From a virus (taxonomy: Duplodnaviria; Caudoviricetes): a DNA stretch of 64,000 nucleotides. Shown here piece by piece: positions 1 through 64,000 of the stretch. Made by a program: the position numbers and the translations under genes. Where the stretch lies: IMG/VR virus record IMGVR_UViG_3300003375_000001, positions 160,001 through 224,000 of that record, one strand, 5' to 3'. A model generated the notes under the pieces. That model was not told where the DNA came from. It saw only the letters and a list, made by a program, of their open reading frames with translations, and did no database searches. Position 1 is the stretch's first letter; every line of letters starts with the position of its first letter.

Positions 1-136
1 TGGACACACCTTTCTTGTCTGCGTAGCGTATAATCTTTTTAACTTCGCCTATGATTACAGCATTGCAGTCGGGTATATACTTGGCAAGCTTACCATCAAG
101 GTGAAGGTCTCCTATGCCAATCGCTTGAAGGGTCAT
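1..136 (-). CDS. 5' part of a metallophosphoesterase / SbcD-Mre11-like nuclease (runs off the window edge)
   Basis: Not in the ORF track. ATG at 136 reads MTLQAIGIGDLHLDGKLAKYIPDCNAVIIGEVKKIIRYADKKGVS and stays open to base 1. GDLH matches calcineurin-like phosphoesterase motif I (DxH), and it lies next to recA. Confidence 0.7.
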   Translation of the reverse strand, partial: MTLQAIGIGDLHLDGKLAKYIPDCNAVIIGEVKKIIRYADKKGVS

Positions 137-162
137 CTTAGTTTGCGTCTTTTGAATACATG

Positions 163-984
163 TCATGCTCCTGCGAGTTTCATCGCGTGGTTATCGACCT
201 TGAATTTAGACATAGGTAGCTTGGCTTTAACCTGAGCTACCAAAGGCTTGAGTTTAGGATTCTTCAAGATGCCAGTGTAAACAATGGCAAGGATAAGGTT
301 GTAAGAGTTGCTGCCAAGCCAGTTACACATGGACAAGGAACCGCCCGTGGCAAAGTTTGCACAAAGCAATGCCAAGCTTGCGAGTCCAGTAGCAGACAGG
401 AACATGTCTTCAATGGAATACGTTCCATGCAGTGCATTAACAATGTCGGACATGTCCAAGTCGATGTCAGGGTGGCCGGTGAAAGAGCTGTTCATCCAAA
501 CTATAAACAGAATACCTGCCAACGCAGGACCTGCAATTTTCTTTAAGTTAGGATACCTGGCTAGCACTTCGTCTATAGAAGCCGCGCCGGCTTTTATCTC
601 ATCCAGCAGACCTGATTTAAGAATGACTTCGAATACTGTGATGAAGGTAGTCTTTAGCAGTCGTGTTGCCTCGACCACGGCCTTCAACAGCTTGGCGAGG
701 TTGAATCCGATAGCTTTGAATAGAGCATATATGTCCTTGTGGGACAATGCCAAAGCGATCTCCTGCACACCAAGTTTTGTATGGTTAGACACGTCAGTGA
801 CGAACTGCTTTATGTCACCTAGAAAGTGCTCTACTACCTCAAAGGCGGGATTGGTTTTGACCTTCTCAATAAGGTCTTCAATGAACTTAGGCGCAGCCGT
901 CTCATCATACGTGGCAGTAAGAGCCGTGCACCAGAGGTTATAGTCGATAACCTTTTCATAAACGTTAAGTCTGTTTTGGTTCAT
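163..984 (-). CDS. hypothetical protein with hydrophobic C-terminal segments
   Basis: 273-aa ORF; 4-nt overlap with the upstream gene; hydrophobic stretches GPALAGILFIVWM and GLASLALLCANF. Confidence 0.7.
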   Translation of the reverse strand: MNQNRLNVYEKVIDYNLWCTALTATYDETAAPKFIEDLIEKVKTNPAFEVVEHFLGDIKQFVTDVSNHTKLGVQEIALALSHKDIYALFKAIGFNLAKLLKAVVEATRLLKTTFITVFEVILKSGLLDEIKAGAASIDEVLARYPNLKKIAGPALAGILFIVWMNSSFTGHPDIDLDMSDIVNALHGTYSIEDMFLSATGLASLALLCANFATGGSLSMCNWLGSNSYNLILAIVYTGILKNPKLKPLVAQVKAKLPMSKFKVDNHAMKLAGA

Positions 985-1562
985 TTTACTAACTCGATTC
1001 TTACATTATGCATGGGTGGTGCATACTTGAATATAGTGTAAGCTTGACCTGGCGTTAAACCTAACTTACCAAAGTCCTTCTGGGCCACTACATACAAGGG
1101 TGTACGTTTGTACTTCCCTAGCCGGCAGCCCCCGGTCTCCCACATAAAGAAGTTGTTCAAGGTGTACTGAGCGGTTCTACGAATTCTAACGTCCCTCAAA
1201 AACCAGTCAGGGATAAACCACATGTTCTTAGGATCAAAGGCATTTACGCTCATTACCATAGAAGCACTACCGTCTAAGAACATGTCAAAGTCTAACGGGT
1301 CTACGTTTATTACCCTCTTTTGACTGGGGTTGGCTTCTCCCCAGTCAATGAGTTGCATACCTTTTGTACCTACCCCAGAAGGCCAGTCTATAGCCTTTAC
1401 TTTCTTAGGCTCTGAAGAATATGAGAAGGTAGAACCAGGTGGGCTTACTATATCGTTACCCCATACTACTGTCCCTACGGGGTTAAGACTAAGGTCATGC
1501 ACCTTCTTGGTTAGATACACTATGTTACCGTCTTTCGTGTAGGGGCTAGGCGTGTCAGTCAT
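981..1562 (-). CDS. hypothetical protein
   Basis: Start moved to ATG 1562 (MTDTPSPY), which overlaps the recA stop by 8 nt. Confidence 0.65.
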   Translation of the reverse strand: MTDTPSPYTKDGNIVYLTKKVHDLSLNPVGTVVWGNDIVSPPGSTFSYSSEPKKVKAIDWPSGVGTKGMQLIDWGEANPSQKRVINVDPLDFDMFLDGSASMVMSVNAFDPKNMWFIPDWFLRDVRIRRTAQYTLNNFFMWETGGCRLGKYKRTPLYVVAQKDFGKLGLTPGQAYTIFKYAPPMHNVRIELVK

Positions 1563-2946
1563 CGGGATCTTCCTTCTTAGTCTTAAGGCGAGACCTATGC
1601 GTTGCAATGTATAGCTGTTCGGCGATGCCTTTGCGAATCTGATTAACGCAGCCTGCCCTAAGGTTAACTGGCTTCAGTCCAATCTTTTTGAAGGTATCAA
1701 CTGAGCCTTTAGGGTCCAACACCATCTTCTTAAACTCAAGCCAAGTAACGGCCTTTGTAGCTTCACCAAGTTTGTGAATGTTTAACTTTATCTGATGGCG
1801 CTTACCTGAGACCTGACCTGTTTGCTCAAGGAAAAAGAACAAGTCCCACACCGGGTCATAGCCTCTAGCTTCCCCGTTAGCGTCAGAAACCCATAGGCGT
1901 AGCCAAGTCTCTCTACCAGGAATAGCCAGTTTGTTTTTGTGAGCACGAACGTGAATGTATCGGTATACGTCTTCACCTTCATCAGTAACGCTAGCTTCTT
2001 TTTCAATTTGGCCTTCACCCTTAGGGTTATAAGGAACACCAGATAGAGCACGAGGGAAGTTACGCAAACGTGTATCGGAGAAGAACTTTAAGGCTTGGCC
2101 ACCGGGCTCCGTCTCGGGATTACCGAATCTAGCCATAGGGTTTAGGCGCAACTGATTGATTCCTAAGAACACAATACGTTTAGCTCTAAGCGCACCCTTG
2201 ATACGGGGTAACTGCTTTGAGAACATGCGTGCTTGCACCGCAATAGAGTTATCACCTTCTTCTTCGTCCATAGAAGACGGGACAAGAGAAGGGAACGAGT
2301 CCAGCAAAATTATGAGCTGAGCCCGTCCGTCTTCTGCTGGTACCCATATGCCTTCATTCTTAGAAGTCATACGCTTGTCCGCGTAGGCCTTAACGCGTTC
2401 TACAGCCTTCTTGTTCTTTTCATCGTATACATACCACCACTGGCCTTCGTCATACCGTTTTTCGGGTAGACGTTTCTCGACAGCGTGTAGCCAGTTAAAG
2501 AACTTTTCGGATTGATAGTCGTCACGGTACAGGACTAGAGGAACTTCGCCTTTCTTTTCATCTCCCTGAAAGATGTCTTCGACCGTAGCCTTGACACCAT
2601 TGGTTTGAAAGATGTTTGCCACGTAGTCTGTGGACGAGCCAGTAGAGTTCTCGGCGTCCCATAGAACTCGCATGTCGACCTCTTGGCTTACAGAAGCCCC
2701 CATCATAGTGATGGCGCCTGTCGTCTTTGCCGATTGTTCTGGACCAAAGATAACGTGCATACCAGGAGCAAGGCCGCCTCCATATATAAGGTCCAGACAT
2801 AATAGGCCTGTGTTGAGACGATCTTCCGCAGTCAGACTAATTGCGGAAATCTTAACTATGCTGTTGACTTCATCAATGATGCCAGCTATTTCAGCTTTGC
2901 GATAGGCATTTTTTGCAGGTGTTTCAGACGCGGTTGCTTTGGCCAT
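1555..2946 (-). CDS. recA: RecA/UvsX-like recombinase
   Basis: Walker A GPEQSAKTT; Walker B LIILLDS; AVQARMFSKQL; RecA signature PGGQALKFFSDTRL; start moved to ATG 2946 (MAKATASE). Confidence 0.93.
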   Translation of the reverse strand: MAKATASETPAKNAYRKAEIAGIIDEVNSIVKISAISLTAEDRLNTGLLCLDLIYGGGLAPGMHVIFGPEQSAKTTGAITMMGASVSQEVDMRVLWDAENSTGSSTDYVANIFQTNGVKATVEDIFQGDEKKGEVPLVLYRDDYQSEKFFNWLHAVEKRLPEKRYDEGQWWYVYDEKNKKAVERVKAYADKRMTSKNEGIWVPAEDGRAQLIILLDSFPSLVPSSMDEEEGDNSIAVQARMFSKQLPRIKGALRAKRIVFLGINQLRLNPMARFGNPETEPGGQALKFFSDTRLRNFPRALSGVPYNPKGEGQIEKEASVTDEGEDVYRYIHVRAHKNKLAIPGRETWLRLWVSDANGEARGYDPVWDLFFFLEQTGQVSGKRHQIKLNIHKLGEATKAVTWLEFKKMVLDPKGSVDTFKKIGLKPVNLRAGCVNQIRKGIAEQLYIATHRSRLKTKKEDPDD

Positions 2947-2961
2947 TTGTAAAATGAGTTG

Positions 2962-2995
2962 GAGAAAGGGAAAGAGGAGCACTGAGGCTCCTCTT
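2962..2995 (-). terminator. putative intrinsic terminator after the SSB-like gene
   Basis: 9-bp stem AAGAGGAGC/GCTCCTCTT (2972-2995) with a 6-nt loop, followed on minus by pyrimidine-rich TCCCTTTCT. Confidence 0.55.
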
Positions 2996-3016
2996 GGTTT
3001 GCACGTCAGTCAGACA

Positions 3017-4426
3017 TTACAGATCGTCATCTTCATCATCAACGGGCTTCTTTTTAACAGGCTTCTTAAAGGCCTTCTTAGGAGGCTCATCGTCCTCGTC
3101 TTCATCTTCGTCGAGATCCTCGTCTTCATCGACAGGCTTCTTCTTTACCGCTTTCTTGGCAGGAGCCTTCTTCTTTGGAGGCTCGTCTTCGTCGTCTTCG
3201 TCGTCTTCATCTTCATCTTCATCTTCGTCAAAGTCTTCTACCTTCTTTTTGGCAGGAGCCTTCTTTGCGGGGCGCTTAGGCTCATCGTCCAAGTCGTCGT
3301 CAAAGTCGTCGTCAGCTGGCTTCTTCTTTGCCGACTTCTTCTTTGGAGGCTCGTCGTCTTCATCCTCGTCGAGATCCTCGTCTTCATCGACAGGCTTCTT
3401 CTTTACTGCTTTCTTCTTTGGCGGTTCATCGTCCTCGTCTTCATCCTCGTCAAAGTCTTCTACCTTCTTTTTGGCAGGAGCCTTCTTCTTTGGAGGAGTA
3501 TCGTCTTCGTCGAGGTCATCGTCCTCGTCGTCAAAGTCTTCTACCTTCTTTTTGGCAGGAGCCTTCTTCTTTGGAGGAGTATCGTCTTCGTCGTCCTCGT
3601 CAGAGTCTTTCTTCTTGGTGGCCTTCAAGCCCATCTTCGGCGCCCACTTATCGTATTCCACTTGCACTTCTTCAGTAGTTGGATATTCAGCAAGGTCGCT
3701 AAGGTCCCATACCAAGTATCGGCCTTCTGATTCTGTAATAGGGGAGTGTTCACCCTTTTGAACCGAGTACATTTGAGCAGCAGGCTTGGACTTGTCTTTC
3801 ATGATGGACACGTCACAGCCGTTGTCAGCGTGCAATACGCTAAATGCCTTGGTATCTCCGTTGTCGTCGTCATGCGTGTTGAGTTGCTTCAAGTCCTTCA
3901 TAGCCCGAATGACGCTATTGGTAGCACGAACAGCGACAACGGGAGTCCAAGTATCTGACTCTTTGTCCTTGTACCCTGACGCCTTCTCTTCAGGTGTAGC
4001 CTTAGTCGCGTCAGCAGGCTTACCGGCCTTTTGCTTACCACGAAGAATAGCGTTAAAGAAGTAGTCCTGTGAGAACCTGGACAACGCCGCGTCGTTTTCT
4101 ACCCCTTCAGCCTTCGCCTTAGCCTCATAGGTACAGAATGCACAATGACCTACGCCGTTACCACCTAGACGTTGAGAAGTCTCTGCATCCCAGGCAGAAC
4201 AGCCGATGTAGAAGGAGCCCTTAGACTTGTCCTTCTTAATTGTCTTTACCCAGTGACCACCGATAGCTGCAATCTGACCGAACGGTCGCAAACGCGCGTA
4301 CTTGCCATCGGGTAGTTGATAAATTTCGATTGTGTCGGACGGCTTACGACGATTGTTATCTCCGCCGCCTGTGGGGACGTCATCGATATCACGAAGGTTT
4401 GATTTTGGTTTTGGTTTAGTGGCCAT
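3017..4426 (-). CDS. putative single-stranded DNA-binding protein (gp32-like) with a ~200-aa acidic/lysine repeat tail
   Basis: Folded N-terminal half with C..HCAFC putative Zn ligands; long D/E-rich tail; directly upstream of recA; SD AAGGAG. Function inferred from architecture and context. Confidence 0.6.
   Translation of the reverse strand: MATKPKPKSNLRDIDDVPTGGGDNNRRKPSDTIEIYQLPDGKYARLRPFGQIAAIGGHWVKTIKKDKSKGSFYIGCSAWDAETSQRLGGNGVGHCAFCTYEAKAKAEGVENDAALSRFSQDYFFNAILRGKQKAGKPADATKATPEEKASGYKDKESDTWTPVVAVRATNSVIRAMKDLKQLNTHDDDNGDTKAFSVLHADNGCDVSIMKDKSKPAAQMYSVQKGEHSPITESEGRYLVWDLSDLAEYPTTEEVQVEYDKWAPKMGLKATKKKDSDEDDEDDTPPKKKAPAKKKVEDFDDEDDDLDEDDTPPKKKAPAKKKVEDFDEDEDEDDEPPKKKAVKKKPVDEDEDLDEDEDDEPPKKKSAKKKPADDDFDDDLDDEPKRPAKKAPAKKKVEDFDEDEDEDEDDEDDEDEPPKKKAPAKKAVKKKPVDEDEDLDEDEDEDDEPPKKAFKKPVKKKPVDDEDDDL
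3060..3610 (-). repeat. in-frame degenerate repeats encoding alternating DEDEDD / PPKKKAPAKKK blocks
   Basis: GTCAAAGTCTTCTACCTTCTTTTTGGCAGGAGCCTTCTT recurs three times (about 3227, 3449, 3530), with other shared units. Confidence 0.85.
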
Positions 4427-4465
4427 GGATGGCTACTCCTTGTTGACGAAAGTGTAGATGAGCTA

Positions 4466-4472
4466 TTAACAG
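4466..4472 (-). promoter_or_regulatory. CTGTTAA upstream motif (candidate phage promoter)
   Basis: Immediately after a stop codon, 40 nt upstream of ATG 4426. Confidence 0.5.
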
Positions 4473-4473
4473 A

Positions 4474-5085
4474 TCACAGGCCTTTAGCCTCTTTAATAAG
4501 CAGGCTCAGACAAACCTTGCTCCAGTTCTCAAGACGGTTAAACTCGTCTAGTGTAAACTCTGATGGTTTACGGAAAAAGCCTTTTTCAATCACACCTTCT
4601 TCTGCCTGAAGCTTTTGCTTGTTGGGAACTACAAACACACTTCGAATGCCCAGATGTACACGGCCAACAGGGTTAGTTACGTCGTATATTAGGTGAGTGA
4701 AGGATACTGACCCGATGGGATCAAGAACGGAGAGGCCTACTTCCTCTCGAATTTCCCGGGCGCACTCATTCTTGAGGTGGTGTTCCAGTTTGAAGTAAGG
4801 AGGTACTTCACTGTCCACGTGACCGCCAAGTCCTATGCTAAGGTTGCCATGCAAACGAGACTCTTCCCCAGAGCCTCCTCTGTAATAGCAGTATACTTCT
4901 CCGTCTTCGTTGAGAAGGTTTAGATAAGGCAATAGCTGAAGCTTGGTTTCATCCAGTTCAAGACCATCAGGCCCGTTTCGGTCACCAATGGCCGTTGGGA
5001 GCGTTTCGAAAAACAAAGGAGGAATCACGAGGGCATGAGGCTGATCTGTGAACAACGAAGCCTTAACGTAGAGTGCTGGTTTCAT
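4474..5085 (-). CDS. NUDIX-family phosphoesterase (COG4112-like)
   Basis: RLHGNLSIGLGGHVD and the NUDIX helix ECAREIREEVGL. Confidence 0.8.
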   Translation of the reverse strand: MKPALYVKASLFTDQPHALVIPPLFFETLPTAIGDRNGPDGLELDETKLQLLPYLNLLNEDGEVYCYYRGGSGEESRLHGNLSIGLGGHVDSEVPPYFKLEHHLKNECAREIREEVGLSVLDPIGSVSFTHLIYDVTNPVGRVHLGIRSVFVVPNKQKLQAEEGVIEKGFFRKPSEFTLDEFNRLENWSKVCLSLLIKEAKGL

Positions 5086-5450
5086 TTGGACTTGTTAGGT
5101 TTGAGGTTGATAACAACAGAGCCCTTGGCGCTAGTCTTAGCAGACACAACGGTTGGGGCCTGTGGGTTGGACGCTAAGCCTTTGTAGAAGCGCGTTATGC
5201 TAGTAGACTTAGAAAGGTAAGACAGGCAATTTGCACCTTGGGCGTCTGTTGGAGAAGAATATATGTATGACCAGTTCTTACCGTCAAATCGAGAGAAGCC
5301 TTGGTGAGGAGCAACCAGCCCTTCTACTTTACAGAAATAGACACCTGGAAACGCTGGTGGGGTTTCACTTGCGTCAATGAAGTCAGTAAGACCGTAGTCT
5401 TTGGCTAACTTCTTGCTGTAGTCAGGAGCAAAATCAGGTAGATGTGCCAT
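5082..5450 (-). CDS. hypothetical protein
   Basis: Start moved to ATG 5450 (MAHLPDF); overlaps both neighbours. Confidence 0.6.
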   Translation of the reverse strand: MAHLPDFAPDYSKKLAKDYGLTDFIDASETPPAFPGVYFCKVEGLVAPHQGFSRFDGKNWSYIYSSPTDAQGANCLSYLSKSTSITRFYKGLASNPQAPTVVSAKTSAKGSVVINLKPNKSK

Positions 5451-6063
5451 TGTTTGCCTGTTCAAGCATAACGTCGATGAGGGCTGCGCGACGTTCAAGG
5501 AACAGGCCTGCGTAGCCAATGATATCAACAAAAGTATCATCAAAGTCGTCATCACCTGCGGTATTAAGAACTTCCCCCGCAAGGTACTTAGGCACTAGAG
5601 TAGCAAGACGGTCGGTCTTACGAACAAAGCTAAAGAACGCCCCTTGACCACCACGTTTAGACCAGCTCTCACCGTAGTTGGCATTCTTTACCTTTATTGT
5701 TTCAACGATGCTAGTAAGCAGACGTTGTTCCGTAGTGTCTACAGTGGCAGACTCTGGTGTGCGGTTCTTGTTAGATAGGTAAGCTGTGCAAAGACACACA
5801 AGAGAACCTAGCAAGCCCTCAATAAGAGTATTGATGCCCTGTTGATCAATGGACGCCCTTAAGTTTTCTTTATCAGAGCTTGCCTCTCTAGCAACAGCCT
5901 TTACCTTGAGAATGTCATACCCTATTTGAGACAACACACCTTCAAGGGTGTTAGCTGTCATCAGTAGGTACTTAAACTCGGGATCAGGTTCTACCGGCTG
6001 CAATGCCTTTTCGATAAGCAGTCGAAGCATACGTTGGTAGTCGGTCTTTGGCGTGGTGGTCAT
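5434..6063 (-). CDS. nucleotide-modification-associated domain 1 (Nmad1/DUF1599-like, all-alpha NTP pyrophosphatase fold) protein
   Basis: C-terminal K-NANYGESW...RKTDRL...DTFVDIIGYA pattern typical of the family. Confidence 0.7.
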   Translation of the reverse strand: MTTTPKTDYQRMLRLLIEKALQPVEPDPEFKYLLMTANTLEGVLSQIGYDILKVKAVAREASSDKENLRASIDQQGINTLIEGLLGSLVCLCTAYLSNKNRTPESATVDTTEQRLLTSIVETIKVKNANYGESWSKRGGQGAFFSFVRKTDRLATLVPKYLAGEVLNTAGDDDFDDTFVDIIGYAGLFLERRAALIDVMLEQANNGTST

Positions 6064-6101
6064 TTTACAAGGTCTCGTGTAGGGAAGTTAGCTTAACTTG
6101 A

Positions 6102-6108
6102 TTAACAG
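6102..6108 (-). promoter_or_regulatory. CTGTTAA upstream motif
   Basis: Just after the stop of 6114..6521; 39 nt upstream of ATG 6063. Confidence 0.5.
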
Positions 6109-6113
6109 ATGGA

Positions 6114-6521
6114 CTAAAAGTCAATGGTCATTTTGCATTCCAGCTTACCATTGACCTTCTTTAGCGTAATGGTAACGTCTTCATTATTGAATGACACGCC
6201 TTTATCGCCTGGCGACTTTATGATTCCGTAGCCTAGAGCCTTAAGCTTCGAAGCCAAGGTAGCGGAAGGTGTCTTAGGGTCTATAGCTGACTTGGTTTCG
6301 GGGTGAGCTAGATCAAGATGAAACACCGCAGATATAATTCGGCAGTCTACCTCGTCTATAGCCACGTATAGAAACTTGAAGCCTATTGACTCGGTTACCT
6401 GATGAATCTTTCTAACCTTGGCTATGTCTTCCTCAAAAAGCTTTTCTCTGGTTTCAATCTTGACTTCAGACTCTCGGAGTCGTTTGCGTACCTTCTCGGC
6501 TTGTTGATCTAGGTAGTCCAT
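6114..6521 (-). CDS. hypothetical protein
   Basis: 135-aa ORF in an operon-like run. Confidence 0.65.
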   Translation of the reverse strand: MDYLDQQAEKVRKRLRESEVKIETREKLFEEDIAKVRKIHQVTESIGFKFLYVAIDEVDCRIISAVFHLDLAHPETKSAIDPKTPSATLASKLKALGYGIIKSPGDKGVSFNNEDVTITLKKVNGKLECKMTIDF

Positions 6522-7485
6522 TGCTGATATCCTCTTTTAACGTGAAGGTTTCGATAACGGATCTAGTCTCTAGTATCCCCAGCATTACACGGCCAGAGCC
6601 TACAGGGTCCATCATCCTTGCAATTATTCTAACGTGCTCAATCTCTTCTTCCCTAACCATGGCGTCTACCATAGACTCGGCTTCAGTATCAGGAGCTTCG
6701 TTAGATGCAGACTCTGGTATATAGTCAGCCCTAGCATTCTTTGTAAGATGCGTTCTGGCTGTAAGAAACCAGTTTTGTATGTGTGAGGTTAAGACTCCTT
6801 GCCTGAAGTCGCATTTGTCTATAGCCCTAGAAGCCATCACCACATAGCTCTGAACTATGTCGTCGAGTGGTACAGACATTTCAAAGTGACGAACGTAGTC
6901 CGTTTGCGCCGTGGTTAGGCACATACGAATGTACTTCTCCAAAACGGCAGTCTTGAAAGAGTCAGCCTCTTGAATCCAGTACTGTACTTCTTGCATAACA
7001 GGGAGGAGTGACGAGGTAGTGTTTACTGCGTTCTCTACTCGCTTTTTATAGACTAGCATTTCGGTTAATGGGACAACGACGCCCCCACGTTTTAGCTCAC
7101 AATTGCACGCGGCCTCATAGTCTGCGTGCTGGCGTAAAAACGTTCTACAGAATTCGTATATGGCTATACGATCAAGCTTCAAAGATGAAAGCTTTTGCAC
7201 CTTCATCCACTTAGGGTATAGGAGCCAAGCTACAGCTATACCAGCGAAGGCTTGCTTGTCCACAAGACTGACCTTGCGTTTGTTATTCTTCTCCTGCCAG
7301 CCTATTAGACTACACAGGTATGTTTCAAATAGATTGGTGTGTTCTACTATAGGTGCCAGGCTGCGATACAGTAGAGTATCCAGTAGCTGAAGATACTGAC
7401 CTGAGGTTAGGTTAGTACCTATTTGTTCCCTGACGCGCTTTAGGATAGCGAAAGACTTTGAATGAGTGTACTGCCCGGTGCTCAC
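6466..7485 (-). CDS. putative sigma70-like RNA polymerase sigma factor (phage-encoded)
   Basis: LDDIVQSYVVMASRAIDKCDFRQGVLTSHIQNWF aligns by eye with sigma70 region 2.2-2.3 (DLIQEG..GL..AVEKFD..KG..FSTYA.WW); GTG start. Confidence 0.65.
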   Translation of the reverse strand: MSTGQYTHSKSFAILKRVREQIGTNLTSGQYLQLLDTLLYRSLAPIVEHTNLFETYLCSLIGWQEKNNKRKVSLVDKQAFAGIAVAWLLYPKWMKVQKLSSLKLDRIAIYEFCRTFLRQHADYEAACNCELKRGGVVVPLTEMLVYKKRVENAVNTTSSLLPVMQEVQYWIQEADSFKTAVLEKYIRMCLTTAQTDYVRHFEMSVPLDDIVQSYVVMASRAIDKCDFRQGVLTSHIQNWFLTARTHLTKNARADYIPESASNEAPDTEAESMVDAMVREEEIEHVRIIARMMDPVGSGRVMLGILETRSVIETFTLKEDISNGLPRSTSREGTQTTPRV

Positions 7486-7500
7486 GACTATGTCTCCCCG

Positions 7501-8523
7501 TTACGGCTTGTTCTTTTTCTTGATTGACTGAGGGATCCATCTGTAGGATGAATCAATATGATTAGTTTGCTTCAACACCTGAGCCATCTTAACAATGTGT
7601 TTGCAATTATGAACAACAAAGCCGTTAGCCGTAAAGTGAGGAGTATTAGCAACCGTCAAATCATAAACACGTTTAGTATGAGTTTTCTTAACTTCCTTTA
7701 CCTTAACATATCGTATATCAGGTTCAATAAGGCGAGATACCAGACTACTGATACCTGATAGATCCTTTTCCATAGGCGCGTACCCTCTCTCACCCCCTTC
7801 AGATATCAAGTAGCCTAAAACCACGGCTTCTGGTATTAATTTTCCTAATGGGTTTGTATTAGTATCAACTAGCTCCACCAGGAAGTCTCCTGTTTTTATG
7901 TTCCGCGCTTCTGTCCATTTAGGTAGCTCTCCGTCTCTAACCGTCATAACCTTATGGTCAGGAGTGACGGTTAGTGTTCTACCCAATTGTTTTAGAGATA
8001 TGGTTAAGGTGGCAGTATTTTCTCGGGTAAGTGCGGAGTCTGTAACCTTTTCGTATCCGTTAAGAGTTAAAACACGATCTCCTACTTTTACGTCCTCTAC
8101 TGGAATTTGTCCACGCTTTGTCTGAATAAATTCGCCTTCGGCTATGCAACACCCCGCCATTTGTCTGTGGTTACGCTCGTTAGGAGGCTCTCCATTACAA
8201 TAATGTATTTCTGAAGCACCCTTTGCGTGTAGGGCGTACTCAAAGGTAGCCCAGAAGTCAGGACAAGAGCAAGATACCTTTACGTAGCCTTTGGGTGATA
8301 TAAAGTCTATCGTGGTTACATAGTCGTCGTATCCTGTAAGCGTGTGATTGGGAGTCTTAGTCTTACATATGGAACGAACTATGTAACCGCCGTGGCCGTC
8401 TATTATAGACTTGGAATAGCCGACCCTAAGTGACGTGGCACGCACATAAGGTATCCCTGCTATTCTAGTACCGTTAGGATCAAAACGGTAGAGATTCTGT
8501 ATGATGGTGCCAAGCGTCAACAT
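7501..8523 (-). CDS. SWIM-type zinc-finger protein precursor containing a mini-intein
   Basis: CSCPDF upstream and CKH downstream of the intein; splicing restores CxC...CxH. Confidence 0.8.
   Translation of the reverse strand: MLTLGTIIQNLYRFDPNGTRIAGIPYVRATSLRVGYSKSIIDGHGGYIVRSICKTKTPNHTLTGYDDYVTTIDFISPKGYVKVSCSCPDFWATFEYALHAKGASEIHYCNGEPPNERNHRQMAGCCIAEGEFIQTKRGQIPVEDVKVGDRVLTLNGYEKVTDSALTRENTATLTISLKQLGRTLTVTPDHKVMTVRDGELPKWTEARNIKTGDFLVELVDTNTNPLGKLIPEAVVLGYLISEGGERGYAPMEKDLSGISSLVSRLIEPDIRYVKVKEVKKTHTKRVYDLTVANTPHFTANGFVVHNCKHIVKMAQVLKQTNHIDSSYRWIPQSIKKKNKP
7606..8148 (-). mobile_element. 181-aa mini-intein (aa 126-306) with a LAGLIDADG remnant
   Basis: Block A CIAEGEFI; block B TVTPDHKV; block F VYDLTV..TPHFTANG; block G VVHN followed by Cys+1; LGYLISEG resembles an orphan LAGLIDADG helix. 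Confidence 0.92.
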
Positions 8524-8532
8524 ACGTTAGCC

Positions 8533-9402
8533 TTAGACAGACGGTGTTGAGACAGGTGTAGTGTCTGGAGCAACAGGTGTAGTGTCTGGAGCAACAGGTG
8601 TAGTGTCTGGAGCAACAGGTGTAGTGTCTGGCTCTACCGCTGGCGTGTCCGTTGTGCCTGCCGTATCAGGTGCAGGTGCCTCAGGGACTTCTACAGACGG
8701 CTCCGAAGAGTCAGCGGCTGCTGGAATATCCTTTGCTTCCACATCGGTAATGGTATTAGCGTTCTGTGCGTCCGCAAGGGCTTGAGCCTTATTAGCCTCT
8801 TCCTGAGCGGCAGCTTGAGCCTTATCTCGCTGTTCCTGAACCAAAGGTTGCAAGACGTTGTAGAAGTGTTGTGCGATGCTTTGGCCTGACTTGATTACGT
8901 CTGCTGCGTCCGTAGAGTCTAGGCGGATGTCAATACCAGGAAAGTCCTTGTTACCATTAGCGTTAGACTTAGCCACCAGAGCAACACGGTCCTCGACTTC
9001 CGATGCGTATAGAACGTCAATCAGGTTGTAGGATACGCCTATGTCTGCTGCAAACTCTCTAAGCTGATACTCGTTTTCAAAGTTTCCGTCGATAACAACG
9101 GTCAGAAAGTTGCTAGCCGCTCTGAGAACTATGTCTGACAGACGTTCCATAGCCTTTGACTTAACATCATCCGGAATGCCAATTTGAAATACCTGTTGAC
9201 CAAACAAGCCTGGTGCTAGTTGTGCAATACCATTACTAGCGAGGACGCGAACCTTCTCGTTTGAACAACGAACAAGGAAGATGTTGCACATAAGGGTCTT
9301 GTTCAACAAGGCTAACCTCACGTTGTCGGTATACCGTGTAATAACAAGGTCTTGCTCAGGTGCTTGTGTGTCAGGTGTGGTTTGAGTTTGTTCGGTAGTC
9401 AT
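8533..9402 (-). CDS. hypothetical protein with a Pro/Thr-rich C-terminal tail
   Basis: 289-aa ORF with PDTTPVA repeats. Confidence 0.7.
   Translation of the reverse strand: MTTEQTQTTPDTQAPEQDLVITRYTDNVRLALLNKTLMCNIFLVRCSNEKVRVLASNGIAQLAPGLFGQQVFQIGIPDDVKSKAMERLSDIVLRAASNFLTVVIDGNFENEYQLREFAADIGVSYNLIDVLYASEVEDRVALVAKSNANGNKDFPGIDIRLDSTDAADVIKSGQSIAQHFYNVLQPLVQEQRDKAQAAAQEEANKAQALADAQNANTITDVEAKDIPAAADSSEPSVEVPEAPAPDTAGTTDTPAVEPDTTPVAPDTTPVAPDTTPVAPDTTPVSTPSV
8552..8631 (+). repeat. 21-bp tandem repeat (about 3.8 copies), in-frame
   Basis: Unit ACAGGTGTAGTGTCTGGAGCA. Confidence 0.9.
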
Positions 9403-10434
9403 TTAAGCGTACTCTTTGAAGTTGATTTTAGCAAGGGTGAAAGACTTATCGACTAGTGTTTCTACAAAGTCGGGGAGTTGTTTTCCTACTAGATTATAGG
9501 AAACAGATTCAGCAAAAAGCTCATGTACGTTTTTTGTGGCGTACTCGGTTACTAACGGCGTAGGCTTTTGGGTTTTAAGGTCTACACCGATCTTGGGCCA
9601 AAGACGCACAATCTCATCTTTATTGCCTGTAGCTATTAAGGTATTTAACTCAGGCACGGAGAGTCCTCGAACGTGCCTTAAATAGTACAAAGCGTACTTG
9701 GCGGGGTCTTTGAGTTCTTCATCAAGACTAGACAGCCACTCTTTAACGGTATCTACTTCAGAGCCTGCGAAGGAATGTACCAATACCTTGTTGTCTTCCT
9801 TAGATATAGACTTGGTAGCTATAGACCCGTTATACGCTTTGATCCAAGAGGCATGGGCTTTCTGGTTTTGACGCACTAGCAAGAAGTCCATTGCGTGCGC
9901 TTCCTCGTGGGCTACCAGATACGTGTAGTCCTCTGTAGGCGTTGTAGGCTTGGGGCAATATTCTATCTTACTAAACCTCTTACTCAAGTCTTTTGAATGA
10001 GAGTAGGAGCCTAAGTATTTGGGCAGAGGTGCATGGACCTCTCTATTTACAGGAAGCTTAGAAAGGTCAATGCCACGCTTTTTGTAAGCCTTGTATCCGT
10101 TAGCCAGGGCATCAAACAGAATCTCGCGTTGCTCTTTCTTCATGCGCGTGAAGAAAAAGATTTCACCTAGGTCAGGATGTTCTTTGCTACCAAGGTACAA
10201 ACGATCAAGGTGAAACCCATATACGACACCTGGGTGCGGTTTAGCTCCCAAGTTCATTATGATGGTTTCACCTTTAACTTCAACCTGAGTATTCTTTGTG
10301 TGAGGCTCAACCTGAAGTACGCCAAAAACAAAACCCTCTTTGTTTACACTTCTTACCTTAATAAGAGCATCTATGTCTTTTCCGCTTGCGTTGCGGTTAC
10401 GCGATATAACGTAGTCACCAGGTTGAGCATTCAT
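9403..10434 (-). CDS. zincin-like metallopeptidase domain protein
   Basis: HExxH motif VAHEEAHAMD and downstream EYATKNVHELFAES; start moved to ATG 10434 (MNAQPGD). Confidence 0.7.
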   Translation of the reverse strand: MNAQPGDYVISRNRNASGKDIDALIKVRSVNKEGFVFGVLQVEPHTKNTQVEVKGETIIMNLGAKPHPGVVYGFHLDRLYLGSKEHPDLGEIFFFTRMKKEQREILFDALANGYKAYKKRGIDLSKLPVNREVHAPLPKYLGSYSHSKDLSKRFSKIEYCPKPTTPTEDYTYLVAHEEAHAMDFLLVRQNQKAHASWIKAYNGSIATKSISKEDNKVLVHSFAGSEVDTVKEWLSSLDEELKDPAKYALYYLRHVRGLSVPELNTLIATGNKDEIVRLWPKIGVDLKTQKPTPLVTEYATKNVHELFAESVSYNLVGKQLPDFVETLVDKSFTLAKINFKEYA

Positions 10435-10441
10435 GGTAGGT

Positions 10442-10801
10442 CTATAGTGTATGTGAAGGGAACTCAGGAAGCGGAACTGTTCGCCCACTTAGAGAATGAG
10501 AAGAGTCGCTGTGAAATTGAATGAATCCGGCGTTTATGTTGTAATGACAGACATGAACTGGAATATTTTCAGAGGGGTCGTCTGGGTCTATGTAAGGACC
10601 AACGCGTATGTGCATACTAGGTCTAAAGGTCGGAGTCGTAACGTTACCGTCCCATGACCATATCGCACCGTTATAGTTAGGTTTAGTTAGGTTGAACAAA
10701 TGGACTTCACTACAGCCAGGACACCAGTGAGCTATCTGCTTACCATACGGACCGTCTTCACCAGTTATCAACTTAATAAAGGGGCTTAGAATAACACTCA
10801 T
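10442..10801 (-). CDS. DUF6527-like small Cys/His protein
   Basis: HWCPGC..H, W.WDGN...PTFRPS, CHY.I..G.IQFH.DSSH pattern. Confidence 0.65.
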   Translation of the reverse strand: MSVILSPFIKLITGEDGPYGKQIAHWCPGCSEVHLFNLTKPNYNGAIWSWDGNVTTPTFRPSMHIRVGPYIDPDDPSENIPVHVCHYNINAGFIQFHSDSSHSLSGRTVPLPEFPSHTL

Positions 10802-11319
10802 GTGTTACCTGACCACTGATTGAATTGCGTGTCATCAGGCTGACCAAGCAACCTAGTAACGTCATCCCACTGAGCCGAGTTAACTAGTTCTTGGAAGCCG
10901 GGGTGTAAAGGCTTAGGCATGTTATCGATACGGAACCATCCACTAGACTGCGTTTCGCTTAAGTCTAACTGCGGCTCTATCTCGCGCTGAACAACTGCCA
11001 TAAACGTAAAGAAGGGGAAGCGACCATTGCGGTTAGTAGCATACAGTAGAGTTAAGTCGTGAGGTAACACGTTGATGCTACATTCTTCCGCATGTTCTCT
11101 AACGGCAGTCTCGAAGGGGTGCTCACCTTCTTCACTAGTGCCACCGAAAGGCGCCCAGGTTCCGGGCTCAGGCGACATAGCACTGCGTTTACCTAAGAGA
11201 ACTGTCTGAGTGTGTGGGCATAGAAGCAGAATACCTGCGCCATAGGCACCCCTAATCGCGCAGGTCTCCTTTAGCTTTTCTGCAGCCTCCACACTTAACG
11301 TCTTTACTTGATAAGTCAT
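10798..11319 (-). CDS. NUDIX hydrolase
   Basis: Nudix box GGTSEEGEHPFETAVREHAEECSI. Confidence 0.88.
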   Translation of the reverse strand: MTYQVKTLSVEAAEKLKETCAIRGAYGAGILLLCPHTQTVLLGKRSAMSPEPGTWAPFGGTSEEGEHPFETAVREHAEECSINVLPHDLTLLYATNRNGRFPFFTFMAVVQREIEPQLDLSETQSSGWFRIDNMPKPLHPGFQELVNSAQWDDVTRLLGQPDDTQFNQWSGNT

Positions 11320-11509
11320 ATTTACAATCCTTAGACATTAGGTCTGGAATTTCTTTTATCTTGAATACCCTGACAGGTACTAAACACCCATCTCCATTCG
11401 AAACATTAACCAGGTCATTTAGGCGCAAGTGGTCAATAACGCCGTCGAGAACAGAGTAGGAATGAGAGCGAATACTATTATGGCATCCGTATACTGCTTG
11501 GTTACTCAT
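11252..11509 (-). CDS. small Cys-rich hypothetical protein
   Basis: CHN...CKY...CGGC; overlaps both neighbours. Confidence 0.55.
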   Translation of the reverse strand: MSNQAVYGCHNSIRSHSYSVLDGVIDHLRLNDLVNVSNGDGCLVPVRVFKIKEIPDLMSKDCKYDLSSKDVKCGGCRKAKGDLRD

Positions 11510-12200
11510 AGTCTTCAGTTTCTTCTAGGCTGTTATAGGACTCAAAGGCCTCACCAGACAGCAGTCTAACGTAGCAAAGTTTGCGGGTGTCTAGCGCCTT
11601 AATCATCAAGACAGTAGCCTCTTTTTTACGCCCTACCATCCAGGTTCGTGCTATGTCATAAGCCTTAGACGTTTGCAGCAGGCTTCTACGCTGATTGACC
11701 TTTCCAATCATCTTACCGTACGCGTCTATGTCAAACTGGTTTGGGTCAACCGTTACCAAGTATAGGTACAGAATCTCTATCATGCCAGCCTTAGACGCCT
11801 TGAGTACTGTGTCCAATACGTTAGCATCGCCGTTACGCCTATCCGGATGGTACCTAGACACCAACTTTCTAGTATACTTGGCTATAGTGGTTTGGTCCAC
11901 TTTAGACGTTACGGTTGTCCTATCATTTATAAGAGAGGTCAAAGAATAGGTAGCTTCCGTTATGTTAACTCTGACACCCTCAGTAGCTCTAGTTAACAGC
12001 AGTTGTTCATAGTCATTGGCTAGAACAGCTATGTCTGTCACAAGACTCTTTATTACCTCAGAGGTCCTTGTTATCTCCTGAAGGATTCTTTCAATCCCAG
12101 AAGCAAAGTTAGTAAGCCCCTGTGTCGCAGCCGTCAGTATCTCCAGTTTGCTCGTTAGGGTTACGTCCCTGTACCGAACCAATGCGTACTGGTTGTGCAT
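11502..12200 (-). CDS. J-domain (DnaJ-like) containing protein
   Basis: YTRKLVSRYHPDRRNGDA, the HPD motif in a J-domain helix context. Confidence 0.65.
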   Translation of the reverse strand: MHNQYALVRYRDVTLTSKLEILTAATQGLTNFASGIERILQEITRTSEVIKSLVTDIAVLANDYEQLLLTRATEGVRVNITEATYSLTSLINDRTTVTSKVDQTTIAKYTRKLVSRYHPDRRNGDANVLDTVLKASKAGMIEILYLYLVTVDPNQFDIDAYGKMIGKVNQRRSLLQTSKAYDIARTWMVGRKKEATVLMIKALDTRKLCYVRLLSGEAFESYNSLEETEDYE

Positions 12201-12576
12201 GTATCTTCTTTCTGTAGAAGTGACTTTTTGAAGGGAAGAAATAAAGCCGAATAACTCCGCGTGCGTACACTTCAGCAGCAGGGTCCCTGATAGGTTGCAA
12301 TATGTCTACCAGAACACGAAAGTTAGTAGGGTCATGTAGTAACGGCATGTTAGTACAGGTGACCCTAGAACTCATCTTTATCATCCAGAATATCTTTCTA
12401 TCGAAATGGTCTACAACCAAGTCGCGTAGAGCCTGGAACAGAGCACTTGCGTTCTCGAAGCGTGTCTTTGGCGGAAACCTAAATTCGATGTATCGAGAGT
12501 TCAGGTCTTGGGCTTCCATTACGGATACGCTAAGAACTTCTGTATCGTCATCCGTATCGTTCTGTGAGGTGGGCAT
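12109..12576 (-). CDS. hypothetical protein
   Basis: 155-aa ORF with a 92-nt 3' overlap with the next gene. Confidence 0.55.
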   Translation of the reverse strand: MPTSQNDTDDDTEVLSVSVMEAQDLNSRYIEFRFPPKTRFENASALFQALRDLVVDHFDRKIFWMIKMSSRVTCTNMPLLHDPTNFRVLVDILQPIRDPAAEVYARGVIRLYFFPSKSHFYRKKIHAQPVRIGSVQGRNPNEQTGDTDGCDTGAY

Positions 12577-12582
12577 GGTTAG

Positions 12583-12897
12583 TCACTTTAAAGGATTTCC
12601 ATTCTCGTCCAACCTAAAAGCCTTTTGAACTACCGTGGACAGAGCCTTAAAGTAAGCAGCACAGTCCACGTATATAGTTGTCCACGCTTCATAGTTGGAC
12701 TTTACGTCGTCAGGTGACTTGCCTTCGATGAGAGGAAGAGGTTTCTTACAGTGATCAAATAGCTTAGGGTCAATCACTATAGACTTGGTGTCTGCTGTTG
12801 CCACGGCAGACACGTCCTTGGTAATAGCATCCGTGTTTGCGCACCCGACGCATAAAAATGTTGACAATACCAAGGTAGACATAAGATTCGTTTTCAT
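12583..12897 (-). CDS. o-spanin (Rz1-like outer-membrane lipoprotein)
   Basis: Signal peptide with lipobox VGC, two further Cys, Pro-rich segment; 4-nt overlap downstream of the i-spanin-like gene. Confidence 0.75.
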   Translation of the reverse strand: MKTNLMSTLVLSTFLCVGCANTDAITKDVSAVATADTKSIVIDPKLFDHCKKPLPLIEGKSPDDVKSNYEAWTTIYVDCAAYFKALSTVVQKAFRLDENGNPLK

Positions 12898-13334
12898 TTA
12901 GTTTCCTTCGTCTGCAAAGCCTGGTTTGCGCTAGTAATAAGGTTGTTGAGATCCGATATAAACGCGTCGGTAAACTGAGGTACTACCACAGATGGAGAAG
13001 ATGCCGTGGAGCTTACTGAAGGGACTGGACACTGGATAGCCACGTACTTTATCTTTACTGGCTGACTGGCCACGGTTGTTTCTTGCGTATGAACTGCGTC
13101 AGACGCTTTGACGCCTGCTACTGCTGCCGTGGTTTGAACACTAGCTACTGCCGTGTCTTTATTGGCTTTCAGCTTAGCCAGGTCACTGTCACATATTTTT
13201 CTAGCGTCGTCATAGCCTTCTTGATAATGAACGCTTAACTGGTGTTCGTATAAGAAGTAAACACCTATTAGGGCTGCGGCTGACAGACCTACTTTTATTA
13301 AGGCTGAATAGGGATTGAGGTCGCTTACATTCAT
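12894..13334 (-). CDS. i-spanin (Rz-like inner-membrane protein)
   Basis: N-terminal TM segment LIKVGLSAAALIGVYFLY followed by an Ala-rich helical periplasmic domain; paired with the lipoprotein gene. Confidence 0.7.
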   Translation of the reverse strand: MNVSDLNPYSALIKVGLSAAALIGVYFLYEHQLSVHYQEGYDDARKICDSDLAKLKANKDTAVASVQTTAAVAGVKASDAVHTQETTVASQPVKIKYVAIQCPVPSVSSTASSPSVVVPQFTDAFISDLNNLITSANQALQTKETK

Positions 13335-14338
13335 ACAATTAACTTTCTTAGCTTGTTGAGGAGGGGGAATGGCATCTTGCAGGGGTCGTAGTCACCTTCG
13401 TACTCCCATAGCTTGAATACCTTAACTTCGTCTACCGCTTCAGGGAGAGGTACAGCTACACGAATTACCTCTCCCTGATTGTTAACCCTATTACCTGTTA
13501 CCATTAAGTCTGCTGCGGCTTTACCTGCGTCATCGCCGTCAGTACACAGTACAAATCTTTCTGCTCCATGCTGCTGAAGAAGGAATATCTTTTCTGACGA
13601 CCAGGACTGTGTTCCTAGTATTGCGATAGCTGGTATACCAGCGAGCAACAAACGTAAGGCGTCTCTAGGTCCTTCTACTAGCACTACGGTTTTCAAGCCT
13701 CGGTCTCTCATAAGCTTAGACGACTGATCAAACATCAGTAAGCCTTTATTCTTAGACCAGAAACCAGGGGCATTTAGGTATGACGGATAGGATCTATCAA
13801 CTGACTTTTGGGGGTACGCCTTGACGTAGCCTACTAACTGATGGTTTACGTTGACAGGTATCCATACAAAGTATCGTTCCTTGTCCTTATGATAGGCTAT
13901 CTTACAGCCTAGTTTAGCTAGGAACGTCAGCTTAAAACCCCGCCACCTGTCTTCAAGGCCCAGCATATAGGCGTTAGTCAGAAGGTCGTAGTACTTTAGG
14001 GGTTCTGTACCTAGCTCTACAGCAGTATCTTCTAGGAGGTCTGCATCATAAAGGTCAAAGCTAGTCGACGGTATCTTGTCCGACTTCTTGTTATCGAAAC
14101 CTTGAAGGCCTGTCGTACTAGCATACTCGTTCCAGGGCTCATTGGCCCCGCAGGCATAGCACTTAGTCCAACCTATCGATCCTGGATAGCGTAGGTTATG
14201 GCTAACACGCAAACTAGGACTATTGTCAGAATGCCAAGGACACTTAACCATTGTGTAAGATGACCCATGACGAGCTCCAGTAACTTTACGAAGTTGATCC
14301 TTTACGAACGCAACCTTTTCCTCAGGGTCTTGACTCAT
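13331..14338 (-). CDS. dnaG: DNA primase (zinc finger + TOPRIM)
   Basis: CPWHSDNSPSL...CYACG zinc-binding domain; TOPRIM VLVEGPRDAL and DGDDAG. Confidence 0.9.
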   Translation of the reverse strand: MSQDPEEKVAFVKDQLRKVTGARHGSSYTMVKCPWHSDNSPSLRVSHNLRYPGSIGWTKCYACGANEPWNEYASTTGLQGFDNKKSDKIPSTSFDLYDADLLEDTAVELGTEPLKYYDLLTNAYMLGLEDRWRGFKLTFLAKLGCKIAYHKDKERYFVWIPVNVNHQLVGYVKAYPQKSVDRSYPSYLNAPGFWSKNKGLLMFDQSSKLMRDRGLKTVVLVEGPRDALRLLLAGIPAIAILGTQSWSSEKIFLLQQHGAERFVLCTDGDDAGKAAADLMVTGNRVNNQGEVIRVAVPLPEAVDEVKVFKLWEYEGDYDPCKMPFPLLNKLRKLIV

Positions 14339-14897
14339 AGCTATTCAGACTAAATAGGTTGGCTTCCAATGCAGCAAACCTCTTTCCTGTTTCCATGCCT
14401 GACCACTTAACCCACTTGGCAGTTAGACGTGCAGGCATTAGTTTTACCGAGAAGGCTTGCATAGGTTTGAACCTGTAAGCCCACCAGTCATTACGGCAAG
14501 AGGCCTGAACAAAAGTGTCCATATCCGCTATATTAGTTATAGCGAGTAAAGCGTTGTTACCACTATAAAAACCGTACAAGTAGGTAGGCAGGCCTACTAC
14601 TTCAAAGGATATAGATTCCTCGTCTGCGGTATAGGATACGCCTAAGCTGTTCCATTCAACTCCCTGGCCTTCTCCTCCTAGATGTTCAACTGGCGAGTTG
14701 GTATACATGTGAACAGCGGTAGGGCCGCGGCTCCACTTGTTCGTGGTAATGTAGTGAGCGTGGGCATTATCACCAACAATAGACCTTGACGCGGGAAGTA
14801 CAAACGGTTTGTCAGTATACAGGGTTAGATAAAATAAGAAGGTGTTGTCAGGCATACTTTGTAGCCTTTCTATAGCTCTTGTCATTAACAGCATCAT
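14322..14897 (-). CDS. hypothetical protein (start may be ATG 14855, MPDNTF)
   Basis: 191-aa ORF between the polymerase and primase genes. Confidence 0.6.
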   Translation of the reverse strand: MMLLMTRAIERLQSMPDNTFLFYLTLYTDKPFVLPASRSIVGDNAHAHYITTNKWSRGPTAVHMYTNSPVEHLGGEGQGVEWNSLGVSYTADEESISFEVVGLPTYLYGFYSGNNALLAITNIADMDTFVQASCRNDWWAYRFKPMQAFSVKLMPARLTAKWVKWSGMETGKRFAALEANLFSLNSYESRP

Positions 14898-17800
14898 TGG
14901 ACTCGGGGAGCTTGTACTTGGCAGCGAGCTTAATAAGTCTACGTTCTACCTCTTTGTCCTTAACTGCTAACAGGGGATAATTGTCAATAAGGTATCTTCG
15001 TTTTTCTGGGTCGTTAAGTGGAGCAAAGATAGTGGCAAGAACTTTAGCTCTATGCTTGGCGGGTAGAATATTTAGCTTGATCTGATCGTCAACGGCTGCT
15101 TCTATTACTGCGCCTAAGCTACTATCAGGTGACTTGCTATCTTCCAGAGCTTTAGCCGTACGTTGCTGAATTACTTGCCAGTCCCATTTGTGAGAGTTGT
15201 CTTCCGAAGCCGATACTTCCAGTTCGATTTCAGGCTCTATATTCATCTTCCATCCGAACTCTTCCTCATAGTACTGAGCAAGCCCATGTGTGGCCATATG
15301 GCTCTTTATAAGGAGAGAAGGAATCACCAAGTAGTAAGGCTGTAGGTAGTAGTTAGCATCATGGACTGGTTTTTGGTAGTGAGGCCATAGCTTAGGGTTT
15401 TCCAAGTCGTAGCCAAACTGCCTCATATACTTGTCTATCTCTCTGAGCACAAGGTAACCCGAGGTAGAGCCTGCTTCAGATGCGATACCTTGAATAGGAG
15501 AGTTCTTAGCCCGACGACTAGCGTCAGCAACGAACTTAGGCTTCTCGGTAATGACCCGCCATATATTGCGACGCCGGCCTAGGTTTGATATCAACCACTG
15601 CTTCTCTTCTACCGAGTCAACGCAATAGTCAATGAACTCCTTGCCCTTGCTGAAAGCCTCAAACATTTTGTCGATGATCTCTTGAGCATATTCCTTATCC
15701 TTCTTCAGGTCACGAGCAAGTGTGGCTGAAGATTTTCCGTATAAAACCCCGAATATTATTTGCTTAATGGAATCTCGTAAAGGATCAGACTTCTCAATCC
15801 ACTTACCAAAAAACCGGAAGACGTTCTGAATGTGAAGGTCACCTTTTGTCTTAAGCTGCTTAACTAGTTCCTCTATAGTGGAAGCGACAGCCACCAGAAG
15901 TTCTTTTCTCAGGGCCTGACCTGCTCTGAAACTCTCAGCTAGAGCAGGGTCATTAGCCATTAGTCCCCAAAACCTTACTTCGTTAGCGGAGAAGTCCCAC
16001 TTAACTTGGAGATAGCCTAGAGGCGCCGTAAACATGCGCTTAATGTACTTGGCTGAAGGCCCACGAGAGGGCACCTGCTGTAGTGAAGGTTTAAATGAAT
16101 TTAGACGACCAGTAACTACATTGAAGAAACCAAAAGATGGACGAAGACAATGGTCCAAAGCAGAGTCAACGCTCTTAACGATCTGGTTGTACCACCCCTT
16201 AACGTAGGTAGATAAGAGCTTGGCAGCTTTACCTCGTTCTTCATAAAGCTTGACTTCAGGGTAATTATCAGAATAGGTCTTAAGGAATAGTTTGTCAATA
16301 GCAGGTTTGCCTGTAGACGTAGTAGACACGGGGTCTAGGCCCATCACAGTAAAGAACAGCATGGCCTTGTGGTCAGGCTTGTTAGGCTCGAATACAAACT
16401 GTGTCTTACCAAACAGCGAACTACCCTGAACGTTCTTTTCCTTTAGTAGCCTCTTGTTAGCCTCTATGACGTTAGGGGACTTCTTTAGTTCTGCGTCAAC
16501 ATCTTGAATCACCTTCAAAAGAGGTGATTCCTTACTCATAAGAAATTGCAAGTAGTCGGTGTCAAGATGAGAGCCTGACTGATGGTTATGGCTGATACCT
16601 AATACGGTATTCGACATCTGCTTAGAAACATGCCGATAGTAAAACTTTTCATAAGTCTTACCTGGAGATAACTTGATTCGTCTAGCCCTAGCCAGTTGTT
16701 GCCGACGAATACCTAGTACGGACTGGGTATCTGCAACACAGTAGTTTTGCGCGGGTACGTCTTTAAGGATATCAACGTGCCCGATTGTGCTCCGTTGTTC
16801 TTTTGAAAACGAGGCCGTGTAATAGTAGTCGTTACCGTAGTGACAGAAAAGATTACGTAGGTTACCCATCGTCGTCTTTTCACGAACTCCACCTCCAGTG
16901 TCAAACTTGAAGCGGTCCATTAGACCCACGTTTTCATCCAGAAGTACTTCACCAGCAGTCACGTCCCATACCTTGTGGTATAGATAGGGTATCTTAAGCT
17001 TAGCCCGGATAACGCGAGTGTCAAAGGCTAGGTTAGTACCAACAAACTCCTTGACCTTCTTGTTTGTGGCAAAGAACTTGCGGAGCTTACCTTCTATGTA
17101 CTCTAACTCTTCCTCGTTGAAACACGTCTTAGGATGACGCCAAGGAAGTAGAAAACCTTCTGTCTCGTCAAAGGAAAACTGAGCAGTGTAGATTGTGTTA
17201 TGCTCACTTTCAAGATTCTCTGTTTCTAAGTCAAAGCCTATTGGTTCCTCTGTTTTGACCAATCTACTAAATAGTACGTCAAACTTTTCGATGGTATCAA
17301 CTACCGTACACTTAGGCTTTATGTGAGATAAGTCGTGAAGGTGTTTGCCGGCAAAGGCATTCATCAGGTTACGGGCAACGAAGTACAGTAAGTCGGCTGC
17401 TCCTGACACGTCGTCAAAGTCTGATTCGTCATCGTCTATAGTAGCACCGCCCGGATTATACAAACTCTCAAGGTCGAGAGTAGTAGTTACCTTGGCCTCT
17501 GTTTCGCCGAAGGTACAAGTGTGTACCCAGCCTCTCTTATACTGAAAGTTGTCTACTTGATGGCCTATAAGATTGCTAGCAGCCGCGTCACCCATAATGA
17601 TGACATCCGTCGGCTTTAGCCTATCTATTATTTGAGTTACGCGCTTTGAGCACGCACGTTCTGCGTTCAGCCTGTCCGTACCTTTCTTGTGGTAGAACTT
17701 AGCTGCGTTAAAGTTAACGACGGCGATGGAAGCCTCAAAGTCTTTAGGCTCCTTAAAGTATTCTTGGAGAAGACCCCAGGCTGCTTGATTCACGTTGGTA

Positions 17801-18033
17801 AACGTGGGAATCATTGCGTTTGCTTCGTGGTTCTTTATTTTGAGGCTATGGAACAACTCACCATTCTTTATGTCAATAGAATCCATAGACTCAAGGACAT
17901 AAAGAATACGGCGTTTTGCCGTTTTCCAAGTAGAGTGAACTTTGGGAACAATCTCGTATCCGTCTTCAATTGCGAGACGGCTAAATGACTCTACAGGTGT
18001 TAGCTGACTAACGAGGCGTTTGAAGGAAGGCAT
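14848..18033 (-). CDS. polA: family A DNA polymerase with an N-terminal UDG-like domain and 3'-5' exonuclease
   Basis: ExoI GFDLET; ExoII NLAFD; ExoIII YCVAD; TGRLNS..P.LQQVP; motif A DFSANEVR; motif B RDSIKQIIFGVLYG; motif C VHDA; start set at ATG 18033 (track uses TTG 18099). Confidence 0.95.
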   Translation of the reverse strand: MPSFKRLVSQLTPVESFSRLAIEDGYEIVPKVHSTWKTAKRRILYVLESMDSIDIKNGELFHSLKIKNHEANAMIPTFTNVNQAAWGLLQEYFKEPKDFEASIAVVNFNAAKFYHKKGTDRLNAERACSKRVTQIIDRLKPTDVIIMGDAAASNLIGHQVDNFQYKRGWVHTCTFGETEAKVTTTLDLESLYNPGGATIDDDESDFDDVSGAADLLYFVARNLMNAFAGKHLHDLSHIKPKCTVVDTIEKFDVLFSRLVKTEEPIGFDLETENLESEHNTIYTAQFSFDETEGFLLPWRHPKTCFNEEELEYIEGKLRKFFATNKKVKEFVGTNLAFDTRVIRAKLKIPYLYHKVWDVTAGEVLLDENVGLMDRFKFDTGGGVREKTTMGNLRNLFCHYGNDYYYTASFSKEQRSTIGHVDILKDVPAQNYCVADTQSVLGIRRQQLARARRIKLSPGKTYEKFYYRHVSKQMSNTVLGISHNHQSGSHLDTDYLQFLMSKESPLLKVIQDVDAELKKSPNVIEANKRLLKEKNVQGSSLFGKTQFVFEPNKPDHKAMLFFTVMGLDPVSTTSTGKPAIDKLFLKTYSDNYPEVKLYEERGKAAKLLSTYVKGWYNQIVKSVDSALDHCLRPSFGFFNVVTGRLNSFKPSLQQVPSRGPSAKYIKRMFTAPLGYLQVKWDFSANEVRFWGLMANDPALAESFRAGQALRKELLVAVASTIEELVKQLKTKGDLHIQNVFRFFGKWIEKSDPLRDSIKQIIFGVLYGKSSATLARDLKKDKEYAQEIIDKMFEAFSKGKEFIDYCVDSVEEKQWLISNLGRRRNIWRVITEKPKFVADASRRAKNSPIQGIASEAGSTSGYLVLREIDKYMRQFGYDLENPKLWPHYQKPVHDANYYLQPYYLVIPSLLIKSHMATHGLAQYYEEEFGWKMNIEPEIELEVSASEDNSHKWDWQVIQQRTAKALEDSKSPDSSLGAVIEAAVDDQIKLNILPAKHRAKVLATIFAPLNDPEKRRYLIDNYPLLAVKDKEVERRLIKLAAKYKLPESNDAVNDKSYRKATKYA

Positions 18034-18067
18034 ATGGATGTAAGGGAGAAGCCTGCTGATACTGCGA

Positions 18068-18074
18068 TTAACAG
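18068..18074 (-). promoter_or_regulatory. ACTGTTAA upstream motif
   Basis: 35 nt upstream of the polymerase ATG 18033. Confidence 0.5.
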
Positions 18075-18091
18075 TAGGAGCAGGCTTCAGG

Positions 18092-18478
18092 TTAGGCAAA
18101 GGACATAGTTACAGTGGCAGGGCTAGTACCTGTAAATGTGAACCTTACCGCAGTGGGCACTTGCAGAGCAGGGTCTTGCGCAGGTGTATCGGCTGTCATA
18201 CTGGCTAAGGCCGTACGCCAGTGATACTGAGCTGGACCGCCTTCAGAGTCTTGGAGAATACGATCTGCGTTTAGAGCAGACTGGGTAATCTCTATCTTGA
18301 CATTTGCAGCACCAGCACCGTATGACATAAAGGTGGGGACGCGTTCTAGCGGACGAACCATGCTAGTAACAGGTACTACTACGATGGAGCCTGTAGAGGC
18401 TGTACCGTCATACCCGATATCTATCATTTGACTTCCAGAAGGACGGGCCCTGGAAGTACGTTTAACGATTATGGACAT
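18092..18478 (-). CDS. hypothetical protein
   Basis: 128-aa beta-rich ORF. Confidence 0.65.
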   Translation of the reverse strand: MSIIVKRTSRARPSGSQMIDIGYDGTASTGSIVVVPVTSMVRPLERVPTFMSYGAGAANVKIEITQSALNADRILQDSEGGPAQYHWRTALASMTADTPAQDPALQVPTAVRFTFTGTSPATVTMSFA

Positions 18479-18481
18479 AGG

Positions 18482-19081
18482 TTAGACTGCAGGTGTAGGC
18501 GTAGGGGTGTCTGTTGGAGGAGTAGCCGTAGCAGTTGTGTCTGTTGGAGGCGTCGTTGTAGCCGCCGCATCTGTAGATGGTGTCGTTTCTGTTGGAGGCG
18601 TAGCCGTAGCAGTTGTGTCTGTAGTAGTGTCAACTGGTGGTGCAGGTGAGTCAATAACCGGAGGCACTGTAGCGTCAGTTAGAGGCACGATAGTGTCTAA
18701 CACGGGGTCGGCGGGGTGACCTTCTTGCGCGTCTATGGCTATAGAATCTGCTTCCAAGGAGGCCTCTACTTCTGCAAACTTTTCAGTATCAGCTGGTGGC
18801 ACGTACAAAGCGGCGATATCAACGTTACCCGTTGTAGCTGCTTGGATTGCGTCAATACTAACTTTAACGAACCCTTCATCCTGTAGCATAGCTATAACGG
18901 CATCCGGAAGAATATCCAAGTTTTCGATGGACATGGCGGCTGTTTCTCTGCTGATACCACCATAGTAATTAAGGATACCTGCGTAAGAAACGAAGTCCTG
19001 TGCTGTTAGCTGTTCGGTAAGCTCTGGGGAAGTGGTCGCGTTCAAACGAATCAGAGCGTTTTTAATGATGATGGCTGACAT
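18482..19081 (-). CDS. hypothetical protein with a Thr/Pro-rich tail
   Basis: 199 aa with TPPTD repeats; SD AAGGA. Confidence 0.7.
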   Translation of the reverse strand: MSAIIIKNALIRLNATTSPELTEQLTAQDFVSYAGILNYYGGISRETAAMSIENLDILPDAVIAMLQDEGFVKVSIDAIQAATTGNVDIAALYVPPADTEKFAEVEASLEADSIAIDAQEGHPADPVLDTIVPLTDATVPPVIDSPAPPVDTTTDTTATATPPTETTPSTDAAATTTPPTDTTATATPPTDTPTPTPAV

Positions 19082-19144
19082 AGTAGTCCTTTGCTAGGTA
19101 AATGCTAGGTGATGTCTGTTTGAATACCACCTAGCGGTTTGTGA

Positions 19145-22100
19145 TTACTTGAGCTGAATGCCCGTATACAACTGAGGAGATACCTTTTGAAGTCGCTTAC
19201 GTTCCTTCTTGAGGTCTTCAATGTTAGTGATGACAAACCCTTTCTTTATCATCAGAGCCAAGTGATGGTCTAGTTTAGCCAAGTTAGACACCGTACCGTA
19301 AAGTTGATTTTTGGTGTCGGCCTTGTAGAAACGAACACCTGGAACCTTAACCTTGTTGATAGCCTTCATTGTTGCAGGGTGACCTAACAACGGCATAGCC
19401 ACATATACTTGATCTTCGTATATCAGTGGATAAGGGAACAGCAGAGACATGTCAGCATTGGCCTTGTGCTGCATTTGGAAGAACGACCTTACAGTAGCAT
19501 CTGTTGCCATGCCAAACTGGTGCACCGCGTTCTTTCTTTGCTTCATCCAACGCTGATAAACGTTCTTACAAGCATTGTTAGACTTGGCATCGAAAGTAAA
19601 CCCCGCGTCTGTCCAAGCCTTGAACAGCTTGAACATATGCTGAGGCGTCTTCATGACAGCGTACATATAAGGCTGAGGCTGGGTGAAGCCGATACCTTCA
19701 AGAGCGCGAGCACCACCCGGGTTCTTTTCAACGCCATCAAACTCTAGGTTTATGAAGTCATTGACCACTGTAATTTCCAGAGCAACGTGGATGCGCTCGT
19801 CTGTGTCTTCAGCCTTCTTCTTGGGGATAACAACCTCGGTTGCGTTCTTTACCTGGATGTCATATGGAACATCGAAAGGGATGTCACCTGACTCTTTGAG
19901 AATCAGTGTACGCATGTCACCGTGGTTAGTCTGCGCTCTATTGATAACGAAAGCGGCAAGCTTGTTAACTACGACCTTGTTACCACTAGACAATTCGATG
20001 CGTAAGGCCCTCTTACTTAGGCCCACGATCTGACCATCGCCATACTCCGTGTGAACCCAGAAGTTAGAGACCTTGTTGAATTCTGCGCGACTAAGCTCTT
20101 TCTGCGCAATGGACTCTTTTTCTTCTCCTTCGTCCTCGTCATCCTCTTCAGAGTCGTCCAAGTCCTGCATAAGAAACTGATCGTAACGAACAAGCCCCAA
20201 CTCCTCAGCCTTGTATATGTCAAGACCTGGCACATAAGGGACTCTATACATCAGCTTAGAATTAGGCAAGTTGGGTGCGCGCACAATTGGGGTCATGCGG
20301 CAGGAGCCGTCTTCGTTCATGTCTTCCGGATGTTGCTCCCGATACGCGGCGTAGTCCTTGAACTGAGCTACGTGCATTGCCGTGTATGCTTCAAATGCAG
20401 GGCGCAGCTCATCGGCAGTAGTTTCGTTCGACCTAGCAATAACGTCTAGAGTCATCGGAAACAGGTCAGGGCTAGGAACGTTCTCATCACTGTATAGAGG
20501 GTTACCCGCTTCCTCGAACTTAGTGATAACAACCTTCTTAGATACCAGGTAGGCTAGCTTGGTAACGTCGATTGTTCCAGCTGCGATGACCCAGTCTATG
20601 TATATGAACTTGCGCTCTTCCTTGACCTTGATGTTAGGTCTGCCAATACGGGAGTTACCTTGTTCAAGAGCACCAGGCGTCCAAACGGAATCAACACGAA
20701 TTAGCCTAGAGCAATTGTGAACTAGAACTGGTATAGCAACGTCAGCTTTACCTTCTGTAGTGCCACACGCAAAGAAGTTATGGTTTCCTTCTACTTCAAG
20801 GTCATACTTATAGTCACCAATGACTTTAGCACTATGCAAAGGTGTGATAGCATTAACGGTAAGATAGTGGTTGTTTATAAAGGAATCCAGTCTAGCGTGA
20901 ACTTTCTCTAGACCTTCGCTATCGTAACAGGCATCAGCTTCTATAATAAGACACTCTATACCCTTGTCAGCATAGGCTTTTATTAGCTTACGATCATGTA
21001 CTTTACCTCTCTTTGTATATTGGCGAGCACCAATAACCTCAACGACACGCAAAGAACGACCCTTGGAGCTAGTGTGCTCGGTAGAAATAAAGTCTGGATT
21101 TTTAACTACGCGTTGTCCGTCGATTTCAAGGGAAACGAAGTACTGACCGTCGCCCACGTACTTCAAGCCAGGTATTTCAAGCGAAATTACATTACGCTCA
21201 GGCTTATTAGGAAGTGTTCCTTGAGCCTTTAGCATGGCGCGTACGCCTTTGGCTGTAAAAGAAGGATCTGTGGCGTGACGGGCCTTTACTATAGAACTAC
21301 GGAGCTTACGTGACGCAGGCTTCAGACACGCGTCCGATATAGCATTACCCCAGTCAACGTCTTCGCCTGTTTCACGTTTGGCTTCCCAAATACCTTTTGA
21401 TACAACACTCCGGGCCTCTCGATTTTCTTGGATTTCCCAGTAGGCATTTCTGCGTTTGGAAATAAGTTCTCGATAAGCAGCGTCTTTCCAATTAGCTTTA
21501 GACCTCTTAGACATAGCCTTACGGGCTTCATCTGTAGAGCAAGCTTTTGCTATGGCTGCACCTACAACCTTCTTATAAACGTCGTCTGCCCAAAGTGCTC
21601 TTAGTCTATTACTGTGGGCTGCGCGGCGCACAGGATCTTTCCATGCTTTTTTGCCCCCTTCCGTTGTTCTCTTACGCGCAGCCTTACCTGCGGGCATGGT
21701 CTCAAACGCTTTACGCTTGGCTACGATTAGTTCCCTGTAAGTATCGTCCTCCCAACGCGTGGTAGCATGAAACACTTGAGTTTGCTTATAGTTTGCAAAT
21801 TTCTCTGTATCAATACCATGCACGGTTGCTCTGTGCTTGTTTAATCCAGGACCTGGGCGGAAAATATAGCCGCACTCTGCGCACGCCACGTTCTTTACCT
21901 GACCTCTTGGGATAAACGAGCCGTCTGCGTCCAGTTTGAGCTGATCAAATTTACGGCCGTAAGTAATAAGCTGGTCACCTACTTTAAGGTCTTTGGCTTG
22001 AACTTCCTTACCGCCTTTCAAAAAGAAAGTATGGTTGTCCGTACACTTTACCTGTGCCCGTTCACCTGACTTATTGTCCTGTGTGGACACGCTAACAAAC

Positions 22101-25100
22101 TTGTCCTTATCACGTACTTTGGTACGGATCTTTCGAAGAATCTTACGAGGTTCTATCTTCTTAGTTTCCAAGTCATAAGACAGAACTTCTGTGATGGCGT
22201 CGTTCTCGTAAATATCCTTAATAGGCAATGACGTTTTACGATCAATCAGAACAGGTGTGTCCGCTGTGAAGCAGAATTGAAGGTTCAAGCCCGTGTTCAT
22301 AGAAACTTCAACACCCACCATAATTTTCTTGTTGGGGTTGGTTTCAAACTCGGCTCCGCACTCAGCCTTGTTAGAAGCCGTATACAGAATTGCTTGGGCT
22401 TTAAGCTCTGGAGGTAAGCACTCGAAGATAGTCTGAGCCGACTGATTGTAGTTACAGAAAATCAGTACCTTACCTGGCGTATTACTATCCAGGTGCTTCT
22501 TAACCAGTTCAATTACTTTAAGAACCTTAGGGCTGACTCGGTCTTCACCTTCCAGCATAACTGTAGCCAGAGGGTCGGCGGCTGGAGATATAACGTAGCG
22601 TTCTAGTCGTTGCAGATAGGGCTTGAGCAGGCTATCGATGTCAAGATCGTCTGCATTGGACTCCTCGTCTTCACCGTCCTCTGATTGCCCCGTAAGCAAG
22701 AACCTCAGTGCCTTATTCTTAGACATCTCCTCTTGAATAAGCAAGGTTACTTCTTCAAGAATAGACTTGTAGACGTGTTGTTGTTTAGGTGTCAAAGACA
22801 CCATGTGCGTATTTTCTTTCAGCAGAGGCAAGAAGGCAGCCCACTCTTTACGTTTAGCGTTAACCACTACCACGCTAGACTTAAGACGAGACATAATGTC
22901 GTTTTCCGCACCTGGCTTCCACGACATGACCTTGTTGCCACGAACGTCATCGGCATACTTATTGATGAAGTCTGCTTGACTACCAAAGATGGAAGGATCA
23001 AACAAACTCACCTGCTTAACCAAGTCCATCAGGCTGTTAGGCGTAACGGTACCAGAGGCTAAACGTTTGTAAGGGATATCGGAGATAAGACGAGCTACCG
23101 CGTTCTGACGGCCTGTTGTGCCCTTCAAGTAATGGGACTCATCGCAAGCCACGTAGTCAAACTTGAACTTGCGCAGCATTTCGACAACAGGAAACACATT
23201 GGTAGGAGCTACGCCATAACCAATCGGCGTCTTTTTACTCTTACCATTACCAATGTTATAGTCTGTCACAACCACAGTATTAACGGGGGCTGTGCGGATC
23301 ATCTGTTCCAGACCACTCAGGCCATGGCGACGAGGACTCATAGTATAGCTATTCACCGCGATCACGTTAACGCGACCTTCAGTGAAGTACACGAACTCCT
23401 TGACGTACTGGCCTACAAGGTGTGAAGGGCACATGATAAGGACACGGTGTACGTGACCTAACTTCATTTCCTTCAGCGCGTCTGTCAGAATCATTGTGGT
23501 CTTACCACCACCTGCGCTAACTGCTAAGATAGCAAACTCTGGAGAATTCCTAAGAACGTTTTGAGCACGAACTTGGTGAGGCATTAAGCCTTTGCCTTCA
23601 CCCACAAAAGGAATAGACTCGCCTTGGTAGTTGGCATCTACACCTTGGTGCTCATACTTTTTACGAGCCTCACGGTCTGTCGAAAACGTAGTTTCGATAT
23701 CCTTTCCGTACAGCTCTGCTATCTTAGTTACCGCCACAACGCTACACACGGTTTGAACCGTGTAGGCTATGCACAATGTCTCAAACGAGGTGGCAGCCAG
23801 TTCGTTAACAAGAGCGATAGCTTCCCAAATAGCCTTCTTACTATTGAGGTTAGTCTCCACAGTGAGAATGTCGGCGAAGGTGATATCACTGGGTTCTGTC
23901 TCAGCCTCGTCGTCTCTAGCCCTAATCGTTTCTACCATTACGGGCAAAAGCGTTTTCAGGTCTGGCATAGGAGTTTTCACATTGCCATTGCCTGTTGACA
24001 CTGATCGCAATAGAGTATAGGCATTGCCTCCGCGTTCACCGTTCACTGGCTGACGAAGCAGGCGGGCCGCGTGAGTTGCATTAACCGGATACGAGCGATC
24101 AAGAGACTTGACCATCAACTTACCATCACGGTTAGAATAGGCAAACTTCAGGTTAACCCAGTCGGTAAATATAGGCTGTGACGGTGGAAACTGCTTACGT
24201 TCCGTAGTCTTGTCAAGAGGTATGGCACATAGCACACCGTCTGCCTGAGACAAGGCAGCTCTAAGCTCCGAGTCATACTTACCTACGTTGTTTGACTCTT
24301 GAGGTATGTACCATAGATCCGCGTTTTCGTCTATGAGAATACCGTGTTCATTCGCGCGAGACTCACCCTTTACGCCTTGAATAGACTGAGCTATAGACGA
24401 TAAGGGGAGTGCAAACTTTGGAGGGTCACGGAAGTAGCCTAGGCGGCCGTCAATCCATTCACGGATAAGACCATAGAAGTCAATTGGTCGAATCTGCATC
24501 CAAGGTGTCTGACACAAGTATTCTGCTTGCATTGACGTTACTTCGAACGTCAAAAAGGTTGTGACCTGTTCGCCTACAACTGCTATGGACACTTGACCGT
24601 TGTTCAAACCCTTAAGTGCCGCAAGATAAGCAGTCTTGAAGATACCTCCAGTATCGCGGAGAGACTCGACGGACTGGGTATGCGTTACTTGGATAGTCAC
24701 AGTTTCGTTAGGGAACTGAGGTGTCAACGAAACCGCTGGATCAGTATATAGACCTTCTGGCTGGTCATTACCACAGAATATTTGCTTCAGTTTTTCTGTC
24801 CAGGTGCTGGCCCCTTCAAGAGGCATAGTGAACACAGGAACAGACACTTCAAACGTGTTGTTGAGCTTCTTTACCTTTACAAGGCTAGACGCAGCGGAAT
24901 CAGTCCAGAACTCTGCTAGCTGATTGATAGCCTTGTTGTACTGCGCGCGATCACGACCAGAAGGTGGACGTTGAACCAGTTGAGGATATAGGACAGCCGT
25001 AGTGAAAGCAGCCCAAGACCAGCGAGAATTCTTGATCCTGTTGTTATACAGGAACATGAACCCCGTTTTCATGTCTAAGGCACGCACGAAGGCAGGGTTA

Positions 25101-25240
25101 GAGAACGCGGGGTCTGCCTTCAGCGTAGAAACAGGCCGTTCAGACGAAGCCTTGACAACATAGTTGCGTGCTATCTGACGTGCCATTTCCATGACACGGT
25201 CTGACCGCGCCACGGACTGAGGTTTGATTAGGATTTTCAT
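19145..25240 (-). CDS. large SNF2-family (SF2) helicase/ATPase precursor containing an intein
   Basis: Motif I SAGGGKTT; motif II ACDESHYLK; motif III ASGT; KVLIFC; motif V GLNLQF|C interrupted by the intein; motif VI EQGNSRIGR. Confidence 0.92.
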   Translation of the reverse strand: MKILIKPQSVARSDRVMEMARQIARNYVVKASSERPVSTLKADPAFSNPAFVRALDMKTGFMFLYNNRIKNSRWSWAAFTTAVLYPQLVQRPPSGRDRAQYNKAINQLAEFWTDSAASSLVKVKKLNNTFEVSVPVFTMPLEGASTWTEKLKQIFCGNDQPEGLYTDPAVSLTPQFPNETVTIQVTHTQSVESLRDTGGIFKTAYLAALKGLNNGQVSIAVVGEQVTTFLTFEVTSMQAEYLCQTPWMQIRPIDFYGLIREWIDGRLGYFRDPPKFALPLSSIAQSIQGVKGESRANEHGILIDENADLWYIPQESNNVGKYDSELRAALSQADGVLCAIPLDKTTERKQFPPSQPIFTDWVNLKFAYSNRDGKLMVKSLDRSYPVNATHAARLLRQPVNGERGGNAYTLLRSVSTGNGNVKTPMPDLKTLLPVMVETIRARDDEAETEPSDITFADILTVETNLNSKKAIWEAIALVNELAATSFETLCIAYTVQTVCSVVAVTKIAELYGKDIETTFSTDREARKKYEHQGVDANYQGESIPFVGEGKGLMPHQVRAQNVLRNSPEFAILAVSAGGGKTTMILTDALKEMKLGHVHRVLIMCPSHLVGQYVKEFVYFTEGRVNVIAVNSYTMSPRRHGLSGLEQMIRTAPVNTVVVTDYNIGNGKSKKTPIGYGVAPTNVFPVVEMLRKFKFDYVACDESHYLKGTTGRQNAVARLISDIPYKRLASGTVTPNSLMDLVKQVSLFDPSIFGSQADFINKYADDVRGNKVMSWKPGAENDIMSRLKSSVVVVNAKRKEWAAFLPLLKENTHMVSLTPKQQHVYKSILEEVTLLIQEEMSKNKALRFLLTGQSEDGEDEESNADDLDIDSLLKPYLQRLERYVISPAADPLATVMLEGEDRVSPKVLKVIELVKKHLDSNTPGKVLIFCNYNQSAQTIFECLPPELKAQAILYTASNKAECGAEFETNPNKKIMVGVEVSMNTGLNLQFCFTADTPVLIDRKTSLPIKDIYENDAITEVLSYDLETKKIEPRKILRKIRTKVRDKDKFVSVSTQDNKSGERAQVKCTDNHTFFLKGGKEVQAKDLKVGDQLITYGRKFDQLKLDADGSFIPRGQVKNVACAECGYIFRPGPGLNKHRATVHGIDTEKFANYKQTQVFHATTRWEDDTYRELIVAKRKAFETMPAGKAARKRTTEGGKKAWKDPVRRAAHSNRLRALWADDVYKKVVGAAIAKACSTDEARKAMSKRSKANWKDAAYRELISKRRNAYWEIQENREARSVVSKGIWEAKRETGEDVDWGNAISDACLKPASRKLRSSIVKARHATDPSFTAKGVRAMLKAQGTLPNKPERNVISLEIPGLKYVGDGQYFVSLEIDGQRVVKNPDFISTEHTSSKGRSLRVVEVIGARQYTKRGKVHDRKLIKAYADKGIECLIIEADACYDSEGLEKVHARLDSFINNHYLTVNAITPLHSAKVIGDYKYDLEVEGNHNFFACGTTEGKADVAIPVLVHNCSRLIRVDSVWTPGALEQGNSRIGRPNIKVKEERKFIYIDWVIAAGTIDVTKLAYLVSKKVVITKFEEAGNPLYSDENVPSPDLFPMTLDVIARSNETTADELRPAFEAYTAMHVAQFKDYAAYREQHPEDMNEDGSCRMTPIVRAPNLPNSKLMYRVPYVPGLDIYKAEELGLVRYDQFLMQDLDDSEEDDEDEGEEKESIAQKELSRAEFNKVSNFWVHTEYGDGQIVGLSKRALRIELSSGNKVVVNKLAAFVINRAQTNHGDMRTLILKESGDIPFDVPYDIQVKNATEVVIPKKKAEDTDERIHVALEITVVNDFINLEFDGVEKNPGGARALEGIGFTQPQPYMYAVMKTPQHMFKLFKAWTDAGFTFDAKSNNACKNVYQRWMKQRKNAVHQFGMATDATVRSFFQMQHKANADMSLLFPYPLIYEDQVYVAMPLLGHPATMKAINKVKVPGVRFYKADTKNQLYGTVSNLAKLDHHLALMIKKGFVITNIEDLKKERKRLQKVSPQLYTGIQLK
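20714..22273 (-). mobile_element. 520-aa intein (aa 990-1509) with a C2H2 finger, W.D..YR repeats and a Vsr/DUF559-like endonuclease
   Basis: Block A CFTADTPVL; block B KCTDNHTF; block F YDLEVEGNHNFFA; block G LVHN followed by Cys+1. Confidence 0.93.
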
Positions 25241-25249
25241 TTGTATGAA

Positions 25250-25969
25250 TCAGCTAAGGGATTTAACAACACTGTCAGATACTTCTTTATACTGGGTCTG
25301 GATATAGTTTGCAAGACCTGATTTGATCTCTAGCATTTCGGTGCTGAATACCTGGTAATCGTCCTTCTCCATACGAGGTCTAGCACTTGCTTCTAGCCTT
25401 GACAAGGCAGTAACGATTTGCACAGCTATATCCATAAAGGCAGGGCGCACATGTCTCTCAACTATGTGCTGCCCTAACATACCTTTGTCCCGTACTGCCT
25501 GAACGTCAGCTATCAATTCTCGCATTTGAGACACGGTCATGTTGAAACCGTGTATTCCTCTAGCGCCGTGTGACGTACGGACAGGGTGCTCCACAACAGG
25601 GAGAATCGATACCATCATCTGCAAGAGCGAGCGCAGTATCAGAGTAACGGCACCGTCGTCTTCTCCAAGCTCCAGCATCTGAAGAATTACATCGCTCTTT
25701 TCGCCAAACTTAGACTTAAGTGCCTGTTCGATTTCAGCGTCGCTAGCGGGCGTTGAAACTACAGGCATATCTTTATAGGGCTGGACTATAGCTAAAGCCG
25801 TAGTAGAAGACTTAGATTTTTTCTTGATCTTCGTCGTTGTGACTATGGCTTCAGGTTCGTCATCCACTGAAAAGGCCGAAGCCCGTCTGCGAGACTTGTC
25901 GTTATTAACAGGTTGGCTGACGGGCTTCGAAGGTGGCTTTTTTGTAGTAGGGAAGGACTGTAGTTTCAC
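25250..25969 (-). CDS. hypothetical protein
   Basis: 239-aa ORF with a helical C-terminal half. Confidence 0.7.
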   Translation of the reverse strand: MKLQSFPTTKKPPSKPVSQPVNNDKSRRRASAFSVDDEPEAIVTTTKIKKKSKSSTTALAIVQPYKDMPVVSTPASDAEIEQALKSKFGEKSDVILQMLELGEDDGAVTLILRSLLQMMVSILPVVEHPVRTSHGARGIHGFNMTVSQMRELIADVQAVRDKGMLGQHIVERHVRPAFMDIAVQIVTALSRLEASARPRMEKDDYQVFSTEMLEIKSGLANYIQTQYKEVSDSVVKSLS

Positions 25970-25983
25970 TTAGAACCTATGGA

Positions 25984-26778
25984 TTACAGAGCAGACATTT
26001 CACGGACTTGCTGCAACACAAGGTTCATATACTCCGGGCTGTAAGAATACTGTAGCTTCCAGTATTCTTCTGGCGTCAATTTTGCATCCATAGCAGAAGC
26101 CGCTTTAACCTTGTTGCGAATAGAAGGAATGTTCTTAGTGTCCAACTCGGCAATAGACACGATGACATCGGATGGCACAGCCACTGCTTTCTTGATCGAG
26201 TTAGCAACCACAATGGCGTCACCTTGATCATTGTGACCAATGCACACACCGTAGTCCATGTCAGCGCCATAGCGTGCGGCATTGACGAAAGCAACAAAGT
26301 AAGAGGTCTCGGACGTTGAAGGTGCTACCTTAGCCTGTTGCACAAAAGAGATACGAGGTGTAGAACCACGAGGACTAACACGAGCGCTCTCCAGCAAGTG
26401 AGCAAGGTCATCAACACCTTGACGGGCTAAGTACTTACCGCTGTGACCTTCTTTCATTTCCCAACGAGTTTGATCCTTCTCGTCCATGTATATGTTTGCA
26501 GCTACTTCACGGAAGCCAGCAACAACAGGACCATCAACCGATCGAACTTCGCGGTTGGGCACAACAAAGCCAACAGCGTAGTTCTTACGCTCGTCTAACC
26601 AACGGAAGCTGTCTTTGACAGGACGCGCTTGGTTATTCAGGGCCAGAGAGATTTCATCGAACAAAGTATCCTTGTCTTTAACGCCACCCACAATGGTAGC
26701 GGTAACAAAAGCCAGCTTGGCTTCAGGAGCGCTAGCGACAATACGGTACTCGTTGATAGTAGCAAGATTTGAAGGCAT
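25984..26778 (-). CDS. hypothetical protein (possibly virion)
   Basis: 264-aa ORF with SD AGGA. Confidence 0.7.
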   Translation of the reverse strand: MPSNLATINEYRIVASAPEAKLAFVTATIVGGVKDKDTLFDEISLALNNQARPVKDSFRWLDERKNYAVGFVVPNREVRSVDGPVVAGFREVAANIYMDEKDQTRWEMKEGHSGKYLARQGVDDLAHLLESARVSPRGSTPRISFVQQAKVAPSTSETSYFVAFVNAARYGADMDYGVCIGHNDQGDAIVVANSIKKAVAVPSDVIVSIAELDTKNIPSIRNKVKAASAMDAKLTPEEYWKLQYSYSPEYMNLVLQQVREMSAL

Positions 26779-26834
26779 GGTGTTTTCCTATTTCAGTTTG
26801 AAGAGTATGATTGTAAGGGATGGCTCAACGTCAC

Positions 26835-27437
26835 TTAAGCACCGTTGGCTTCTTTTCGCGTGGGGTCGGAGATTCCGTCATCAGTAAATTCGTCGATTTC
26901 GTCATCGTCGTCTTCACCGTCAGTAGTAAGTTCGTCTACCAGTTCGTCGTCACTGGTATCGATTTCCTTATCCACTTCTGTATGTGTGTCTTCTGCGTCG
27001 GCTTGTTCAACAAAGAACTCCATCGGTTCTTCTATTGCCAAACCGTTGTCTTCCATGTATTGCTTACCACGGGCTCGGATTTCGTCTTCGGTGAATAGAA
27101 CTGCGCGTTCTACCGCTGACAGAAGGTCTGTCTGAAGAATAGGGCCTGCTGAGGCTATTCCTGGATTGACGCTTTGCACGTCACCGAAGTTGTCATCAGC
27201 AACTATCATGGAATTGATGAGAGGCCATAAATCGGTTTCAGGTATACCGATAGCCATAGCAAGAGCTGCCACTTGAACAGGCGTGGGGGCAGGAACTAGT
27301 TCCATGTACGAGTCCAGCACCATCAATAGGTGTTCGGAGACAGGTTCAGGAGACAAGGTTTCTTGGACAAGCTCTGGCTCGGATGTTATGTCCAGAATGT
27401 CGTCTTCACCTATGGTAATTTCGTTTTCGAAAGGCAT
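26835..27437 (-). CDS. acidic hypothetical protein
   Basis: Start moved to ATG 27437 behind SD AGGAG; very D/E-rich. Confidence 0.7.
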   Translation of the reverse strand: MPFENEITIGEDDILDITSEPELVQETLSPEPVSEHLLMVLDSYMELVPAPTPVQVAALAMAIGIPETDLWPLINSMIVADDNFGDVQSVNPGIASAGPILQTDLLSAVERAVLFTEDEIRARGKQYMEDNGLAIEEPMEFFVEQADAEDTHTEVDKEIDTSDDELVDELTTDGEDDDDEIDEFTDDGISDPTRKEANGA

Positions 27438-27491
27438 GATTGAGTTCTCCTGTCCCATAAAAATGAGTCAAGTGGCATAGAGCGTAAAAGA

Positions 27492-27773
27492 CTAAAGGTG
27501 TGAATGCCTCTTGCCGTGACACCTATCGCAAAGTGTCAGAAGATTGGCTTTAGACGTGGTTCCACCTCTAGAAAGACGAATAGCATGATGAGTGTCCAGT
27601 TTGACCTTTGATCCGTCATGGCGAATAGTACCGCCAACGGCTTTACAGGACATACAGGTTTTGTCATCACGCTGCTGCACTTCATTAACAGTGGTGTACC
27701 ATTTAGGCCCGTAGGTATCGCGCCTGATTTTTGCTACACCACTGCCTTTTGCATATCGAGCACGCGGTCTCAC
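27492..27773 (-). CDS. small HNH endonuclease (gp74/McrA-like)
   Basis: RD..TC..C, HH...SRGG.....NL.TLC..CH..RH. Confidence 0.88.
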   Translation of the reverse strand: MRPRARYAKGSGVAKIRRDTYGPKWYTTVNEVQQRDDKTCMSCKAVGGTIRHDGSKVKLDTHHAIRLSRGGTTSKANLLTLCDRCHGKRHSHL

Positions 27774-27812
27774 TTGTGTTTGTCCTTTGGCTTAGTAGAA
27801 GGAATCCACCAG

Positions 27813-28529
27813 TTAAAAATGCGAAGGTAGTACCCCAGCAGTAGTCCTTGAATCATAGCTGTCCATTCGTTCGCCCGATATAGCGTTTATAATTGGCACC
27901 TTTTTAAGGATAGCAACGGCCCCGCTAGCCATACCTTGCCAGTAAGAGTCGTAACCCTTGGCTAGCAAGGACTTAAAGAATTCGCTGGTTTCTTCGCCGT
28001 ACCATTCGTCCTGCTCGTCTTCAGTAGGTATATAAAGCTTGCGTACGTCTATGTAGCAAGCCCATACTTTTCCTGAGCCATTACCTGTGTACTCGTCTTT
28101 AGCATACTGAATGTCTTCAGCAAACCACAAGCCGTTGGAGGGAATCCTGAATTGCATATTCCCTGTATGTGGTGTACCATGAAACATAATCCTAGGTAGC
28201 TTCGAACTCTTGAAAGGGTTCTCTATTACGTGATTTGGCCAAAAGTCAAACTTGGTCATAAGACTATTTATAGCGGAGTCAGACGTAGACGCTGGTCCTG
28301 GAATCCTAGTGGCTGTTTCCAGCCTGGCCTGAATCTGTTCGAGGTGCTTATCGATAGTGCTAACGACACTAGCGTGTACCATCTTCTGAAAGATGTCTGT
28401 AACGTAGGCAAAGTTGTCGCCTTTACCTTGTTTAGCTGCAGCCTTCTTAGCTTCGTTCCATTTCTTTTCAAGCTCAGAGACGGAACCTTTACCTTCAGAC
28501 GCTAACTTCTTTATGTAAGGTGTTGGCAT
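27813..28529 (-). CDS. putative ADP-ribosyltransferase-like domain protein (possible virion effector)
   Basis: MFHGT...GLWFAED..YA..Y...V.ACYI...K...GYD pattern of ART-like folds; start moved to ATG 28529 (the in-frame ATG 28616 is possible). Confidence 0.5.
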   Translation of the reverse strand: MPTPYIKKLASEGKGSVSELEKKWNEAKKAAAKQGKGDNFAYVTDIFQKMVHASVVSTIDKHLEQIQARLETATRIPGPASTSDSAINSLMTKFDFWPNHVIENPFKSSKLPRIMFHGTPHTGNMQFRIPSNGLWFAEDIQYAKDEYTGNGSGKVWACYIDVRKLYIPTEDEQDEWYGEETSEFFKSLLAKGYDSYWQGMASGAVAILKKVPIINAISGERMDSYDSRTTAGVLPSHF

Positions 28530-28612
28530 TGCAGTTTCCTCATTACGGTCGTTACCTAGGCCTTGACGCCTTTCCTTTAGCCGTCGTAGCCATCTATCAA
28601 TTTTCTCTTCCA

Positions 28613-30103
28613 TCACCAGTACCTCCTGTAGCCATAGCCTGGAGATACAGCGTTTAAGCCAATACCAATAGCACCCATAGCCCCTATCTGACCAGAAGCG
28701 TTATCCAGGTCTCCATCACCAGAGGTAACTGCCATGATCTTCAGGTTCTGCTTGAACGGTTTCATTTCTGCGTCAAGACGTTGCTGCAAGGTGTCAGCTA
28801 AACCTTGGTAATACTGGGTCTTGTCTGTGTTCAAGGAAATAGCTTGACCTTGAAACTCGAAAGCCTTTTCACCTTCAGCTAGGTATTGCGCACGAAGCAT
28901 GGCTACTTCCGCGTAAGACAGCCAGTACTCTCTAATACCTCCGGACGCATTGGTCATGTCAAAAGACGTTATCATGCCTGAAGCAGCATTGAACATATCT
29001 TTAGCTCTACGTAGCCATGCGATAATAGTAGTGGTATCAAACAGCGTATCGGGGAAGCCTAGCATTGTTGTTCTAGCCTTCATCACTAACTGGCGCACAT
29101 CTTCTATAGCATTCAGCATAGAACTGTTTACCACGTATAGCCTGCCGGTTTCTCGATTGTTAGGCCCAGAACCGTCGTTGTATTTCCAGCTTAGATTGAA
29201 GGGCTCTAAGCTTGCTTTCAACACTGAAGTGTCTATCTGAGTTGAGTAGTACCAACCGCCGGATACCCTAGACTTAGTGTTTACTACCGAGTAATGAACA
29301 ACCAGGTTGTTGCCTTGATAGACTTCGATTCCTACGCTTGCGTATAGGCGATCAAGGACTAGCCCCGGTTGTGCGAGGTCACCGTACATTTCAACAGGGC
29401 TATCAGGACCTAGAGGTACAGACGACTGGCCCAGAACGGTGACGCCTTCTGACATCACCTGGACGTTCGTTGGGTTTGTTGGGTCTAGGTGAAGTTCCCA
29501 ACGAATCTGATAGCGTTGAGCTTCCAGTGTAGGAGGTGTCTCTGAGGGTACGTTAACAACGGCCAACGCGGTAACGTCAGTGGACATAGAGCCGTTGTTG
29601 ATTGTATAGCTATAGGCATTACCTGTAGAGTATAAGGTACCTAGGCTATCAATCAACGACCATTTTACAAATCCCTGAGAAACATCAGTTCCTGCGGGAA
29701 GCATAAAGAATGCTGTTCCCACAGACGCGTCGCCCGCTTGGATACTATCAACGAGAGCTTGGAAGGCGTTTGGGCTTTTGGTAGAGTAAGGCACACTGAG
29801 ATCGATGTCAACTAGAACCGCAATGGTCACAGTCAACGTTCGAGCTCCCGAGGTCGTTACTTGCAGTTGAGTGCCGTAAGTTGTACCTAGTACTCCACTG
29901 TTAGCAGGGAGAGTGAAAGTTGTCGAGGACGTAGGAACTACAGGAGTTCCGTACGTCAACATAGGTGTAGTCGCCGGTATGGTTTGAACAATTGTTACCG
30001 ACGTTACTGTCTCGCCTGTTAGAAGCAGGGGTGTAACGTCTACAGTAAAGGACGAAGCCTGGTCGTCCTTAAAGTAAACAAGAGGTTGAATATTGTTTGA
30101 CAT
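28613..30103 (-). CDS. putative virion structural protein (beta-rich N-terminal domains, head-completion/neck-like C-terminus)
   Basis: 496 aa; T/V-rich Ig-like N-terminus and helical C-terminus; lies in the presumed structural block. Function is inferred. Confidence 0.5.
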   Translation of the reverse strand: MSNNIQPLVYFKDDQASSFTVDVTPLLLTGETVTSVTIVQTIPATTPMLTYGTPVVPTSSTTFTLPANSGVLGTTYGTQLQVTTSGARTLTVTIAVLVDIDLSVPYSTKSPNAFQALVDSIQAGDASVGTAFFMLPAGTDVSQGFVKWSLIDSLGTLYSTGNAYSYTINNGSMSTDVTALAVVNVPSETPPTLEAQRYQIRWELHLDPTNPTNVQVMSEGVTVLGQSSVPLGPDSPVEMYGDLAQPGLVLDRLYASVGIEVYQGNNLVVHYSVVNTKSRVSGGWYYSTQIDTSVLKASLEPFNLSWKYNDGSGPNNRETGRLYVVNSSMLNAIEDVRQLVMKARTTMLGFPDTLFDTTTIIAWLRRAKDMFNAASGMITSFDMTNASGGIREYWLSYAEVAMLRAQYLAEGEKAFEFQGQAISLNTDKTQYYQGLADTLQQRLDAEMKPFKQNLKIMAVTSGDGDLDNASGQIGAMGAIGIGLNAVSPGYGYRRYW

Positions 30104-30111
30104 CAGGTTCC

Positions 30112-31248
30112 TTAGTCTCTGTCTTCAGTTGTATAGTAAACAGGCTTACCTACTGCGGTAGTTAACTCAGGGCTAGCTGGTATGTAGCCACTCGATGGAG
30201 ACGTCCTAAATATGTAGTAGGTACCAAAACCTCCTGGCCCCGTTTCCCATCGACCTTTGTTCTTTAGTATTTCTACTATGGCGTTGAAGGCTTCAGGTAG
30301 CAACTTACGGGTGAATGGACCAAAGTTGTGATCTGTGCCCTCTACGTGTGTCTTCAGATTTTTATCCCGAGCCTTGTTTATTTTATCTAGGAGTACTTTG
30401 ACTGCGTGGTTAAGAGGCATAGACTTAGGAAACGATAACTCTCCGTCATCAACTCCTAGCCTGGCCCAAGAAAACCGTCCACCGTCTTTAGTGAGTTTGT
30501 ACGCAGGCGCGAGCATGTACTCGTCTTTAATACCCTCGTAACTAACTATCTTTATTTCCCTCAGGCCTTCGGGGTCAGTGGCTACATAGTCAAAGAGCCC
30601 CTTGTTATAACCGTAAGGCCTCTTTTCTACAGTCCATCTCGGCAAAGCTGTCTTCAATTCTTTAAGTACACTTTCGGGAGAAGTATCTGTTACCATCTGC
30701 CCAGACTTCTGCTCCTCTTCTAGCTCAGAGGTTAGCGAGTTCAGGATAAAAGGCCAGGAACCTTTAAGCTTGGGCAAGTATTCGTCATTGGCTACTTGCT
30801 CAACAACATCTTCCCCCTCAGGTGTTAGCTCCGCTTTCAGAAGTTCTAGTTTGCGTAAGCTATCACTTATAACCTTAAAGCAAGCAGAGCCTTTTAATTT
30901 ATCTGTACCTAGTGGGCCAAAAGGTCTTTCTATAGCATGAGCAACCTTATGCAAACGTGTGGAAGTATCCTCTTCCACAGCGTACGATAGAATGAAAGTA
31001 ATGGACTCTAGGGCATGTGTAAGAGTAGTGAAAGGTAAGTAAGCCTTATTGTAGTAGTAGTCACTATGAACATTACCTTTTTTGCCCCTTGCTTTATTAA
31101 GGCACTTATCAAACCTCATCCTAGAACACAAAGATTTTATCTTTGGTAAGACCTGCTCAGCTAAAATAGCAACCTGCTCAGGCGTGAACGGTTGAGCTGA
31201 GGTCACCTTAAGACGGGCGGCTATCTCTCTAACGTGCTTGGCAATCAT
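30112..31248 (-). CDS. hypothetical protein with the H-x-x-EIAxRL leader
   Basis: 378 aa, N-terminus MIAKHVREIAARLKVTSA. Confidence 0.7.
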   Translation of the reverse strand: MIAKHVREIAARLKVTSAQPFTPEQVAILAEQVLPKIKSLCSRMRFDKCLNKARGKKGNVHSDYYYNKAYLPFTTLTHALESITFILSYAVEEDTSTRLHKVAHAIERPFGPLGTDKLKGSACFKVISDSLRKLELLKAELTPEGEDVVEQVANDEYLPKLKGSWPFILNSLTSELEEEQKSGQMVTDTSPESVLKELKTALPRWTVEKRPYGYNKGLFDYVATDPEGLREIKIVSYEGIKDEYMLAPAYKLTKDGGRFSWARLGVDDGELSFPKSMPLNHAVKVLLDKINKARDKNLKTHVEGTDHNFGPFTRKLLPEAFNAIVEILKNKGRWETGPGGFGTYYIFRTSPSSGYIPASPELTTAVGKPVYYTTEDRD

Positions 31249-31820
31249 GAGTTGTTTCCTTCATATAAAGTCTTGAGCTTGTCCTGAGCCATATGCAAAC
31301 GGTGCTTGGCTGCTGGATCGAGATTCTTACCTGCGCGGTTGATGTAGAAGTTCAAGGAACCCATAGCAGAGGTCAGGCTTGGGTGAGCCGCCTTGAGACC
31401 ATGAGCTATCTTGTCAGGAGTCTGCTTGAAGAAACCTTCTGGAGGAGACCAGCTCGTCTCTACGTTGTCGGTCCAGGCTTTCTCACTAAGCAAGACGGAA
31501 GCCCTGTGGTCTTTAGCCGACCACTTCTTCAGCACTACCTTGTGAGCCTTAGCCTCATCACCTTGCCACTTACCAGCGTTTATAAGAAAGTAAGCTACCT
31601 GCATTGCAACGCCAGGAACTCCGTATTCGTCAAAAGCCTGTTCCATAGACCGTGCGTAAGCCCGTGCTGAAGGGTCTGCCAAGCTTGGACCCACGGCTAC
31701 CACGGCTAGGATAGAAGCAATGACAGGCTCTGGTACGTTAGCCTTACGCAGTTTAGTTGCAAGGTCTTCTACTAAAGCTTGCGTAATAAGTCTGTCGGCT
31801 ATCTCTTGGATGTGACTCAT
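31245..31820 (-). CDS. DUF3175-like domain protein with the H-x-x-EIAxRL leader
   Basis: Start moved to ATG 31820 (MSHIQEIADRL); C-terminal SAMGSLNFYINRAGKNL...RL..A...L..LY matches the DUF3175 pattern. Confidence 0.65.
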   Translation of the reverse strand: MSHIQEIADRLITQALVEDLATKLRKANVPEPVIASILAVVAVGPSLADPSARAYARSMEQAFDEYGVPGVAMQVAYFLINAGKWQGDEAKAHKVVLKKWSAKDHRASVLLSEKAWTDNVETSWSPPEGFFKQTPDKIAHGLKAAHPSLTSAMGSLNFYINRAGKNLDPAAKHRLHMAQDKLKTLYEGNNS

Positions 31821-32149
31821 TGCAATTGCACCCAGCCTTTCTCTATAGCGTACTTGCGCGCGCTTTCCGTGCAGTCTTCCATCCACTGTAAGGGGATATC
31901 CTCAGACGACTCGCTAGCAACCAGGCAGCACGGACAGCCTTCCATAGCTCGAAGACCTGCGTGTTCTAGAACGTGGTTAGTGATGTTCCACATAGAACCT
32001 ATCAAGGGGTCAAAGGACGGTTCAGCACCCTCTATCTGATTAACCATTTCAGCGTGACAGGCCTCAGCGGTTTGCGCACCAAACTTGGACAGGCCTTTGG
32101 CTTCGACAAACTCACGTAGCTTGTCCCAATGTGTTTGACACCATTGCAT
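31817..32149 (-). CDS. hypothetical protein
   Basis: 110 aa; 4-nt overlap; CPCC motif. Confidence 0.65.
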   Translation of the reverse strand: MQWCQTHWDKLREFVEAKGLSKFGAQTAEACHAEMVNQIEGAEPSFDPLIGSMWNITNHVLEHAGLRAMEGCPCCLVASESSEDIPLQWMEDCTESARKYAIEKGWVQLQ

Positions 32150-32158
32150 AAAGAACTC

Positions 32159-32593
32159 CTATTTGTACCTACGTTGATTTCTACGAAGCCGGTCTTCCTC
32201 TGCTTTTATCTGAGCAGCAGTAGGCTCGTATACTTCCCAAACAAGAACTTGCCTGCGAGTTCCTGCGCCTTCAGTGTCTGTTAGCTTACCATTTATCAAG
32301 GCCATGACATGTTGACTACTCTGAAGGAAATATACACCCTTAGAAAACTGAGCTAATGCGTCAGCTAGAGTATACTTGTCCTTAGCCATGTGTGCATAGT
32401 TAGCTTTAGCTTTTAGGCCTCGGCTGTCCATGATAAAAGTCATGTCAAGTAGAGACCTAGGGTATTCCTCAGGAGTCAACAAAGGTTTCTTAAAGTGAGC
32501 TAACACTGCGTTAGTAGCTACTACACTACAACGATCTGGGCTAATAGCGCTCAACGCCCGGAGACGTTGAGCTATTTCTTGCAAGTGGCTCAC
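32159..32593 (-). CDS. hypothetical protein with the H-x-x-EIAxRL leader
   Basis: GTG start, MSHLQEIAQRLRALSA; the C..A...H pattern (CSVVA / SSQHVMA) is weakly papain/C39-like. Confidence 0.65.
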   Translation of the reverse strand: MSHLQEIAQRLRALSAISPDRCSVVATNAVLAHFKKPLLTPEEYPRSLLDMTFIMDSRGLKAKANYAHMAKDKYTLADALAQFSKGVYFLQSSQHVMALINGKLTDTEGAGTRRQVLVWEVYEPTAAQIKAEEDRLRRNQRRYK

Positions 32594-34893
32594 ACTCGTT
32601 CAACCCGAGTCTTCAAGTGGTCTTCCAACTCAGGTGTCAGTGTGATGACTTTAGTCAATCCCATGTCAGGTGCATCAACGATCAGGCGCTTGTCCTTCTT
32701 GTTGCTAGACATACGCACACCAAATTCCATACCCTTCGTCAACGTGAAACGAGTGCCTCGGAAATTCAGGATGATTGGCTTACCTGTGTATCGCAACCAG
32801 GTGTATTCATCAGCACCTTTGATACGAGAGGTTTCGTCGTTAGAAGTCTTCTTACCAGCTGTCTTTTTCCAAGCGTAAAAGTTATCAATAATGTCCTGTT
32901 CCGTTTTGTAATCGTTCACGCCTTGATTAGGTAACAGCCTGCCGTTAGGGAGCAGAACAAAGCGAAAGCCTTTCTGCGGACCTTCTACGATCTTGTAACC
33001 TGCTGGAAGTGTTTTAGGCTTAGTAGCAGCTTGGGACTTCTCAAGATCGTCTTCCTTCTTTAAAGGAATTTCTTCAATGTCATCGTCCTCTTCTTCCTCA
33101 GCATGGCCACAGTTAGAACAAGGTTTGACATCTTCCTTAACTTGTACCTTTTGCTTGTTTTCATCAGGTACTTCGTCAATGTCTTCGTCAGCAGGTTCGA
33201 CGCTCAAATCACTGTCCCCAGAAGGCTCTGGGGTAGCCCCAACGGACGGTTTTTCGTCATTCTGCGTAAATGTACTGTCTTTCCCCGAATCGTCAGTTTT
33301 CAAGGGAATTTCTTCCACTTCATCTTCTGCGGCTTCGGGGTCGTCTTTTGAAGAAACAGGTTCATCTGCACCTTCTGGTACCTTGCCATCAGGATTAGTA
33401 GGTACTTCCTTGTCTTCGTCTGCACGACCGTCATTACCTATGTCTTCGCCATCGTCAGGCTGGTCGTCCCCGACAGGCTCTTGCTCGGAGTTACCTTCCG
33501 GTTGACCTTCTTCGTCCTTGTCTGTAAACTCACGAGGGTGATCGTCACCAGGAGCTTCAGTAGGAACTTCTTCTACTTCCTCGTCGTCATCTTCGCGAGG
33601 ATCAGTTTCGTCTTTCAGGTCCTCGCTGGATACGCCTGGACGGGGGCTGTCAGTAACATCGTCAGTAACGGTCTTGTCTCGAGGATGAGGCGTGACGGCG
33701 TCTTGAGGTGGAGGATGCATACCGGAATGAGCGCCTGCAATATCATCAGCAGTCTTTTCCCAAGCTTCGTCTGGGATATCGCCAGACTCAAGCATGTCAG
33801 CCAGAGAATTGATAAAGCCTACCAGCATCTTTTGTTCATCAATACCAGCGGTCTCTGTGCTACCATGAACTACAGAGTGACCAGCAGCCTTCATAGCGGC
33901 CTCAGCGAACCAGTGACCGCCAACGTGCTTCAAGGCAATCATAGCAGGCGCGTGAACCAAGTGAGACAAACCACCTGTTAGGGCAATACCTCCAGCGAGT
34001 GTAGCTGCTTCCACGCCAAGGCTCTTAATAGCTTTCTTGGAGTGATCGTCTAGTTGGTCCCAGCTACGGATATGAACGAGCTTCGCGATACCGTGTAGCC
34101 CGTCTTTAACTTCCTTACCTTGATGCAGAAGGTGTTTAGCAAATGCGTGAGACTTATCGCGCAAGTGTTGAGCAGCCGTGCGCCGCTCAGGACTGCCAGC
34201 CTGTGTGCCACCGTCCTGAAAGAACTTAGCCGCTGTAGGTGGCATCTTCTTCAAACGCTGCACAAGGCGTTCCGACAGCTTAGGCTTACCTGGAACTGCG
34301 TCGTTTGCTGGCGCGTCTGTTGGCGGCGTAGCTGGTTGAGGTTGTTGAACTGGTGCTGCCGGTTGAGGGACTACGGCTGGAGGTTGTTGGGGTTGAGGAG
34401 GTGTTACGACTGGAGGTTGGGGTTGGGCCGGTTGCTGTGGAACTTCAGGTTGTTGAGGTGCAGGTTGAGGTGCAGGTTGAGGTGCAGGTTGAGGCTGTTG
34501 AACTGGCTGGGGTGCAGCCGGTTGCACAACTTGAGGTTGAGGCTGTTGCTGATTCAGTTGGTCATGCGCGTACTTGGACGCGGGATGCAGTTGAATATAC
34601 TGCTGCTGTTGATCGCGGTTCAAGGAATTCCACCAGGCATCTTGTGCTACTGCGTCTGCTTGCAGTTGATAACCGTATGTGAAAGCTAGGCTCTTAGCTC
34701 TGTCGGCTAGACCTACAACGTGAGCAAAGGCTACGACCTCTTCGTCAGAAACTCCTGCGATGGTAGCGAAGGTGTTGAGGTATTCACCAAGGACACCTTC
34801 ATTTGGCTTCACTGTAGAAGCTTGAATACTAGGACGATCGTTGATGAAGGTACGAACGCGGGCGTAAGCGGAAAGAGTAATAGGCTTGTTCAT
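32590..34893 (-). CDS. large low-complexity protein (Q/P-rich linker, hydrophobic segment, acidic region); possible internal head/ejection protein
   Basis: 767 aa; WWNSLNRDQQQQYIQLHPASKYA module; APQP repeats; D/E-rich region. Confidence 0.7.
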   Translation of the reverse strand: MNKPITLSAYARVRTFINDRPSIQASTVKPNEGVLGEYLNTFATIAGVSDEEVVAFAHVVGLADRAKSLAFTYGYQLQADAVAQDAWWNSLNRDQQQQYIQLHPASKYAHDQLNQQQPQPQVVQPAAPQPVQQPQPAPQPAPQPAPQQPEVPQQPAQPQPPVVTPPQPQQPPAVVPQPAAPVQQPQPATPPTDAPANDAVPGKPKLSERLVQRLKKMPPTAAKFFQDGGTQAGSPERRTAAQHLRDKSHAFAKHLLHQGKEVKDGLHGIAKLVHIRSWDQLDDHSKKAIKSLGVEAATLAGGIALTGGLSHLVHAPAMIALKHVGGHWFAEAAMKAAGHSVVHGSTETAGIDEQKMLVGFINSLADMLESGDIPDEAWEKTADDIAGAHSGMHPPPQDAVTPHPRDKTVTDDVTDSPRPGVSSEDLKDETDPREDDDEEVEEVPTEAPGDDHPREFTDKDEEGQPEGNSEQEPVGDDQPDDGEDIGNDGRADEDKEVPTNPDGKVPEGADEPVSSKDDPEAAEDEVEEIPLKTDDSGKDSTFTQNDEKPSVGATPEPSGDSDLSVEPADEDIDEVPDENKQKVQVKEDVKPCSNCGHAEEEEDDDIEEIPLKKEDDLEKSQAATKPKTLPAGYKIVEGPQKGFRFVLLPNGRLLPNQGVNDYKTEQDIIDNFYAWKKTAGKKTSNDETSRIKGADEYTWLRYTGKPIILNFRGTRFTLTKGMEFGVRMSSNKKDKRLIVDAPDMGLTKVITLTPELEDHLKTRVERV

Positions 34894-34927
34894 TTATTTC
34901 TCCGACGTGTCTGTGTAAAGAGGTTGT

Positions 34928-36139
34928 TCATTCGCGGTTCGTATTCAGAATCTTGGCGGCCTTCTTAAGGTCGTCATCCGACAGTTTGAAACGGGCTTTG
35001 AGAAATTCAAGGTCTTCAGGCTGCACGAATGTTTCCTTGTCACGGCGTTGAATAAAGAACTTTATGACCCAGCCCGTTTCGCTTTTGTAAGGCGTCAGGC
35101 TGAGTTTATTGTTCTTGGAAATCTTTGTGATGCCAACCATGTCCAAGTAAAGTTGACGCGTGATGTCATCAACTTCTTTTCTGTCTTTAACACTAGGCTT
35201 CAAAAAGAATTGCACCAGGCCCTCAGGTGTAATCTCGATGGTCTTGATTCTAGTCTGATACTCGAACAGGCTCTTTGGAATAGCGCCAGGCTTTAGCAAG
35301 AGGTCGAGTGGCAAAGCACCTACAGAGTTAGCAAAGCCGTCTAGATCAAGCAGAGTATTGATACCACGAATGGCCGACTTTATATCTGCAACCTTCTTGC
35401 GTAGCAGATCGCCAGAAGGTGGTTCAAATGTAGTCATAGTGGCCAGATAGAACTGCGGGCCTTTCTCTACTGAGTGTGTGTAGGACACCGCGATGAAAAG
35501 CTTGCTAATTTCTTCACCGGTTTCAGACACCAGACCATTGAGTTCAATGTAATTGGTAAACGCAAGTTCACCTTCTACCTCAAACATGTATACCCAGCTA
35601 TTGCTAGCCTCGTATTGCACACTGCGTTCTAGAACTTGACAGATAGCAGCCACGAAACGATTAAACTCCTGCGGCGCGTTGCCGTTGGCTAAGTCACGGA
35701 GGAACGTGAAAGCTTCGTTAAGCTTGTCCATAACGGATTTACGCATGCGTTCAATTTCAGCCGACGCGTGTCTAGCTTCCTTGCTATCGCGAGGAAAGGA
35801 CGCAAGCATTTTGCTTTGCATCGTGTCTAGCGTTTGCAAGGTGTCGTACAATTGGCGTGTGACCGCGTAGTTTTCTTGGAGGCTCTTAAGCTCACTAGGC
35901 TTAAGCTTTATGGTATTGGTAGGCTTGATCTTCGGGCTGTCTTTGATGTTCTCTTGGTCAATAGTGAACAAGGTAGCTTGTTGCAGTACCTTCTTGGACT
36001 GGCGCAGCAAAGCATACGCGTCGTCCACGTCTTCACCGAGCTGTTTGAGATCCTTCATAACTTCTTCCACATACCGATAGTTGGAAGAAGCAACACTGTG
36101 TTGAGTGATTGTCTTTGATTTTGCGTTTGGAGTTGCCAT
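34928..36139 (-). CDS. hypothetical protein
   Basis: 403-aa ORF with SD GGAG. Confidence 0.75.
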   Translation of the reverse strand: MATPNAKSKTITQHSVASSNYRYVEEVMKDLKQLGEDVDDAYALLRQSKKVLQQATLFTIDQENIKDSPKIKPTNTIKLKPSELKSLQENYAVTRQLYDTLQTLDTMQSKMLASFPRDSKEARHASAEIERMRKSVMDKLNEAFTFLRDLANGNAPQEFNRFVAAICQVLERSVQYEASNSWVYMFEVEGELAFTNYIELNGLVSETGEEISKLFIAVSYTHSVEKGPQFYLATMTTFEPPSGDLLRKKVADIKSAIRGINTLLDLDGFANSVGALPLDLLLKPGAIPKSLFEYQTRIKTIEITPEGLVQFFLKPSVKDRKEVDDITRQLYLDMVGITKISKNNKLSLTPYKSETGWVIKFFIQRRDKETFVQPEDLEFLKARFKLSDDDLKKAAKILNTNRE

Positions 36140-36140
36140 A

Positions 36141-37463
36141 TTATACTCTGCTATATCCTGTTAGATTGTCGCGGGCCAGCGCGGGCGTGCGAGGCGTGTG
36201 AACCTGAGACCTACGAGGTAGTATGTTGTAAAGCTCGGAAGGCTGTACAGGCCTTACGTCGCACTCCCACCCAAGTATGTTCCATCGTTTGTCGTTAGAC
36301 ATGTTTGTGCTCTTGACGTGAAGGATTTTCCCGTATGTAGAGTCAGCTATGATGTCATTGGCTCTTACAAGAGGGACTATAGGTGATACCACTAGTTGAA
36401 AGTCCTGCAGAGCTTCAAGGGCTGTTTGAATAGAACTCTTTTGCAGCTTAGGGAAGTCCAAGTAGGCAATCTGTTGACTCTGATTGACCTGAATCTCTAC
36501 GTGAGTCCATTCCGTTGTAGCCGCAAACATAATTTGAATGGTATGAACAAACCCATCGCAGTAAGGGATTAAGTCAGAAGCCTGCGATAGTAAGTTACCA
36601 TCAACAAAGAAAGAGCAAGGTATCTGAGTGCGACCATTCCAGCATGTTAACGCGTCAACACCAAATGCGAAATTGGGCAACACTACTTGGAAAGAAGCTT
36701 GAGTTCCTGTTACTGAAGGCGTGAACAACTCGAAGTTGACCTGACCGTCATCTCCTAATATGGCGTTAGGCCATTGGAAATTAAGTACTTGCCGCCAGCC
36801 GTTATAAACAGAGAAGCCACCTACAAAGTTTGTACCAAAGCACACAGGGCAAGCTCTGTCAGTAGTTCCTATCCCGAATGAATCGTCAAAGCCTTCAGGA
36901 AGAACTTCTACTAGGGTATCTACAGGCCCGTTAGGTCCAACGCCGTCGGGAACTAACGTGGTCACGCCTGGAGTGTTTGGATCATTAGACCAGAGATCGC
37001 TAGGAGAACCTATTATGTGTTCAGGTGTGTTAGCGTCTACTTCCCAGACAGACGGCAGATCGGGCCTTAAGGTTTGATTGACCTGCTCTTGGTCAATACT
37101 AAACAAGCTGCTATCGCCTTTCGGGCTGTCTAACAGTGCACCTACTTGTGTGGCAGGCCGTGTCCCGTATTGACTAACTCCAAACTCTAGGCCGTTAGCT
37201 AGCATTTCATTGACGAAGGCTACGTCTCCGTTGCCGTCCTCTCCTAGTCGTGTCTTGAGGGCAGATGACTTAGATCGACACGCGCACCTTACTCCGCAAG
37301 TCAGCCTGTGATAAACAATGGCTTCATAGCCTTGAGGTATAAAGGCTTGATGGTACTTAAGACGTTGCACCGGAGCCAGTATGTCTATGGCCTGCCGGGC
37401 TACGTCAGCTACTCTAACGTTAGACGGGAGTAGATGGTTGTTGGTAGATAACTTGATTGGCAC
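36141..37463 (-). CDS. putative virion protein with Zn-binding motifs (neck/head-closure-like)
   Basis: 440 aa; CACR and CPVCFGT motifs; GTG start; first gene of the long leftward block. Confidence 0.55.
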   Translation of the reverse strand: MPIKLSTNNHLLPSNVRVADVARQAIDILAPVQRLKYHQAFIPQGYEAIVYHRLTCGVRCACRSKSSALKTRLGEDGNGDVAFVNEMLANGLEFGVSQYGTRPATQVGALLDSPKGDSSLFSIDQEQVNQTLRPDLPSVWEVDANTPEHIIGSPSDLWSNDPNTPGVTTLVPDGVGPNGPVDTLVEVLPEGFDDSFGIGTTDRACPVCFGTNFVGGFSVYNGWRQVLNFQWPNAILGDDGQVNFELFTPSVTGTQASFQVVLPNFAFGVDALTCWNGRTQIPCSFFVDGNLLSQASDLIPYCDGFVHTIQIMFAATTEWTHVEIQVNQSQQIAYLDFPKLQKSSIQTALEALQDFQLVVSPIVPLVRANDIIADSTYGKILHVKSTNMSNDKRWNILGWECDVRPVQPSELYNILPRRSQVHTPRTPALARDNLTGYSRV

Positions 37464-37511
37464 GTTTAGCCTTTCAAGTAAGTCTGTAAGAGGCCATTTT
37501 TATTCCGATGA

Positions 37512-37518
37512 CTGTTAA
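37512..37518 (+). promoter_or_regulatory. ACTGTTAA upstream motif in plus orientation
   Basis: 48 nt upstream of plus-strand ruvC; orientation follows the gene. Confidence 0.55.
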
Positions 37519-37565
37519 GTCAGTAGTAATAAGATTAAAATGAGCAGAACCAAGTATACCAAATC

Positions 37566-38201
37566 ATGCCAACGGTGAGAATTTTAGGTCTAGACCCAGG
37601 AACAAATTCCTTTGCTTATTCCGTTTTGGAGCTAACGACCAAAACAGAAAAGGCCTCAGTAAAAATTCTCCAAAGAGGATTCATAAAGTCAACGGTATTT
37701 GACTTGCGAAGTCCAAAGTATCTACGTGTCCAGATAGCAGCTTTCAAGAGTTGCGTTAATAGCCTTATAGAAACCAACGAGGTGAAGTTTGTAGTAGCTG
37801 AGAGGTATCAGTCGAGAGGTATGGGTGGAGCGACCATTGAGCACGTAAACATCATGCTGGGATGTTTACTTTCTAGGTTCGATGTGAAGACTCGTATCTT
37901 TCCAGCTTCACAGTGGAAGAACGACTTGAACCGCAAGGGGTTCGTCCTCAATGACGTGTATGAAGCCTATAAAAAGATCATAACGCCGCATGAGATAGAC
38001 GCAGGGCACATAGGCTGGTATGGTGCCAACGCGCTATCGAAAGGTCTACTATCTCACGTAGGCATCTTAGAGTCCATCATAGCTACAGAGCAGCAAGATG
38101 TTGTAGCAGACATTCCAGGATACGGTGAAATAGACACGGTAGAAATTAAAAAAGGTCTGTCCAAAGAGAAACGCAACAAACGGAAGAAAAGAAAGAAATG
38201 A
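37566..38201 (+). CDS. ruvC: RuvC-like Holliday junction resolvase
   Basis: The plus strand reads ATG CCA ACG GTG AGA ATT TTA GGT CTA GAC CCA GGA (the track's minus label is wrong); RuvC acidic motifs ILGLDPG, VVAERY, HEIDA. Confidence 0.88.
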   Translation: MPTVRILGLDPGTNSFAYSVLELTTKTEKASVKILQRGFIKSTVFDLRSPKYLRVQIAAFKSCVNSLIETNEVKFVVAERYQSRGMGGATIEHVNIMLGCLLSRFDVKTRIFPASQWKNDLNRKGFVLNDVYEAYKKIITPHEIDAGHIGWYGANALSKGLLSHVGILESIIATEQQDVVADIPGYGEIDTVEIKKGLSKEKRNKRKKRKK

Positions 38202-38566
38202 AGTGCCCCGTCAATGACTCAGAAAAAGGCAGTACATGCAGGTCAACCGAGTGTATGTATAACTCGAATGGCGCATGTAAGTTTGTTATGGTACAAGGCA
38301 TGTACGAAAACAAAGACGACAAGATGGTATCTGACTATTTTGGTGTCAGTGTTACTGAAGTTAAGTCGAGAACACGTCTTATAAAGGCGGGCCTGGCAAC
38401 CGCTCAGTTCTTTGAGTTCATAACGTCCAAGAACATAATGGACGCAAAGGAAATAGACTTCAGACTTGTCCGAGAGAGTGAAGACGAATTTGATGCATGG
38501 AACAAGACCCCCATCACTTGGGACGAAGTTCTATTCGCTCTATCTATCATTCACGATAGCCTGTAA
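38198..38566 (+). CDS. hypothetical protein with an N-terminal Cys cluster
   Basis: Plus strand (track mislabelled); ATGA overlap with ruvC. Confidence 0.7.
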   Translation: MKCPVNDSEKGSTCRSTECMYNSNGACKFVMVQGMYENKDDKMVSDYFGVSVTEVKSRTRLIKAGLATAQFFEFITSKNIMDAKEIDFRLVRESEDEFDAWNKTPITWDEVLFALSIIHDSL

Positions 38567-38577
38567 AATAGACCAAA

Positions 38578-38617
38578 GGAAAGCCCGCTAACTTTTCATC
38601 AAGTTAGCGGGCTTTCC
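38578..38617. terminator. bidirectional terminator between convergent genes
   Basis: Perfect 17-bp inverted repeat GGAAAGCCCGCTAACTT / AAGTTAGCGGGCTTTCC with a 6-nt loop. Confidence 0.8.
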
Positions 38618-38633
38618 TACGGACATTATAATA

Positions 38634-39395
38634 TCAAGACATGCGTGACTTGAGGAATGTTTTGATACGGTCGTGCTTAGTTGTCTGCACGTAGTAGTCG
38701 GCTTCCTCAGCACTAAGCTTGCCACGAACTTTCAGATCGTTAATGGCAGACGCTTCGGTGAGTTCGTTGTTCTTGGTAACCCAAGATTTGAAAGGTGGGG
38801 ATACTTTGGGGAACAGATCGAGGTTAGGCGCGTCGATATCGGTAACAGAAATAGCTCTACGGCTACGCCCGTTGACCTTATCAAGTAGAGCCTGATGCTC
38901 GTTGTCCTCGTCGTCGTCACCCGTAGAGATAGTGACGTTCTTACCGATTTGATTGGCCTGAGTAGCTGCGCGCACGGCTTCAGACTGGGCTTTCAAACGA
39001 TGCTTTTCTGTCTTTGCAGATTCTCGGCCCAGAAGCTCTTCCGCGTACTCGTTAGTGACAGGCATGATCGTGTCACTATTGATGGCGTCCAAGAAGTGAG
39101 ACGAATTAAGGATGGCCTTTTGTGGAGCCATCTTAGTGAGGTCGATTGGAAGCCACGAGTTAGGGATTTCGATAACGTCTGTCTTACCGTCAGCCTGACG
39201 GATAGAGATAAACACATCGCCCTTATGGCTAGAAACGTTGTCGCTGGTGTTGATAACCCAGATAGGGGAGGAAGGCTTCAGGGAACGAAGCTGAGAAATG
39301 GTCAAAGCGTTTGACGTGCTAGGCGCAGGAATATTGTCGTCTTCGCCTGCAAAGTCATCGGCGTCTTCAAAATCTTCATCAGGTGCGTGTTGCAT
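38634..39395 (-). CDS. hypothetical protein
   Basis: 253-aa ORF. Confidence 0.75.
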   Translation of the reverse strand: MQHAPDEDFEDADDFAGEDDNIPAPSTSNALTISQLRSLKPSSPIWVINTSDNVSSHKGDVFISIRQADGKTDVIEIPNSWLPIDLTKMAPQKAILNSSHFLDAINSDTIMPVTNEYAEELLGRESAKTEKHRLKAQSEAVRAATQANQIGKNVTISTGDDDEDNEHQALLDKVNGRSRRAISVTDIDAPNLDLFPKVSPPFKSWVTKNNELTEASAINDLKVRGKLSAEEADYYVQTTKHDRIKTFLKSRMS

Positions 39396-39441
39396 AGGGA
39401 GTCCAAACCAAAAAGTTAGGCTGTTGTTGTAACACAGCGAA

Positions 39442-39448
39442 TTAACAG
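39442..39448 (-). promoter_or_regulatory. ACTGTTAA upstream motif
   Basis: Intergenic, 47 nt upstream of ATG 39395. Confidence 0.55.
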
Positions 39449-39471
39449 TTTAGACTCCCGCAATTGGACTA

Positions 39472-40497
39472 TCAGAGTTGACGGCGCAAGGACTGTAAAA
39501 AGCGGTCAGCCGCGTCACTCGGGATACCCAAGAAAGACTCTACTTTGGACCTGTATCGAGTAAAGTCCATGCGTTCTAACGCGTCTGAGTTGCGAGACCC
39601 CAAAACACGGCTAAAGTCATCGTCCTGTTCGCCTATCAACAACTGAAGGTACCTTCTTTGCAAAGGCTTTAGGCCACCTCTCCGGGACATTAGCTGTTTG
39701 AGACTAGTTACCAGCTCAAAGTTCTTGTTAGTTCCAGATATCCCTACCGACAAGTAGGAATGGGTCGTGAACCCCTGGCCTTCAACGTGGGCAGGCATGT
39801 CCGCAATTACGTCAAAGGACGTCTTTAGCGAAGTAACGTTGCCCTGATCGTCGGTTGTTAGGGACTGCCTCTTAGCTGATGTGTGCTCATCTATCACGTT
39901 CATCGTACGATTACGGATAGCCACTTTAGCCGACTTCTTTAAGTGATCAAAGTTTTCCCAACAAGGAAAATCTTTCATTATCGCAAGAAGGCCCGCGTGG
40001 ATGAGGTCGCTGTAAAGGTTGTCTAAACACATACCGTAGTTAGTAAGAAACCTTAGCTTCTTAAACACTAGAGACCTAGCGTATTTAACTACGTCTGGTG
40101 CATTGATAGCCTCTGCAACCCATTGGTCATACTGGCTTAGCGTAAAGACTGTGCGTTTCAACCGTTTCAGTTCTTGAAGCTTCTTGCGCAGAGGCGGATG
40201 CATTATAGCCAAGGCTAGTGCATTCTGGTCTTTGCGCGTCAGGCTATGACCAGTGAGAGTCACGTCATTGAACTTGGCGTGCACCCAAGCTTTACCATCA
40301 CGAAGCAGCCTGCCGTTTTTCTGTACCTCTATACGAAAGTAGTGAACGTCAAAGTCTATGCCAGCAGCCGCAAGGTTAGCTGAAAGTTCTTGGTGTATCT
40401 GACCTTTGAACAGAAACAGTAGGACATTCCCGTATAGACATATCTTCTTTTCGTTAGTCAGGCCTACAGCCGACTCAATTACATAGGACATACCCAT
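39472..40497 (-). CDS. second putative sigma-factor-like protein
   Basis: DNLYSDLIHAGLLAIMKDFP...KSAKVAIRNRTMNVIDEH resembles sigma region 2; helical C-terminus. Confidence 0.5.
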   Translation of the reverse strand: MGMSYVIESAVGLTNEKKICLYGNVLLFLFKGQIHQELSANLAAAGIDFDVHYFRIEVQKNGRLLRDGKAWVHAKFNDVTLTGHSLTRKDQNALALAIMHPPLRKKLQELKRLKRTVFTLSQYDQWVAEAINAPDVVKYARSLVFKKLRFLTNYGMCLDNLYSDLIHAGLLAIMKDFPCWENFDHLKKSAKVAIRNRTMNVIDEHTSAKRQSLTTDDQGNVTSLKTSFDVIADMPAHVEGQGFTTHSYLSVGISGTNKNFELVTSLKQLMSRRGGLKPLQRRYLQLLIGEQDDDFSRVLGSRNSDALERMDFTRYRSKVESFLGIPSDAADRFLQSLRRQL

Positions 40498-40512
40498 GAT
40501 AGAGCCTCACAA

Positions 40513-41226
40513 TCAACGATGTTGAGTTATGGAGAACAAAGGATCTGTCTTGCTTCGTTTGGCAGCCTTGTTTGCTCTGGCTTCTAAAACACTGGGGTCT
40601 GTATCGAAGGTTGGAGGTTCGTAATCAATCTTGGCCATAGCCTTAGCCTGCTTCGCGTTGTCTCCGCGAATCTTACCTTCTGCTATAAGCTTAGCCTTCT
40701 TCTTGTCGAACTCTTCCCTAGAGGTAATCAGAGAAGACTTAGGAAGCAAAGCTACCAAAGAACTGTTGTTGCACTTGAGGTAGTCCCGGCCTATCAACAT
40801 GATAGATTTCTCTGGGCCTGTGGCCATGACAAACGCAGAGAAGTAGTTTTCCAAAGAGTCGTTCCCCGTGCAAAAGTATACCTTTTGCATGAAGTGAAGA
40901 CCTACCTTCTCCAAAGAGGCCGCACACTTCAACAGGCCCATAAACACTCTACTCTGCTGAGGCGAGAATACAGATACCAGAGAAGCCATTTGACCTACTA
41001 CCGTTGGCCCTAGAGAACGGAAGGCCGTAACGTTTGGAGTGTAGCAACTAGGTGCACTAGCCCCTGGCCTTACGCCTTGTGTATGACAAAGAGCCCCAAT
41101 GGAAGGGTGTGAAGTTCCTTTGTAGTGAAAGCAGTCCCCACAACGTAGGTTAACGTTGTCTTTGGTCAGCTTAGCCGAGTCGCTTGTGTCCGGTTTCAGT
41201 TTAACTATTTGTCTCGGGGCGGGCAT
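40513..41226 (-). CDS. hypothetical protein with N-terminal Cys motifs
   Basis: CGDCFH...C...C; 237 aa. Confidence 0.7.
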   Translation of the reverse strand: MPAPRQIVKLKPDTSDSAKLTKDNVNLRCGDCFHYKGTSHPSIGALCHTQGVRPGASAPSCYTPNVTAFRSLGPTVVGQMASLVSVFSPQQSRVFMGLLKCAASLEKVGLHFMQKVYFCTGNDSLENYFSAFVMATGPEKSIMLIGRDYLKCNNSSLVALLPKSSLITSREEFDKKKAKLIAEGKIRGDNAKQAKAMAKIDYEPPTFDTDPSVLEARANKAAKRSKTDPLFSITQHR

Positions 41227-41244
41227 ACTTAGCTCCTAGTTATG

Positions 41245-41769
41245 TCATGTAGGGAAGTGTTTCGAGTACTCCTGATCTATTAAGGCAGATATGTATTCGC
41301 CCGTCGTCAGATCAGTAAACGACTTAAGTGCTTCTAATTTTCGTCTTTGTTTTCCTGTTAGTTCAAGGTGTACAGGGGCCTTCTTATTCGGATCGTCTTT
41401 AGTGGCGAGCCAAGCAGTGTATACCACGCGTGACAAGTATAGCAGACGTTCGTACTCTTGTCTACCTATGCGGTTCAGAGAAGAGACTACTCCAGGTGTT
41501 ATTGCAAAAGGTGAGCCTTGAGCTATCATGCCTTCTGCAATTTTGTGCAAAAGCGTGTGATGTCCTGTGCAGAGACTTACGGTTGGCCCTTTGGCACCGC
41601 CGTAAGCTTGAGGAACAGGGTGGTGTTCCTCTCGTATGATACCGGGGTCATCACCACCCGAGTCTATGAATAACTTACGGCATACCCAGCAACAAGGCAA
41701 TACCAGTGTCTGGCGTATTGGTGCTTCTGGTATGCCAGTAGTAAAGTCATGAGTTAGGGTACGCGCCAT
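41245..41769 (-). CDS. HNH domain fused to a C-terminal RHH-like segment
   Basis: CWVC, EEHHPVPQAYGG, LCTGHH.LLH; C-terminal VHLELT...KLEAL......GEYISALI. Confidence 0.7.
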   Translation of the reverse strand: MARTLTHDFTTGIPEAPIRQTLVLPCCWVCRKLFIDSGGDDPGIIREEHHPVPQAYGGAKGPTVSLCTGHHTLLHKIAEGMIAQGSPFAITPGVVSSLNRIGRQEYERLLYLSRVVYTAWLATKDDPNKKAPVHLELTGKQRRKLEALKSFTDLTTGEYISALIDQEYSKHFPT

Positions 41770-42256
41770 AACTATTTTTGTGATCTGGCTGATCGCATGT
41801 TAGCACACTGGTATTAAACATAGAACACACAGGGTCATCCAGCGTTACTGACCGTAGTGTTGCGCGCAAAGGCTTCAAGTCCATGTTGAGTGTATTGACA
41901 AGGCTCAGACAAAAATTCTTTGCTGAAGCACCTCTCAGGGGATCGTTGACCCATTTGAAGTAAGGCTTCATGTTAGGCAAGGGGCCTACAAGAAACTCTG
42001 CAAGGTCTGTTCTATGCGTCACGAGGTCTAGAAAGATATCCAGTTCCGACTGTTTCAAGCGCGGGTTGAACAGGAGCTTGGCGCTGTTAAACTGGAGGTC
42101 GATTGTAGAGGTAGCCTCGTGGTCTATGTCTTCCATAATAGGAGCAGACACAAATATTGTGGGGTTGCGCTCAAGCTCTATAGGAGCGCCTCCCGATATC
42201 GTGTGCAAGTAACCGAGAGACTTAGGGTCAAATTCTGCGATTAGAACTCTCATCAT
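41747..42256 (-). CDS. hypothetical protein
   Basis: Start moved to ATG 42256 (ATGA overlap with the upstream stop). Confidence 0.65.
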   Translation of the reverse strand: MMRVLIAEFDPKSLGYLHTISGGAPIELERNPTIFVSAPIMEDIDHEATSTIDLQFNSAKLLFNPRLKQSELDIFLDLVTHRTDLAEFLVGPLPNMKPYFKWVNDPLRGASAKNFCLSLVNTLNMDLKPLRATLRSVTLDDPVCSMFNTSVLTCDQPDHKNSYGAYPNS

Positions 42257-43128
42257 GCGTCTCCAAAAGCGAATGACCATCGCGTCAGTGCGAAAGCTCC
42301 GCCTGAACACTTACGAAGGATAGCCAGCTCGCCAGGCGTTATTAGCCAGTAGCACCGAGCGCCTCGCCACGCCGATGTCACTTCTATAACCTCGTAACGC
42401 GGAAACTTAGACAATGCCGATTCTACAATCTCGGCATAAAGGCCTTCAGCCTCGTCCCTATGACGAGAGGTCCATTCAGAAGGCTTCAACTCAGGGTTCT
42501 TCATCAAGGAGTGAATGTAGTCCCGAGGAATTACAAGCACCTTCTCTTTTGTAAGAACAGTGTAGCCGCCTAGCGAAGTACTAGGTACCCCATGCTTTGC
42601 CAGCATGTTGTAGCTGATGGCATTTATAACGTCGATAGGCTGAGCAGGGCCGCCCGTACGCTTGACTTGTGTCCATTTACCCTGCTTAAGCTGAGGAATG
42701 ATAGGCGCTGATCCTAGCCAAATTTTGTTGTGTTCGATAGCTGTCAGCACTTCGGAGCGGACGAGGCCATAAGAACCCATTTGCCTAGGGATATCTGCGG
42801 CAGCATCTGCTTTTGTAGTTGAGTCCAATGAACTGCTTATGTAGTCAGCCACGCGAGCCTTGAAAGACAAAACCACGGGGTTCAGCACTGCGGCTGCACC
42901 AGCTTTGGACAGCATGCCACTACTAAGTTCGTCACGTACGGACGAAAAGGTGTTCATCAGTTTTAGAATGTCTGGGCGCAAAGCCGAATGCTTCTTGCCG
43001 ATGTCGTTGAGAACAGAGTGAACGCTTTTGTGGAGAGACCCATTATCGGGGTCTATAAGAGAAGCCTTGACGCGAGCCGATACCTGACTGGCGTGCCCCT
43101 CAAGGGTTAGTGAATCGGTGTAGTCCAT
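42253..43128 (-). CDS. hypothetical protein
   Basis: 291-aa ORF. Confidence 0.7.
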   Translation of the reverse strand: MDYTDSLTLEGHASQVSARVKASLIDPDNGSLHKSVHSVLNDIGKKHSALRPDILKLMNTFSSVRDELSSGMLSKAGAAAVLNPVVLSFKARVADYISSSLDSTTKADAAADIPRQMGSYGLVRSEVLTAIEHNKIWLGSAPIIPQLKQGKWTQVKRTGGPAQPIDVINAISYNMLAKHGVPSTSLGGYTVLTKEKVLVIPRDYIHSLMKNPELKPSEWTSRHRDEAEGLYAEIVESALSKFPRYEVIEVTSAWRGARCYWLITPGELAILRKCSGGAFALTRWSFAFGDA

Positions 43129-43227
43129 TTGGAATTAACCTCTCAAAGACTGTATAGAAAAGGTTTGTAGCAGTAGAAGCCACTAAGTAGAGAAGGCAGA
43201 CCTGGTCATTCGAGAGAATCCAGAAAC

Positions 43228-43275
43228 GCAAAAGAGCCTGGTCCCACGATCTGTTAGGGAGTCAGGCTCTTTTGC
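43228..43275 (-). terminator. putative terminator after the H1-like gene
   Basis: 13-bp inverted repeat GCAAAAGAGCCTG / CAGGCTCTTTTGC. Confidence 0.65.
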
Positions 43276-43297
43276 TGGATGTCAGATTCGGTAGATA

Positions 43298-43591
43298 TCA
43301 GATATCGCCGAAGTCGTCGTCTTTCACCTTGATGGACTTCTTGACAGGCTTGCCACCTTTGACGACCTTAGCAGCCTTCTTTGCGGGAGCCTTCTTAGCC
43401 GGTGCACCCTTAGCAGCCTTCTTAGCTGGTGCAGTCTTGACGACCTTAGCAGCCTTCTTTGCGGGAGCCTTCTTAGCCGGTGCACCAGAAGCTTCAGCTT
43501 CTTGCGCGGCTTGAAGGGCTTCCAGTGTCGTGTTCAAGGCGGCGGTTTGCTTCTGGGCCTTGTTAGCCAGTGCAATTGTTCGTTTGCTCAT
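43298..43591 (-). CDS. histone H1-like Lys/Ala/Pro-rich DNA-binding protein
   Basis: Start ATG 43591 (SD AAGGA); duplicated APAKKAPAKKAAKVVK units (direct repeat, 78-nt period). Confidence 0.75.
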   Translation of the reverse strand: MSKRTIALANKAQKQTAALNTTLEALQAAQEAEASGAPAKKAPAKKAAKVVKTAPAKKAAKGAPAKKAPAKKAAKVVKGGKPVKKSIKVKDDDFGDI

Positions 43592-43620
43592 GATGTTTCC
43601 TTTTCCGTGTAGGGAAGTAT

Positions 43621-43690
43621 GCGAGGGTCTCTGTTTGAAAATCCTCAAATTCAGCTAGCGAGACCCTCACGAGAAACGCTGATTTTGAGG
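43621..43690 (-). promoter_or_regulatory. 5' leader with two interleaved helices (H-type pseudoknot or switch)
   Basis: A (43678-90) pairs A' (43643-55) at 12 of 13 positions; B (43660-70) pairs B' (43621-31) at 11 of 11 with one GU; order A-B-A'-B'. Confidence 0.55.
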
Positions 43691-43708
43691 CTCATTTACT
43701 CACAATTC

Positions 43709-43737
43709 ATTATAACACAATTTTGCGCTTGTGTCAA
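43709..43737 (-). promoter_or_regulatory. perfect sigma70 promoter TTGACA-N17-TATAAT
   Basis: -35 at 43737-43732 and -10 at 43714-43709, upstream of the H1-like gene. Confidence 0.88.
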
Positions 43738-43774
43738 ATGATGTAGTGAATCAAATTGTGGTTGTCGTTAAAAG

Positions 43775-43781
43775 TTAACAG
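43775..43781 (-). promoter_or_regulatory. ACTGTTAA upstream motif
   Basis: Just after the gyrA stop, upstream of the sigma70 promoter. Confidence 0.45.
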
Positions 43782-43787
43782 TTCCTA

Positions 43788-45326
43788 TCAGTCCAGCCAC
43801 CATTGAGTTTGAGACTTTGTTGGACGATTGTTTTGTTGATTGAACTTCGTCAGACAGAATTCAAAGTAGGCTTTTACCGACTGGGCTGGCTTCTTTCGCT
43901 TGGCAATAAGAGCTTTGAGCTTGGCTTTAGTTTCGGCTAACTTGGTTTTCAAGTTGTCCTGATCAAGCTTAGCCAATTGCCTTACCTTCAGTTCCAGAAT
44001 TTGATTAGCCTGTTCAACCGTTATCTTCAAACCTTTGGCAATCAGCTCTGCGGTGTTTGGCTTACGCAAGGCATTCATGATAGTGTCCAAATGATCACAC
44101 GCATGAATGAGAAGTTCCATATAGGCAATGTGCTTTTCTACTTCACCTATTTGGTAGTCAAGCGAATCGGCTTCAAGTTTTACTCGAAACTTGAGCCAGG
44201 TCATGGCAAGCTCAGGAACAGACAGAGCCTTGAAAGTTGTGTCCGCTTCGTTGCGACCATTGCGCACTCGAAGTTTTCTATCCGACACATAGACGTTGTA
44301 GCTGACCTTACTTCGCGTGAGAGCCTTGACCTTTTCGGCTACCGCGTTAAAGTCATTCATATTCACTGTCTTGCGAACTTGAATAACGTAGCTAAGGCCC
44401 TTACCTGAAGACACACCTTGCACCATGCTCTTCCACCATCTGGACTCTTCCAGTTGTCGCTTGGTAGGAGCTTTCTTTGACTCGGGGAGCTTTCCTTGCA
44501 CCTTTGCTATCACAGAGCCTATGTTTACTTCAGGGGCAAACTTGTTCCACGAGATAGTCTTTTTGCTGGTGTCTATGTCTAGCGGAGACTCAAACTCGAT
44601 GGTCGCATTAGGCGTGTTCATCAAGTTTAGGATGGACTCTCGATTCGATTTTGACTTTACTACCTGAGCACCCCAGGAAGTATTGAAACGTAGGCCCTTA
44701 GCAAAGTCTACAGGCGTAACCTCCTCTCTGTCTAGCATCCTACACATCAACGGCAGAAGAGACTCAGGAGTAAAGCCAGGTAAACTTGATTTGGTACCGT
44801 AACCGATACCCGTTTGAGAGTTGAATAGAATGTTTGGCAGCAGGCAGGGCAGATATACAGGCTCTTCATCCTTGTCATCATAGTTTGGCATTATTGGCGA
44901 CACCGCCAAATAGTTTGGCTGCACAAACTGCCGACCGTATATAGACAAGCGAGCAGCAGGATACCTCATGGCCGCTGCGGGGTCTACTAGGTTACCCCAG
45001 TTCCCTTGCCCTTCAAGAATAGGTACGTCGCACGTAGCGGCGACAACCATAGCTCCATATATGGAAGAATCCCCGTGGGGGTGGTACTTACCAATCACGT
45101 CACCAACGATACGGGCTGCTTTGGTATACTCTCTAGCTATCTTTGAAGAGGCCCACGTTATGCGTCTGGTGACAGGCTTTAAGCCGTCCTGCAATGCTGG
45201 GGTGGCACGTTCCTCGTTTACTTCTGTGCCATAAGCTTTCAACGATACTTTCGCGTAGTCTCCAAGTTCTACGCGGCCTACTTCAGCCCGCTTCGTTGAT
45301 TTAGCGGCTGGTGGTTTCTTTGTCAT
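43788..45326 (-). CDS. gyrA: type IIA topoisomerase subunit A (GyrA/ParC-like) lacking the C-terminal pinwheel
   Basis: QDGLKPVTRRI; ARIVGDVIGKYHPHGDSSIYGAMV; catalytic AAAMRY; only 512 aa. Confidence 0.92.
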   Translation of the reverse strand: MTKKPPAAKSTKRAEVGRVELGDYAKVSLKAYGTEVNEERATPALQDGLKPVTRRITWASSKIAREYTKAARIVGDVIGKYHPHGDSSIYGAMVVAATCDVPILEGQGNWGNLVDPAAAMRYPAARLSIYGRQFVQPNYLAVSPIMPNYDDKDEEPVYLPCLLPNILFNSQTGIGYGTKSSLPGFTPESLLPLMCRMLDREEVTPVDFAKGLRFNTSWGAQVVKSKSNRESILNLMNTPNATIEFESPLDIDTSKKTISWNKFAPEVNIGSVIAKVQGKLPESKKAPTKRQLEESRWWKSMVQGVSSGKGLSYVIQVRKTVNMNDFNAVAEKVKALTRSKVSYNVYVSDRKLRVRNGRNEADTTFKALSVPELAMTWLKFRVKLEADSLDYQIGEVEKHIAYMELLIHACDHLDTIMNALRKPNTAELIAKGLKITVEQANQILELKVRQLAKLDQDNLKTKLAETKAKLKALIAKRKKPAQSVKAYFEFCLTKFNQQNNRPTKSQTQWWLD

Positions 45327-45377
45327 CTGTTGACTTTCTGTATTTAAGGGTGGAGGTTGTGTGCTTGGAATAGCAGC

Positions 45378-45560
45378 CTAGGAGTACAGCAGCCCGATCG
45401 ACTTGAACTCGGTTGTAAACTCTTTATCTAGGGTTTGGACAAGCTTTGATTTTTGAACGTGTACGAGTTTGAACGTTGCAGACTTAAGGTTTGAACGTTT
45501 ACCTTTGAGCGTTAAACTTTCAACTTTTACGCTAAATAGTTTAGCATGCACCTGACGCAT
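45378..45560 (-). CDS. small hypothetical protein
   Basis: 60-aa Lys-rich ORF between tRNA-Phe and gyrA; no clear SD. Confidence 0.35.
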   Translation of the reverse strand: MRQVHAKLFSVKVESLTLKGKRSNLKSATFKLVHVQKSKLVQTLDKEFTTEFKSIGLLYS

Positions 45561-45573
45561 GTGCCTACAAGGC

Positions 45574-45647
45574 TAACTGTGACAGGAATCGAACCTGCGA
45601 CTACCGACCTTTCACGTCGATGCTCTAACCGACTGAGCTACACTGTT
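45574..45647 (-). tRNA. tRNA-Phe(GAA), atypical
   Basis: D arm TAGCTCAGTCGGTTAGAGC; anticodon arm TCGAC-GTGAAAG-GTCGG; T arm GCAGG-TTCGATT-CCTGT; A.A mismatch in the acceptor stem; no encoded CCA. Confidence 0.75.
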
Positions 45648-45741
45648 ATATACACCGATATTTAAACCCTCGGTATAACGGGCCCTCGTGTTTCTACTGT
45701 TCGCTAACCAAACACACAACATCGAAACTAACTACATCAGG

Positions 45742-45748
45742 TTAACAG
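45742..45748 (-). promoter_or_regulatory. ACTGTTAA upstream motif
   Basis: Just after a stop codon, 95 nt upstream of tRNA-Phe. Confidence 0.45.
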
Positions 45749-45751
45749 TAT

Positions 45752-46429
45752 TTAATCTGGGATGTGAACCGTTGTCTTCACGTTTATCTCGGACAAAGCA
45801 AAGTCCACGTTAGTCGTGAAGGCTGCAAGGGCTTCTTCCCGCTTCTTGACCTCTTCCACGATGTTAAGAGGGTCGATCAACACAGGCATGCATCGTGTCT
45901 CAATGGACTTGCGAGTGCTTTCCAGCAGTTCCGCAGAGACCTCTTTATCACCAGCCTTGATCTGAGATTGTTGAGTCTCGATCTTGCTATTAACATCCCT
46001 CATCTCCTTTTCGATGAAGCCGGAGATACCATTGAACTGCCGCTTCATCATGTCAATGACGGTCTGTTGAACTGGCACTGACGCCTTGCGCTCAATGGCG
46101 TCTGCGATTGTCATTTCTTCAGTGCCAATGGTCACAAACGTCGTAGCATTAGCCTTCACTAAAGCAGCCTTAAGCTTCTGCTTGCGTTTGATCAGGTCGT
46201 TCAAGGACTGATATTCTGTCACCATCGCAGCAGCCACCTCGCTGGGCTTTGGAGAAGCCACTGCGCTGATTGTGTTACCTGTTTGCGTGAGGAGCATAGC
46301 GTTTGCGTCAGTACCCCGCTGCACGGCAACATAGGATGTTGTCTGAGCCAGGCTAACGATACGGGCTGTGAGGGTCTTCAACTCGGATAGAACGCGAGTG
46401 AGGGACATTTCTGTGGTCTTTGTAGTCAT
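45752..46429 (-). CDS. coiled-coil protein, DIP1984/DUF6847-like
   Basis: L...L.ELK.L..RI ... LK.AL..AN..T.V.I....MTIADAI ... VDFALSEIN..T pattern. Confidence 0.55.
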   Translation of the reverse strand: MTTKTTEMSLTRVLSELKTLTARIVSLAQTTSYVAVQRGTDANAMLLTQTGNTISAVASPKPSEVAAAMVTEYQSLNDLIKRKQKLKAALVKANATTFVTIGTEEMTIADAIERKASVPVQQTVIDMMKRQFNGISGFIEKEMRDVNSKIETQQSQIKAGDKEVSAELLESTRKSIETRCMPVLIDPLNIVEEVKKREEALAAFTTNVDFALSEINVKTTVHIPD

Positions 46430-46480
46430 GGTTAACTTTGAGAGTTGAGTAGGGAGGACTGTCTTTTCAGACTTAAGTAT

Positions 46481-46487
46481 TTAACAG
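46481..46487 (-). promoter_or_regulatory. ACTGTTAA upstream motif
   Basis: Directly after the AAA ATPase stop; 52 nt upstream of ATG 46429. Confidence 0.5.
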
Positions 46488-46488
46488 T

Positions 46489-54338: not shown

Positions 54339-54929
54339 TTACTTACCTTTTCTTGTATTCTTCCTATCCAAAATCTCTGTGCAAGCTTTTTCGTACCCAG
54401 TTACTACGTGTTTGTACGTTCGACCTCTTAACATAAAAGAAATTATGATAGGTGAGACCTTTAGCTTTCTAGCTCCGTCAATTGGTCGCATACGTCCGTT
54501 TGCTTTTGCAAACCTCTGTCTCAACCTTGCGACCTGCGCATCCGAAAACTTAGACATCTTGTTAGCCTCACCTTTTAACGCTCGGTGTAGGCCATGTTTG
54601 ATGGCGTGTTGAACGTTACCTGAGTCAGTAACCAACTCTAAGTTGGACAAACGTCTGTTTTCTTTATTACCGTCTTTATGATTGAGTATACGGTCTTCTG
54701 GTACGTGGCCTCTATAAACAATCCAGACAAGTCTATGAATCTGCATGTGCCGTATTTTGTCCGCAGCACAGTCCTTCATAGAAATTTTCGGATAGCCTCC
54801 GCTACCAGTTGCGCCAATAACCCGACCAGTTACGTTGTTAACAACAAGCCCCAACTTAGTCACTGAAAGGACTCCGCGCTTAACCCGAGTCAAAAACCAT
54901 TTGTCATTTTCTGGGTTATGTCTTTTCAT
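54339..54929 (-). CDS. free-standing HNH homing endonuclease (HNH_3 type)
   Basis: GYPKI..., IHRLVW, LNHKDGNKENRRLSNLELVTDSGNVQHA; C-terminal helical DNA-binding segment; directly upstream of a tRNA. Confidence 0.88.
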   Translation of the reverse strand: MKRHNPENDKWFLTRVKRGVLSVTKLGLVVNNVTGRVIGATGSGGYPKISMKDCAADKIRHMQIHRLVWIVYRGHVPEDRILNHKDGNKENRRLSNLELVTDSGNVQHAIKHGLHRALKGEANKMSKFSDAQVARLRQRFAKANGRMRPIDGARKLKVSPIIISFMLRGRTYKHVVTGYEKACTEILDRKNTRKGK

Positions 54930-54958
54930 ACGGCGTCCGGCCCATCAAACTTCACAAC

Positions 54959-55165
54959 TTACTTAACTCGATCCAACGCCCGCTTGGCGCGTTGTGGAAC
55001 ACAAACGTCGTCGGCAGAAAATACTACGCCGTTCTTAACTACCACGTCGGTGTTCAAAAGAATCTCGACCATCTTCCAGAGACACACGACAACCGCCACC
55101 AGAAGAAAGAAGGTGATGATAGCCTCTTCGGGGTACTGCTGAATGAAACTTGAAACTGATTGCAT
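54959..55165 (-). CDS. small membrane protein
   Basis: SD AGGAG; TM segment AIITFFLLVAVVVCLW. Confidence 0.65.
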   Translation of the reverse strand: MQSVSSFIQQYPEEAIITFFLLVAVVVCLWKMVEILLNTDVVVKNGVVFSADDVCVPQRAKRALDRVK

Positions 55166-55189
55166 GACACTAGCTCCTATCAGATGTCG

Positions 55190-55196
55190 TTAACAG
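55190..55196 (-). promoter_or_regulatory. ACTGTTAA upstream motif
   Basis: AT-rich intergenic region, 25 nt upstream of ATG 55165. Confidence 0.5.
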
Positions 55197-55293
55197 TTTA
55201 TGTACGCATCTTGATTTTATCAGAAAAACCATCTAAATCGTTGATTTTCAACAGGTTTTTGTCAAAAAACGACAAATTTAGCCGGTTTTTGCA

Positions 55294-55656
55294 TCATTTT
55301 TGAGCATTTTGCAGTGTTTTCAGAGCGAGGTTAGCTCTGTCTATGTCTGCCTGAATTGCTAGAGTGCAGTGATTGGTGTCTAGGCGGTCTAGCAGCTTGC
55401 AAAGCAAGCACCCCCACCTCTTACCTGCGTTACGCGCCATGGCCGATTCTGAGCTTACGGTTATGCCACTGCGTCGAAACAACAGGACAGAGAAAAGGTA
55501 GTCAAAGGTTATGATGAACAAGTGACCAGCTGAGTTGTTGCTGGCACGAAGACATAGCCATGCGAACAACAGAATGGCTAAGGCTGATATAAGGGTTGAG
55601 TAGTGATGCCAAAATTGAACAAGGTCCAGAGACAGGAAGTCGGAAGGCTGAAACAT
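55294..55656 (-). CDS. membrane protein with a WGCxLCxxLD..D..HC motif
   Basis: N-terminal TM segment; Cys/His motif seen in a conserved phage/bacterial hypothetical family. Confidence 0.7.
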   Translation of the reverse strand: MFQPSDFLSLDLVQFWHHYSTLISALAILLFAWLCLRASNNSAGHLFIITFDYLFSVLLFRRSGITVSSESAMARNAGKRWGCLLCKLLDRLDTNHCTLAIQADIDRANLALKTLQNAQK

Positions 55657-55698
55657 GTTTAAGCTAGAGGCGACTTATTAGGCCGCCGTCTTAGGTTA

Positions 55699-56028
55699 TC
55701 AGAGATAGAGGGCTTTCATCTTTTCGTAAACAGAAACATGACAATAGTATTGTCGGCCGCAGCTGGATCCGGAACCAGGCCGGTGAGCACGTTCGACTAT
55801 GTTTCTTGCCAAGTCTTCAGTTGCGTAGTAGTCCCAAACTTTGAATTTGGAAATACCACCAGGTCTAAACCAACAGAAATAAACTACAACCCAGTCCTTA
55901 CGTCTTTCAGTTGAGGAATGGCTTACGGCTTTTACGTCCACTACGCCTCGGCGTACGTTCTTGCAGCGGAGGCTTTCTTCACGGTATGAACTTGACATGA
56001 TGCTTAGGTAGAAGTTGTTACTATGCAA
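55699..56028 (-). CDS. hypothetical protein
   Basis: 109-aa ORF; exact start uncertain. Confidence 0.55.
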   Translation of the reverse strand: MHSNNFYLSIMSSSYREESLRCKNVRRGVVDVKAVSHSSTERRKDWVVVYFCWFRPGGISKFKVWDYYATEDLARNIVERAHRPGSGSSCGRQYYCHVSVYEKMKALYL

Positions 56029-56129
56029 GCATGTTATTCTCCTTCAGTTGAGAGGCCAATAAAAATGTTAGGCCAAGTTGTACCAGTTTATGCGACTAGG
56101 TCTCTTCCAACGCTGGACGCTATGCTAGC

Positions 56130-56414
56130 TCAGCCTGAGTGCACAGGTACGTGAATTAAGTATGTCCCCGGAAAGTATAGGCTTTCTACGGGGCTGGACG
56201 ATGATACCTGAAAGCCTATCTCGGCTAGTTCGCCCTTGATGACCATGTTGTCAAGAAACTTACCTATCATGGTTACGTCGTCCCAGATAGGTGGTATAAC
56301 AGGTATCTTCGCTATCAGGTCAACACGAGTTATACCGGGTTGATATTTTACAAGTGTTTTTACCGATCTAACGAATGCTCTGTACCCGGTGTCTAACTCT
56401 GTGCCTGTTGTCAT
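56130..56414 (-). CDS. hypothetical protein
   Basis: Start moved to ATG 56414 to avoid overlap. Confidence 0.55.
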   Translation of the reverse strand: MTTGTELDTGYRAFVRSVKTLVKYQPGITRVDLIAKIPVIPPIWDDVTMIGKFLDNMVIKGELAEIGFQVSSSSPVESLYFPGTYLIHVPVHSG

Positions 56415-56418
56415 GATA

Positions 56419-56616
56419 CTAGTCCTGTTTGATAGTGGCTGTGTCGCCAGGCAAACTACTTTGGAAAAGCTTCTCACGTAGTTCTCTACCACGACGAACA
56501 TGGTTTTCGGCGTCTATGTACTTTTGCCTGCTAGCGGAGTCTATCTCCTTATCAAGATGATATTGGATCAAGGCCTCTAGCTCATACTTCTCAAGGTCTA
56601 ACGTGACTTTAGCCAT
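56419..56616 (-). CDS. small hypothetical protein
   Basis: 65 aa; SD AGGAG. Confidence 0.6.
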   Translation of the reverse strand: MAKVTLDLEKYELEALIQYHLDKEIDSASRQKYIDAENHVRRGRELREKLFQSSLPGDTATIKQD

Positions 56617-56846
56617 TTGCTATACTCCTGAGCGCAATAAACGATAGCGATGTTTAGCTGGTCGTGTTTTAGTTTTTCTCCGTAAGTGCGTACTGCAAAA
56701 TACACACCTGAATTATGCTCATACACACGAGTTTGCGAAATGGACTGTATGATGCCAAACTTTAGGGTCTTCAAAACTTCAAAGGCTTGTTCGCTGGACT
56801 CCAACGGATTGTAGAATCCAAGTTTGTTCTTGAACGCAAACATCAT
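56598..56846 (-). CDS. small hypothetical protein
   Basis: 82 aa; YNPL....QAF..L..L pattern. Confidence 0.55.
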   Translation of the reverse strand: MMFAFKNKLGFYNPLESSEQAFEVLKTLKFGIIQSISQTRVYEHNSGVYFAVRTYGEKLKHDQLNIAIVYCAQEYSKWLKSR

Positions 56847-56971
56847 GAGGTCGCCAACATCGGTAAGCTACAAGCTTACCTTGTTGACTTCCACTTGCAT
56901 AACATCCGCACACGCCTCAATAGCAGAGGCGTCGCTTTCCAAACTGAATTGAGGCGTGGTCATATGCTAAA

Positions 56972-57280
56972 TCAGATGTGTGAACTATGGAGAGACTGAT
57001 AACCGTTGCCACGGTTATAGACGATCTGGGCCAGACGTTGCGCGTGCCCATTTTGGGCGGCGATCAAGATGTCTTTTCGAGAAACGAAGTGCTGCACTGG
57101 CGCGTTGTTGATGAAGTGAACTGGTGACAAGAAATAAAGAGGATTCTTGTGCGAGTTCTTTACCTGACGTGCTGCATTAGTGAGGTAAGGTTCATTGCCG
57201 GCAAGATCGATCTTGTCTGCCTTGAGACGTTTCTTTTGTTCACGGCGGGCCTTGGCGAGTTTGTTGCGAGCGATACTCAT
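56972..57280 (-). CDS. basic hypothetical protein
   Basis: 102 aa; SD GGAG; 4-nt overlap. Confidence 0.65.
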   Translation of the reverse strand: MSIARNKLAKARREQKKRLKADKIDLAGNEPYLTNAARQVKNSHKNPLYFLSPVHFINNAPVQHFVSRKDILIAAQNGHAQRLAQIVYNRGNGYQSLHSSHI

Positions 57281-57720
57281 TTGGATTCTCCAGTAGTAGA
57301 GGTTGGTTGAAAGTGAACGAAGGGTGGAAATACGCGAATGCGAGGAACGGAAGGCAGCGTTATGTCTACCGTAAGGGAATTGACTACCTTAGCCTTCTGG
57401 ACCTTAGTTGTCTTGGTGAAAGACCAAGACAGTTGTCCAAGATGCTTTAGAGCCTTCATATCAAGATAGTGGCCTTTCAACCTCTGATCGAATAGCTTGT
57501 ATATGACCAAGGCGTCTATGGTGTTAAGGATACCGCAGGTCTCAGTGTCTGTAGGAGACCTAGCTTTCGACAGTATGTCTTTTAAGGACAGAGGGTCTGC
57601 TATGTCAGCACTCGTTGTACTGATGGGAGTGAACCTCGTTTTACGAACGTCTAAGAGGCCTACTTCAGACTTCCTGATAAAGGCCCCGTTGTTTAGAACG
57701 ACTTTAACAGCTATGAGCAT
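57277..57720 (-). CDS. hypothetical protein
   Basis: 147 aa; 1-nt overlap with the upstream stop. Confidence 0.6.
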   Translation of the reverse strand: MLIAVKVVLNNGAFIRKSEVGLLDVRKTRFTPISTTSADIADPLSLKDILSKARSPTDTETCGILNTIDALVIYKLFDQRLKGHYLDMKALKHLGQLSWSFTKTTKVQKAKVVNSLTVDITLPSVPRIRVFPPFVHFQPTSTTGESK

Positions 57721-59312
57721 TATAGGGACTCCATCACAGAAGGTGGCACCTTAGCGTAGACATGCTGTGGATTGTCCATGTCGAGACCTAGGCCTGACAT
57801 ATGAGGAAAGGCCTTCTTAACAGGCGTAGCAGGCGTAGCAGGTTTAGAAACTACGGAGTGGCGAATGATCTGCTTTCCATCCCATTTAGACCTACGCTTG
57901 AAAACCACTGTGGTGCTTTCAAGGTCTTCCAGAGCGTCAAGACCTTGCTGGTCAGTTTCGCCTTTATAGTGATCATGTTCATAGTTGGTTTCGTAGACTA
58001 CGGTTATGGGCTTAACTTCCCGCTTGGACCTGCTCTTACCCTGCTCATATGCTGCAGGATACCAGGTGCTAGGCTCTGGTCGAGCGTACAAGTGCTTAGG
58101 CTCGTCAGTGTTCAGGCCTAGCTGTTCTGAATTAGGATCGTACTCAGGAGTAAAGCCCGCATACGAGTCAAAGTACATGAGGATAGGGCCAGTACGAGAC
58201 TTAAGAGGCTTAAGGCTAGTAAGTTGATCTCGAAATTTTTCCATCCAAAACCCATAGAATGAATTTTTACCTACTACCGACAGAGTATCTGCGTCCTCTA
58301 GCGTTACAGCGGCTTCGATGTTAGGCAACGAGTACTGTTTTCCTATAAAGTCCCCTGCTATGCTATGGATATACACGTCGCTGAAACCAGCAGCCTCCAA
58401 TAGGGCTTTTTTGCTGATAAGGCCATTTACATGGTGCTCTGACATGGCCTTAACATCATGAATAGCAGACATACTACCAATCATGGATAGTTCGCCGCGT
58501 TTGAAACCTCCGTGTAGCCCCTTAGGAGTGATAACGCCAGACTCAGCCTGGTCTGTAGCAAAGGTTGAAGATTCAACCTTCAGGCAGTCTTGCGTAGTAC
58601 CTAGAGTATGAACCTGGTGGTCTTTAACCTGGCAGTCTTGCGTAGTACCTAGAGTATGAACAGAGTACTTTTCGATAAGAAGGTCTGCCATATACTCTCT
58701 CGCCTCGACACCCGGATGTACTTTATCGTTTGCGGAGGTGAGGGTCAAGGTCTCATAGCCAACGGGGTCAGGTTTCGGCGATAACAGAGTGATCATGTCA
58801 GAGGTAATATTCAGAGGTCTGTCCTCTGGAGCTTTCACCTGCTGGCCTGTAAACGACATAATAACCGACTTTGCCTGCAATACATTTTTGGCAGGGTCCT
58901 TGTTTAGAGAAAAATCTCTAAACAGATGAATTGTTGACATTATAGGAAGATCACTGAGGCACTCCACGACTTTACCTTCGGGTAGATAAAACCAGTCAGG
59001 AACGTAGGCAACGCCGGTGGGCAGAGCCTTACCGTCTGTATATATGCGCACGGCCTTAATACTTGGCTGAGGTTTGTACTGCATGGAGGCAGCCGAATTA
59101 CAGCCAGCTGTGATATCACCTGCGCACTCGTTTAGACTAAGAGGCAAGGCTCCTTGAGTAGTCATAGCGGCACTACTGACCGGAACGACGCGGGCTACAC
59201 TATTAGTCAACACACTTGCACTTGCATTGGTTGCCTTGGCGTCTACACGTACCGTTACGCTACTATAGGGCAAAGTTTTCTTCTGATAAGAGGTTAGCTC
59301 AAAGTCTTTCAT
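57720..59312 (-). CDS. 530-aa mosaic hypothetical protein
   Basis: SD GGAG; internal 16-aa duplication; short DnaB-like GGFKRGEL segment. Confidence 0.65.
   Translation of the reverse strand: MKDFELTSYQKKTLPYSSVTVRVDAKATNASASVLTNSVARVVPVSSAAMTTQGALPLSLNECAGDITAGCNSAASMQYKPQPSIKAVRIYTDGKALPTGVAYVPDWFYLPEGKVVECLSDLPIMSTIHLFRDFSLNKDPAKNVLQAKSVIMSFTGQQVKAPEDRPLNITSDMITLLSPKPDPVGYETLTLTSANDKVHPGVEAREYMADLLIEKYSVHTLGTTQDCQVKDHQVHTLGTTQDCLKVESSTFATDQAESGVITPKGLHGGFKRGELSMIGSMSAIHDVKAMSEHHVNGLISKKALLEAAGFSDVYIHSIAGDFIGKQYSLPNIEAAVTLEDADTLSVVGKNSFYGFWMEKFRDQLTSLKPLKSRTGPILMYFDSYAGFTPEYDPNSEQLGLNTDEPKHLYARPEPSTWYPAAYEQGKSRSKREVKPITVVYETNYEHDHYKGETDQQGLDALEDLESTTVVFKRRSKWDGKQIIRHSVVSKPATPATPVKKAFPHMSGLGLDMDNPQHVYAKVPPSVMESL
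58583..58661 (+). repeat. 31-bp direct repeat, 48-nt period (in-frame duplication)
   Basis: GGCAGTCTTGCGTAGTACCTAGAGTATGAAC at 58583 and 58631. Confidence 0.9.
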
Positions 59313-59347
59313 GATTTCTCCAAGAAGTTGAATTCATACAAACACGT

Positions 59348-59354
59348 TTAACAG
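59348..59354 (-). promoter_or_regulatory. ACTGTTAA upstream motif
   Basis: Just after a stop codon, 36 nt upstream of ATG 59312. Confidence 0.5.
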
Positions 59355-59357
59355 TAG

Positions 59358-60113
59358 CTAGTCGTTACCGTTTTCAGACTTGACGCATAGAGGTCCATTA
59401 TAAAGTTCTTGGGCATCGGGGTTGGCGCAGTTAAGCTGATACCCGCATTTGGCGCAGTAGTACCTTTGAGTGCTTCTATTAAACCAAGTGGCTCCAGGAC
59501 TCAAGCAAGCTTGCCTATTGCATAGGCCTCCGAAGGCCCCCTTTGTTTCAGAATTAACTTCGGACTCTTCCAGATCAAGAATATCCTTCAGTAGACTTTC
59601 CAGCTCCTTTGAGGTAGCCATAAGCCTTTTCTCCAGAGGAGTAAAACTAGTTGCGGTCTCAGCCTCTTCTGCCCAGGACATAACGTCAGCGCATAGTTTA
59701 TCTAGAAACTTGTGGGGCAGTCTAGCATGAGGAAGATCGAACCTAGTCCATTCTTTGATGACGGATGACGCAACGGGGTCGAATTCAAAGTAGGAATGAT
59801 TATGAAAGACAACGCGTTCCACGTCTCCTAGGCGACGACTGCGCGTGGCCCAGACTTCAGGAGTAGTAAATAAAACGCGAGAGTCCACGTAGTCGAAGTC
59901 CACGTTCCTAATAAATTTCGAATACGTTTCGACAACGAAACGCCGAAAGGCGTCAGTGTGCAAGCTTACGTGCTTAGAGTCGGAGCACAGAATAACAACG
60001 AAGCGGTTGGTTAAAGCTTCGTTAATGGCGCGTTCGTACATGCGAGACGTACGACCTGACTGACGACCTGCGTTGAGGGCTGTAAGAGAACGGGAGGGGT
60101 AGTCGTGTGACAT
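59358..60113 (-). CDS. hypothetical protein with a degenerate P-loop-like N-terminus and a C-terminal Cys domain
   Basis: AGRQSGRT; C-terminal CNRQAC...YYCAKC; start set at ATG 60113 (the track's GTG 60236 is possible). Confidence 0.6.
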   Translation of the reverse strand: MSHDYPSRSLTALNAGRQSGRTSRMYERAINEALTNRFVVILCSDSKHVSLHTDAFRRFVVETYSKFIRNVDFDYVDSRVLFTTPEVWATRSRRLGDVERVVFHNHSYFEFDPVASSVIKEWTRFDLPHARLPHKFLDKLCADVMSWAEEAETATSFTPLEKRLMATSKELESLLKDILDLEESEVNSETKGAFGGLCNRQACLSPGATWFNRSTQRYYCAKCGYQLNCANPDAQELYNGPLCVKSENGND

Positions 60114-60137
60114 AAATAAACGGGGCCGTAGCCCCGC
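60114..60137 (-). terminator. putative intrinsic terminator
   Basis: GCGGGGC-TACG-GCCCCGT followed by TTATTT, ending at ATG 60113. Confidence 0.55.
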
Positions 60138-60250
60138 CCTATTAGGCGTCTTGGTAGAACTTGTCCTGTTCAAGACGAAGTTGATTGAAAGGTTTGCCGT
60201 GTACTTTTCTGGGATTGTTACACATCCAACAGGCACTAGGCTTTGGGGTG

Positions 60251-60781
60251 TTAACCACTATGCCTAGCGTCGGGGTCTAAGGAGCAGCCGTTTATGTGAA
60301 AGAGTATTCCATGAGATTCTAACGCCCTAGTCATGGCCTCTAACGTAGCGGGTATAGGTTCGCGTGTTCCGCTTTCAAAGTCTGCTACTGTAGAAACAGC
60401 TACGCCAGCTTTAGCCGCGAGGTCCTTTTGAGTCCAGTCTATCAGCATGCGAGCAGCCTTTACCTTACGGTTTGGAGGAACGAAGGCTTGGCTAGAAACA
60501 GACACTGGGCGCACGTAGTTGGCAGGATTTATACCAGCCCACGCAGACAACATGGCTAAGCTGGCAGCGTCGGGCTTACGACCGAGTTTCATCCGGCTTA
60601 ACGTTGTCCTGCTAACACCTGTTTGTTCACTAACGGTCTTCCAGTCAATGTTTCTAAGGGCTACCATGTTAGACAAGGCACTATAGAAAGCAGAAGCGTC
60701 AAAGAAACTAGGCTGAACTGTTGGTACTAGCCTTTTATGTGAGGGTTCCATAGCTAAAGCCCTAACCAGTGTGTTATCCAA
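60251..60781 (-). CDS. tandem XRE/Cro-type HTH transcriptional regulator
   Basis: Two HTH_3 domains: VSEQTGVSRTTLSRM..G and ARMLIDWTQKDLAAKAGVAVSTVADFESG. Confidence 0.85.
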   Translation of the reverse strand: MDNTLVRALAMEPSHKRLVPTVQPSFFDASAFYSALSNMVALRNIDWKTVSEQTGVSRTTLSRMKLGRKPDAASLAMLSAWAGINPANYVRPVSVSSQAFVPPNRKVKAARMLIDWTQKDLAAKAGVAVSTVADFESGTREPIPATLEAMTRALESHGILFHINGCSLDPDARHSG

Positions 60782-61026
60782 GAGAAGCCAGGCACTTTCT
60801 CCCAGATAAAGTGCTCAAGAGGAAAGCTGATTGTCAGCATGATCCAGAATGAAAGTGACTTTAACTGCGACCTACATTCGTGATAACACTCAACTAGCTT
60901 CCCTTGTTTATCTATATGCTGGTGAGACACGGTCTTAAAACCCAAACACCTTGCGCATAGCTGGTGACATACCTTCAGCCATAGATGCTTTGTCTTCTTC
61001 GTCAGCAGGTTCGTCGTACTCGCCAT
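60754..61026 (-). CDS. small membrane protein (start uncertain)
   Basis: Hydrophobic C-terminus SFWIMLTISFPLEHFIW; 92-nt overlap with the upstream gene. Confidence 0.45.
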   Translation of the reverse strand: MASTTNLLTKKTKHLWLKVCHQLCARCLGFKTVSHQHIDKQGKLVECYHECRSQLKSLSFWIMLTISFPLEHFIWEKVPGFSWITHWLGL

Positions 61027-61231
61027 CGATAACTTTCTGCCTCAGTTCGTGAAGACCTGCCTCATGCAACAACCCAGCTAACGCCGTTTTGCCACATATG
61101 TACTTTTCATTCTTGAAGTCATGGTACTCACCGGCTTTAGCCTCTTCAATCATACGCGTGATGAGAGGCGTAACCGGCGTAACCTTTTCCAGCTCAACTA
61201 CGAGGTCTGTGCGTGTGTCTTTCTTAGTCAT
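60935..61231 (-). CDS. hypothetical protein
   Basis: 98 aa; SD AGGA; A.AGEYHDFK pattern. Confidence 0.7.
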   Translation of the reverse strand: MTKKDTRTDLVVELEKVTPVTPLITRMIEEAKAGEYHDFKNEKYICGKTALAGLLHEAGLHELRQKVIDGEYDEPADEEDKASMAEGMSPAMRKVFGF

Positions 61232-61239
61232 GATGTTTC

Positions 61240-61761
61240 CTAGTAAGGGTAAAGGAGGACGCCGGAAACGCCGACGGGTTCTTTCTTAGCTGTGTCAAAG
61301 GATATAAAACAGTGACCGTCGTCTACAGTACGAGGTTTTACTCTAACCACTCGGACTTCCTTAGGCGCGCTGCAAGTCAGGTCTTCGAAGCTACAAGCTA
61401 TTAAAGGATCACCTGACTTCAAGTCCTTGGCCATAACGCAGCCTTCTTGAACCCTGGTGTCTCCGTTTTTATAGCGAAGCAGGGGGAACACGGTGTGGGG
61501 TAAACAGGTCAACTTCTTACCTGTTGACAAATTGATTTGAACTACCGAAGTACCAGAGTCTTTTGACTGTGACACGCCAAACGCCTCGGTTAAGTGATAG
61601 CCTCTGTCCTTGTTCCAAGATACTACAGTAAACCTAGCGTTGGCAAAACTAGACTGACCTTCTATAACCCATGGATCGTCAATCCACTGACTGACTTCCG
61701 TTATGTCCTGTCTACCTGGCAGTCTTAACTGCAAAGTAGGATTGTATAGAACGTTAGACAC
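61240..61761 (-). CDS. stand-alone degenerate Hint (intein-like) domain protein
   Basis: VVQINLSTGKKLTCLPHTVF (block B-like), VMAKDLKSGD, VRVVRVKP and terminal GVLLYPY replacing GVLVHN; no N-terminal Cys; GTG start overlaps the gyrB-C stop by 8 nt. Confidence 0.65.
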   Translation of the reverse strand: MSNVLYNPTLQLRLPGRQDITEVSQWIDDPWVIEGQSSFANARFTVVSWNKDRGYHLTEAFGVSQSKDSGTSVVQINLSTGKKLTCLPHTVFPLLRYKNGDTRVQEGCVMAKDLKSGDPLIACSFEDLTCSAPKEVRVVRVKPRTVDDGHCFISFDTAKKEPVGVSGVLLYPY

Positions 61762-62476
61762 CTAGCAACTCCTTACGTGTAGACACGTCGTCCGACATGA
61801 GCAAGGTGAAGTACGTGTTCTTTTCAGCCATCTCCGTAGTCACTTGTTTAAGCCTACGTGTGGCAGGGTTAAAGACAGCGTACTCGATCAGCTCACTAGG
61901 AACTTCACCCCAGCCTTTGATATGCTGAATATGTAAGTTAGCGGGTGCACCCAATCCCTCTAACGTGGTTCGAAGATCGTTAGCTGATGGGCCGAACACG
62001 TATTCACCCTTGTAGATGGAATAGTACTCAGGAACGTCTACAAGGTGAATATAGCCGGCCTTGAACAAGCCGGGCATATACTTGTAGAACAAGGCCAACT
62101 CGAGGTTGTTGATGTGGCCACCGTCGGGATCGGGGTCACTCAACACACAGATAAAGTGTGTGCGCAAGTTCCCGATAGGGTTCTCAAGGTTCTTGGCGTC
62201 AAAGCCTATCATGGCCAAGATGTAGACGATCTCTGCGCTAAGAAGTACTTTCTCGGGAGACTCCCGAAACGCATTCATGATTTTTCCCTTGAGAGGAAGG
62301 ATCTCTTGATACCTGGAGTCACGAGCCTCGCGGCAGTTGTGAACTACTACGCCGTTGGCGATAAAGTTTTGGTTTTCATACCTATGTCCTCGGGTAGTTT
62401 GATTCGTCACGTCGTATACAGGTATAGGCTTGTCAAGCTTAATTCGCTTGACAGACGTGACTGTCCTCATTTTCAT
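61754..62476 (-). CDS. gyrB: split-intein C half (47 aa) fused to the C-terminal TOPRIM half of GyrB/ParE
   Basis: Start ATG 62476 (MKMRTVTSVK); Int-C blocks VYDVT...QNFIANGVVVHN|C; extein CREARD...QEILPLKGKIMN, SDPDPDGGHI, HIKGWGE, LLMSDDV..RK. Confidence 0.92.
   Translation of the reverse strand: MKMRTVTSVKRIKLDKPIPVYDVTNQTTRGHRYENQNFIANGVVVHNCREARDSRYQEILPLKGKIMNAFRESPEKVLLSAEIVYILAMIGFDAKNLENPIGNLRTHFICVLSDPDPDGGHINNLELALFYKYMPGLFKAGYIHLVDVPEYYSIYKGEYVFGPSANDLRTTLEGLGAPANLHIQHIKGWGEVPSELIEYAVFNPATRRLKQVTTEMAEKNTYFTLLMSDDVSTRKELLGV
62336..62476 (-). mobile_element. split intein, C-terminal fragment (Int-C)
   Basis: Blocks F and G only, ending HN with Cys+1 at 62335-62333. Confidence 0.9.
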
Positions 62477-62513
62477 AGAGGGTGATTCATCTGTCAATTG
62501 AAAGGAAGTTATC

Positions 62514-63758
62514 ATGAAAGATACCGTAGCTGAAAGATTGTTTAAAAACGGGGTAATAGCCCGAGGCCAGTGCCCCATAGAGGAAAAGGTCGTTACACAC
62601 CTACTTAAATTAACAGGTCGTGAACTCAAACAGGCTTGCTGGCTAAAGTTACCTAAACAAGCCTTGGACTTACTATTAGCTGCTACCATAGATGCACAAA
62701 CATCCTTAGGCCTGTCTAGACCGTCTACGTCACACAAAGGTATTTTAGAGGACGCGTTTGTAGCTTACCTATTAAACGACAAGATGAAGTTTAAATGCCC
62801 AGGGTGCAACCAGTTTACGTTACCTATAGCAGAGAAAGGTACAGGCCGGTATCGTAATTCTTTTTGCACCATAGCGTGTATGAACGCGTGTGAAGAGGTA
62901 GTGAGGAGAAGGAGAGGGACATGCAAGGCACGCTATGGGTATGAAGAAGCAAACCACAACCCAGAAATAGCTGAAAGACGAAACGCAAACGTGAGAAGGG
63001 TCCAGAAGGAAAAATACGAAGATATTCAAAGGTCAAAACGAAAAACGGCGTTAAGTAACTGGGGTGTAGAACATCACATGCACCATTCTGTATTTAGAGC
63101 AGAAACTAGCCGACGAAACGTAGCTTTGAACACTTCAGCGTTAGGTAGAGCCGCGTACAAAAAGCGAAGTGGTTTTGACAACCCTATGCATGACCCAGCT
63201 ACCCTAAAGAAAATGTTGGACACAAAAATAGCTAGGTATGGCACAACGTCTTCATCACCTCACATGAAAGGCAACAAAGGTAGGAACAACTTTAGTTCTA
63301 CAGAAATGCAACAGGCGATAAGAACGTCTGACGGGAAATTGAAAGGACGGGTGATGAAACAGCAGCTTACGGTTAAGGTAAGCTTTAGAGGGAAAGGGCT
63401 ACTGGTAGGCTCAGGATTAGAAGCCTCATTTGTTAAACGCCTAGAAGAAAACAAAAACATCAAGGCTGTAGTTCAAGGAGATAAACTCCCTACTATAAGT
63501 GTCGGCACTAAACGTTATTTTCCTGATCTAGGGTTAATAAGCACCTCAGGAAAGAAAGCTTTAGTAGAGGTTAAGTCTCCTTTCACTTTCAAAGCAGAAG
63601 GAAGCAAGGTTATAGCTTGTGCCCTAGCTGCCGTTAAGGTAGCAAAGAAACACCAGGCTGTTTACGTCATGGCTGTGTGTGAAGGGAAGAATGAGTGGAA
63701 GACAATGGTCAACCCTACCAAAGCACAGTTAGTAAACTACTTAGTATCCATTATGTGA
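62514..63758 (+). CDS. free-standing PD-(D/E)xK putative homing endonuclease, antisense within the fractured gyrB
   Basis: SD AAGGAAG; CPGC..FCTIAC zinc motif; K.RYG...HP/NP repeats (DUF7487-like); catalytic YFPDL...LVEVKS. Confidence 0.82.
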   Translation: MKDTVAERLFKNGVIARGQCPIEEKVVTHLLKLTGRELKQACWLKLPKQALDLLLAATIDAQTSLGLSRPSTSHKGILEDAFVAYLLNDKMKFKCPGCNQFTLPIAEKGTGRYRNSFCTIACMNACEEVVRRRRGTCKARYGYEEANHNPEIAERRNANVRRVQKEKYEDIQRSKRKTALSNWGVEHHMHHSVFRAETSRRNVALNTSALGRAAYKKRSGFDNPMHDPATLKKMLDTKIARYGTTSSSPHMKGNKGRNNFSSTEMQQAIRTSDGKLKGRVMKQQLTVKVSFRGKGLLVGSGLEASFVKRLEENKNIKAVVQGDKLPTISVGTKRYFPDLGLISTSGKKALVEVKSPFTFKAEGSKVIACALAAVKVAKKHQAVYVMAVCEGKNEWKTMVNPTKAQLVNYLVSIM

Positions 63759-64000
63759 GACTACTTTCTTACCGTCTAAGTCTTCAGCCTTAGTATACAA
63801 ACCGTCATCCGTTAAGAACAAATGGTCGGGAGTACACGTTATAACCGTTCCGTCGTCTAACTCGACCTCTACTAGATCGCACGTCTCTTTTGTAATTATG
63901 GGTACAGAGAAAGTTCCCGTCATTATCTTGTTGGTATCAAAGTCTAAGAAAGGTCCTTGCCATTCCAACGCGTTCTCATGCAAGTAAGATAAAGACTGAG
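63741..64000 (-). CDS. 3' end of the GyrB-N::Int-N gene (split intein N half; 5' part lies beyond the window)
   Basis: Frame is open to the window edge (QSLSYLHEN...); intein block B VEVELDDGTVITCTPDHLFLT, KAEDL, then TAA at 63743-63741. Assignment to gyrB is inferred from the downstream Int-C. Confidence 0.82.
   Translation of the reverse strand, partial: QSLSYLHENALEWQGPFLDFDTNKIMTGTFSVPIITKETCDLVEVELDDGTVITCTPDHLFLTDDGLYTKAEDLDGKKVVSHNGY

Follow-up and report, generated by a model that had tools for sequence, protein, structure and literature searches.

A phage gyrB gene fractured by a split intein, with a nuclease gene in reverse orientation between its halves

How does a phage obtain a working type IIA topoisomerase when the gene for its GyrB-like subunit lies in two pieces, each carrying half of an intein, with a nuclease gene reversed between them? 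The arrangement comes from an uncultured, metagenome-derived freshwater phage of 238 kb, analysed in a window of 64,000 nucleotides (positions 160,001 to 224,000 of IMG/VR record IMGVR_UViG_3300003375_000001). The GyrB-like enzyme is probably joined at the protein level. The reading as a whole, a fractured gyrB gene whose products trans-splice and whose halves are separated by an antisense homing endonuclease gene, has a high likelihood in our judgement. Its features, in window coordinates, are as follows.

To window-equivalent 66842 (L002 4742-7843): whole gyrB-N gene, 1033 aa
63741..64000, minus strand: 3' end of gyrB-N, encoding most of the amino-terminal intein half (Int-N); stop codon 63741-63743
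63741..63758: convergent overlap, 18 nt, between the last codons of Int-N and those of the endonuclease gene
62514..63758, plus strand: endonuclease gene, 414 aa, free-standing and antisense to gyrB; putative homing endonuclease
63360..63755, plus strand: TnsA-like PD-(D/E)xK catalytic domain of the nuclease (E303, D338, E352, K354)
62892..63248, plus strand: DUF7487 helical repeats, the presumed DNA-binding module
62796..62879, plus strand: Zn-ribbon of the nuclease (C95, C98, C118, C122)
62477..62513: divergent spacer, 37 nt, separating the ATGs of the endonuclease gene and Int-C; conserved motif ATCACCCTC
62336..62476, minus strand: carboxyl-terminal intein half (Int-C), 47 aa, blocks F and G, ending VVVHN
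61754..62335, minus strand: C-extein, 193 aa; Cys+1 first, then the TOPRIM remainder (DPDPDG) and the GyrB C-terminal domain
43881..45209, minus strand: GyrA-like (DNA_topoisoIV) partner; PF00521, 212 bits

The minus-strand gyrB-N frame is open to the window edge, contains TCTPDH…KAEDL and ends at 63741; the first 13 residues of Int-N, including Cys1, lie just beyond base 64000. A split intein divides a conserved enzyme gene within one locus, the gene halves retaining their original order and orientation, and a free-standing endonuclease gene (the 414-aa ORF at 62514-63758) stands between them. An earlier note, made from the letters alone, had set all of these boundaries correctly: the stop at 63741, the ATG at 62476, the ORF at 62514..63758, the end at 61754, the overlap of 18 nt and the spacer of 37 nt. 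It had also predicted that a GyrB ATPase domain, an EGDSA-type motif (here EGESA) and Cys1 would lie beyond base 64000, and all three are there. Its two central identifications stand as well: a naturally split, class 1 intein at the EGDSAGG site of the GyrB TOPRIM domain; and a free-standing PD-(D/E)xK gene in antisense orientation that separates the two halves where, between blocks B and F, endonucleases canonically insert.

The upstream ORF encodes, in order, the GyrB ATPase domain, a complete HNH intein of 491 aa (inserted at …SRG|C…SN|SHG), the transducer domain, the GyrB end and Int-N (99 aa). Extein and Int-N meet at ELFILEGESAAGG|CFIGST… (EGESAAGG|C), with Cys1 opening Int-N. Profile positions 153-450 of PHROG 543 (topoisomerase II large subunit) fall on the N gene and positions 451-636 on the C gene, and therefore the gyrB break is exact. 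The C half matches Pfam DNA_gyraseB_C at 7.9e-10 and GyrB entries in the PDB at 1.7e-23. Joined, the halves make up a type IIA topoisomerase B subunit: GHKL ATPase, transducer, TOPRIM, and C-terminal tail, the TOPRIM motifs EGESA and DPDPDG both being found across the two. The break does lie in the TOPRIM strand region, as first proposed, at the equivalent of EG(D/E)SAGG|S, which is one residue earlier than had been claimed; the +1 residue occupies the Ser position and is Cys here. The GyrA-like partner, 16 kb from the gyrB locus, is uninterrupted, a 529-aa open frame without stops.

Int-N comprises residues 935-1033 of the gyrB-N product and ends at its own stop codon; Int-C, of 47 aa, begins at its own ATG. 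The two polypeptides, broken between blocks B and F, together contain the elements of a class 1 split intein: Cys1; TxxH; and blocks F and G with HN and a +1 nucleophile. Across the eight loci compared for splicing residues (25-79% identity), Cys1, T1004 and H1007 (TxxH, here TPDH) are invariant, and the +1 residue is C, S or T in every one; V45, H46 and N47 of Int-C are nearly invariant among homologues. Pfam Intein_splicing matches Int-N weakly. A contiguous 169-aa intein from a related gene (P0169) aligns end to end, Int-N with its residues 1-97 and Int-C with 123-169.

The halves also bear opposite net charges, −11 for Int-N and +5 for Int-C; the range is −8 to −13 for seven stand-alone Int-N versus 0 to +5 for eight Int-C. 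(The Int-N of locus L010, which is fused to an HNH domain, has a net charge of +14.) Modelled together, the halves give a complex with an ipSAE of 0.90 (best control, 0.00), the ipSAE mark being one reached by 51 of 78 solved complexes versus 2 of 108 mismatched pairs, and part of this score may reflect solved split inteins that the predictor had learned. The runs share at least 98% of their contacts, and partner pLDDT is at least 86. Int-N and Int-C are thus predicted to associate into one HINT fold.

No Shine-Dalgarno sequence precedes the Int-C ATG, as had been remarked earlier; this absence is not decisive, because a match of at least 4 nt is found in no more than about 40% of crude long ORFs (11% at random). 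The nuclease gene has its own, AAGGAAG, 6 nt before its ATG. Further in-frame ATGs at Int-C occur at 62470 (the second) and 62515. A promoter and terminator scan of the locus yielded sites no more numerous than in shuffled sequence. The only strong −35/−10 pair on the gyrB strand, sigma-70-like and at 62497-62469, was considered as the Int-C promoter and rejected, since its start would lie downstream of both Int-C ATGs. The 37-nt spacer has a counterpart of equal length and near-identical sequence in L003, and L008 and L011 also have a copy of ATCACCCTC upstream of Int-C. An ORF of 173 aa downstream has no Pfam or PHROG match; its language-model neighbours include Hint families, at 0.87-0.90 only, and its AF2 model has a pLDDT of 48, too low for a structure search; a dead Hint domain is a possible reading of it.

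What kind of nuclease lies between the halves? Its product matches Pfam DUF7487 at 1.8e-10 and PHROG 3339, 'homing endonuclease', a label that is an annotation of putative function. Three modules are apparent. The four Cys of the Zn-ribbon are invariant in 34 family members, and the AF2 model places short strands there; the DUF7487 region, matched by Pfam in 34/34 members, is modelled as helix pairs in series (pLDDT > 90); and the catalytic residues E303, D338, E352 and K354 are invariant among the same 34, of which 29 match Pfam Tn7_TnsA-like_N (PF08722). The fold is restriction-endonuclease-like, and the catalytic residues form an E / D / (D/E)xK set. The best structural match of the catalytic domain is TnsA (1t0f_A; Z 10.1, rmsd 2.5 Å, 106 aligned residues); Vsr (1cw0; Z 6.0), I-Ssp6803I (2ost; 5.5), and I-Bth0305I (3r3p; 5.4) score lower. 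The TnsA resemblance emerged with an all-against-representatives structural aligner, not with whole-model Foldseek, in which PD-(D/E)xK nucleases are all of the top matches at weak E-values (6e-3 at best). The nuclease thus shares its fold with TnsA of Tn7, I-Ssp6803I and I-Bth0305I, whereas the N-terminal Zn-ribbon and DUF7487 repeats are absent from all three; unlike TnsA, it has neither the TnsA C-terminal domain nor a transposon context. In the searchable literature, no assay of any DUF7487/TnsA-like family member was found.

The locus is not unique: it belongs to a widespread family of phage gyrB genes that are fractured. Seven diverged phage contigs share the three-gene layout and its antisense DUF7487 nuclease (our own; L003, L006, L008, L013, L028 and the P0014 contig), the nuclease being antisense in 7/7; the Int-N/nuclease overlap ranges from 9 to 83 nt across all loci having an antisense nuclease. 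Such recurrence, in metagenome assemblies made independently from ENA, Logan and JGI samples, goes far beyond chance. Relatives were found only in large protein collections: GenBank phages, searched at the nucleotide level and by tblastn with the locus and the nuclease, gave none, and neither did single-sequence pattern scans of IMG/VR. Two cultured jumbo phages, PaBG and BcepSaruman, match the C half, and both genes are contiguous (671 aa and probably intein-less in PaBG; 859 aa in BcepSaruman); no cultured phage with the split-gyrB/antisense-nuclease layout was found.

Other states of the site are present among the relatives, where the earlier note had proposed to look for contiguous and intein-less alleles; both kinds exist. 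The site is empty in P0184 (EGESAAGL|CRTAR), and P0169, P0171, P0172, P0178 and P0187 hold contiguous mini-inteins at the same gyrB site. The split intein occurs without a nuclease gene in L011, L012 and the P0176 contig; the L012 gap holds a decayed nuclease remnant (61% over 75 aa, in-frame stop, E 6e-30). In L010, an HNH domain fused to Int-N sits at the nuclease's point. Finally, L015 has a contiguous intein with the look of a fracture rejoined by a deletion of 1198 nt and a TAA-to-CAA change.

From these observations a mechanism can be proposed. The acidic Int-N and basic Int-C would associate and fold into one HINT domain, and class 1 trans-splicing would follow: acyl shift at Cys1; transesterification to Cys+1; and cyclisation of Asn47. 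This would yield one contiguous subunit (about 636 aa), in which ligation alone makes the metal-binding TOPRIM strand intact; the joined subunit would then pair with the GyrA-like partner, whose gene lies 16 kb from the locus. The HNH intein inside gyrB-N would be a separate, cis-splicing element. The nuclease gene occupies the gap between blocks B and F, the usual place of nested endonuclease domains; its antisense direction and its closing of the intein frame leave the intein obligatorily split. As a homing endonuclease, the nuclease would cut gyrB alleles that lack the element, leading to its spread or maintenance. Compared with one another, the loci display the life cycle of the element: an empty site; a mini-intein in one piece; a fracture with its nuclease; a fracture whose nuclease is decaying or lost; and, probably, a re-fused state.

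Could the two GyrB pieces instead act together non-covalently, with the intein halves as docking modules and no peptide bond between them? Such a complex would resemble T4 gp39/gp60, or the NrdA halves of Aeromonas phage Aeh1, which are held by mobile-element remnants. The topoisomerase II of phage T4 is split without an intein, and its genes 39 and 60 are reportedly separated by a mobA cassette. The likeness is that of a phage GyrB-like subunit split in two genes by a mobile endonuclease cassette; the T4 subunits, in contrast, stay separate. Moreover, residues 101-238 of the C half match PHROG 7229, which we take to be the T4 gp60 family given its gp60-like length (172 positions). Fragmented RNR, too, assembles without splicing (PMC3045599). 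Docking alone, however, would need none of the catalytic splicing residues, and these are kept across eight loci, down to 25% identity. The break also interrupts the EGDSAGG|S strand of TOPRIM next to the catalytic Glu, and not a linker, whereas the T4 break would lie about 50 residues further downstream if PHROG 7229 is the gp60 family. We therefore consider docking alone improbable. Still less credible is removal of the 1.26-kb insert as RNA, by an intron with an antisense ORF, to restore a contiguous intein or gene. Group I introns with endonuclease genes do occur in phage genes, but a search of both strands over 5.8 kb returned no Rfam match, intron or otherwise, at E <= 1, the Int-N stop and Int-C start are kept in eight loci, and the insert boundaries follow the intein block structure rather than intron-like ends. 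(Among the sequencing runs searched for this sequence, no RNA run contains it.) An equally slight chance attaches to a decaying pseudogene or assembly artefact in a phage that uses host gyrase. The sequence does derive from a single metagenome-derived genome, and only one DNA run, possibly the source run, contains it; yet the layout is seen in the independent ENA, Logan and JGI assemblies, the three ORFs are intact despite saturated synonymous divergence (our nuclease and that of L003 are 62% identical over 414 aa with zero indels; pN 0.27, pS 0.74), and so is the GyrA-like partner.

The role of the nuclease leaves somewhat more room for disagreement. It may no longer home, or never have done so, having been domesticated or serving another function (related-phage exclusion, recombination) and simply sitting in the gap of a split intein that persists because it cannot be lost. 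With 22,512 cluster representatives at E <= 1e-3, the family is very large, and most of it lies outside inteins; a second copy in the same genome is free-standing, with unrelated genes on both sides; and the split inteins of L011, L012 and the P0176 contig persist without it. The nuclease also diverges roughly in step with the host gene (24-28% versus 25-33% identity). To judge from sequence comparison, such co-divergence would fit vertical inheritance of a no-longer-mobile element as well as active homing. Against a non-homing role, however, the classic intein endonuclease insertion point and the loss or decay in some lineages fit a homing cycle, an HNH domain replaces the nuclease at the same point in L010, and PHROG 3339 members carry the homing-endonuclease annotation, putative as it is. 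Support for the putative homing role thus comes from context (intein position; presence, absence and decay polymorphism; PHROG annotation), and we regard the non-homing alternative as unlikely.

How does the fractured gyrB compare with known systems? Split inteins with free-standing endonuclease genes were described in 2009 as fractured genes (Dassa, London, Stoddard, Schueler-Furman & Pietrokovski, PMC2677866), among them gp41-1, gp41-8, NrdJ-1, IMPDH-1 and NrdA-2. The likenesses are extensive: a conserved phage enzyme of DNA metabolism broken within one locus; a canonical intein whose split, between blocks B and F, leaves pieces of about 100 and 35-50 aa; a free-standing gene for an endonuclease in the gap; opposite charges of the halves; and endonuclease-less loci. 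In that set, however, the ORFs lie on one strand in 26/26 loci, whereas here and in six further loci the nuclease is opposite and overlaps the Int-N 3' end. The 2009 nucleases are GIY-YIG or of the PD-(D/E)xK-fold, Vsr-like (EDxHD) type; the present one is Zn-ribbon/DUF7487/TnsA-like, with a canonical E…PD…ExK (E-D-ExK) site. GyrB and other topoisomerases are absent from the 2009 host enzymes. Antisense endonuclease ORFs within inteins are described for Synechocystis DnaX and a Chloroflexus SpoVR-like protein (Gorbalenya 1998 and Gogarten 2002, as cited in bioRxiv 10.1101/2025.01.02.630785), and that preprint describes them, of LAGLIDADG or VSR-like type, for inteins of actinobacteriophages. 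These inteins likewise have the endonuclease on the opposite strand, at the insertion point, and in phage genes in the actinobacteriophage cases, but they are contiguous and cis-splicing, the intein frame staying open through the antisense gene; here the frame is closed, the phase is different (1267 nt, 1 mod 3), two proteins result and the nuclease family is another one. Contiguous GyrB inteins at EGDSAGG|S/T/C share the insertion site and belong to a related lineage (Nanoarchaeota, Chloroflexia, CPR, phages), but are single polypeptides, either mini-inteins or with nested LAGLIDADG/HNH domains. Identity over extein plus Int-N is about 30% to the cellular GyrB inteins and 40-53% to mini-inteins P0169, P0171 and P0178.

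The locus is a real, recurrent variant of the fractured-gene layout. In the literature found, no paper covers the antisense fractured-gene combination, the GyrB host protein or the DUF7487/TnsA-like nuclease type, and no description was found of DUF7487, of naturally split GyrB inteins or of split inteins in phage topoisomerases. The novelty claimed in the earlier note thus holds for the combination and not for its parts: antisense intein endonucleases and PD-(D/E)xK enzymes in fractured genes are already published, which makes this a new combination, not a new principle.

A bolder proposal, possible though in our view doubtful, is that the reversed orientation is a selected design, and that split and contiguous states of the intein may interconvert, making the fracture reversible. 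Read-through of gyrB into its second half would necessarily yield antisense RNA to the nuclease gene, while nuclease transcription would start inside Int-C and collide with that of gyrB-N; this would tie nuclease dose and topoisomerase production to each other reciprocally. L015 would be a healed fracture, and fracture a life-cycle stage rather than a dead end.

The trans-splicing reading, if correct, adds a type IIA topoisomerase to the known products of natural protein trans-splicing, with the junction at the catalytic TOPRIM strand; an enzyme essential to replication in a jumbo phage would then be gated by intein chemistry. Two oddities already published, fractured genes and antisense intein endonucleases, come together here in a single recurrent architecture. 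The DUF7487/TnsA-like family, of more than 22,000 sequence clusters, gains a concrete predicted target, on which its members are testable as homing endonucleases. A dozen diverged pairs of Int-N and Int-C, whose +1 residue is Cys, Ser or Thr, are candidate orthogonal tools for protein ligation. Moreover, the related loci provide a natural series for how split inteins arise, persist and perhaps revert.

The gyrB locus of this phage is a real, well-supported fractured gene, in which an antisense nuclease gene lies between two GyrB pieces that each carry part of a split intein. The ORF list and the raw sequence reproduce every coordinate in the earlier note, which proposed this layout:

63741 (stop), frame open to base 64000, minus strand: 3' end of gyrB-N (Int-N), carrying …TCTPDHLFLTDDGLYTKAEDL…
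62514..63758, plus strand: middle nuclease ORF, 414 codons
62476 (ATG), minus strand: Int-C, 47 residues ending GVVVHN, then CREARDSRYQEILPLKGKI…
downstream of Int-C to 61754, minus strand: GyrB C-terminal half, same frame as Int-C

The nuclease ORF and the end of Int-N share 18 nt, and 37 nt separate its start from that of Int-C. Pfam matches are weak for Intein_splicing on both gyrB pieces; the C half matches DNA_gyraseB_C (7.9e-10) and also Toprim, and the middle gene matches DUF7487 (1.8e-10) and, weakly, RE_endonuc.

The virus record, from a freshwater metagenome, is 238,517 bp long with direct terminal repeats, and the window spans its bases 160001-224000. Sequence past base 64000 contains the upstream GyrB and Cys1 intein start that had been predicted. 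The full gyrB-N ORF encodes 1033 aa in four parts: the N-terminal GyrB ATPase region; a complete HNH-bearing intein of 491 aa (residues 128-618, at …YEVSRG|C…VLVSN|SHGIG); the transducer domain; and, following …ERELFILEGESAAGG|CFIGSTIV…, a 99-aa Int-N beginning at Cys1. The Cys at +1 stands where EGDSAGG|S has its Ser. PHROG 543 (topoisomerase II large subunit) aligns through profile positions 153-450 on gyrB-N and 451-636 on the C-half gene; therefore, the host protein neither loses nor repeats anything across the break. At window 43881-45209, the gene for the GyrA-like partner is uninterrupted.

Two neighboring features deserve mention. The HNH intein, contiguous and located at the ATP-lid motif just beyond the window (L002:5990-7462, minus strand; 224989-226461 of the whole record, G000), has Ser rather than His as its penultimate residue. 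A counterpart about 50% identical is present at the same site in the homologous phage locus L010, and it is missing from the close relative L003. On the other side, a 173-aa ORF (window 61240-61761, minus strand) overlaps the gyrB-C stop. It has intein-like motifs (…TCLPHTVF… and …GVLLYPY) but no catalytic residue; it is conserved at 54% in L003 and weakly in L010; and it has zero matches in Pfam and PHROG. It may be a 'dead Hint' domain; Hint families appear among its Atlas neighbors at 0.87-0.90 only, and its AF2 pLDDT is 48. In L016, an intein-less gyrB is followed by a 183-aa ORF of similar size, 18% identical to this one.

Several features make the split intein credible. Int-C/GyrB-C homologues of the same length (one at 79% identity, about a dozen at 40-45%) keep P17, V20, VVHN, and C, S, or T at +1, and Cys1 plus the Thr and His of TxxH are invariant in an alignment of eight N-part genes. 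Stand-alone Int-N halves are acidic (-8 to -13; seven loci) and Int-C halves neutral to basic (0 to +5; eight loci), the opposite-charge pattern given for natural split inteins by Dassa et al. 2009. When Int-N is modeled as one chain and Int-C with three extein residues as the other, the predicted complex has an ipSAE of 0.90 (runs 0.90, 0.90, and 0.91; best control 0.00), with at least 98% of contacts agreeing across runs and partner pLDDT of at least 86. Among 78 solved complexes, 51 come up to this mark, as do two of 108 mismatched pairs; because split-intein complexes have already been solved, the prediction indicates likeness and is not proof of binding. Removal of the insert at the RNA level would be an alternative, and an Rfam search of both strands of the locus found no intron or other RNA family. 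Trans-splicing of the GyrB halves is predicted, and very likely.

The middle gene belongs to a very large family, since a profile built from six orthologues retrieves 22,512 cluster representatives at E <= 1e-3 (1,757 at <= 1e-30). Eight residues are invariant in 34 full-length members: Cys 95, 98, 118, and 122; and E303, D338, E352, and K354. Judged by sequence, the former are a zinc ribbon and the latter a textbook PD-(D/E)xK site. Pfam finds DUF7487 in all 34 members and Tn7_TnsA-like_N in 29. The AlphaFold2 model (mean pLDDT 88) begins with a helical region, followed by short strands around the clustered Cys residues, a series of paired helices, a linker that is disordered (249-282), and, at the C-terminus, an alpha/beta domain. 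Top Foldseek matches are all PD-(D/E)xK nucleases, with weak E-values. An exhaustive aligner ranks TnsA (1t0f_A) first (Z 10.1, rmsd 2.5 Å, 106 residues), two Z units over the next best, tRNA-splicing endonucleases and Hjc; Vsr (6.0), I-Ssp6803I (5.5), and I-Bth0305I (5.4) rank lower. The PD-(D/E)xK class initially assigned to this nuclease is upheld by both the invariant catalytic set and the top structural match. The repeat region has a match to PHROG 3339, whose annotation reads 'homing endonuclease'. Active homing by this putative homing nuclease is plausible, indeed somewhat favored.

The genome holds a second family member outside the window, a 414-aa Zn-ribbon/DUF7487/PD-(D/E)xK gene (G000 about 87,644-88,888, minus strand; L019:778-2022). 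It is free-standing and antisense to both neighbors, overlapping the start of a helicase-like gene by 29 nt.

Comparison with L003 points to selection. Synonymous sites are saturated (pS 0.74-0.79), and yet the nuclease has 414 codons in both phages, zero indels, 62% identity, and pN of 0.27. Identity in the GyrB pieces is 75-79%. The nuclease evolves at about twice the rate of its host gene, yet it is clearly maintained.

How the three genes are expressed is constrained by their packing. A good Shine-Dalgarno sequence precedes the nuclease gene. Int-C lacks one, as the earlier note cautioned, and the same is true in L003; Int-C genes of L006, L008, L011, L012, and L013 do have one. (Across this phage genome, no more than about 40% of the crude long ORFs show a Shine-Dalgarno sequence.) Int-C has conserved alternative in-frame ATGs at 62470 and 62515; the second overlaps the ATG of the nuclease gene within a palindrome, TCATGA. 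Two divergent promoters cannot fit in the 37-nt spacer, so transcription of gyrB-C either continues from gyrB-N across the antisense gene or begins within it; the transcript of the nuclease has to begin within Int-C or gyrB-C. A promoter scan found no consensus promoter to decide between these options. Just upstream of Int-C, the motif ATCACC(C/T)TC (window 62480-62488, minus strand) recurs in L003, L008, and L011, distant loci included; it is similar to the anti-Shine-Dalgarno sequence at the 3' tail of 16S rRNA.

Homologous loci and proteins from other phage contigs (L and P numbers) reveal a range of arrangements.

Arrangements at the gyrB intein site
Antisense DUF7487/TnsA-like gene between the Int-N and Int-C genes: own locus, L003 (also L004, L005), L006, L008, L013, L028, P0014 contig (seven lineages)
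Split intein without nuclease gene: L011 (246-nt gap), L012 (306-nt gap), P0176 contig (53-nt gap)
In-frame fusion of Int-N with an HNH domain, ending at a stop, and a separate Int-C gene 104 nt further on: L010:2114-5896
Contiguous mini-inteins, 141-169 aa, same site: P0169, P0171, P0172, P0178, P0187
Contiguous 292-aa intein, same site: P0177
Intein-less: P0184 (EGESAAGL|CRTAR), P0181

Contiguous (e.g., P0169) and intein-less alleles (P0184, P0181), which the earlier note suggested seeking in relatives, thus both occur. In every three-gene locus the nuclease lies opposite to gyrB, and in all antisense-nuclease loci its 3' end overlaps that of Int-N by 9 to 83 nt. The L010 HNH fusion is a sense-strand, fused alternative at the same site. 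The L012 gap (3501-3806) preserves, in antisense, a decayed copy of roughly the first 90 nuclease residues (61% identity to the L006 nuclease over 75 aa, E 6e-30), with an in-frame stop and a frameshift.

The P0014 contig (ENA ERZ1426851, 201.8 kb) encodes GyrB in three pieces: an N part of 540 aa, a middle protein of 174 aa, and a C part of 208 aa, with an antisense DUF7487 gene (453 aa) between the first two. The third piece arises because in the 174-aa protein a 21-residue extein sits between an Int-C and a second Int-N. The gyrA-like gene of this contig is likewise broken (174, 363, and 484 aa, the last with an Intein_splicing match).

The closest contiguous intein, P0169 (locus L015), is 51% identical to Int-N (49/97 positions) and 53% to Int-C (25/47), and aligns to the own locus and L003 with one 1198-nt gap. 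It could be an ancestor or a descendant of the fracture. The linker of this 169-aa intein (L015:3099-3250) contains, in antisense, a nuclease-like ribosome-binding site and ATG; about seven nuclease N-terminal codons (M-R-D-T-I-G-E versus M-K-D-T-V-A-E); and the nuclease's final ~8 codons including the stop. CAA replaces the Int-N stop TAA of fractured alleles. An empty site is not expected to hold both a nuclease start and end, which argues for a deletion derivative. The own Int-N/Int-C frame offset (1267 nt) and the L015 gap are both 1 mod 3, so deletion would join the halves in frame through a 23-codon linker. L015 is thus probably a fracture healed by a 1198-nt deletion, although the similarity is short.

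Fractured genes were defined on 26 loci by Dassa et al. 2009 (PMC2677866). In these, all three ORFs share one strand; the nucleases are GIY-YIG or Vsr-like; and the hosts are gp41, IMPDH, DnaE, NrdA, NrdJ, ligase, and terminase, with topoisomerase absent. In contrast, the own locus and six further lineages carry an antisense nuclease. Antisense endonuclease ORFs are described within contiguous inteins in 1998 and 2002 reports, cited in a 2025 preprint (bioRxiv 10.1101/2025.01.02.630785) that describes them in actinobacteriophages, whereas here the frame is closed and the intein split. GyrB inteins at the EGDSAGG|S site are common in cellular genomes. In a literature search that covered few subscription journals, no paper turned up that describes DUF7487, a natural split intein in GyrB or a topoisomerase, or split-intein halves flanking an antisense nuclease.

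The fractured-gene principle itself is already known. New in the gyrB locus are the topoisomerase as host enzyme; a nuclease family new for inteins; and a consistently antisense, frame-closing layout, documented by an unusually complete comparative series of gyrB loci.
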